A stretch of 63,858 bases of DNA, filler included, from Octopus bimaculoides (GCF_001194135.2; 6 parts of 6 records of this genome joined end to end with filler, not necessarily neighbours in it); one strand, 5' to 3'; shown: positions 1 through 63,858, counted from the whole stretch's first letter. The notes: generated by a model from the letters alone, not told the origin. Made by a program: numbers and translations.

Positions 1-21
1 ATATATATATATATATATATA

Positions 22-355
22 GGGGCAGGAGTCACTTGCTTACCAACCACCTGGTTCTGGGTTCACTCCCACTGCGTGGCAGCTTCAGCAAGTGTCATGT
101 ACTATAGCCTCGGGCCAACCAAAGCCTTCTGAGTGGATTTGGTAGACGGAAACACATATGTATAGGGTGCTATACATGTTTGTGTGTTTGTGTTTGTCCC
201 CCACCATCGCTTGACAACCGTAACTTAGAGGTTAGGCAAAACACACCGACAGAAGAATTACTAGGCTTGCAAAGAATAAGTCCTGGGTCGATTTGTTCGA
301 CTCAAGGCGGTGCTCTAGCATGGCCGCAGTCAAATGACTGAAACAAATAAAAGAA
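22..355 (+). mobile_element. SINE family A (tRNA-headed), internally deleted copy
   Basis: Shares head ...ttgcttaccaaccac..ggttc..ggttcactcccactgcgtggca and tail ggcggtgctctagcatggccgcagtcaaatgactgaaac with copies at 17927-18322 and 32987-33387. Confidence 0.85.
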
Positions 356-563
356 TATATATATACAATTATATTTCGTATGTGTATTTCGTGTGCAAGA
401 TTNNNNNNNNNNGAAATAATTTAACAAAAAACTATATAAATTAATAAAGGACTGAACCAGTGCGTGTGTTTATTACCGGCATAATGACTCTCCCAAGGTT
501 TAATTGTATACAATTATAATTATGCACATATATACAAATGTGTATGTATATATATATGTATGT

Positions 564-630
<67 letters not shown>

Positions 631-876
631 TGCGCATGTGTGTGCGTGCGCGAGCACGTTTGTCCCTTTCTCTCTATACATCATATATAGAGAGAGTTGG
701 AGAGGGGCACAAAAAGGGTGTGAGAGAGAGAGAAGTTACTTTTCCCTTTTGACGTCAGCCTGATAAATTTTGCATTGTAATCGAATCTTCTGGTAATAAT
801 TATCAAAATCGTTATTCTTATTGATGTTTTTCATATTGTTCTTCATAACTATATATGAATGTGTGTGTGCATGCAT

Positions 877-933
<57 letters not shown>

Positions 934-1209
934 TCCTGCCGTAAGGCTTTACTTCCACACACGCCAGCTTAATTTAATTCGTCATTAGTCGAAAGACACC
1001 TGTTGTTATGTCCTGTTATTTGTATTTGTGTAACATTCTCCGTTTTTTTCCCCCGTTCTTGTTTTCATATACATTCGTTGCTTTCTTCCAAGAAATCTGA
1101 TACTCTTAACTTAGTTTTTCCTTGTGGCTGGCCACATTAGAGTAATCTCGAGTATAACTAGCCGAAATTGCAAAGATAATCTGGAACTCGACTGAGAAAA
1201 GAAAACTCC

Positions 1210-1339
1210 GGGCTTCTTTCAATTTCCATCTACCAAATCCACTCACAAAGCTTTGGTCGGCCTGAAGCTATAGTAGAAGACGCAGTGGGAATGAACCCAG
1301 TTCCATGTGGTTGGTAGGCAAGCTACTTACCACACAGCC
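1210..1339 (-). mobile_element. SINE family A, 5' half
   Basis: Reverse complement of the family A head and ctaccaaatccactcacaaagctttggtcgg segment. Confidence 0.8.
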
Positions 1340-1364
1340 TATATATCTATATATATAATATATA

Positions 1365-1540
1365 TTTTTATTTTATTCTCTCTTTTTATTCTTTTTCTCT
1401 ATGTTTATTTCCCCGTGTTCCTTTCTGTTGAAGAGCGTAGGCTCAAAACGTCAAAGGCTTTCTCCCTTTCCCGAGCATTAAACTAATACACCTGTATGTT
1501 GTTTATACACCTGTGTTCGTTTTTTGTTTATCTGTAGATA
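1365..1540 (+). mobile_element. Family G repeat, probable PLE pseudo-LTR with degenerate hammerhead motif
   Basis: Homologous to 8500-8700 (+) and 18810-18920 (-); contains ccttt-ctgttga-a-gag-cgtagg-ctc-aaaac-gtc-aaagg. Confidence 0.5.
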
Positions 1541-1582
1541 CTCATGCATGTATATATATGTACACGTGTGTATGTATGTATG

Positions 1583-1630
<48 letters not shown>

Positions 1631-2643
1631 ACAACGAAGTCATTCTATAGGGGATTAGTGGAGGGCAGGTACGACGACGATCTCGGTGCGAACCTGGGCG
1701 TCGACGAGGAATACCTGACCNNNNNNNNNNNNNNNNNNNNNNNNNNNNNNNNNNNNNNNNNNNNNNNNNNNNNNNNNNNNNNNNNNNNNNNNNNNNNNNN
1801 NNNNNNNNNNNNNNNNNNNNNNNNNNNNNNNNNNNNNNNNNNNNNNNNNNNNNNNNNNNNNNNNNNNNNNNNNNNNNNNNNNNNNNNNNNNNNNNNNNNN
1901 NNNNNNNNNNNNNNNNNNNNNNNNNNNNNNNNNNNNNNNNNNNNNNNNNNNNNNNNNNNNNNNNNNNNNNNNNNNNNNNNNNNNNNNNNNNNNNNNNNNN
2001 NNNNNNNNNNNNNNNNNNNNNNNNNNNNNNNNNNNNNNNNNNNNNNNNNNNNNNNNNNNNNNNNNNNNNNNNNNNNNNNNNNNNNNNNNNNNNNNNNNNN
2101 NNNNNNNNNNNNNNNNNNNNNNNNNNNNNNNNNNNNNNNNNNNNNNNNNNNNNNNNNNNNNNNNNNNNNNNNNNNNNNNNNNNNNNNNNNNNNNNNNNNN
2201 NNNNNNNNNNNNNNNNNNNNNNNNNNNNNNNNNNNNNNNNNNNNNNNNNNNNNNNNNNNNNNNNNNNNNNNNNNNNNNNNNNNNNNNNNNNNNNNNNNNN
2301 NNNNNNNNNNNNNNNNNNNNNNNNNNNNNNNNNNNNNNNNNNNNNNNNNNNNNNNNNNNNNNNNNNNNNNNNNNNNNNNNNNNNNNNNNNNNNNNNNNNN
2401 NNNNNNNNNNNNNNNNNNNNNNNNNNNNNNNNNNNNNNNNNNNNNNNNNNNNNNNNNNNNNNNNNNNNNNNNNNNNNNNNNNNNNNNNNNNNNNNNNNNN
2501 NNNNNNNNNNNNNNNNNNNNNNNNATCGTTGTCCCCACTTTTGTTTTTTTTTTCTGCTTTGTTTTCGACCCCCTCGAAAAGAAAAACTCTACATTTGTAT
2601 TTTGTCCCCTCTGTGTTGAGCCCTGTGTGGCTAATAAAGAAAC

Positions 2644-2644
<1 letters not shown>
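1631..2644 (+). mobile_element. 5'-truncated Tx1/L1-group LINE (gap inside), embedded in (TATC)n
   Basis: Coding-like start TTKSFYRGLVEGRYDDDLGANLGVDEEYLT; 3' UTR end ctctacatttgtattttgtcccctctgtgttgagccctgtgtggctaataaagaaa matches 14636-14700 (-) and 31730-31788 (+). Confidence 0.65.
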
Positions 2645-2681
<37 letters not shown>

Positions 2682-2711
2682 CTCTATCTATCTATATATC
2701 TATTTATTTAT

Positions 2712-2771
<60 letters not shown>

Positions 2772-2775
2772 TTAT

Positions 2776-2822
<47 letters not shown>
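2645..2822. repeat. (TATC)n microsatellite; a second tract at 1583-1630 flanks the other side of the LINE
   Basis: Direct sequence. Confidence 0.95.
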
Positions 2823-2823
<1 letters not shown>

Positions 2824-3129
2824 TTCTGGGGTGATGTTGCAGATATATTATATTTTCATTGTGATTCTATTTCTATATTTTTGTTGTCAAATTTATATTA
2901 AATTTTCTTTGTTGTTCTTCGTATTGTCAATTGCACACCCCTTCCGTATAAACGTGTGCTTTCGCGTTCTTGTGCCCTCTCAATATATTTACTTGACGCA
3001 GACACACAACCTCCCTCCCACATATACACACATACACACATCCCCTCAAAATATATACACCGTTTAACAGATGATAACTCATCATTCATTGTTTCTTGAA
3101 TGTAACCAATCAAAAATGTAGGGAGCCAG

Positions 3130-3800
3130 GCTAAACCCTGAATAAAGGAAATTTACTTTAAATTCCTACTGAAAGTTTGAAAACGCAATCGAAGTGCAAG
3201 GACAGCTCAAAGTGGAATTTTAAACAGATTCATCAACACAACGTACCATCAATAAAATTAGTGATAAGTTTGAAGTAGATGGAGCTGTTCAGAATGTTCA
3301 AAAGAACGTTTAGGAAGACCACTCACACATCGATGAGCTCCAGAAGTCAAGGAAGGATACTAGAAACTGCTTGTAAGTGTCCAGAAATATCTGAGCTGCA
3401 AGTAAGTCGTGGGATATGAAATTCAATCTCAAGTGTCCACCGCATTTTGATTTCGTCCCATGCTAGGTAGTTTTATTTCTACCTAGATAGGGAAACCGAA
3501 CATTGCTGTAGTAATTAATGTACGGGGCCTACATTGATGAAGTTTAATGATGGAACGCTGTAGTTCAATAGAATACATTCTGCGTTCACCGTGCTTCATT
3601 CCGCAACACTTTTTATGACGATACTCAATTAGAAAGTCAGCGAATTGTGGCACTCATTCAATGAGAATCTGCACAAATACCTAACGAAATGTTTCTGGCT
3701 TTTTACGAATCCATTGCTTTGCGATATCATAAGTGCTTGGGCTAGAACGGTCTTCATGTTGAAAACTGGCGTTCACAAAACAATTAAATTCTATCTATAG
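3130..3800 (+). pseudogene. Tc1/mariner-type transposase remnant (N-terminal HTH and C-terminus, internal deletion)
   Basis: Translates with stops to KFENAIEVQGQLKVEF..QRTINKISDKFEVDGAVQNVQK..GRP..SISSVHRIL, then CAQIPNEMFLAFYESIALRYHKC..NGLHVEN. Confidence 0.55.
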
Positions 3801-3885
3801 ATTTAGATTCTATTAAATTTTGAAATCAAATAGGCAATGACATTATAATCTTTCAATATGCGTATACTTTTGCGGGACCTCATTT

Positions 3886-3917
<32 letters not shown>

Positions 3918-4291
3918 CCCATATATACATATATNNNNNNNNNNNNNNNNNNNNNNNNNNNNNNNNNNNNNNNNNNNNNNNNNNNNNNNNNNNNNNNNNN
4001 NNNNNNNNNNNNNNNNNNNNNNNNNNNNNNNNNNNNNNNNNNNNNNNNNNNNNNNNNNNNNNNNNNNNNNNNNNNNNNNNNNNNNNNNNNNNNNNNNNNN
4101 NNNNNNNNNNNNNNNNNNNNNNNNNNNNNNNNNNNNNNNNNNNNNNNNNNNNNNNNNNNNNNNNNNNNNNNNNNNNNNNNNNNNNNNNNTATATATATAT
4201 GTATATATATATATATATATATAATCACACATATATGTATATATAAATATGAACATGTAAATTTACACATTTGTATATGTATATATTTATA

Positions 4292-4329
<38 letters not shown>

Positions 4330-5728
4330 ACACCACGCACGCACGCTCGCACGTATGTATATATTTCTGCATCTTTTTTGAATAAGCATACATGGTCAGT
4401 CTGTGTGTGTGTTTACATAGGTGCGGTGTTGTGCTTATGTAGTGTTTGGTGTGTTTACATTAATATGATGGCGCTGAAAGACGGTGTGGTGTTCAATCGC
4501 TAGTGACACAACACTGCCATTTGTATGGATCGCTTACACAACTTGTCAAGTGGGAAATTAAAGTAATAACTTAATTTTCGTTGATATTTGAGGAAATGCT
4601 TGTTAAATCTTGTTGCCATGGCAATATATTTTCAACATTGCACCTCCCTTCGCTCGTTTAATGCGGTGAACAGTGGGTGCAGCTGATGATGGTGGTAATT
4701 GAGGTACGGGTTGCGGTGTGGTAGTGTTAAGAGGTGTGTGGTGATATTTGTCATACTGATGTTCTTTGACGTACGCTTTTTCTCTTATGGAATGTGGTTG
4801 TACGGATCGTGGTCTCTTGTGTTGTGTTGTGACGTGTACTATATGTTGTGTTGTTATATTTGATGGTTTATGGCACATATTAGTGTGTGTTATTTTAGAG
4901 TGATACTTGAGGGCCTGTTTCAAACGTAGTTATGGTAGTTTACTATAAGTTTCGATGAGGTTATATCTGTGTTATAGTGTTGCAATTCCAGTGTGAGTTT
5001 GTGCCTATGTTTTTATATGTGTGTGCATAGATATGTGCAAGTATGTGTCCTGCCATGAAGAATATGATGTTTCATAATCACCTTCAACGGCAGCTGTAGA
5101 CAATCTGACCATACATGCTTACTCAAATAAAACGCCCCCATACATACATATATACACAAATATACGTATACATACATGTGTGTATGATTGCGTATGAGTG
5201 CTATGTTGAGCCTACTTTGTAGTGCTTGTGGAACATATTTAACATAATGTGCTATTATCGCTTTGTCCGAAGGTCAGTGAAAAGACAACTCTTATGACTG
5301 TTTCAGGGCCACCTAAACTAGTGGGAGGAATGGAATATATTCGCCTTAGCATGGAGATCTAGCCTCAATACTAACAACAAACTACACCCGATAATGGCAT
5401 CCAGTAACCACACGGTAGTATCAAACTTGGTGGAATAATAACTCTGCCGCACAAAAGCATGTGTTGAGTTTCCGAATTTCCGTCCATCAAATATCGAGCA
5501 CAATTATTTGGTCAACCGAAGACCATCGTAGGAGACATAATCACAGAGAGTAAATACCAAGATACAAGAGGACCAATCAAACCCGGAATGATGAAATACA
5601 AAGTTGAACTCGATAGGATTCGAACTATGAACGTAAGGAACACAACGAAATTCTATAAGTTATTTTGTCCCCTTCTCCTAATGAAGCGAGGTCTTGAATA
5701 AATATGTAGTGTAATAAGTGTCGAACCT

Positions 5729-5864
5729 CAAATTCCGCCGAGGTCGGCTTTGTCTTTCATCCTTTCAGGGGTCTATAAATTAAGTACCAGTTGGGTATTG
5801 GAGTCGATCTAATCGACTGGCCCCCTCCCCCAAAATTTCGGGCCTTGTGCCAAGAGTAGAAAAG
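5729..5864 (+). mobile_element. 5'-truncated SINE family B (type-2 tail) with 16-bp TSD
   Basis: caaattccgccgaggtcg..tttcatcctttc..gg core; aataagtgtcgaacct repeated at 5713-5728 and 5865-5880. Confidence 0.9.
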
Positions 5865-6683
5865 AATAAGTGTCGAACCTGACAACATCAACTCTATTTG
5901 ATGGTGGAAATAACTTGAGGGGTGATTATAATGGGGCTGGGAAATATTGGATGGTTGGAATGAAAGAAAGCGGTATTGAGGAAAATATTTGGTGGAGTTG
6001 GCTTTGACACCAAATGGCAAGTCTCAAGAACGCTGTATGTCACAAGAACGTTTCTATTCGGCCCTAGGTAGATTGACTATTTTCGGTTTTAAAATTTTTC
6101 GTTGTTGCTCTTATGATCATTGCTGGTGTTGATGTTGCTACGATCATCGTTATTTTTATTAATGTTGTTGTAATTGTTGTTCTCCTCGCAAATGATTTTT
6201 TTTTCTTTATTGGTTGTATTCATGGTATTCTTATTGTTTACTTGCCGTAGGTTTATCTATAGTGGTTGAGACGTTCAGCATGGAAATCGAGGAGGAGGAG
6301 GAGGAGGAGGTGGTGGTGGTGCTGCTACTGCTGGCGGTGGTGGTAGTGGTGGTGCTGGTGATGGTGGTGGTGGCGGTGGCGCCATGGTGGTGGCGGTGGT
6401 GGTGGTGGTGATGTTGAATGTCCTTTGGCGTTTGTTACCTTACCTTTGCGCTTCTTGTATCATTGTTGCTGCATTCATCATTATAATTCTTGATTATTAA
6501 ATGTTCTTGTTTCAGCGATGTCATTATCGATGCTGTTCCTCGTGATGCTGTTGCAGCTGGTGGTTTTGGCAATATTTTTTCTTTTCTATTTCTCGTTTCT
6601 TTTTTCATGTTCCTCCCACTTCTGCCGTTCATATTCTTCATTTTAATATAAATACACAATATATACATACACATATGTGTGTG

Positions 6684-6716
<33 letters not shown>

Positions 6717-6760
6717 GCATGTATATCTATAGCTATTTATTTATCTACACACGCACACAC

Positions 6761-6794
<34 letters not shown>

Positions 6795-6833
6795 TTTTTT
6801 TATTTATATGTATATATATATATATATGTGTGT

Positions 6834-6880
<47 letters not shown>

Positions 6881-7709
6881 CAAGGGAAAAATACACACAG
6901 CTATATATATATATGTGCATGTGTGTGTGTGTGTGTATCTATTTATCTATCTCCCTATATATATNNNNNNNNNNNNNNNNNNNNNNNNNNNNNNNNNNNN
7001 NNNNNNNNNNATAAATACATAAGTATGTATGTACGTATGTATGTATGTATGTATGTATGTATGCATGTATGTATGTATAAACACACTTATATTCAGCAGT
7101 ATCAGCGCTAAGCAGTGTTTAGTTATAAATGAACTTTAGGTTAGGTAAAATATATTCGTGAATATTTCAACTTCTAAAGGCAAACTCACTGCAGTTACTG
7201 TGGAGAAAAAAAATTCTCTCTTGTGATAAAACGTGCAAAAACACTATATCTGCTCAGTGCTGCCCTCTGCGGGATTCTCAGACACAACGATTCTAGCTCC
7301 TTAGCTGTCGTCAATGAGAAATACTGAAGAGTGGTAACTACATTTTCAAATTGCCCTGAGTACACTGCTATGTATGCATGTATTTATGCTTGTAAGTATA
7401 AAGGGAACATATACAAAGAGGAACGTGGAGTTACGTATATATTGCCTTTCCTATGGCCACTATGAAGTTTACATCAAATGCACTCTATTGATTCTATTCT
7501 TCCTTGTACTTTTATAACTGATATACATCTCGCAGTACATACATATCGTCGGCTCAACGGACGGTCGTAGAATGAGAGGTAGTAATTTCGATGTCCGTGG
7601 TATCATCAGGTCTCGTTTTCCGCTCTTGTAAAATGTCGTTTATATAATACCTTTTAAATACCTGAACTGATAACATTACAACGGATATACATACACATAT
7701 GCACGTGGG

Positions 7710-7782
<73 letters not shown>

Positions 7783-7828
7783 ACACACATCAGCAGTAGA
7801 TTATAGGTTCATTTTCATGGTTTTATAG

Positions 7829-7912
7829 CAGTGGTTCCCAACCTGGGGTCTGTGGACTCTTGGTGGCCTACAAATATATAAAAGGATTGGGAAACACTGT
7901 TGGGAAGCACTG
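7829..7912. mobile_element. Short hAT-like MITE remnant
   Basis: cagtggttcccaacc ... gattgggaaacactg / gttgggaagcactg imperfect terminal inverted repeats. Confidence 0.5.
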
Positions 7913-8416
7913 TGAAAAGACTAGGGAACAATGTTTTATAGTCAGAAGTAATGGAAATAATTGTTACTCGAGACTAACACGAAGCATGGCGTAAAACTAA
8001 GGATAAATTCAATTTATCATGGATATACTGTATTTGTGTACGTGCATATATATGTATATATGCATGTGTGTGTGTACGTATGTATATACATGTATGTTTG
8101 TATGTATATAAGTATGTATGCATGAATATATATANNNNNNNNNNNNNNNNNNNNNNNNNNNNNNNNNNNNNNNNNNNNNNNNNNNNNNNNNNNNNNNNNN
8201 NNNNNNNNNNNNNNNNNNNNNNNNNNNNNNNNNNNNNNNNNNNNNNNNNNNNNNNNNNNNNNNNNNNNNNNNNNNNNNNNNNNNNNNNNNNNNNNNNNNN
8301 NNNNNNNNNNNNNNNNNNNNNNNNNNNNNNNNNNNNNNNNNNNNNNNNNNNNNNNNNNNNNNNNNNNNNNNNNNNNNNNNNNNNNNNNNNNNNNNNNNNN
8401 NNNNNNNNNNNNNNNN

Positions 8417-8451
<35 letters not shown>

Positions 8452-8499
8452 CTGTTTCCCTGTTTGTTGTTCGCACCTTATAGAAAATGTACCTAGTTT

Positions 8500-8700
8500 C
8501 CCCTCACAGTCAGTACCACCTAATATTCATTTCTTTTTCTCTCCTTTTTTTCTCTCTCCCTGCTTCTTTCTGTGAGAGAGCGTAGGCTCGAAACGTTAAA
8601 GGCTTTTTCACTTCCCGTGCGTTATACAAATACATCTGTTTGTTGTCTACACCACCTATCTTCGTCTTTTTTTTTGTGTGAATTCTCCTCTGTTTTATGC
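8500..8700 (+). mobile_element. Family G repeat with degenerate hammerhead motif
   Basis: cttt-ctgtgaga-gag-cgtagg-ctc-gaaac-gtt-aaag at 8566-8601; homologous to 1365-1540. Confidence 0.5.
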
Positions 8701-9342
8701 CTAAATTGTATATTGTGTAATTAATGAAGAGCCTCCGAAAGCACAGGTATACAAACTGGGCTACCCATTACGGTGTTTAATTTCTGGATGTTTTATAAAG
8801 CGGTTTACCCAATATTCTGTGTTGTGGAAGGAGGTTGAATACGTCTTGCCTTAGAGGCATTTACCAAACAACGAAATGGTCCGTGAAGAGTCTTCCCACA
8901 TATATTGCTGCACATGAACATAATAAAAAGCGTTTGTTTTCCTCGTTATTTTATAACTAGGTTTCCCAGTATTTAGATGTATTTTAATAAGTGTGTGTAT
9001 CTATGTATATTATAGATAAACATAGATATGCATACATTTGTGGATGTGCTAATTAATTAGTTATAAGTAACAAAACTCCACTTAAATATGTACACAGGAA
9101 TATAAAGGCATTTCAATACGCACGTACATACATAAAGAAATACACCAAACCATTTTGACAGAACAATACAAACACTGAATACAGATTACATATATTTACC
9201 TGGCGAAATGGCATAACAATGAGTTTCATAGATCGGCATCACCTGCTTGTTTTCAAACACACAGTATTTGACCAGATAAAATAGTACATTTTCCATATTT
9301 CAAAAAACTACATTAAAGCTTGCACGTATATATAAAAACGCG

Positions 9343-9373
<31 letters not shown>

Positions 9374-9728
9374 AAATATATGCTTGCAGATATCTACATA
9401 TATACTTATGCATATTATCAGACAGCTATATTTGTGCGTGAGCATGTGTGTATGTGTAAACAGAGAGGACAGAGAGATGGAAAGGGGAGCAAGATTGAGA
9501 AATGTTTCAAGATATATAATATACCGCAAATCGCGTACTTCTTTGGTGAATTCTGATTTATGCCGCACTACAGAATGCTGAAGCAAACAGATATTATACA
9601 GAGAGGGACGAAAGAATGATAAAACATTATAAAAGAAGGTAGATAGGTAGGGGTTGAAAAAGAGAGGAATAAAGAAATAAAATTAGAGAGTAGATATAAA
9701 GGATTGTCAATGAGAGTACACTCACAAA

Positions 9729-9762
<34 letters not shown>

Positions 9763-9797
9763 NNNNNNNNNNGAACTTCATTTTCTATGTACATGTA

Positions 9798-10059
9798 AGG
9801 CGCAATGGCCCAGTGGTTAAGACAGCGGACTCGCGGTCATAGGATATCTCACTCTTTCTTCCTGTTTCTGTTGTGCCTGTAATTCAAAGGGTCAGCCTTG
9901 TCACACTGTGTCACGCTGAATATCCCCGAGAACTACATTAAGGATACACGTGTCTGTGGAGTGCTCAGCCACTTGCACGTTAATTTCACGAGCAGGCTGT
10001 TCCGTTGATCGGATCGACTGGAACCCTCGACGTCGTAAGCGACGGAGTGCCAACAACAA
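9798..10059 (+). mobile_element. SINE family C (tRNA-headed, (CAA)n tail), internally deleted
   Basis: aggcgcaatggcccagtggtta A-box head; tail ...gacggagtgccaacaacaa; matches 28169-28499 and 34731-35056. Confidence 0.9.
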
Positions 10060-10060
10060 T

Positions 10061-11250
10061 AATGCTGGAGTTTACATGAAGAGAGAAAGGAGGTATGAAT
10101 AAGATCACAGTAGGGTGATGTAGTTCTTTCGGTGGCTTTGGGTTGGGTGTGTAACTGATTTCTTTCTTAAACACGCCTGTCGAAAGGCCATGGCTGTAAT
10201 AGGTGTGCACCTGTCAAAGATTTCTTTATTATATATAGGACCAAGACCTTTCTGGTTACTCCCTTAACTAGTTTGTTGGACAACAAAACCGGATAGCAGG
10301 ACCGGGTGTTAATGCAGGCGAACTTCTCACAAGTGTAAGGTTTGTATTCTCTAGTATCTAAATCTAACATCGTATCTAGGAAGTTAAATAAGGTAAAATT
10401 GGTTGTATTTTGGTAATAAATCCAAAAGTATTTGAAAACCTGGATAAAATGTTTTCTTATTTTATCTAGCACGTAATTATTAGCACTCCTTAATATGACC
10501 AGGGCGTCATCCTTATAAAATCAAACGTGGTCGATATGAACCTCTTATGCAAGGCACCTATCAAGTAAAATCAAATGTTAACAGACGTCGACACTGTGAA
10601 ATGATCTCATTTCCACTTCAAAGGAACCGATCAAATCGCACCATATGATCCAGTCAGAACCATTATTAAATGTGTATGAAAACTTGTATGTCACTATCTG
10701 AGACAGGAAAATATCTAAGGAAGCTTAGCATCGTGGGAAATATCTCTTTGGAAATCAATGGTTCTATTTTTACTTATGCTATCGTTGAAATGTGAAATGA
10801 CTTCGCCGATGCCACGCAGAGGGTGATATCAGAAGCTTTCCTAATTTTACTATTAATATTGTTATGTAAAGCAGTCTCTGTCTTGTCGGCGTTTATAAGT
10901 CTATATTTAAGGGTAATTGTGAAGTTACTATTTTGTTTAGCTAGTACTTGCATTCAGTTATCTATATCTAATTTCCAATGCAAATCTTAAACTTCACCGT
11001 TTATATTATCGTAAGTCCATATCCTGTCTTTATCCTCTATATCTCTATGTAATGCTAATTCTTAACATCTACACATACAGGCTATTGTTTACCTCATATG
11101 CTACCTGAGTATTATTAGAAAATAATAATGCTCCATTTCAAGATTTTTAACCTCGCTATGTTAGCTCTGAATTTATTCGGAATGTTTTACTTTTCCAAGA
11201 TGTTTTGTGCGTAGAGTTTCTGCAGCAGCCACAAGTTACACTTAGATCAA
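10061..11250 (-). pseudogene. Penelope-like element reverse transcriptase remnant
   Basis: Successive frameshifted segments: IIIFSNNTQVAYEV..Y..ML..SIT; MQVLAKQN..LKYRLINADKTE..NINSKIRK; PLISKEIF..SDSDIQVFIH; GSFEVEMRSFHSVDVC; YKDDALVILRSANNYVLDKIRKHFIQVFK; NFLDTMLDLDTREYKPY; ILFIPPFSLHVNSSI. These are collinear with PLE RT/thumb motifs (FDVTMGSFDGAEVC, YRDDGL, NFLDVTL, WFNPPFS) as I recall them. Confidence 0.75.
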
Positions 11251-11485
11251 TATCGTGCTTACCTAATGAGCGTCGAGTTCCATACAAAACGTGGTGCCAT
11301 GGCCACTGTCTGATAGTATGATCACGCAGTATAACCCTCAAGAACCACAACCTATCGTATGCATATAGATATATATGTGCGTGTGTGCTCTAAATGTTTG
11401 AAAAAACATTGAAAATTGGCAAAATATGTTAGATGTCAATACATGTAATTAAGGAGAAAAGAAATTGTATTACCTTTACATAGCC

Positions 11486-11815
11486 CAGGGGTTATCAAGC
11501 GTGGTTGTCCATGTGGACCCTGGGAATCCATATAAGGTTTTGGTGGGTCTATGGGTACAATATAGTAAATTGGGTGTCCACAGTAAATTTTCAGGGGCCA
11601 TGAAAAAATTATGCTTTAGACCAGTAAAGTTTATGTGCAATAAATTGGTTATACATCCACAATACACAAAATATCAAAATTTTTATACAAGTTCTAATAA
11701 CATTTAGTTATGAAAAACAGTAGGATTTTTTTTTAATCGAATGGCTATGGGGTTCATCCAAGTAAAATAGGAATAAAAGGGGTGTATAGGTAAAATAAAT
11801 GGTTAAGGACCCCTG
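11486..11815. mobile_element. hAT-like MITE
   Basis: Termini caggggtt... / ...ggacccctg; flanking 8-mers acatagcc and gcatagtc (6/8) fit a decayed 8-bp TSD. Confidence 0.55.
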
Positions 11816-12539
11816 GCATAGTCGCTTTCATAATCCTATAATATTTCGAAAATATTTTCTCATTGAAAATAAAAGTAAGAAAATAAAGGAATACTTCTAA
11901 GAAATGTACTTTTATTGGCTGGACTAAAGATATTGAGGGATTAAAATATTTATAGTTACAACTGGCAACGGTAGATAGTACCAGTAGTAGCAAGTGGTAG
12001 GGTAAGGCAATAGCAGCAACAATGAGTGTTTTGGTATGTTTAGTTAGTACAGGTACATGAAGGAGTGATGGAAAAGGTCACTAGACATTGGCTGAATTTT
12101 AAGGCAAGTTTAGAAAAATGTAAGTCATTTGAGGAGTGGTCATACCAATCTGTCAGGCGATAGTATCAATTTATCATGCGATGACGCTTACTATTGCTTT
12201 CCTAGAGAAGCCACATGGCTTGTTGTTACTCATATAATATATCTTAAATAACAAAAACTATAGAATAGCATTCTATAAAAGTTGTTTCTTACAACACGTA
12301 TGACACAAACTCTTACGTTACTTCCATGCGTCTATTTGAAAAGGAGAGGTTTTCCTGAAATATTATGATTACGAAGCAACCTATGTACGGTAATGCAATC
12401 TCTTTCTGTTCATTTATCGACATCATCTTACATATTTTGCCAAGATTTCCAACTGCATTGCTCAAAGGTTTTAACACATTTATATCATTTACTCATTTGC
12501 ACACTCTCCAACGCTCCAAGCAAACCAAAGAACCCTTGA

Positions 12540-12580
<41 letters not shown>

Positions 12581-26068: not shown

Positions 26069-27367
26069 GAGGGTGCAATGAGTAAATTGTCGCTATTTTA
26101 TATTTAATTTCGTGCATGTGCATTATTTGTTTTTGATTTTACCGATTACACAGTATAGTAGTGTCAGTTGGGCACTGTGTGAAAGAAAACCAGAACCATG
26201 ACGTAATTCAATCTGCCAGAAATGAGATGCTGTATTGCTTGGCATTCGCACTAGCAGCTCCAGGAAAGCTCCAGTACGAACATTTCAGAGTATTTGGGTG
26301 TGAATCTGAGTACAGTGCAGAGGACTGGGAAAGAGTTGGACGAGTCTATTGATGATTAAGTAGGTACGGCAGCTCAGAAACTCACTCTGATCGTTCTGAT
26401 AAGAAAAGAACTCCTGGATTTGTTGGTGAGATCCAGGCCATGATTGACAACGATCCCTCCAAGTCATTCAGTTCAGGTCCATCACCTGGGACATGGGTGT
26501 GTCTGAGTTTCTTATCAAGCAGGTAGTGCATGAAGGGATTCGGTATTTCTCATACAGGTTGAGAAAGGGTCAATTTTTATCTCAAGCCGTCAAGGACAAG
26601 AAGAAAGACCGCGCTACGAAACTTTTGAACAAACTCAAGCATCTCCTCCAACCGAACATGCTTTGGTTGTTTTTCAGATGAGCAAAAAATCAGATAGTGA
26701 ACGCACAGAACAAGCGTTGGCTTGCCACGTTCTCAAAACATGTCCCAAGAGTGATAAAAATCAAACAATATCCAGTCAACATCATGGTGTTTGGAGTGAT
26801 CATTAATGATGGCGACATTATGCCCCCCTTCATCTTCCCACACAGCTTCACACTCAACACAAAGGCCTACATCAAGTGCCTGGAGGAGGTAGTGCTCCTT
26901 GGCTCAAGAGGGAGGCTGCTACAAGACCTTTTGTCTGGCAACAGGACTCTGCATCATGCCACACAAGCAGGGGAACCCAGTCATGGCAGTCAGATAATTT
27001 CTACGACCACATCACCCCTTACATCTGACCACCGAACGCCCCAAACTGCAACCCCCTTGATTATTATGTGTGGGATGCAGTTGAACGAGAGACCAACAAA
27101 ACTCCTTGTAACACCAAAGATGAACTGAAGGCAAGGATTATGGCAGCATTGACCAACTTAAACAATGAGACCGTCCAGAAGAGTTGCCAGAAATTCTGAA
27201 GGCATCTGGAGGCAGTAGTTGAAGCCAATGGCGATTTTACTGAAAACATTTACGCTTTAGTATTTCAAGATATTTTTATGTAACTTTGGTAAATATATCT
27301 GTTAAAATGAGATGTCAGTGTTATTTTCATTTCTGCGTAATTTAGACGACAATTTATTCACCGCACC

Positions 27368-27370
<3 letters not shown>
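26069..27370 (+). mobile_element. Near full-length maT (DD37D-like) Tc1/mariner element, transposase disrupted
   Basis: TIRs agggtgcaatgagtaaattgtcg / cgacaatttattcaccgcaccctg then TA; FSDE-like motif, NAQNKRWLA..VNIMVFGVI..DGDIMPPFIFP..AYIKCLEEVVL; frameshifted QDSA/WPPNSPDCNPLDY-like region. Confidence 0.85.
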
Positions 27371-27406
<36 letters not shown>

Positions 27407-27466
27407 CATATATAGGTATGTATGTACACACACAGAGAAATTCTCTCTCACACACACATACACACA

Positions 27467-27511
<45 letters not shown>

Positions 27512-28168
27512 TGTGCGTGTGTGTTATATGTGGGTGGGTGTATGTAACGTTGGATGGAGGAAGAATCTTCTGAAAATTACGAATAAGAAAAGGAAAGATA
27601 AGAAGAGAAAAAAAGTATGTATGATGTTTGTCTGATTTTGGCACACCTGGAATCGCTCCAACAACTGTGATCCACATTTTTTTTTTATTCAGAAACAACG
27701 AGAAAGAAAATGAATAAATAAAATAAAATAACACCAGATAACAAATTTGTTTTTTTCATTTTCTTATAAACTTCTTTGTTTTTCTATACGTTCAAACCTT
27801 CGTATCAAGATTTTATGTCCTAAATTTATTTTACGTTTGCCTTCTTTCTTCACCATTTACATCTGAGATTAAAGGCTCGTGTTTTCTTGTAGATTACGAG
27901 TTTCATTTTCTGAAGAATAATCAAAGAAGAAACTGTAGCATCGATGTCATTTATAGCAGGGCTTCACGGTCTAATGGGGAGATAATTAATGAAACGAAAT
28001 CTTTCTTACAGAGTATCTCCAGATCAAAGATTTGTCCCGAACACATGCTTCGAACAAGGGAAAGAAAAAAATCCTTGCCGGTTCAGATGATGACTATTCA
28101 GTTGTTCAATTAATTAAACTACCTGGTCATTGAATTAACCTGTAACTGGTTGAATATTTCAGGAACGT

Positions 28169-28499
28169 GGAGGCGCAATGGCCCAATGGTTAGGGCAGTG
28201 GACTCGCGGTCATAGGATCGCGGTTTCGATTCCCAGACCGGCCGTTGTGAGTGTTTATTGGGCGAAAACACCTAAAGCTCCACCAAGCTCCGGCAGGGGA
28301 TGATGGCGAACCCTGCTGTACTCTTTCACCACAACTTTCTCTCACTCTTACTTCCTGCTTCTGTTGCACCTGTATTTCAAAGGACCAGCCTTGTCACACT
28401 CTGTGTCACGCTGAATATCCCCGAGAACTACGTTAAGGGTACACGTGTCTGTGGAGTGCTCAGCCACTTGCACGTTAATTTCACGAGCAGGCTGTTCCG
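28169..28499 (+). mobile_element. SINE family C, undeleted copy running into a gap
   Basis: ggaggcgcaatggcccaatggttagggcagtggactcgcggtcataggatcgcggtttcgattcc tRNA-like head with A and B boxes. Confidence 0.9.
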
Positions 28500-28874
28500 N
28501 NNNNNNNNNNNNNNNNNNNNNNNNNNNNNNNNNNNNNNNNNNNNNNNNNNNNNNNNNNNNNNNNNNNNNNNNNNNNNNNNNNNNNNNNNNNNNNNNNNNN
28601 NNNNNNNNNNNNNNNNNNNNNNNNNNNNNNNNNNNNNNNNNNNNNNNNNNNNNNNNNNNNNNNNNNNNNNNNNNNNNNNNNNNNNNNNNNNNNNNNNNNN
28701 NNNNNNNNNNNNNNNNNNNNNNNNNNNNNNNNNNNNNNNNNNNNNNNNNNNNNNNNNNNNNNNNNNNNNNNNNNNNNNNNNNNNNNNNNNNNNNNNNNNN
28801 NNNNNNNNNNNNNNNNNNNNNNNNNNNNNNNNNNNNNNNNNNNNNNNNNNNNNNNNNNNNNNNNNNNNNNNNNN

Positions 28875-29040
28875 AAACGAAGAAAACCAAGAATTGCTTC
28901 CCCCTTTTCCGCAATTTTTGCTTTTCTTGCTTTCTAAGCGACTTCCAGGCTGGGTTCCAAAAGTTACAGGAACGCTGGGACCGGTGTAGTGCTGCGCAAG
29001 GTAACTATTTCGAAGGAATAGTTTTTGATACCACCTCGTA
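28875..29040 (+). pseudogene. mariner transposase C-terminal fragment
   Basis: SDFQAGFQKLQERWDRCSAAQGNYFEG, typical mariner C-terminus, followed by TIR-like ..ataccacctcgta. Confidence 0.6.
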
Positions 29041-29826
29041 TGCCACGTTTAAATGCCTTTACAATGTTCACAGAGCATTGAACAGCGTCATAATATCGGC
29101 ATTTTGATACCGGGCAAAAAATTAACATGATACATGTAACTTTTTTCCAATATTCAAATGGCTTCCAGTTTTTCATGTCAGCTAACTTTTTCTAAAGTAC
29201 AACTTTAATCTTTATGCTCTCCAACGCCGTTGACTGTTCAGCAATACATTACGCTTGATATAGAGAAACATAACAGATCATCAAATGCAGACCGAAAACC
29301 CTGTATATGGCAAAAGACAACAAGCAGTGTGGTCGAACCTGGAAGTACTTAATTGTGAAGCAATCTTGGTAGTCATACAAGTCGATGCTCACGCCTACTA
29401 TAAGCTCTTAGTTAATTAATTAACTAATTAATTAATTAATTTGTTTACCTTTCTATTAATTTCAATAAGTTACCAATTTCTTATACAGTCATAATAAGAA
29501 ATGTCATTAGGAAATAGAATGCAGAATTATTTTGAAAAAATCAGCCTTCACTTATGAAAATACAAAAAATAACATTAGAATAATTATTAAAAAAGTCTTG
29601 TAAAATTTTAAGACGGGAAATAAGAATAATATAAAAAAGAAACGAACTAAAATGAAATGTTACTTATGAAAAGTAGGCTAAATGTATTGGCAATTTTCCA
29701 AGCCTGACTTCACTGTGGGTAGAGTGTATACACAAGATATAAACATAGGCGGAATATTTTACAAACAGGAGAGTGTTATGTTGTGAGTTATATCCTAATT
29801 TTTTTACCTGGAAGTGGGGAGCGCTG

Positions 29827-29890
<64 letters not shown>

Positions 29891-30119
29891 GGTGCGCGCG
29901 CGTTATATAAAGAATTTTTTTTTTTTTATGAGTTGGTTTCTAACCCAGAGACAAACCTTCATCGATGGAATTTAAACACAGTCAACTTGTTAGTCACTGT
30001 ATGTATGTATGTATGTATATATATGTGGGTATATGTGTATCTGTATGTGTATATGCATGAATGAATTAATGTGTACAGGCCTGCTTATGTATGTGCATCT
30101 ATCTATCTATCTATTCTAT

Positions 30120-30168
<49 letters not shown>

Positions 30169-30501
30169 TCTATTCTATCTATCTTTCTATCTATCTATCT
30201 ATCTAGCTAGCTAGCTAGGTATATATAAAGCGTGCAAAATTAGGTATACAGTTATGAAAAAAAAAACACGCACAATATTCATTTATTTTTATCAAAATAA
30301 TTATAATTTACGGTAAAAGTATTATTGTGGTTATGACAAATGTATTATTATTATTATTAATAACACTGAAAATATCAAAAGCTAACTTTAATTTTTTTTT
30401 GATAAAAATAAATGAGTATTGTACGTCTTCTCTTTCTTCATAACTGTATACCTACTGTGTGTGTGTATGTGTACATGTATATATATAATATGCACCTCCC
30501 C

Positions 30502-30545
<44 letters not shown>

Positions 30546-31328
30546 NNNNNNNNNNNNNNNNNNNNNNNNNNNNNNNNNNNNNNNNNNNNNNNNNNNNNNN
30601 NNNNNNNNNNNNNNNNNNNNNNNNNNNNNNNNNNNNNNNNNNNNNNNNNNNNNNNNNNNNNNNNNNNNNNNNNNNNNNNNNNNNNNNNNNNNNNNNNNNN
30701 NNNNNNNNNNNNNNNNNNNNNNNNNNNNNNNNNNNNNNNNNNNNNNNNNNNNNNNNNNNNNNNNNNNNNNNNNNNNNNNNNNNNNNNNNNNNNNNNNNNN
30801 NNNNNNNNNNNNNNNNNNNNNNNNNNNNNNNNNNNNNNNNNNNNNNNNNNNNNNNNNNNNNNNNNNNNNNNNNNNNNNNNNNNNNNNNNNNNNNNNNNNN
30901 NNNNNNNNNNNNNNNNNNNNNNNNNNNNNNNNNNNNNNNNNNNNNNNNNNNNNNNNNNNNNNNNNNNNNNNNNNNNNNNNNNNNNNNNNNNNNNNNNNNN
31001 NNNNNNNNNNNNNNNNNNNNNNNNNNNNNNNNNNNNNNNNNNNNNNNNNNNNNNNNNNNNNNNNNNNNNNNNNNNNNNNNNNNNNNNNNNNNNNNNNNNN
31101 NNNNNNNNNNNNNNNNNNNNNNNNNNNNNNNNNNNNNNNNNNNNNNNNNNNNNNNNNNNNNNNNNNNNNNNNNNNNNNNNNNNNNNNNNNNNNNNNNNNN
31201 NNNNNNNNNNNNNNNNNNNNNNNNNNNNNNNNNNNNNNNNNNNNNNNNNNNNNNNNNNNNNNNNNNNNNNNNNNNNNNNNNNNNNNNNNNNNNNNNNNNN
31301 NNNNNNNNNNNNNNNNNNNNNNNNNNNN

Positions 31329-31788
31329 TTTCAAGTACCACTTGAAAAGGAAGGCGAGAATGGAGAGGCAGGTTTTGTCTCGTGAAAGTTTCAAAAAAAG
31401 ATGGGTGAATGTGATAAAGATGATGCGTGCGAGTGACGAAACCACTTTGAGTATGATCTTGTAAATCGAAGAGAGAGAGGGAGAGAGAGGGAGAGAGAGA
31501 GAGAGAGAGAGCACTTTGCCCTCATGTGTTTATGCCTTCCCTGACTGAAGTTACCGTGGTCTTTTCCGTAGGTTTTTCTTTCCACGGATAAACCTAATCT
31601 TACTTTCTACTTTTTAAAAATTCTTCTGTGATACACGACCCCTTTTGATCGTTTTTTTCCCTGTCCCTTTTGACCGGAATTTTACTTTTGTTTTCTTATT
31701 AATCCCCTTTTTTCATTTTCGAACAGAAAAGCTCTACATTCGTATTTGTCCCCTCTGTGTTCAGCCCTGTGTGGCCAATGAACAAAGT
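31329..31788 (+). mobile_element. Tx1-like LINE 3' end
   Basis: FKYHLKRKARMERQVLSRESFKKRWVNVIKMMR then shared 3' UTR and (TATC) tail. Confidence 0.75.
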
Positions 31789-31803
31789 TATCTATCTATC
31801 TAT

Positions 31804-32037
31804 CTTATTTCTTTATTGCCCAGAAGGGGCTGAACACAGAAGGGGACAAACAAGGACAGACAAAGAGATTAAGTCGATTATATCGACCCCAGTTACGCAG
31901 TGGTACTTAATTTATCGACCCCGAAAGGATGAAAGGCAAAGTCGACCTCGGCGGAATTTGAACTCAGAACGTAACGGCAGACAAAATACCGCTAAGCATT
32001 TCGCCCGGCGTGCTAACGTTTCGGCCAGCTCACCGCC
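31804..32037 (-). mobile_element. Full-length SINE family B (type-1 tail) inside (TATC)n
   Basis: Reverse complement ggcggtgagctggccgaaacgttagc..gagttcaaattccgccgaggtcgactttgcctttcatcctttcggggtcg..tttgtccccttctgtgttcagcccc..aataaagaaa. Confidence 0.92.
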
Positions 32038-32038
32038 T

Positions 32039-32091
<53 letters not shown>

Positions 32092-32986
32092 GTATCTATC
32101 TATCTATGTCTATATTTAGAAACATTTATTATGCGTATGTGTGTGTGTGTGTGCGCGCGCGTACGCGTGCCTATTTTGTTCCTCTGTGTACTTTATTCCT
32201 TTCTGTACTTGTAGTTCAGTGAAGTTTAAAAATTACATTCACATATAAATATTATTTTCATTCCCCTATATGATACGTCTATATTTGAGTGTGTGGGCAC
32301 GAGGTAATTGTACGTATATATATATAAAATAATTATTATAAATAATTATATTATATCCTATATTATATTATATATATATATATGTATGCATATATGTATA
32401 CATATATATATGTATACACACAAACACACACACATATGAATATCCTTGCACACACACACCCATATATACACATACATGCATATACATATAAGTGTGTGTG
32501 TGTGTGTGTGTGTGTGCATACCTAAATACCTAAATACCTACATCACTGGTAAACATATGTTGCTATACATTATTACTCTCCGCTGGGAGAATCTTCGAGA
32601 GGTTCCCTCAATCCCTTAAGTTCTTTTGTAATTGCTTTAACAGAAGCTGTTTTGAAGAACACGTGAATGGCACGTGCAAGAATGTATATTATTGTTATTA
32701 TATAATACAGATGATATTATTGGTATATCACAACGTGAGGAGCGATTGTATAGTAAGATGTTAGTACATCCAATCCATTTTATAGTCTAGGTTGAATGTT
32801 AATTCATTTCACCTCCCCCTCCAGTATTAAGGGCTATTATTTTAACCCTTAAAGAAGTAAAAATGAAACTTTGACCCTAAAGGCCAAAAAATGGCAGGAG
32901 TGTTAGGGTGTTGGTTGAAATGATTTTTTTTGTTTTTTTATTCGTCATTTGAGTCATGAGGTTCATTTTCACCGTTCATCTTACCC

Positions 32987-33136
32987 GGGTTGTGGTAAGT
33001 AGCTTGCTTACCAACCACATGGTTCCTGGTTCAGTCCCACTGCGTGGCACCTTGGGCAAGTGTCTTCTACTATAACCTCGGGCCGACCAAAGCCTTGTGA
33101 GTGGATTTGGTAGACGGAAACTGAAAGAAGCCCGTC

Positions 33137-33182
<46 letters not shown>

Positions 33183-33387
33183 ATGGTTATGTGTCTGTGT
33201 TTGTCTCCCCACCATCACTTGACAACTGATGCTGGTGTGTTTACGTCCCCGTATCTTAGCGGTTCAGCAAAAAAGACTGATAGAATAAGTACTAGGCTTA
33301 CAAAGAATAAGTCCCGGAGTCGATTCATCGACTAAAGGCGGTGCTCCAGCATGGCCGCAGTCAAATGACTGAAACAAATAAAAGATA
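32987..33387 (+). mobile_element. SINE family A, near full length
   Basis: Head, internal (AT/GT) microsatellite and tail all present. Confidence 0.92.
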
Positions 33388-33874
33388 AAACAAGTATACA
33401 AGAACACTAGTCTAGGACAGTAGACGAGCAGAATTTGTTCCGGCTCATTGCATTCTGAGTTTGAAATTTGGCCGTGGTCTATTTGAAGAGGTAGAATAAC
33501 TCCGAAAGCCAGTTTCATACCACTTTCTAGTGGTGGGTGTACCTTAAGGGGAAGTCACTCTGTTGCAAACATTCGGTTCAGATCTCTGCTTCCAGGGTAA
33601 CTTCACCTACTCCACCCACTTCTATCTCTTTTACACTAGTTTTGTGGATCCTCAAAAAAGTGTCACGCCTGAAAAGCTTTAAAATATAAACTACCAAAAT
33701 CTAACTATGAGGGTTCTGATAAGCTTTGTAGATATCAGTATAATATCCACAAATAACCTTCAGTTAGTTTACACACACACACATACGCACACACACGCAC
33801 ACAAACACTGACACGCACACACACACACACACACATACACACACACACACACATACACACACACTCTGAGATCG

Positions 33875-34019
33875 TGTTTGCCCTTCATCCTTTCAGGGTC
33901 GATAAAACAAGTACCATTGTGTACTGGGATCAATGCAATCGACTATCCCACTCCCCTAAATTTCAGGCCTTGTGCCTATAGTATAAAGGATTCTTCTTCT
34001 TCTTCTTCTTCTTCTTCTT

Positions 34020-34106
<87 letters not shown>
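33875..34106 (+). mobile_element. SINE family B 3' part (type-2 tail) with (TTC)n(TTA)n tail
   Basis: ttcatcctttcagggtcgataaa..cccctaaatttcaggccttgtgcctatagtataaagg then microsatellite. Confidence 0.75.
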
Positions 34107-34108
<2 letters not shown>

Positions 34109-34536
34109 TTTTGTTCATCATGTACAAGTACTTTATATTCATCATTATTTTATTTATTTTATTCAATTTTAGAATTCCAGAGCCTATTGAACTTATTTTG
34201 TACGTGACCTTTGGCCCACTCTGTATATGTATGTATGCATGTATGTATGTATGTATGTATGTATGTATGTATGTATGTATGTGTACACACGAGTATGTAT
34301 AAGTACACACGAGTAAGCACATAAATGCAAAACAAGGTGGAAGAAGTAGTACTCGAATACTGAAGGTAGAGTAATATGCATTTTTTTAAAGCTGAAAAAA
34401 CATCCGATTTATTCCAGTCTTAATCAAAACTGTCTGACGCACAGAAACGTGAAACTCTTGAGGAACAGATTTTGTGATGTCTTTGTAGCTTTAATAAGGA
34501 GTACACACACATATACACACGCACACACACACACAC

Positions 34537-34572
<36 letters not shown>

Positions 34573-34730
34573 ATACATACGTGCGTACATACATTCCATA
34601 CATGCATGCATGCATATATTTGTACACATACATAGACACATACATATATAGTTGCATTCTAAAGTCATTGACGCACGCAGTACTATATATGCAGAGAGGC
34701 ACGTATGTCTGTGTGTACTCATGTAAGTAC

Positions 34731-35056
34731 GTTGTTGTTGTTGTTGGCACTCCGTCGCTTACGACGACGAGGGTTTCAGTTTATCCGATCAACGGAACAG
34801 CCTGCTCGTGAAATTAACAGGCAAGTGGCTGAGCACTCCACAGACACGTGTACCCTTAACGTAGTTCTCGGGAATATTCAGCGTGACACAGTGTGACAAG
34901 GGTGACCCTTTGAACTACAGGCACAAGAGAAACAAGAAGTAAGAGCTTCAGGTGGTTTCGCTCAATAAACACTCACAACGTCCAGTCTGGGGGATCGAAA
35001 CCGCGATCATATGACCACGAGTCCGCTGCCCTAACCACTGGGCCATTGCGCTTCCA
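34731..35056 (-). mobile_element. SINE family C
   Basis: Reverse complement of the 28169 copy with an internal deletion; (CAA)n tail. Confidence 0.9.
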
Positions 35057-35923
35057 CTATGTAAGTACACACCGCGTTAAAAGCGTAGGACGAATCGAAT
35101 ATTTGAACATGGCGTCAAAATATAAGCAAAGAAACAATCGGTAACACTAACAATATTGATGTATGGCGAGCATGAAATTAACTTTTCCCCTTGTATCTTC
35201 GTTGGATGTCTGGATTGTAGAGTTCTACACGAAAGGAAGGCAGCACGTGTACCATGTGTTTATCATCGCAACATTTGCATGTCATCTTCGAATCGTTTTT
35301 ATTTTCCTCTGAAGATATAAGTAGCAATAGCGAGGGGATTACTTCCGTTATAAATTTTTTGCGCGCTGTCAATAGATATATTCATATATATATATAAGTG
35401 TATATATNNNNNNNNNNNNNNNNNNNNNNNNNNNNNNNNNNNNNNNNNNNNTTAATTAATTAANNNNNNNNNNNNNNNNNNNNNNNNNNNNNNNNNNNNN
35501 NNNNNNNGTCCATCACTGGAACTGTAAAAATCTGTAAAACTATCCAGAAGTTTATCATTTAAATATATATGAGCATGTTTAGATATGGAAGTATATGCAT
35601 GAGAATACATACATAAAACAAAACACAAATCTGCACGTATACATATACACACACACATACATGCCTACATACATACATACATACATACATACATACATGC
35701 ATGCATACATACATACCTACATACATACATACATACATGCATGCATACATACATACATACATACATACATACATACATGCATACATACATACATACAAAG
35801 GTACCCTGTTGTTGATTTTGAAATTCCCTGAAGGAACCTTGTATCTAAGTTAGAAACCGATTCCTTCTGTATTGGCAAGAAATCTTGAAATAAACTGAAT
35901 AATGATATACATACATACATACA

Positions 35924-35957
<34 letters not shown>

Positions 35958-35969
35958 CATACATACATC

Positions 35970-36480
35970 TGATGCAGTACCAGGCAGTGGATCTCGTGGA
36001 TTCTGGTCTTAACTGATTGGAAGTGTTATCATGTACGCTGTTTTGTCTTGGTATAAAAGATGGGCTACTGCAAATATTGTGCTGAATACCACAGATTTGC
36101 TTGTCACTCGTTTGACATTAACCAGTTGAGCGTGTCCCTTAGTGGCTGACGATATATGCATCTCTGATCACGAGGAGAAGTGGGGTAACATCATATCCAC
36201 GTGTTGAAAGGTATTCTTTGGGATTTGGATAATTGACCTTTGGAAACATGGTGTTTCGTTCAACATCCTTAAACAACCCGTATTCAGGGACCTTTTGAGC
36301 GGGATGGGCTACTCAATTCCATGGGCTGTTTATCTTGATATGAGATCACCATGTCGCGCACATATGTTTGTGATGCATGTGCCTGGTGTACTCTTATCAG
36401 ACGGGTACTTATGATGGGTATACTGGTCTTTGTATATTTTACTCCAGTGTCACTTAGATGGCATGCACTGCTCTCTCCTA
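35970..36480 (+). mobile_element. Unclassified interspersed repeat family F
   Basis: Reverse-complement homolog of 38820-39310 (e.g. cagtgtcacttagatggcatgcactgctctc vs gagagcagtgaatgtcatcaaagtgacactg). Confidence 0.75.
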
Positions 36481-37842
36481 CATACACGCATACTTATAGC
36501 AAATGAGTTCTAGATTATTATACTTAAACTGTTGGTGATTTCATCTTCAACTTATGTCAGGAAGCTAGATTTTCTTAATAGTACATACAATCACTATCAT
36601 TTGCAGAAAATTCACCCACTGGTGGGTTTCTGCGATGTTATTTAAAATTTATTTGGTCTTCTTTTCGAATATATGGATTTGCATTGTCCAATGTGATGTT
36701 TCTTAAGTAAATTTACCTTCTATTTTTGATAGAGCCAATTAGAATCGCTTAATGGCTTTTATAAATGTGTGTGAGTTATTTAGAGAATGTCTGGCATGTA
36801 TTACTTGTATATCATTGTTTGCTTGTGTGTACCTATTTATTATCTTGTCGTTTTGTATTTATATATAACACTACGGTCACCCAATGCGCCATTTCCCAGC
36901 TCCAGACTTTAGGGAAATGTCGTGAATGCTTTAGAGAAATGTCGTTCGAATTCTTTTCAGTCTCTCGCTTTCTCTCTCTCTCTCTCTCTCTCTTCCCCCC
37001 CTCTCTCTCTCTCTCTTCCCCCACTCCCTCTTCCCCTCCCTCTCTCTCTCCTTCTTTCTCTTCCCACCCTTCTTTCTCGAAGAAATCGACCGTATTCAAT
37101 TGAGGATAGAACTGGACTCCGCCATGTTTAAGAATACTAAGACCCGCTGTATATTCTGGCACCAAATTTACAGCCCCATCAAGAATTATATTGAATGCTG
37201 TCGCAAGCATCAAAGTATTGTGAATCGTTCAAAACATATTAATGGCCCTTCGCTGATTCGAAATATCCATTATTTTAAAGAAAAGGGAAACGCGACAAGA
37301 AGTATTGATGTCGTTCATGCCTTTCCATAAGACTGTTGGGTCGTAGGTGAATTGTAACAATTTCAACTCAAGATTGAAACTGCGTTGAGATCATGTTTTC
37401 CTTTACAAGAAACTTATACGACCACGACGTGTAGCGACAGGAAACGAAGTGGCTCTATATTTAGATAATTGGAATAAAATTACATATAATTGGAATGAAA
37501 TTATATATAATTGAAAACATAATATTTTAAGGTCTTTCCTTTTAAACACTGCTTCATATCCAAATGTTGATATTTTCATAAGCACAAAGCAACAGGATTA
37601 ATTCTCATGCATAAATTAATACTTTTCTTCAGCTTCAATGTATAAGTGTAAAGCTCTGGATTAAAATAAACAAATTAAACCAACTAAAAATACTACTATT
37701 TAATGAGCCTGTCTCTACACGATCACAAAACTAGCTTTTAATAAATCCCCCTCGAATCACGCTTCATCATCTAAAAAAAAATACCGAACAATGCATTAAG
37801 AATAATTTAGGTATGGTTACTCTGTGTATAAAAATAAACATG

Positions 37843-37910
<68 letters not shown>

Positions 37911-38544
37911 NNNNNNNNNNNNNNNNNNNNNNNNNNNNNNNNNNNNNNNNNNNNNNNNNNNNNNNNNNNNNNNNNNNNNNNNNNNNNNNNNNNNNNNNNN
38001 NNNNNNNNNNNNNNNNNNNNNNNNNNNNNNNNNNNNNNNNNNNNNNNNNNNNNNNNNNNNNNNNNNNNNNNNNNNNNNNNNNNNNNNNNNNNNNNNNNNN
38101 NNNNNNNNNNNNNNNNNNNNNNNNNNNNNNNNNNNNNNNNNNNNNNNNNNNNNNNNNNNNNNNNNNNNNNNNNNNNNNNNNNNNNNNNNNNNNNNNNNNN
38201 NNNNNNNNNNNNNNNNNNNNNNNNNNNNNNNNNNNNNNNNNNNNNNNNNNNNNNNNNNNNNNNNNNNNNNNNNNNNNNNNNNNNNNNNNNNNNNNNNNNN
38301 NNNNNNNNNNNNNNNNNNNNNNNNNNNNNNNNNNNNNNNNNNNNNNNNNNNNNNNNNNNNNNNNNNNNNNNNNNNNNNNNNNNNNNNNNNNNNNNNNNNN
38401 NNNNNNNNNNNNNNNNNNNNNNNNNNNNNNNNNNNNNNNNNNNNNNNNNNNNNNNNNNNNNNNNNNNNNNNNNNNNNNNNNNNNNNNNNNNNNNNNNNNN
38501 NNNNNNNNNNNNNNNNNNNNNNNNNNNNNNNNNNNNNNNNNNNN

Positions 38545-38760
38545 TGAGGAGGCATGATTTTTGTCTGAAGTCTTTCAGTATGATGTCTGGCCTATTTGCG
38601 TCTATCTTTCTGTCAGTTTGAATGGTGAAGTTCCAGAGGATTGCAATGTGATCATTTTCAAGTACTGGGGGTGGTTTGTGTTCCCACCAGTTTTTATCAT
38701 GGGGCAAGTCCAGGTTTTTGCATATTACCCAGTGAATATATTGTGCAGCTCTATCATGCC
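38545..38760 (-). pseudogene. Dong/R4-clade non-LTR retrotransposon, restriction-like endonuclease fragment
   Basis: RHDRAAQYIHWVICKNLDLPHDKNWWEHKPPPVLENDHIAILWNFTIQTDRKIDANRPDIILKDFRQKSCLL. Confidence 0.85.
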
Positions 38761-38819
38761 TGTTATTATTATTATTATTACTATTGTTGTTGTTGTTGTT
38801 GTTGCTGTTGTTGCTGTTG

Positions 38820-39310
38820 TGAGAGCAGTGAATGTCATCAAAGTGACACTGGGGTACAGATATACGAAGCCCAGTATACCCATCATGACCACACGTCTGA
38901 TAAGGGTATATCAGGCACATACACCCCAAGCTTATGTGCCTGACATAGTGATCACATATCATGATAAAGAGCATATGGCTCTGCAGGTAGGGCCCAGTAA
39001 GAATATTCTTCAGGTCGAGTAGCCCATTTCGCTCAAAAATTCCCTGAATAAGGGTTATTTGAGGATGATGAACGAAGCACCTATGTTTCGAGGGGTGAAT
39101 TATTCAGACCCTAAAGCATCCCTCTCAGCACAAGGTTATGAAGACTCTGCACTACTCCTGCTCGTGATCAGTGACGCACATATCCACCAAGGGACTAGTT
39201 AAGGTCAAACAACTGACAAGCAAATATGTGGTATTGAGCAGAATAAATACGTGTTGTAGTACATCTTTCACACCAAGACAAAAGATGTAACATACTACAG
39301 TCAAGATTAG
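38820..39310 (-). mobile_element. Repeat family F with (AAC/AAT)n tail (38761-38820)
   Basis: Homologous to 35970-36480. Confidence 0.75.
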
Positions 39311-39354
39311 AAGCCATGAGAGCTTAGTAGTAGTAGTAGTAGTAGTATATTTAC

Positions 39355-39469
39355 CTGTCGTGAATGCGACCAAGCTGATTATTACGGCAACAATATTGAT
39401 TATTTTTGCTGACGGATACATACTCCTTTCTTTTGGATGTTTCTTAATAAATCTGATCAATGGAGGTTC
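39355..39469 (-). CDS. Candidate host exon (115 nt) encoding a signal peptide or first TM helix
   Basis: Acceptor ttcttttctttttctag|, donor acag|gtaaat; open frame EPPLIRFIKKHPKERSMYPSAKIINIVAVIISLVAFTT(G/x); ATG at 39421-39419 with A at -3; no repeat homology seen. Confidence 0.55.
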
Positions 39470-40548
39470 CTAGAAAAAGAAAAGAAATAAAATGAAGAAT
39501 GCAACGAATTAGTTGTCTCTGGCACTTTTTCCCCAAATTATAAACAAAAATAATTCAATGAAAATTGTTCCATAAAGAATGGTATCGAAGTTGGACACAA
39601 AGACAAGCATTCTTTGAGAAGAGGAATAGTCAAATTTAATCAAATCCAATATTTGACTTCTCTCCCGCCTATTAATTTATTTCATCGATTCTGAGACAAC
39701 GAAAGTCAATACAGACGTCATCAGGATCTTAGACCCTTGCATTTTATAATTCAGATATATCCGCTGAAAATTTCATTATCCGGGACTAGCAGTTCTATAC
39801 ACCAATCTATATTTTGTTGAGGAATATCATGCTTAAAACTATTTTTCATTGAGTTATGTCAAATTTATTGAAACAACATGACTTGCAAAAAACAACCATT
39901 CTATTTTTTGGTCGTTATTTAACATTACTGGTCTAATCCCTGATTTTAATTTCGTAGTGAAAAGGTTAAGTAAAAAAAATAAAAACTTCAAGAAATAGCC
40001 TTGGAGAAAAATAAAAAGTAAAAGTAGAAACATAACATAAAAAAAGAAAAAATGTAAAATTATAAAAAAATAATGCAGGTATTATTGGTTAGGCAGACTT
40101 TATAAGCTGCCTTGTGTCTCCAAGAAATCTGCAGGCTCTGAGCATATTGTATGATTTTCTTATATAGAACAAACCACATGCCTAGAGCCCAAATATTGCA
40201 TGGAGAGACGAGGCAATAATAAAAATTTACATAACCACGTATCTAAATGGCAAGAAACTATTATTTTAATATATATATATATATGTATACACAAATCGTT
40301 TTAACTACTTTCTAAGCCAAAAGATTGCAAGTTACAACATTAAATATCAACAATTCACGTGTACAAATCTACAAATCAGAGCAATAAGCTAAGAGTGCGC
40401 GGTTTCTCCGAAAATTTCTTAAAGACAGTCCTAAACCTGAGACATTGAAATACTTGGTAAAAGTACAAACCACTGTCCTGTAGGATTAAATACTATAACA
40501 TGCATTGTACTTTGTTTTGGCGTTAAAAGAAAATATACACACTCACCA

Positions 40549-40584
<36 letters not shown>

Positions 40585-40877
40585 CAAACCATGCTTCAAG
40601 GAAATTATACTAACCTATTCCTTTATACATATACATACATTATATATATATATAATGTATGCCTAAAAAAACTGATGAAAATTTAAAAGTTAAAAACCTT
40701 ACGACACAATGAAGTAGAGAAATTTGAAAAGACAACACGAAACCGGTTATTTCTCAAAATACAATGTTTATATATACCAAAAAGATTTTCTAACATTTTT
40801 CTAACATTTTTCTGGCATAATTTAAATATATACTTTAACCATGTAACACAAGCCTTCTGTAGTTTTTTCACTCTTAT

Positions 40878-40919
<42 letters not shown>

Positions 40920-41336
40920 NNNNNNNNNNNNNNNNNNNNNNNTATACATATCAGATTTTTAGGCATACATGTACATATATATACATATGTGTGCGTGTGT
41001 GTGTGTGTGTGTGTGTACATATAGTTATACATGTACTCTTAAACGTAGAGACGCTCGTATATGCAATTACATTCACGTACGCACACTGGATGATTTTGAG
41101 ATTAATTGGGTGATTGATTGGTAGATAAACTAATCGAATGATTGATATAAAGAGATTCCGATATATAAAGTAATTGATAGTTAATTTAATTGATAAAATG
41201 GTAAAATAAAAAAAGAAGATAAACGGGAATGGTTGACAAGATTGATAGACAGAACCGTCAATGTAGAGAAAGATATTAATGGAAATGGTAAAGCCTGGCA
41301 GACACACAAATTTTAAAATTAACTTGGTAGATTGCG

Positions 41337-41413
<77 letters not shown>

Positions 41414-41900
41414 AAATCACATCCAAGTTAAAAACAAAAAAAAAAAGAACAGTATAATCCTAGATGTATGGTAAGATAGGATGGTCACAGGTGGAATGGC
41501 TTTAATTATGGTTCTAGTCAACCAGGGCTGATCTGAGGCTAAACTATAACAATCTACTGCATCTACCGTCTGATTACTTGTATTTCTGTTCTGCATTCAC
41601 GCACGCAAGCACACACATGCATACTTATACAAACTTCTTTCACCTCATCTCTATCACACCTTCTTCGTCTCTAGGTTTATAAAGTTGCCACTTATGAAGT
41701 CATTATCAGTCATTTCAGGCCAACAAAATCACTGGTATGAACCGTTTCCTGCTGAGTCTCTCAAATTCTCAAATAACACCTCTCTGAACCAGTTCTATTC
41801 TCTTCAAGCAAGTCTTATGTAGATGTAACTCTATCGAATCTACAGAAGAGACAGTGTAACATAAATGGCAAACTTTTTCTGTTACCTTTTAATCGCTTTC

Positions 41901-41941
<41 letters not shown>

Positions 41942-41976
41942 GGCAGGCAGGCAGGCAGGCAGACAGACACACTGAC

Positions 41977-42018
<42 letters not shown>

Positions 42019-42308
42019 GCTGACAGGTGGACACATAAATAGCTTCGTAGAAAGATGTTTCCGGTGAGTCTCTGTACCGAAACAAGTTTTATGGTTAGAA
42101 AAACAGATGCTTAAAGAATTTCATCCAATTAATCAATCAGAAAGATGCAACCTGACCACAGAATCAATATACTTCTTTGTCTAGATGGAAATATTTCGCT
42201 CTACATTTATTAAAGTAAAAGTACCATATTTGTATTGCACGGTCCCAATGCTATCATTTTTTTCTCTTTTGAATGCGACGTTCAAGTAAGACGACAATTA
42301 AACACTTG

Positions 42309-42823
42309 ACGCCAACTTAATGTGACAGTCCCCTGAAGGGCATAATACTACTGTTGGTTAGACCTAGGAAGCTGCGCTGCTTCCTGTCGGCCTTGACACA
42401 TTTCCTATGTCCTTATGTTTACAAAGAGGAGACAAGCACCGCCACCCAGCTAAGACTGCATCCAGAGACTTGTTTCTGAGTCTTTGCTCGTCATCAGTCT
42501 GGAGTAGCATGACCTGCTAGTCAAAGATGCCTGACAAGATCTTGTAAACATATAATAATTCTAGTGAAATACATTCACTGATTTCAAATTTAGAAATGTT
42601 ACATTTCTAAATCTCTTCAGAGAGATTTATGCAGTAGTGATACGATGAAGTAGTTGTATGCTGTCAACTTAATGTGACAGTCCCATGAAGGGAATAATAC
42701 TACTGTTGGTTAGACCTAGGAAGCTGCACTGCTTCCTGTCGGCCTTGACACATCTCCTGTGTCCTTCAACGTATCACTACTGCATAAATCTCTCTGAGAG
42801 ATTTAGAAATGTATTATTTCTAA
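42309..42823 (-). mobile_element. PLE pseudo-LTR / retrozyme-like element with hammerhead, 13-bp TSD
   Basis: TSD aattaaacacttg (42296-42308, 42824-42836); 102-bp direct repeat (42313-42414, 42665-42766); 43/44-bp inverted repeat (42601-42644, 42770-42812). Confidence 0.7.
42461..42503 (-). ncRNA. Minimal type I hammerhead ribozyme motif
   Basis: Minus strand uccaga-CUGAUGA-c-gag-caaaga-cuc-a-GAAAC-aa-GUC-ucugga; stem I 6 bp perfect, stem II 3 bp. Confidence 0.7.
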
Positions 42824-42909
42824 AATTAAACACTTGTTCCGATACGCAATAATTATCCAGATGGATTTGAGGCAGTTTTGGATGTTCTTTTTGTTATTGA
42901 TGAAGTCAT

Positions 42910-43200
42910 AACTGGCACACCGTCGGTTACGACGTGTCGGATTCTGGTTGATCCGATCAACAGAAGATTGATCGTGGAGTTAACGTGTAATTGGCTGAAC
43001 ACTCCACAGACACACGTAAACTTAACGCAGTTCTCAGTAAGATCCAACGTGACACAGAATATGAGAAAGCTGACTCTGAACTACAGGTACAACTCATTTG
43101 GCCAGCTGAGTGGACTGGAGAAGCGTGAAATAAAGTGTCTTGCTTAAGGAATCGAACTCGTGACCAGTTACACTAACCACTAAGCTACGTTCCTTCACGC
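42910..43200 (-). mobile_element. Diverged SINE C 3' part adjoining a SINE E head
   Basis: ggcacaccgtcggttacgacg..gatccgatcaac; agctgagtggactggagaagcgtgaaataaagtgtcttgct..ggaatcgaactc. Confidence 0.7.
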
Positions 43201-43553
43201 TGTAGTCATATTTCAGCTTGATCGAATTTATCTGTCAACAGAAGCAACCAAACTGTCATCCTCCTATCTTCTATCTAGGCATAGTGCACCAAGGCTTACA
43301 ATATCTAATGTGACATCCTTGTTAGATTCATATGTGTCTTTCGAGGAATCGCAGTTCTCTTTGTTCGGCCCTCACAGCCGAGTTTATTTTGATGTCATTT
43401 AAGGGATGAATTTCAGCCAGAAACTTAACATCCTTGGGTAATGTCATAGTTCGAGGGCCGCAACTGTTAGTACATAGCTTAAATCGAGATTTAATAAACG
43501 GAAATATCGCTTAATCATCAGTATGCGTTTGATCTCAAAATTATTTAATACTA

Positions 43554-43598
<45 letters not shown>

Positions 43599-43794
43599 GA
43601 CTTTTTCAGTCATTAGACTGCGGTCATGCTGGAGCACCGCACTGTGGGATTAAAACTGGAAACATGTGATTCAGAAGCAAACCTCTTACAATACTGCCAC
43701 GACCACGTCTAAAAATGATGAACAATCTTCATCGATTTTCGCACAGTGTATGGGATCTCATCAGAGGTGTTTACACTATTTCACCATATGTGCG

Positions 43795-44646
43795 GTCTGA
43801 TCAATAAGTATACGGACTGTTGCCATAGTAACGAAGCTAAAGCACGCAGAGTAAACCCGCTCACTACAGATTTACCTTCAACTCTGCTGTTGTGTATGCG
43901 CACTAAGTTTTAACGTTCTAGCTCACTTCCGCTGTTTACAGCAGTGCATGGAAGGAACGTGTGCAGCGTGTGATCGTCGCATTGACCATGACAGAGAAAG
44001 TTTAACGGAGAATCTGCATCAAATTTTGAGAAAAGCTTGGCGATATCTGCTCAGAGGCCTATGTAAATTTTCAAAAAGTTTTCATCGTTCTCGACACAAC
44101 CAAAGAAATTTTGTGAAACTGAAACCCGAATCTCTGTTTGGTCAGCTGGAAGCAGTTTTGGTACAAACTTGGCAGACACGCGTCTCATCCCCAAATCTTC
44201 AGTGATAATAGACTGAACTGAGCCGTAACTAATTTGCAGATCAGCCGACACCTCACAGATGGTGATTCGACCTTTTCCCCTCACAGTTGCGCGCACATCT
44301 AGGAGGTTTTCTCAGTTCTGCTGGTTGCGGGTCTCCCAGAACGTTCGTCAATATTGGCATTTTGTTGGCCATCTTGGAAACGTCTGAACCACTCGTACCC
44401 TTGTGTGCGGCTCATACACTCCTCTCCATACACTTTCTGCAAATTTGTATAGGCTTCTGAGCAGTTATTACCATGATAACTTTCTCTATCATGGTTAATG
44501 CGACGATCACATTACACACATTCCTTCCAGGCACTGGTGTAAACAATGGAAGTGATGTAGTTCAAAGTCAATCTGTGCCAAGCTTCTTCACTCTTTTGCT
44601 TCAGCTTCCTTACTATAACAACTATCCGGATACTTATTGATCAGAC
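43795..44646. mobile_element. Fold-back composite of two mariner 5' ends
   Basis: Termini gtctgatcaataagtat(a/c)cgga on both strands; + arm encodes MTEKV..ICIKF; - arm encodes ..MRRVSAKFVPKLL..DENFLK. Confidence 0.8.
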
Positions 44647-44656
44647 TTTGTGTGTG

Positions 44657-44702
<46 letters not shown>

Positions 44703-44864
44703 AATGATTGTTACCACCTCATCGTGGTTGTTCCGTACAGAACAATGTCAATACTCTTTTTAACTCCAGGAAAGCTCTACCTCCAGCTGGTTGATGACAC
44801 AATATCTGTGTCCGTTATATTGCAAATAAGGGACCGAACAACTCCCATCCCGCGGAATCAGAAC

Positions 44865-45092
44865 CAGTAGACCAGCTGGTCTGAGGGTCCTACCCTTCCT
44901 CAGTACTGCTACACGATTCTACTAGATATAGCAGTCGTTCGTCCTCCGTTCGCAATATGCAGCAGACAATGTACCAGTAGGGTAGGGTATGACGTTGAGG
45001 AAGGGTTAGGGCTAGGGTTAAGGTTAGGGTTAGGTTATCCCTAACCCTAACCCTAACCCTAACCATAACCCTTGAAACCAGCTGGTCTACTG
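44865..45092. mobile_element. MITE-like element with head-to-head telomeric repeats
   Basis: Perfect 16-bp IR cagtagaccagctggt (44865-44880) / accagctggtctactg (45077-45092); (TTAGGG)-like 45002-45036 then (CCCTAA)-like 45039-45072. Confidence 0.65.
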
Positions 45093-45104
45093 AAACTAGC
45101 TGGT

Positions 45105-45327
45105 ATACGTGATAGGGTGCTGAAAATTTCCTGATTTTAAGGGATTCGCCAAAGGCTTGGCTCAAGGCAGAGCCTTCTGAGTTCTTTTACAGGCCTTAAA
45201 AAAACTCAAGGGTCACCGCAATAAGTGAATCTGAGAGGGGAATATGTTGAATAGAATTATAATGAAATGATCCTCCTCCTGTACTTTCTTTTACCCAAGG
45301 ACAACAACTATTCAGCAACCCCTTGTG
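45105..45327. mobile_element. mariner-derived MITE
   Basis: gggtgctgaaaatttcctg.. / ..actattcagcaacccct imperfect TIRs; internal mariner 3'-end-like sequence aagtgaatctgagaggggaatatgttgaata. Confidence 0.55.
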
Positions 45328-46021
45328 TACATTATTTATGAGTTAACTAGGATACTAAGGGTTTCAAGTAAAGACATCATCACAACTATTCCAGCGTTTC
45401 ACATGGAAGTGCTGGAGAACACGATCTCTTCCTATGAAATACATTGATTGTGTTTTTAACCCACAAATAATAAATATCTATCTACCGATACGGAGTTAAA
45501 AAAATCTTTCTCACTGTTCGATAATAGCTCTCACGGACGTACACACACACACATACACACGTATACACATATATACATTTATATTATGAATATAAGTATT
45601 ATATGTAGATATATACGTACTATGTGTGTATGCGTTTATGTATGTATGTATGTATGTATGTATGTATGTATGCACACACACACACACACACAACCACAAT
45701 GTTTATTGTACACTTTTCTTCCATTAATGAAACATCTGGAAGTTTTTCGACACGCCCAGTTATCGATGTAGGTTAAACATACAAGTAAATAAGTTATGTT
45801 CACACTAATGAATACAATCGAAATACGTTTACGTCAATCGTCTAATATATATACACATACATATATAAACAACATATATATACATATATACACACACACA
45901 CGTATATATATATATATATATNNNNNNNNNNNNNNNNNNNNNNNNNNNNNNNNNNNNNNNNNNNNTTAATTAATTAANNNNNNNNNNNNNNNNNNNNNNN
46001 NNNNNNNNNNNNNNNNNNNNN

Positions 46022-46180
46022 CTACACTCTCTGAGTGGTTGGCGTTAGGAAGGGCATCCAGCTGTAGAAACTCTGCCAAATTAGATTGGAGCCTGGTGTA
46101 GCCATCCGGTTGCACCAGTCCTCAGTCCAACCCATGCTAGCATGGAAAGCTGACATTAAACGATGATGATGATGATGATG
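46022..46180 (+). mobile_element. 3' end of (GAT)n-tailed retroposon family D
   Basis: ggttggcgttaggaagggcatccagctgtagaaac..ccaacccatgctagcatggaaagctgacattaaacgatgatgat. Confidence 0.7.
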
Positions 46181-47199
46181 ATAAATATAAATAAATAAAT
46201 ATATATATAAATAAATAAATATATATATATATATATAAATAAATATATAACAGATTGGAGAAATAAGAAACTATGATGGAAAGAGAGGAGCAGGTGTCTT
46301 GCTGAAGAAGTGAATACGTGGTTTGTAAACAAGCTTCCAACCACACAGCCACATCTGGATTGCGTGCTTCTTACAGCGGTTAAGAGCCTCTAACCCCTTT
46401 TTTCTTGCAACCAAGGTACTTAAGCACCCTCATTCACAATTAGTGACAATAAATTTCTTCCTTTACGGTATTTCTATTGCGTCTAACTGTTTAAATTAAT
46501 TTTGTGTGTGTGCATAATTCATTTTCGTATCACACACGGCCAATTGTATACATCACGGATGAAAGCGACAAGTCTCCTCTTAAACCTATTAAACACAATA
46601 GATGCCAGAAACTAGCATACTTTGGCCATATTTGCTGCTGCCAGCTATTATTTTAACATTATCAGATGCACAATTATGGCCCTTATGGACCCCTAAGTCT
46701 CTTAGTATCTGATGTGTGTGTCAGCATGAGAAAGAAAGAGAGAGTGTGTAGACAAAGAGCCGACAACATATGACAGTGAATGGCCCTTACCAACCCCTAC
46801 ACCGTCTGCTGACAATGGTGATGACAGTGACAAGTGTTTGTCAAGGAGGTCACCAGGGATTGTTGAAGTTGAGGGGGGGGGGCTCAAGGAGGAGGATATA
46901 ACATCTGTCTTTAAGAAAGCTATGCAAGTTAACATTTTATTTTTTTTGCATTATAATTCAAAGAACTCCCACCACCACCACCACCACCACAATATTAACC
47001 TACCCCTTCACTACCCCCTCCATCGCATTACCATGACCCTGCAATGTATCTTTACTACACTAACCCTTTCGTTCTACCTACCTCACTATCTATACTAACC
47101 CCTTCACACCATCTATTCCACTACTGTCCCTTAAATCCCTTCACACTAGCTATTCAACTATATGTACCCCAATCTCTTCATAAAGTTCTACAAGACTAA

Positions 47200-47520
47200 A
47201 GGGTAAAGAGCTCCTTCAGTCGTGAATGACAATGGGATTGAACCTAGAAAGTTCCCCTCCAAAGCACAAGTCCAGGCAAGGTTGTTTATGGAAGACCAGC
47301 AGCCTTCCATGCATGCCAGCCTCCCCTCTCCACACCACTGATATTATCCAAGGGGAAGGCAAAGGGGCCGATACAGCTCGGCACCAGTGATGTTGCAACT
47401 CATTTCTACAGCTGAGTGAACTGGAGCAACATGAAATAAAGTGTCTTGCTCAAGAACACAACACGCAACCCGGTCTGGGAATCGAACTCGCTACCTCATG
47501 ATTGTGAGCCTGACGCTTAT
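47200..47520 (-). mobile_element. SINE family E (tRNA head)
   Basis: Reverse complement has B-box gagttcgattccc followed by gcgtgttgtgttcttgagcaagacactttatttca; also at 43100-43200. Confidence 0.75.
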
Positions 47521-48050
47521 ATATTCTACAACAGTACCTTAAACCCCTTCACACTATTCTACCACAGTACCCCAACATCTTCACACTATTCTACAACGGT
47601 ACCCCAAACCCCTTCACATATTCTATTCTACTACAATACCCTGAAATTCACATGGGCAGACACAGAGGATTGGAAACAAACGACACCACTTGTATGATGG
47701 TGACACTTATTTACAGCTATCACCTGATGTCAAGGCAAGGAGACAGGAACACACACACGTCATAATCTATCAATGTAAGGTGAAGAAGAAATTGACTGAC
47801 CAAATTGTTATATTCCAATACTTGTTTTCTTATTTTTGATGTGTCTGTCCACGTGAGAAAATCTTCCATGTTTCTGAAACAAAATGAAAAAATTGATTAG
47901 TTAATTAATTACTGAGTGTTGCAGAGAAGAAAGTAGGGGGGAGAGAGGAAGGGAATGGAGTGGCTTATGTCCTTTCAATGTTAGGGGCTGCCAACCATTG
48001 TAAACTTAATTCTATGTATCTCAAGACAACTTATATTTGAGTCAAGCCAT

Positions 48051-48094
<44 letters not shown>

Positions 48095-48125
48095 GGCACA
48101 AATAAATATATACACATATATAAAT

Positions 48126-48370
48126 ATCATCATCATTTAACGTCCACTGTTCCATGCTTGCTTGGGTCAGAGGAGATTCACTGAGGCAGGTTTTTCCACT
48201 GCTGGATGCCCCTGCTGTCACCAGCCCTCAGTTACTTGCAAGCAAAGTAAATATTTCTCCATTGCTAGACATGTTCTTTCAGGGAAAGTCTAAAAATAAG
48301 CAATAACAGTGTCTGTATGACGGTGATGCATGGTTACAACCAAGATGCAACATCAAGACAAAGCGACATG
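48126..48370 (-). mobile_element. Family D-related retroposon, diverged
   Basis: tcatcatcatttaacgtcc..ttccatgcttgc..gctggatgccc. Confidence 0.55.
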
Positions 48371-48979
48371 CATGCACACACGATGAGCTCCTCTCACCCT
48401 TTACTCACATTCTCCACCCTCACCAATGTTGAACTCTATAATAAAAACAAAACACTCATCAGTTTTACAGTACTGCCTCTGCTTGCAGCAGTGGCTTGTT
48501 CCTTTGGTGCCAATTTACAGCTGGCTGGACTGACCACACACTACAATTCTGTTGACACCAATGATCTCCAGGCAAGTTCCTTAGTAAACACACCTCTCCT
48601 CTCTCTTTCTCCCTGGAGGGTATGGAGGATGGATATACCAAAGTAATTCTTACCTTGTTAACAGAAAAGCTGGGTCTTTGATCACTTCAGGACCAACTCT
48701 TATATCTAAGAAAAAAAATTAAGTCAAGGAACCAACTAATTCGGAAAAGCTAAGGCGGTAGTTTGACGGACACCACAAATGTTACAATTCCAGTAGAACC
48801 TGTTTCTTGTTTCTTGGCAGTCAGCTGTTTCAATGGAAACCTTGACCAGCAACGATTTCAAGTTAACCGTACAGTACTGAAGCAGCCACTTGTTGCATTA
48901 AACTCACTTCAGAACCAACAGGGATCAGATTAAAGCAAGCACACATACATGCTGCCTGTGTTAAATTGACTTCACCGTA

Positions 48980-49248
48980 AGCAGTGCTCAATTGATCCAA
49001 TCCACCCCACAAACAATGTTCAAATCAACCAGAGGTTGAACACAATGTTCAACTTAACCATACCTATCCGACTTCAAGCAGTGCTCCAGTTAAATCTATC
49101 TCACTTCAAGATGTGTTCAAGTTGACCCTACAAGTTGTGCTCAAGTTAAGCTTATCCCACCACAAGCAACGCTCAAGTTAAACCTATCCCACTACAAACC
49201 GTACTCAAGTTGAGCTTATCCCACCACAAGCAACGCTCAAGTTAAACT
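48980..49248. repeat. About 32-bp minisatellite, decaying leftward, running into a gap
   Basis: ctcaagttaagcttatcccaccacaagcaacg / ctcaagttaaacctatcccactacaaaccgta alternating. Confidence 0.8.
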
Positions 49249-49348
49249 NNNNNNNNNNNNNNNNNNNNNNNNNNNNNNNNNNNNNNNNNNNNTTAATTAA
49301 TTAANNNNNNNNNNNNNNNNNNNNNNNNNNNNNNNNNNNNNNNNNNNN

Positions 49349-49592
49349 ACGGAGCAACTACAGAGACATCTCGTCGAATACACCTTTTATCGACCTGGAC
49401 GTAGTCGATCTCATTTCGGTCCCTTGCGTTTGGGGCGATCCAGGTCCATCTGTCACCGGTCCTTTTTTTGAACAACCCTTCCGACCCTGTCATGGCGATC
49501 AAATGCTCTCATCACGGATTCCTCTCGCTGAGCCCGAATCTTCCCACGTACTTCCCACTTTGCCGTCCTTTTCCAACTTTGGTGTTGAAATC
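49349..49592 (-). pseudogene. RTE-type LINE APE endonuclease fragment
   Basis: DFNTKVG..GRFGLSERN..FKKRTGDRWTWIAPNARDRNEIDYVQVDKRCIRRDVSVV. Confidence 0.8.
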
Positions 49593-49594
49593 TT

Positions 49595-49830
49595 CTCTTG
49601 AAATCAAAGCTCAACTCAAGGAACCTTGTGACTGCCATCAACATATGGGCTGTTGCTGTAGTCCCCTGTAGTGCACCCATCCTGAGATGGACACAAGCGG
49701 AGATTGACCAAGAAAGACAATGACAATGCATGGTGACCTCCGCCCTAAGTCAAATGTACACAGGCTCTACATGAAGAGAGATAAAGGTGGACGTAGGCTG
49801 ATTAGCGTACGGGAGTGCATCGATTACTTC
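49595..49830 (+). pseudogene. Dong/R4 RT C-terminal fragment
   Basis: LKSKLNSRNLVTAINIWAVAVV..APILRWTQAEID; frameshifted ..RLYMKRDKGGRRLISVRECI. Confidence 0.75.
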
Positions 49831-49909
49831 AAAGGATTCATGGAGTCGGTTTTAAATTTGGCGCCGATCTAAGTGATAAATGAATCATCGCTGCTACAAT
49901 CTGATTTCG

Positions 49910-50095
49910 AGTGGATCCCCTTTGCCGTACAAACATCCAACGACTGTCCTTTCTGTTTCCGCTCCCACTCTTCACTGAAGCGCTGAATCTGTTATGGCTT
50001 TCTATCAAGATCTCATATAAGTTACAACTTTGATCCCAAACGCAGATAAGATCCTCCTCTTTGGTGACTTCAACACCCGTGTTAGAAGCAAACAT
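49910..50095 (+). pseudogene. RTE-type APE fragment
   Basis: TVLSVSAPTL..SAESVMAFYQDL..IPNADKILLFGDFNTRV. Confidence 0.7.
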
Positions 50096-50389
50096 GTTTT
50101 TTTTTCACACACATACGCGAGGGCTTGCATGTTTTTAAGGTTGCTTAAATCCCAGCAATGGACCGCTGCATTATCATTCTATAAAATGTGTCTGTGAGGA
50201 GAAAGATATTGAAAAACATCAATACATGTCAGAGTGACGAAGAAGGGAGGGAGGGATCAGGTGGTTGTGAGATGTACTAAAAACAACAGCTAAAACTCCC
50301 TTAAATCACACACCTTTTCGTCTGAAAATCATTTTGAAATTATATACACAAACAAATTGTAGATTCGGATTGACTGCATTTTGATTAAA

Positions 50390-50990
50390 ACAAACTTGAT
50401 TAAAACAAATTTGATTAAAACTAACGCGAAATTTTAGGATTTATTGTTAATGAAAAAATTTTTAATATTTCACTTTTTAAATTACGTTTCATTTTCTATT
50501 TGAAAATAAAAGAAGAGGGGGTTGTAATGGTGTTTGCTGATTACAAAATTGTTTTTTAACCTTCAAGGCTTCTCCTATCGTTTTTAAGTGCGTTGTCAAA
50601 AAAACATTGGCCAAAATCGATCCTGAGTCGAGGAGGGAGCGATTGAAAAATGCATAAATTTTTAAATTATGCTGATTTTTTTATGTTTTTTTTTTTACTG
50701 AAAAGGCGTCTTCCATTGTTTATAAGTGCAAAAAAAAATTGGGCAAATTCAGTCAGCAAGAGGTAGGGAAGGGAAATTATTAAATTTTCAAAAAATTTTT
50801 TTTTCATAAAAAACATCTCTTCGCCTGCCTTCATTTGCAAGGGTCTGGTGGAAGCAAAACAAAAAAAAAACAAAACAAAAGAACACGTCAGAACGGCGAA
50901 AATTCAACTTATATGGGTGTGCTATTCCGAAAGTCTACCAGAGCATTCTAGGGAGTAAATTACCCGGCAACGACGGGATGCTCAACTAAT
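50390..50990 (+). mobile_element. Possible non-autonomous Helitron (3' end supported, 5' boundary guessed)
   Basis: acccg-gcaacga-cggg hairpin (50963-50977) followed by ctaat (CTAG-like) at 50986-50990. Confidence 0.4.
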
Positions 50991-51160
50991 GTGTGTGCAT
51001 ACGTGTGTGTATGTGTGCGTGTGCACGCGCATATATATATATAGAGAGAAGGAGAGAGCGATACATGTGTATGCATACATATACATACACACACACACAC
51101 ACACACACACATAGAGAGAAGGAGAGAGCGATACATGTGTATGCATACATATACATACAT

Positions 51161-51210
<50 letters not shown>

Positions 51211-51945
51211 CAAAACTGTCCGATGAATGGGAACGTGAAACTCAGAGTAACAGTCTTTTGTTATATTTCTGCTGCTTTTAANNNNNNNNNNNNNNNNNNN
51301 NNNNNNNNNNNNNNNNNNNNNNNNNNNNNNNNNNNNNNNNNNNNNNNNNNNNNNNNNNNNNNNNNNNNNNNNNNNNNNNNNNNNNNNNNNNNNNNNNNNN
51401 NNNNNNNNNNNNNNNNNNNNNNNNNNNNNNNNNNNNNNNNNNNNNNNNNNNNNNNNNNNNNNNNNNNNNNNNNNNNNNNNNNNNNNNNNNNNNNNNNNNN
51501 NNNNNNNNNNNNNNNNNNNNNNNNNNNNNNNNNNNNNNNNNNNNNNNNNNNNNNNNNNNNNNNNNNNNNNNNNNNNNNNNNNNNNNNNNNNNNNNNNNNN
51601 NNNNNNNNNNNNNNNNNNNNNNNNNNNNNNNNNNNNNNNNNNNNNNNNNNNNNNNNNNNNNNNNNNNNNNNNNNNNNNNNNNNNNNNNNNNNNNNNNNNN
51701 NNNNNNNNNNNNNNNNNNNNNNNNNNNNNNNNNNNNNNNNNNNNNNNNNNNNNNNNNNNNNNNNNNNNNNNNNNNNNNNNNNNNNNNNNNNNNNNNNNNN
51801 NNNNNNNNNNNNNNNNNNNNNNNNNNNNNNNNNNNNNNNNNNNNNNNNNNNNNNNNNNNNNNNNNNNNNNNNNNNNNNNNNNNNNNNNNNNNNNNNNNNN
51901 NNNNNNNNNNNNNNNNNNNNNNNNNNNNNNNNNNNNNNNNNNNNN

Positions 51946-51994
<49 letters not shown>

Positions 51995-52405
51995 GATAAA
52001 CATGGTGTACTTGTAAATACTCTCATTCAGAGAGTAATATATGCGGACGGAGGGGGATAGATCGACAGACAGACAGGCAGGCAGGCAGGCAGGCAGGCTG
52101 GCTGGCAGACAGACAGACAGGTAGGTAGGTAGGTAAATAGCTAGAGAGAGAGACAGACAGACAGGTAGACAGACAGACAGATACATACATACATACATAC
52201 ATACATACATACATACATACATAGACAGAAGGACAGGCGGACGGATGGACGGATGTCTTGATGGACAGTTGTTGCNNNNNNNNNNNNNNNNNNNNNNNNN
52301 NNNNNNNNNNNNNNNNNNNNNNNNNNNNNNNNNNNNNNNNNNNNNNNNNNNNNNNNNNNNNNNNNNNNNNNNNNGGGGGGGGGGGGACACTCTCACATAG
52401 ATCTT

Positions 52406-53430
52406 ATAGGAGGGTGTACCGAAAAGAAACCAGAATTTTGAAATATTATTTTATTCACTCGGTTTCATATGTTTACACTTTCACCGCTTTCAAAGTATTC
52501 TCCATTTGAAACACTGCATCAGTCCAGACGCGTTTTCCACCGGTCGCAGCAGACCTGCAACTCTTGCAAAGCGATGTCTTTGAACGCCTCCGTCGTTTTT
52601 GTTTTTTGTTTTTGTTCTTTACTTCGTCCACATCTGCAAAACGTTTTCCTTTAAGGATTTTTTTTTTCATTCGTAGGAACGGGAAATAGTTGCAGGGAGC
52701 AAGATCGGGCGAATAGGGAAGGTGGGTAAGCGGGGTTATGCCACTTTTGGTCAAAAACTGTCTCACACACAATGCGGTGTGCGCAGGCGCATTGTCGTAA
52801 TGAAACCATCACTCTATACTTTGCCACAGGTCGGGCGTTTTCGTCTCACTGCGTCTCCCAAATGCTTCAGAATTGCCAAGTAAAATGTCTGGTTAACAGT
52901 TTGACCAGGAGCAACAAATTCCGTGTGGACAATTCCTTTCGCGTCGATAAACAAACCAGCATCGTCTCGACGCCGGACTTCACTTGAAGTGCTTTTTAGG
53001 GGCGTGGTGCCATCGAATTCTTCCATTAACTCGATTGCTGATTTGTTTCTGGGTCGTAACAGAAGCATCAGCTTTCCTCACCAGTGATGGCCTTCGAAAA
53101 TTGGTTCGGATCAACTGTTCTTTCAATTTCAAGACACGCATTCAGTCGTGGCTGTTTTTGATCTTCCGTGAGCAAGCGATGCACAAATTTTGCTGCAACT
53201 CTTTTCATTCACAATTCCTCGCTCAAACTTCGTTGCCAGGAGCTCCAGGACACACCAGTCATATCAACAAGTCCGTCAATTGTTCGGCGACGGTCCTACA
53301 ACATCAGTTCGTGAATTTTCGTAATGTTTCCATTCATTCGGAAAGTCCACGGTGGCCCTCAACGAGGTCGGTCTTCAAGCGACAAGTGAGCATTCCTGAA
53401 GCGTGGAAACCACTCGTAAACTCGTTTTGT
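52406..53430 (-). pseudogene. mariner (DD34D) transposase remnant
   Basis: MKRVAAKFVHRLLT..; FIDAKGIVHTEFVAPGQTVNQTFY; HDNAPAH; HLPYSPDLAPCNY..LKGKRFADV. Confidence 0.85.
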
Positions 53431-53948
53431 TCGTTAGCTAGAACTATGGGGCTGGGAGGGGGTGGAGACATATGGTTCAGCAGCCGATGTACATCGAAAG
53501 GATATAGGCTCCCGCTTGGTTCTCCTGTGTTTGATCCAGTGGAACATCCAGGATCTCACATCTGTACCGGAATTTGTTTTGTAATCATTAACAGGTGAGT
53601 AGGCAAGAAAAGGGGTGTGCTGTCCAAGGATACGACGAACCATCCAGTCCAGGAATCCAATCCGGGTCCACCACCGTAAACCACTGGCGCACTTGCCTCT
53701 TCAGACAGCATCTAAGAAGATATACATACATACATATATATATATGAGAGGTAATGGTACCCAGAGGACCCAAGGTGGCAGGTACCGCTATGTAAGTGCT
53801 ATGGAAGGACCCTAGTTAAACTCTCGGTTCGATAATACGAGTGGGGAGTCTAATGCGGATCTTCTATGAGCTTGTATATGTTAAATAAAATGAGGCAACA
53901 AAGCCAAGGTTGTGTGGAATTTTCAGGACATTTATAATGAGAAAGTTA

Positions 53949-54015
53949 GTCTTACAGCTGTTTCTGGTATATGAGGTATATATATTAGTTTCTGGTATAT
54001 CCCTTCATCAGAGAC
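53949..54015 (-). ncRNA. Type I hammerhead motif interrupted by a 28-nt insertion/duplication
   Basis: Removing the insert gives gucu-CUGAUGA-a-ggg-auaua-cca-GAAAC-agcu-GUA-agac. Confidence 0.6.
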
Positions 54016-54508
54016 GATGTGGGATGGTTAAATAGAGGAAAATAGTAGATTCCAGTATAAGGAGTTATTTTGGAAAAGGATGGAGATAAGAAGTATAAAG
54101 GGAAATACGAGAATAAAAGTAAAAATTAAAATATATGTAGGATGTTATAGTTGCAGTTCCATTATCCGATGAAACGGAGCTGCAATCTTAAGGCTGAATA
54201 ACGTCCATACACAACATTATTAAATGAATATCAGATTGGGTGTATAAGTGCCGGTCACATGATACTCATGCACTTTATATTAAAAATACTGTCTACAATA
54301 TTCACGAAATGTAGAATTGACGCCTGTGCCACTTTGTTATATTATGAGTGTGTGTGTGGGGGGGGGGTCCCTTTTATTTTGAAGTTCATAAATTCGTCTG
54401 ACGAAAGCAGCTTCTGCACAATGATGTAATGTTTTCATTAATCAATTAAAAGAATCGTTAGAAACGGCCATAATGGATTTGACACCCGTACCTTTACCGT
54501 TACTCATA

Positions 54509-54612
<104 letters not shown>

Positions 54613-54967
54613 TGTGTACGTACGTACGATCTTTCTTGGGTATTGGAAAGAAGACAACTATGTGGGGGGTGTATGTGGGTGTGAGTGTGTAGATATGTAG
54701 GTGGAAGTGGTGTGAATGTGGGTGTGTTTGCGTGCGGCATGTATAAACATGTTTGTTTATCACCATTATCACTTCGGTCTTCGTCGCATTGCTTCTTCTA
54801 ATCTATGTTTTACAACTTATTGACTATATCTTGTGCAATTGTTATCGTACACAAAGGATAACTAACTTGTCGTTGGCTCAGTCTACCTAGCTGCCAAGTG
54901 GAGAGCATCGTTTGGATATTTCCACTGGATAATAAAGGGTACATAGAGCAAGAGTCAGCGACAGAAG

Positions 54968-55462
54968 TACAACAGAAGTTGGTTTAGGAACGCTTCTCAC
55001 TTTTAGCAAATCGGTTTACGAACAATTTTCCGAACGGTGTCTCGAGTAACGAACACACAAGACGGCAACAACGGCTGGTGACAAACAGGAAGTATCAGCA
55101 GTAGTAGAGCGTCAGTTGTTGTCTAGCATTTGATTAGTGCACATCCTTGCTCGAATTCGCTTGCCTTCTCTTCAATTTCCTCTGGAAATAATAGTTTCGG
55201 TTTACGAACATTTCGGGTGACAAACGGTGTTTCGAGTAACGAACATGCAAGCCAGCAACAACGGTTTGTGACAAACTGAAAGTATCAGCAGAAGAGCGTT
55301 AGTTGATGTCTGGGAGTTCTCGAGTGCTCATCCATGCTCGAATTCGCCGTGCCTCCCACCTCTTGAATTTCATATGGGAAAAATAGTTTCGGTTTATGAA
55401 CACTTCGAGTGACGAACGGCCTCCAGGAATTAATTAAATTCGCAAACCGCGGTTCCACTCTA
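54968..55462. mobile_element. pogo/Tigger-like MITE with internal ~190-bp tandem duplication
   Basis: Right end ttcgcaaaccgcggttccactcta, reverse complement of a cagtggaacctcggtttacgaa-type TIR; units start at 55013, 55199, 55391. Confidence 0.6.
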
Positions 55463-55622
55463 TTCTCTGCAATCTTTTTATTCTTACTTTTTTTTTTGTT
55501 TTTCATTTTTAATGTATTTGTGGACCATTGATAGCTTTTTACTAGTGTTTTTGTTTTTGTGATATAAATAGGGGACGGGGATGGATGCGGAGATATATTA
55601 ATACGTATGATATATAATTGTT

Positions 55623-55806
55623 TTGTTGCTGGCACTCCGTCGCTTACGACGTCGAGGGTTCCAGTTGATCCGATCAACGGAATAGCCTGCTCGTGAAATT
55701 AACGTGCAAGTGGCTTTAGGTGTTTTCGCTCAATAAACACTCACAACGCCCGGTCTGAGAATCGAAACCGCGATCCTATGACCGCGAGACCGCTGCCCTC
55801 CACCAA
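55623..55806 (-). mobile_element. SINE family C, internally deleted
   Basis: ggcactccgtcgcttacgacgtcgagggttccagttgatccgatc..aatcgaaaccgcgatcctatgaccgcgag. Confidence 0.88.
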
Positions 55807-55919
55807 TTATAATAATACATTTATTATAACTATAATAATATTTTTACGGAGATGTACTTACATAGTGTGTATGTGTGTGTTTCTTACAAAGTACGAGGAA
55901 GAACTTGTCCGTATGAAAC

Positions 55920-56430
55920 GCCACAAGTAATATGAAATTAAAGACTTTACACATGGATCACTTTCAAAGACTACGCAAAGTTTAATTTGTCCCTGATTTG
56001 GCGTTAAACTAAAACGGCATGGATGACTAAGATTCTTTTGGTAGAATGATTTAGACAATATTTCTAACAAAGCATTACTTTCCAACAAATCTGGCCTCTT
56101 CGCTCCAGTCAATAGGTCAATGTGTGATAGCTAACTTCAAGGTACGTTACTTGAGAAGAACTTGCCAAAAACATATGAAAGCAGCTGACGAGAAGAAGAA
56201 TACAACAGTTAGAGACTATTGAAAAAAGAGGTAGCTGAGAGTATAGATGAGAACGCGGAAATTCTACGTAAATTAACTGTAAAGAATATTATTAAAGCGT
56301 TGGGACTTTTAGAGGAAGGACTGCAAGTTTTTGCTCTTAACAACCTTAAATGTGAATGTAACAAACATTACAAGACGAGTTTACAATGTCTTCGAATTCT
56401 GTTCTGAGCTGTGTAAAAAGATGATGCACC
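55920..56430 (+). pseudogene. pogo/Tigger DDE transposase remnant
   Basis: ..KTAWMTK..; LPTNLASSLQSIGQCVIANFKVRYLRRTCQK (cf. LPPNTTSLLQPMDQGVI..FK..Y); LTVKNIIKALGLLEEG. Confidence 0.65.
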
Positions 56431-56654
56431 ATAAACATGAAAGAATTTTGGATAAATTCTACATCCTTGAAGCATCGATTGATAGCTATAAAACAAACGA
56501 TAATGTCACTCAACTTCTCAATAACTCTCATTCCACCATCATCCTTCGCACAGCAGTCAACATCTTTTGTGATTAAGAACGCATCCTATATGATATTAAC
56601 GATTATTAATTACCCCCTAACGCATTTCTCTTCGAATCTCGTTATTACATATCC

Positions 56655-56781
56655 TTTTCTAAGCTAGGCACAAGGCCCGAAATTTTGGGGGAGGGGCCAG
56701 TCGATTAGATCGACCCAGTACGCAACTGGTACTTAATTTATCGACCTCGAAAGGATGAGAGGCAATGTCGACCTCGGCGGA
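56655..56781 (-). mobile_element. SINE family B 3' part (type-2 tail)
   Basis: ttttctaagctaggcacaaggcccgaaattttggggga..tcgacctcggcgga. Confidence 0.85.
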
Positions 56782-57790
56782 TGTGTAGAAGAAATCCACT
56801 CCATAGACGGGAAAACCCGCAAAAGACTTAAAACCAGCCGGAAATTTCCGCAGAGATGAAGGAAGTAGAGACTTGAGATCTGCAGAAAGCCTTTGAATGT
56901 CGCTAGTCTCGCTCACACAGTAATCGCTAAACAACGGCAGCAATAACAAATTCATTAACTTCCTGCTGGAAAGTGAAGAGAACAATATCAGACATGTCGG
57001 CAGCAGGACTCCTCAAGAAGGAAACACTCTCTACCCGATGACCTCCCATACAACGCCAAAAGAACCGGACTAAGAAAACCTGGATGTGAAACGCTGAGCA
57101 TACCGAAAAAAAAAAAGGACCATGCATAGGTGTGTTTCTCGAAGACTTGAAGAAGACGGTAACATCGACATGAAGCGAAGCTTCTCTTGGACTCGTGACT
57201 GCTACGTCACATCACGCTTCGAAGGCTATGCATTTGCAATCCAAGAACAGGAGATTGCGACGAAAAAAACTTATAAACAAAAGAGATAGTGAAGCTCTTG
57301 GAGTTCCAAGATGCAACAGAAAATATAGATTATGTCATATTTCTGTGGAAGACATCAGAAACGAGATTATCAGTTAGCCATAGAGAATTCCTCTATTATT
57401 GAAGACATACGCACAGATCAACTCAAGGAATGCGGTAGAAAGATTGCCATCGAAACATCTGCTTGGTGTAAGGATAACAGGTCGGATATTGTTGATTGGG
57501 ACAGATAAGAAACTGTATGTACTCTCATAGAGTTCAGCTGCTCTGCTGACGTGAATATTTCTTTGTCAAAGTCAGAGAAGATAACTACGGACAACTGCTT
57601 CGAAACCTCCAACCTCTGCCCGCAGGTCATCTTTATACCAATAATAACGGGTGCACTTGACTTCGTGGGTAAATGCCTAAGTGACAATCTGAATAAGCTA
57701 ATTCAACCAACTAACTTGCACTTAACAAATACAATCTGTAAGTGGAACAGTAAAAATATGCAAGACTTTCTTCAAGTTTAAAATGTGACA
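56782..57790 (+). pseudogene. Dong/R4 remnant (RT end, CCHC zinc knuckle, RLE)
   Basis: IDGKTRKRL..; FEGYAFAIQEQEIATK..CNRKYRLCHISVEDI; NRSDIVDWD..IEFSCSADVNI; FIPIITGALDFVGKCL. Confidence 0.8.
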
Positions 57791-58788
57791 TTGTTTTTGT
57801 TAATTACATTCCAGCGACGGAGCTTTGAATGTTTGTTGGAAACCAGCTCCTTCTTCAGAGGAAGAATTTGGATAATTAAGACCAGAAGAGAACATTCATA
57901 CATTCATGAGATTTGGCTGCTATTTCTAACAAGTCTAGCTACGAAGCCGCAGAGATATCTCCCTCATTGGTTGAGGTGAGATTTGAGTGCGACTTGGCTG
58001 CTTATTAACAAATCTAGCTGCCATGTAGAAGCCCTTGTAACTATGAGAAGTCAGAAAAGAGGCGAGCGACCGTTTGTCAACGCCAGTGTCAACAGGCGTG
58101 TGTGTGACAGGGAGATGGCGGTGATGGTGGTGGTGAGGCTATCTGTCGCTGCATACAAAGAGAGAAGAAGACAGGAAGAAAACACACACACACGGACAGA
58201 GTGAGAGGTAGAGAGAGAGACAGAAAGGAGAGAAAAGAGAATGATTTAGGAGCCTGTGAAACGAATGCCGGATCGATATGCATCGCAGAGAAGATTCGTT
58301 TGCTGGCAGTTAAAAGTTTCTCTCTCTCTCTCTTCACCTATCTATCTTTCTATCTATCAATCGATCTATCTGCCCATCGATCTATCTACCGATCTCTCTC
58401 TCTCTNNNNNNNNNNNNNNNNNNNNNNNNNNNNNNNNNNNNNNNNNNNNNNNNNNNNNNNNNNNNNNNNNNNNNNNNNNNNNNNNNNNNNNNNNNNNNNN
58501 NNNNTATATATATATATATATATTTAGGATACATACATACATACATATCTGTCTGTCTCTCAGTCTGTCCATCTATTTTCCTATCAATCTTATCTATCTA
58601 CACATCCATCTATTAATCAATCAGTCTGTCAGCCTGAGTGTCTGTCTACATGTCTATCTTTTTGTCTGTCTGTCCATATATCCACACACACACACACACA
58701 CACATGCACAGATACACGCAAATATATATGTATATAAATTTATGTACATACCCATGGACGTACGTATGCATGTATAGATATACACGTG

Positions 58789-58830
<42 letters not shown>

Positions 58831-59321
58831 TGTATATATACATATACATACATATATATATATACATACATACATACATATATATATATACATACATATA
58901 TATATATACATATATATATATATACATACATATATATATATATATATACATACATACATACATATATATATACATATATATATATATACATACATATATA
59001 TATATATACATACATATATATATACATACATATATATATATATACATACATATATATATANNNNNNNNNNNNNNNNNNNNNNNNNNNNNNNNNNNNNNNN
59101 NNNNTTAATTAATTAANNNNNNNNNNNNNNNNNNNNNNNNNNNNNNNNNNNNNNNNNNNNATATATATATATATACATATGTATGTATGTATGTATATAT
59201 ACATATATATACATATATATGTGTGTGTTGTGTGCATGTGTGTGTATATATATATATAAACACACACACATATATACATATATATTCATACACACACACA
59301 TACATGCATATATATATAAAA

Positions 59322-60395
59322 TCTTTAAAATGTTTCAGCTTCAAAGCTATGGTCATGCTGGGGCACCACTGTTGACTGGGCTTCATTATTTGAAACCTCT
59401 GCTGATTTGCAACATTTAGTCAATGAGGGAGTTTGATGCCACTGCCCTCATCTATGTTTCCTACTGTGAGGTAGGCTCATATGGAACTCTTGACAGGAAG
59501 AGATCCAGTTTTGTTTTAAAGACCATGCAGGTCTCTCAGGCATTTTGGAAGGATATTGATGGGCCGTGGGCCCTTGAAACCCAAGCTATTGCTGTATTTG
59601 CTCCTGTGTTTTGATGGCGATGCTGGGATCTTTGGCACTATGTAGTGGAACCCCATTTTGCAGTTTGAGTAATTTCTATTGCTGAAGTTTGGTACAAGGC
59701 CTTCAAGGATTATATCACTGCATGTCTTTCCTGCCTTCGTTCTAGGGAGAAGAGTTTTAATTCTTTCAGTCTTTTCCAGTTGCTGATACATTGCATTGAG
59801 ACGATTTTCTTTGTGTAGCTTCATTGGATTACTTCGAGTTCTGCTGTGAATTTTATAGTGTGTGGTGGACATAGTTGGGAGTAGTAGTCCAAGCAGCTGA
59901 GGACGTATGTCCTCCAAAGGACTGTCAATGTCTCCTCTTCTCTTGTTTTGAAAGTTCAGAGGATCCAGCCAGTCAGCCGTCTGCATTTTATTACCAAATT
60001 GGTAATATGCACCTGGAAAGATGCATCATTGCTCATGTCAATGCCCAGGTCATGCACTGATTTTGATTCAGGGATTGCAATTCTTCCCAGGCCAGTGTAT
60101 CCTGTCTGCATGTCATTTAGCATTGGCCTGGAATTTTCCTGCATTAAACTGCATGTTCTTCTCCTCAGCCCACCTGTACATTGCGTCCAACTCCCATTGC
60201 AAATGTACAATATTTCCAAGATTTTGTATTGCCTGAGAGACTTTTGTGTTGTCTGCATAGCTAGAAAGGATGGCTATCTCAGCAGCTGAGAGCATGTCTA
60301 AGAGGGCCATCATAAATAGCAGTAGCCTGAAGACAGCGCCCTGTGGAACACCACTTGCTATTTGTGTTTCCTCTGAGGTGGTTCCATTGGCAGCT
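59322..60395 (-). mobile_element. CR1-like LINE 3' portion (RT C-half to 3' end), degraded
   Basis: SGVPQG..SYADNTK..MQFNAGKFQ; DLGIDMSNDASFQVHI..GWIL; tail ggtgccccagcatgaccatagctttgaagctgaaa. Confidence 0.85.
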
Positions 60396-60860
60396 GAAAC
60401 CTGAGTCTCCTTTTGGTCAGCTGAACTTGGCACAAACTTGGCGGACACACATCTAATAACCCAAATCTTCAGTGATAATGGACTGAACTGAACTGAAACT
60501 AACCTGCACATCCTCTGATAATTTATGGATGGTGATTTGATGGTTTCCTCTCACAGTTGCATGCACATCTGCAATGTTTTTCTCAGTTCTGCCAGTTGTG
60601 GGTCACCAAGAACGTTCGTCAACATCAATATTTTTTCGGCCATCTTGCAAACGTCTGAACCACTCTTACACTTGTGTGCAGCTCATACACTCCTCTCCAT
60701 ACACTTTCTGCAACACTGCAAAGACCTCTGAGCAGGTATCACGATGACAACTTTGTTATGGTCGATGTGATGATCACACACTACACACCTTCCTTCCAAG
60801 CACTGCTGTAAACAGTGGAAGTGAGCTAGAAAGTTAAAACTTAGTGCGCATCCACAGCAC
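60396..60860 (-). mobile_element. mariner 5' fragment, same family as 43795-44646
   Basis: ..WVIRCVSAKFVP..ADQKETQV; shares gtaaacagtggaagtgagctag..aaaacttagtgcgcat with the reverse complement of 43900-43940. Confidence 0.8.
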
Positions 60861-60881
60861 ATACACACACACACACACACT

Positions 60882-62255
60882 TTGTCAGGAAGAAACTAAC
60901 TGCATTCCTTGAAGACAATGACTTGCTTCCTGACACCCAGCATGGCTTTCACTCAGGAATAAGCTGCCTTACACAGCTTTTGCAGCACTAATGGTTGACT
61001 GTTGAAACATTTAATGAATCGCTCAGAAATGGATGTGATATATCTTGACTTTGCAAAAGCCTTTGATAAGGTTGATCATGGGATGATATGTCACAAGGTA
61101 TGGAGACTCGGTATAACTGGGAAAATTGGAGAGTGGTTGCATGACTTCTTAAAAGACAATAGCCAGGCTGTAGCAGCCAATGGAGCCCCCTCCAAAGGGA
61201 TAGTAATAGAGAGTGGAGTGCCTCAGGGAACTGTATTAGGGCTTCTGCTGTTCATGATGGCTCTTTCAGACATGCCATCAGTTAGGCAGCCACACTTGCC
61301 AGTCATGCTAATAACACAAAAGTAGTACAAGCAGTCAAGGAACTTTCTGATGCTAATCTTCAACAGAAAGACCTAGATGCCATATATAAATGGGCTGAGA
61401 AAGACAACATGTAATTTAATGCAGGCAAATTCCAAACTTTCTACTTCTAGCTAATTGGTGCTTAGAAGTTGCAACAATGATACTTTGGACCAGATGGAGT
61501 GGCAATCCCAGAATCACATATGGTGTGTGATCTCAGGATTGATATAGGCAACAATGCCTTGTTTCACATACATATCACCAAGAGGGTAGCAGTGTGCAGG
61601 CAAATGGCTGGACAGATTCTGAGAACCTTCAGAACAAGGGACCAGGAATCTATGCTGGTCCTATGGAGAACATTTGTCCTTGGCTCTCGACTGTGGTCAC
61701 CCTACAGTTTGAGATTAATAGTGGAACCTGAGGCGGTTCAGCGATGTTACACAAGGACTGCATCAATGGAACAGCTGAGCTACTGGGAGAGGCTGAAAGA
61801 GCTACGACTCAACTCCCTGGAGTGAAGACAGGAGAGGTATGTGTGGAAGATACCAGAGGGGCTGGCACCAAACTTTGGAATCGAAAGCTATACCAGACCC
61901 TGAATTGGACATCACTACACTATTCCAAAGATCTGAGCTGTCCCATCTAGAGTGAAGACCATGTACTGCAATAGCTTGGAATTCAAGGGCCTACAGCTAT
62001 TTAACATCTTGTCAAAACATCTGAGGAATTTCCATGGAGTGGGAGTATATGTTTTCAAGAAACAACTTGTCTTCTTGCTATCTAAGGTCCCAGATAAATC
62101 AATATCAGGGCAAGAAGCTCAAAAGAGGGCAGCAGTGTCAAACTCCCACCTTTACCAAACGCCAGTCACATAAGATTGGCCCCTTAAAAGGTGATAACAC
62201 TCGTCGTACCCCAGTATGGCCACAATTTTTGGGCTGAAACATATAAATGAAAAAT
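60882..62255 (+). mobile_element. CR1-like LINE, RT to 3' end, degraded
   Basis: QHGF..SCLTQL..YLDFAKAFDKVDHG..SGVPQGTVLGLLLF; ILRTFRTRD; 3' tail gtaccccagtatggccac..ctgaaac. Confidence 0.88.
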
Positions 62256-62423
62256 ATATGTATATATATATATTTGTTCATATGATGATATCTCCATAAT
62301 GTGTTGATGATGAGAAAAACATGTAATCATTACCAAGAGATTTCTTTTAACTCTCTTTTAAATTTAAAATTTTGGATATATATTGTGGTATGAAGTTTGG
62401 ATATATATATATATATATTTTGG

Positions 62424-62456
<33 letters not shown>

Positions 62457-62458
62457 TG

Positions 62459-63150
62459 TCAAATTAATCTCAGAACTTGAGGCAATCCAACGAAGCTACA
62501 CGAAGAAGATAGCCTCTATGCAGCATATAAGCTATTGGGAAAGACTCAAGAGATTAAGACTCTATTCCTTAGAGCGTAGACGAGAAAGATATGCCATAAT
62601 ATACATCTGGAAGATCCTCGAAGGAATTGTCCCAAACTTTGGCATCGAAAGTTACACAAATAAAAGAACTGGACGCCATTGCATAGTGCCAAGGACTCCA
62701 AATTTGCCATCAAGATGTAGGACAAGATACTGCAATAGCCTGGGCTTCAAAGGTCCACAGCTCTTCAATATCCTCCCGAAGGACCTGAGAGACCTGCATG
62801 CGGTGGATGTAGGTGTCTTCAAGACAAGGCTGGACCTCTTCCTGTCAGGTGTCCCAGATGAACCAACTTCACGGCAGGAGNNNNNNNNNNNNNNNNNNNN
62901 NNNNNNNNNNNNNNNNNNNNNNNNNNNNNNNNNNNNNNNNNNNNNNNNNNNNNNNNNNNNNNNNNNNNNNNNNNNNNGAGAGCAGCTGCATCAAACTCTC
63001 TCATGCACCAAATGTCAATTCCTGAAGTAAAATTCATGAAGTAAAATTCATGAAGTAAAATTCATGAAGTAAAATTGTGTAGCAACACCAAATGGCGGTG
63101 CCCCAGCATGGCCACAGCTCATGAGCTGAAACTAGATAAAATGAAATGAA
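62459..63150 (+). mobile_element. 5'-truncated, less diverged CR1-like LINE
   Basis: Open frame ELEAIQRSYTKKIASMQHISYWERLKRLRLYSLERRRERYAIIYIWKILEG..FKTRLDLFLSGVPDEP; 14-bp x4 repeat in 3' UTR; (TGAAA) tail. Confidence 0.9.
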
Positions 63151-63161
63151 AAATATATATA

Positions 63162-63858
63162 TTGGGTCATCCCATAGATAATGTGTTTTTTTTCAATTGC
63201 ATGAACTAAAAGTAGGGACAGGATAAACTACCTGCATCAACTTACTATAAAAGCAGGCAGTAATTTTACCTTGTCCTTGTTCTTAATGCAACCTTTAAAA
63301 GTGCTGTTCGATTTGAACAGTTATTTTTTCAAAGCTATAAGGGAAATAACAAAGGAGCATATTCGGCATATTTTGCTTTATGAGTCCAAAAAAGGCAACA
63401 ATGCAATGAAAAGTGTGAGGAATATTGAAGCAGTATATGAGGATCGGACAATAAGTATAAGCCAGGGTCAACAGTGGTTCAAGAAATTCTGAGCTGGAAA
63501 CTACAGCCTAGATGGCAAGCCTCATCCTGGAAGATTTGTAGAACTCAACGAGAACCCAGGTGGAACAAAATCCCATCATAACTGTTGAGGAACTAGCAGA
63601 GAAGCTTGGATTTGGACATTCAACCATTCATCAACACCTACACTAGAAAAACTGTCATCTTTGGTTTGAAGATAAAAGATGTTCTTCCATCAGGATAATG
63701 TCTGGCCACATACAGTGAGGATGACATTCCAAAAGATGGAGCAGTTTGAATGGGAAACGATGCCCCACCTACCATAATCACTGGACATTGCCATCTGATT
63801 ATCATTTATTCTTCAATCTTCAAAATCATTTGGATGGAAAAAATATGAATTCTGTAGA
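63162..63858 (+). mobile_element. mariner element (second family), internally deleted, running off the window
   Basis: TIR-like ttgggtcatcccata after TA; EITKEHIRHILLYE..KGNNA; FHQDNVWPHT..PHLP.SLDIA..DYHLF. Confidence 0.85.

What the first reader, a model, noticed from the sequence alone, without database searches (positions are those of the whole stretch)
42296..42836. TSD-flanked 515-bp element with retrozyme / pseudo-LTR architecture around the hammerhead
Seen: 13-bp direct flanks aattaaacacttg; a 102-bp direct repeat with 5 mismatches at 352-bp spacing; a 43/44-bp near-perfect inverted repeat bracketing the second direct repeat; a perfect 12-bp palindrome arm pair (42588-42612); no ORF. 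Read on the minus strand, it is about 1.3 units of a 352-nt hammerhead-bearing monomer whose 5' end is an inverted copy of an internal segment. Established: PLE insertions often show partial tandem and inverted pLTRs, and non-LTR retrozymes are tandem monomers of a few hundred nt that give circular RNAs. Inference: a non-autonomous, PLE-mobilised ribozyme retroelement that could yield a ~352-nt circRNA. I know of no description of this family in octopus but cannot confirm novelty.
Basis: partly seen in the sequence, partly recalled or inferred. Interest (0 to 1): 0.85.

Follow-up and report, generated by a model that had tools for sequence, protein, structure and literature searches.

The report
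Decayed hammerhead-bearing retroposon insertion
This is one old, dead insertion of a small non-coding retroelement that carries a hammerhead-ribozyme motif and has the partly tandem, partly inverted layout typical of Penelope-like element insertions: a known kind of element, and this copy cannot make a circular RNA by itself.

Summary
That covers the 13-bp flanking duplication, the 102-nt direct repeat at 352-nt spacing (5 mismatches), the inverted copy of an internal segment (67/68 nt, 91%), the 12-bp-arm palindrome, and the absence of any ORF with a domain.

On the minus strand, 42503-42461 holds a type I hammerhead core (CUGAUGA...GAAA...GUC) with a 6-bp helix I. A permissive descriptor gives one hit here against 0.003 expected per shuffle. 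The motif is degenerate. Helix II is 3 bp closed by a C.A mismatch, the helix III loop (ACAAGU) is not palindromic, and no Rfam hammerhead model matches.

The layout is two head-to-head cDNA copies with their 3' ends facing outward. One is 1.3 units on the minus strand and the other is a 67-nt fragment on the plus strand. They meet at a 3-nt overlap, sit inside one target duplication, and have no poly(A). This matches the published insertion pattern of Penelope-like elements and their non-autonomous retrozyme derivatives.

The locus has only one hammerhead, so it cannot release a 352-nt circle. I could not test copy number, tandem arrays, a PLE partner or an empty site, because no cephalopod genome could be searched by DNA. 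Verdict: partly supported; probably a new member of a known kind; modest interest.

The parts
42296..42308 (.). Left copy of the 13-bp target-site duplication AATTAAACACTTG
   Evidence: 0 of 20,000 shuffles reach 13 nt
42309..42312 (-). 4 nt (acgc on the plus strand) between the duplication and the repeat unit; they do not align with the unit (1 of 4 match) and are probably untemplated bases at the 3' junction
   Evidence: alignment
42313..42414 (-). Direct-repeat copy A. It is the 3'-terminal 102 nt of the minus-strand copy, that is, the overlap of the 1.3-unit copy
42415..42582 (-). Single-copy segment of the unit, which contains the hammerhead motif
42461..42503 (-). Type I hammerhead-like motif: UCCAGA / CUGAUGA / C-GAG-CAAAGA-CUC-A / GAAAC-AA-GUC | UCUGGA. 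The predicted cleavage site lies between 42467 and 42466
   Evidence: 1 hit against 0.003 expected; folds; no Rfam match
42583..42650 (-). Segment X, the internal segment that is copied in inverted orientation at the other end. It contains the palindrome 42588-42612
42651..42664 (-). 14-nt linker between X and the second direct-repeat copy
42665..42766 (-). Direct-repeat copy A', the 5' end of the minus-strand copy, 95% identical to A
42764..42830 (+). Inverted copy of X, in sense on the plus strand. Its 3' end abuts and overlaps the right duplication by up to 7 nt of weak homology. Its 5' end overlaps A' by 3 nt (CTT)
42824..42836 (.). Right copy of the 13-bp target-site duplication

Best explanation
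This is a single, old insertion of a small non-coding retroelement with a 352-nt unit that carries a type I hammerhead motif. It is a non-autonomous relative of Penelope-like elements (PLEs), in the class now called non-LTR retrozymes or their dispersed monomers.

Inferred mechanism:
1. An RNA longer than one unit served as template. It was either a transcript of a tandem array or a circular monomer copied round more than once.
2. A staggered break was made at AATTAAACACTTG.
3. The 3'-OH on the left primed a cDNA of 458 nt (42309 to 42766, the plus strand).
4. The 3'-OH on the right primed a second, short cDNA on segment X (42830 back to 42764). This was helped by microhomology between the target AATTAAA and the template AUUUGAAA.
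5. The two cDNAs met head to head and joined at a 3-nt CTT overlap. Repair of the stagger produced the 13-bp duplication.

A snap-back of the first cDNA onto its own X segment would give the same product.

Shown: the repeats, their junctions, the duplication, the hammerhead core, and the absence of an ORF and of poly(A). Inferred: the RNA intermediate, the enzyme (PLE reverse transcriptase plus GIY-YIG nickase acting in trans) and the priming order.

The copy is now inert. It has one degenerate ribozyme and no partner ribozyme, and its internal duplicates have diverged by about 5.5%.
For: - The 13-bp duplication exactly bounds the repeat structure and is not chance.
- There is no poly(A) or simple-repeat tail at either end. 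There is no ORF over 55 aa and no Pfam domain.
- The minus-strand copy spans 1.3 units, and the inverted fragment is in sense on the plus strand. Both 3' ends therefore face the duplicated target, and the two 5' ends meet at 42764-42766. This is the arrangement described for PLE insertions: a partial tandem plus an adjacent inverted 5'-truncated copy (PMC8557442).
- The hammerhead core, the GUC cleavage triplet and a 6-bp helix I are all present. The descriptor gives 1 hit against 0.003 expected per shuffled piece, and none in about 42 kb of other fetched eukaryotic DNA (L001 and L003).
- In metazoans such motifs are tied to PLEs and retrozymes (PMC4209133, PMC7229834, bioRxiv 10.64898/2026.07.22.740005).
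- Unit length of 352 nt and GC of 41% fall within the published retrozyme ranges. Mussel units are 350-390 bp.
- The three duplications have statistically indistinguishable divergence: 5/102, 5/67 and 0/13, chi-square p = 0.52. That fits all three being created in one event.
- The piece shares old repeats with Octopus sinensis at 70-77% identity. Recently active PLE families are reported in O. vulgaris (PMC13282606).
Against: - No other copy of the unit could be found, so a family, its consensus and any link to an autonomous PLE are unproven.
- No Rfam hammerhead model matches.
- Helix II is only 3 bp with C.A at positions 10.1/11.1. The helix III loop is not palindromic, and the isolated motif folds no better than shuffles (z = +0.5).
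- The ribozyme lies outside the duplicated 102 nt, whereas PLE hammerheads are described inside the pseudo-LTRs.
- The strong folding of the unit is not strand-specific: z = -5.0 on the minus strand and -4.4 on the plus strand.
- My descriptor was written after I had seen the motif, so its tolerance for helix II was fitted to this case.
- A LINE enzyme could produce the same layout by twin priming.
Confidence: 0.6

Rival explanations
1. The same hammerhead-bearing RNA was retroposed by a LINE enzyme rather than a PLE. The inverted 5' fragment would then come from classical twin priming, and the element would behave as a SINE-like passenger of a LINE.
For: A 13-bp duplication and a 5' inversion with junction microhomology are hallmarks of LINE twin priming (my own knowledge of L1 biology). 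LINE-like fragments lie in the same piece. LINEs are the most abundant transposable-element order in O. vulgaris (PMC13282606).
Against: There is no poly(A) or microsatellite tail at either 3' end. Metazoan type I and minimal hammerheads are specifically associated with PLEs and retrozymes (PMC4209133; bioRxiv 2026.07.22.740005). Partial tandems are typical of PLE insertions rather than LINE insertions (PMC8557442).
Confidence: 0.15
2. This is a genuine member of an active-type non-LTR retrozyme family. Elsewhere in the genome the 352-nt unit would form tandem arrays with one hammerhead per unit, which are transcribed, self-cleaved and ligated into roughly 352-nt circular RNAs. This locus would be a dispersed 1.3-mer offspring made by rolling-circle reverse transcription of such a circle. 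This is a stronger version of the best explanation.
For: The unit size (352 nt), GC (41%), long duplication, lack of an ORF and type I hammerhead core match the published description (PMC7229834). Dispersed monomers are reported as common offspring (bioRxiv 2026.07.22.740005). The hypothetical circle is 64% paired, and the linear unit folds at z = -5. A copy longer than one unit is what rolling-circle copying of a circle would give.
Against: There is only one ribozyme at this locus. No tandem array or second copy was observed anywhere. The helix II and III defects predict poor cleavage. Structure is equally strong on the other strand. Minimal PLE-type hammerheads in pseudo-LTRs also occur as single dispersed motifs without any circle (PMC4209133).
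Confidence: 0.2
3. The structure is not a retroposition product. It would be a foldback or MITE-like DNA transposon (X, 113 nt, inverted X; 42583-42830) nested in or next to a related repeat, or a local duplication-inversion rearrangement.
For: X and its inverted copy form 67/68-nt terminal-inverted-repeat-like arms around a 113-nt core. Palindromes are abundant in the element, and folding is strand-symmetric.
Against: No target duplication flanks 42583-42830 itself. The 13-bp duplication instead bounds the whole 515-bp body and overlaps the end of the inverted arm. The core between the arms is a copy of the element's own 3' end in exact 352-nt register, which a foreign MITE would not carry. 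The three duplications are of equal age.
Confidence: 0.05

Closest known systems
Metazoan non-LTR retrozymes (Cervera & de la Pena 2020, PMC7229834), e.g. Mytilus galloprovincialis 350-390-bp units
   Same: It is a non-coding unit of a few hundred nt (352) with low GC (41%) and a type I hammerhead core with a GUC cleavage site. It has a target duplication much longer than 4 bp, more than one unit in tandem register, and a strongly self-paired predicted RNA.
   Different: It has only 1.3 units and a single ribozyme. Helix II is 3 bp with a C.A closing pair, and the helix III loop ACAAGU is not palindromic. The retrozyme ribozymes printed in that paper's supplement read ...GAAAC-GCGC-GUC (mussel)...GAAAC-AUGUC (axolotl Ax330) and ...GAAAC-AGUACU-GUC (coral). 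I compared only the ribozyme motifs by eye and ran no alignment of the 352-nt unit against those sequences. Circular RNA was not tested.
Penelope-like element insertions with pseudo-LTRs and minimal hammerheads (PMC4209133; PMC8557442)
   Same: It has a partial tandem, an inverted 5'-truncated copy abutting the 5' end, no poly(A) and a variable-length target duplication. Its hammerhead has a very short helix III and an unpaired base at the 5' side of helix II.
   Different: It has no RT/GIY-YIG ORF and is only 515 bp in total. Helix II is short (3 bp) rather than the 6-8 bp described for PLE minimal hammerheads. The ribozyme lies outside the duplicated part. No separate 30-40-bp 'tail' can be recognised. 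Sequence identity to a PLE pseudo-LTR was not testable.
LINE-1 5'-inverted insertions made by twin priming
   Same: Two convergent cDNA segments with their 3' ends outward are joined by microhomology inside one target duplication.
   Different: There is no poly(A). The inverted segment is not the sequence immediately upstream of the direct segment unless 168 nt are skipped on a multimeric template. The cargo is a ribozyme-bearing non-coding unit.
Schistosoma Sm-alpha / newt satellite 2 hammerhead repeats
   Same: These are roughly 330-nt repeats that carry type I hammerheads with a weak helix III and work as dimers.
   Different: Those are high-copy tandem or SINE-like families with proven cleavage. 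Here there is one decayed copy. The Pol III A and B boxes nearby (43187 and 43158, minus strand) lie outside the duplicated target, in a separate SINE-like sequence.

Membership tests
Hammerhead ribozyme, type I | Conserved core C3-U-G-A-N-G-A9, G12-A-A14, A15.1/U16.1 and a cleavable H17 | tested here: met
   CUGAUGA at 42497-42491, GAAA at 42476-42473 and GUC at 42469-42467 on the minus strand.
Hammerhead ribozyme, type I | Helix I formed by the sequences flanking the motif (open-ended, type I topology) | tested here: met
   UCCAGA (42503-42498) pairs with UCUGGA (42466-42461), 6 bp.
Hammerhead ribozyme, type I | Helix II of 4 bp or more, closed by a 10.1-11.1 base pair | tested here: not met
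   Only GAG/CUC pairs (3 bp). Positions 10.1/11.1 are C.A. One CpG-type change (CUCA from CUCG) would restore a fourth pair; that is inference only.
Hammerhead ribozyme, type I | Helix III hairpin, or a palindromic loop that lets two motifs form it in trans | tested here: not met
   ACAAGU is not palindromic. The self-duplex is +0.2 kcal/mol against -6.0 for ACAUGU. A 2-bp stem with a 2-nt loop cannot close.
Hammerhead ribozyme, type I | Match to a curated covariance model (Rfam Hammerhead_1 and relatives) | tested here: not met
   No hammerhead family was reported at E<=1 on 10.4 kb or at E<=10 on 631 nt.
Hammerhead ribozyme, type I | Self-cleavage | not testable with these tools
   Needs in vitro transcription of monomer and dimer constructs.
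Non-LTR retrozyme | Tandem repeats (dimer or longer) with one hammerhead per unit, so that two cleavages release a monomer | tested here: not met
   The locus has 1.3 units and one hammerhead. The positions one period away hold unrelated sequence. This applies to this locus only; arrays elsewhere in the genome were not testable.
Non-LTR retrozyme | Unit of 150-450 nt, GC below 45-50%, no ORF | tested here: met
   352 nt, GC 0.41, longest ORF 55 aa without a Pfam match. LTRs, primer-binding site and polypurine tract were not searched for explicitly.
Non-LTR retrozyme | Target-site duplication longer than the 4 bp of plant LTR retrozymes | tested here: met
   13 bp.
Non-LTR retrozyme | Multi-copy family in the host genome | not testable with these tools
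   No cephalopod genome can be searched by DNA. Protein-route tricks, metagenome, viral and prokaryote scans all came back empty.
Non-LTR retrozyme | Expression as monomeric circular RNA | not testable with these tools
   Needs RNA data.
Penelope-like element insertion (non-autonomous derivative) | Partial tandem that forms a pseudo-LTR | tested here: met
   A and A', 102 nt at 352-nt spacing.
Penelope-like element insertion (non-autonomous derivative) | Inverted 5'-truncated copy adjacent to the 5' end | tested here: met
   42764-42830 is in sense on the plus strand, head to head with the minus-strand copy (PMC8557442).
Penelope-like element insertion (non-autonomous derivative) | Hammerhead located in the pseudo-LTR | tested here: inconclusive
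   The hammerhead lies 47 nt outside the duplicated 102 nt. In a 1.3-mer the extent of the 'pseudo-LTR' is set arbitrarily by the truncation point.
Penelope-like element insertion (non-autonomous derivative) | RT plus GIY-YIG ORF (autonomous element) | tested here: not met
   No such ORF is in the element. ORFs of 70 aa or more elsewhere in the piece showed no obvious PLE reading frame by eye, but the piece was not scanned systematically against Pfam. Only a non-autonomous status is claimed.
Penelope-like element insertion (non-autonomous derivative) | Sequence homology of the unit to the terminus of an autonomous PLE in the same genome | not testable with these tools
   The only octopus DNA reached was 22 kb of O. 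sinensis (L003), which has no match to the element.

The most novel reading that the evidence does not exclude
The 352-nt unit is the first recognised cephalopod family of non-LTR retrozymes. This 1.3-unit head-to-head insertion would then be a fossil of rolling-circle reverse transcription of a circular ribozyme RNA, combined with priming from both ends of the staggered break. That would give sequence-level evidence for how PLE machinery copies circular templates.
Probability: 0.2. Interest if true: 0.45.

Novelty: new member of a known kind. Interest (0 to 1): 0.27.

Why it matters
If the unit proves to be a multi-copy family, retrozyme or PLE-derived ribozyme elements would extend to cephalopods. 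The held literature has no paper linking retrozymes to cephalopods, and cephalopod genomes are rich in recently active PLEs (PMC13282606).

The clean junctions of this copy are a small but readable record of the poorly understood PLE insertion mechanism. They show both 3' ends facing outward, a 3-nt join, 4 untemplated bases, and microhomology at the second priming site.

By itself, a single decayed copy has no expected function and changes nothing about what is known of these elements.

Tried and rejected
1. Rfam scans of the whole piece (E<=1) and of 631 nt (E<=10) gave no hammerhead. The only hits were microsatellite or hairpin artefacts such as mir-297.

2. I tried to find other copies through spurious ORFs:
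- The 48-aa minus-strand ORF found no homologue.
- The plus-frame stretch 42333-42479, searched against 1.84 billion representatives, gave two unrelated tandem-repeat 'proteins'.
- Exact look-ups of window ORFs 36833-37213(-) and 42685-42852(+) are not on record.

3. DNA pattern scans were all empty: metagenome contigs twice, viral contigs twice and prokaryote genomes once. These collections do not hold cephalopod genomes, so the result says nothing about copy number.

4. I tried sampling the host genome through transposon proteins:
- The LINE-like fragment reached only an unrelated ENA eukaryotic contig (L001/L002).
- The mariner fragment reached 22 kb of Octopus sinensis (L003).
- Neither holds the element or any hammerhead.

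5. The paralogous empty-site test failed, because the flanks have no other copy in the piece.

6. I rejected folding strength as evidence for a functional RNA, because both strands fold equally well.

7. I rejected a Pol III-driven SINE reading for the unit. It has only a one-mismatch A-box-like word at chance level and no B box.

8. I rejected a MITE reading (see rival explanations).

9. Supplementary PLE sequences for an octopus comparison are not held for PMC8557442 or PMC4209133.

Full report
**1. The observation**

- Flanking duplication: AATTAAACACTTG occurs at 42296-42308 and 42824-42836.
- Direct repeat: a 102-nt repeat (42313-42414 and 42665-42766) has 5 mismatches and 352-nt spacing.
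- Inverted repeat: segment 42583-42650 recurs in inverted orientation at 42764-42830, 68 versus 67 nt, with 5 mismatches and one 1-nt indel.
- Palindrome: 42588-42612 has 12-nt perfect arms.
- ORFs: the longest ORF touching the element is 55 aa, and none of the three longest has a Pfam match.
- Chance: no shuffle out of 20,000 of the two 40-nt flanks shares a word as long as 13 nt.
- No part of the element recurs elsewhere in the 10.4-kb piece.

**2. The hammerhead**

The minus strand at 42503-42461 reads UCCAGA-CUGAUGA-C-GAG-CAAAGA-CUC-A-GAAAC-AA-GUC|UCUGGA.
- All invariant core nucleotides, the GUC cleavage triplet and a 6-bp helix I are present.
- A permissive type I descriptor I wrote finds exactly this one site in the piece. 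It gives 0.003 hits per dinucleotide shuffle of the piece, none with helix I of 6 bp or more. It gives none in about 42 kb of other fetched eukaryotic DNA (L001 and L003). I wrote the descriptor after seeing the motif, so its tolerance for helix II is fitted to this case.

The motif is degenerate.
- Helix II is only 3 bp, closed by a C.A mismatch.
- The helix III region ACAAGU cannot form a hairpin, and it is not palindromic. The trans-helix used by dimeric metazoan hammerheads would be unstable here: +0.2 kcal/mol, against -6.0 for ACAUGU.
- The isolated motif folds no better than shuffles.
- No Rfam hammerhead model reports it, even at E<=10.

Proven retrozyme ribozymes printed in the supplement of PMC7229834 read ...GAAAC-AUGUC (axolotl Ax330)...GAAAC-GCGC-GUC (mussel) and ...GAAAC-AGUACU-GUC (coral). 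The present copy is one substitution away from the Ax330 form. One CpG-type change (CUCG to CUCA) would account for the lost fourth pair of helix II. Both points are inference from a single sequence.

PMC4209133 describes PLE hammerheads with a very short helix III, an unpaired base at the 5' side of helix II, activity only as dimers, and frequent occurrence as single dispersed motifs.

**3. Anatomy**

Taking the minus strand as sense (the strand with the ribozyme), the body 42823-42309 reads in this order:
- an antisense copy of X (about 60-67 nt);
- A' (102 nt);
- a 14-nt linker;
- X (68 nt);
- a 168-nt unique segment with the ribozyme;
- A (102 nt);
- 4 unaligned bases.

The direct part is therefore 458 nt, or 1.3 periods of 352. 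'A' is simply the overlap of that 1.3-mer, not a separate module.

The inverted fragment is in sense on the plus strand, with its 3' end at the right target copy. The long copy has its 3' end at the left target copy. The two are head to head with both 3' ends outward, and their 5' ends overlap by 3 nt (CTT, 42764-42766).

At the right end the homology to the unit fades across the first 7 nt of the duplication (template AUUUGAAA against target AATTAAA). This reads as priming microhomology. Neither end has poly(A) or a simple-repeat tail.

The three duplicated parts have statistically indistinguishable divergence: 5/102, 5/67 and 0/13, chi-square p = 0.52, pooled 5.5%. All three may date from one event.

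**4. Mechanism**

The layout is what target-primed reverse transcription from both ends of a staggered break would produce on an RNA longer than one unit. Such an RNA could be a tandem-array transcript, or a circle copied for more than one turn. A snap-back of the first cDNA onto its own X segment gives the same product.

PMC8557442 describes this outcome for Penelope-like elements: a partial tandem forming a pseudo-LTR, plus an inverted 5'-truncated copy abutting the 5' end. It attributes the pattern to the still undefined action of the GIY-YIG nickase.

Metazoan type I and minimal hammerheads are tied to PLEs (PMC4209133) and to non-LTR retrozymes (PMC7229834). A 2026 preprint argues that retrozymes are non-autonomous PLE derivatives and that dispersed monomers are common (10.64898/2026.07.22.740005).

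The unit length (352 nt), GC content (41%), lack of an ORF and long duplication fit that class. My best explanation (confidence 0.6) is a non-autonomous, PLE-type, hammerhead-bearing retroposon insertion that is now dead.

**5. What is not supported**

The locus holds a single hammerhead. One period upstream lies the inverted fragment and flank, and one period downstream lies outside the element. Two cleavages 352 nt apart cannot happen here, so this locus cannot release a circle. A lone minimal hammerhead also has no dimer partner in cis.

The strong predicted folding of the unit (z = -5.0) is matched by the opposite strand (z = -4.4). It reflects DNA palindromes, not a strand-specific RNA.

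Whether a family, tandem arrays, a PLE partner, an empty site or circular RNAs exist could not be tested.

**6. Search for relatives**

No tool here searches cephalopod genomes by DNA.
- ORF-based tricks found nothing relevant.
- Metagenome, viral and prokaryotic pattern scans found nothing.
- A mariner pseudogene in the piece led to one Octopus sinensis locus (CM016879.1, L003). That locus shares old repeats with the piece at 70-77% identity, consistent with an octopod-like host. It has no copy of the element.
- The held literature contains no paper linking retrozymes to cephalopods. PMC13282606 reports 31 recently active PLE families in O. vulgaris.

**7. Rivals**

- LINE-mediated twin priming of the same RNA (0.15). 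The missing tail and the association of hammerheads with PLEs argue against it.
- A true circle-forming retrozyme family of which this is an offspring (0.2). This is a stronger form of the main reading and is untested.
- A MITE, foldback element or local rearrangement (0.05). Against it: the duplication bounds the whole body and overlaps the inverted arm, the core between the arms is in exact unit register, and the duplicates are of equal age.

**8. Verdict**

The object is an ordinary, decayed member of a known kind of element, PLE-derived hammerhead retroposons or retrozyme monomers. It possibly belongs to a family not yet described in cephalopods. Interest is modest. The readable junctions are the most useful aspect.

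Noticed in passing
window 45002-45072: Head-to-head telomere-type repeats, about 5.5 x AGGGTT followed directly by about 5.7 x CCCTAA, form a long hairpin. This accounts for the sub-threshold Rfam miRNA hits there (mir-4788, mir-331, mir-266). No hammerhead lies next to it.
   Followed up: partly
window 43158-43197, minus strand (repeat probably extends down towards about 42840): A perfect Pol III A box (TAGCTTAGTGG at 43187) and a one-mismatch B box (AGTTCGATTCC at 43158) suggest a tRNA-derived SINE head. On the minus strand it lies directly 5' of the hammerhead element. ARAGORN and Rfam find no tRNA, and no second copy is in the piece.
   Followed up: partly
window about 43794-44555, minus strand: A frameshifted mariner/Mos1-type transposase pseudogene (HTH_48, E = 5e-6). 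Its DNA is 77% identical to a locus on Octopus sinensis CM016879.1 (L003), which NCBI annotates as 'protein GVQW3'.
   Followed up: yes
window 36029-36447 (+) and 38849-39289 (-): Two oppositely oriented copies of an unclassified repeat, 68-70% identical to L003 8071-8534 of Octopus sinensis.
   Followed up: no
window 38561-38780 (-), next to gap 37911-38544; second gap 40920-40942: A LINE-like C-terminal protein fragment (...ILWNFTIQTDRKIDANRPDIILKD...) is cut by a 634-N assembly gap. Its only database relative (53% identity) is on an ENA eukaryotic contig. It has no Pfam match.
   Followed up: partly
window 41900-42026: A compound microsatellite, (CAGA)n-(CAGG)n-(TAGA)n, lies 270 bp from the element. 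PLEs are reported to favour microsatellite targets, but the insertion is not inside this one.
   Followed up: no
window 42309-42823 versus surroundings: CpG observed/expected is 0.37 in the element against 0.68-0.74 in the flanks and the whole piece. Counts are small (8 CpG).
   Followed up: no
window 35645-35968, 40979-41041, 45539-45697: Rfam 'mir-297', 'mir-3149' and 'mir-466' hits (all below gathering score) fall on ATAC/TG microsatellites and are artefacts.
   Followed up: yes
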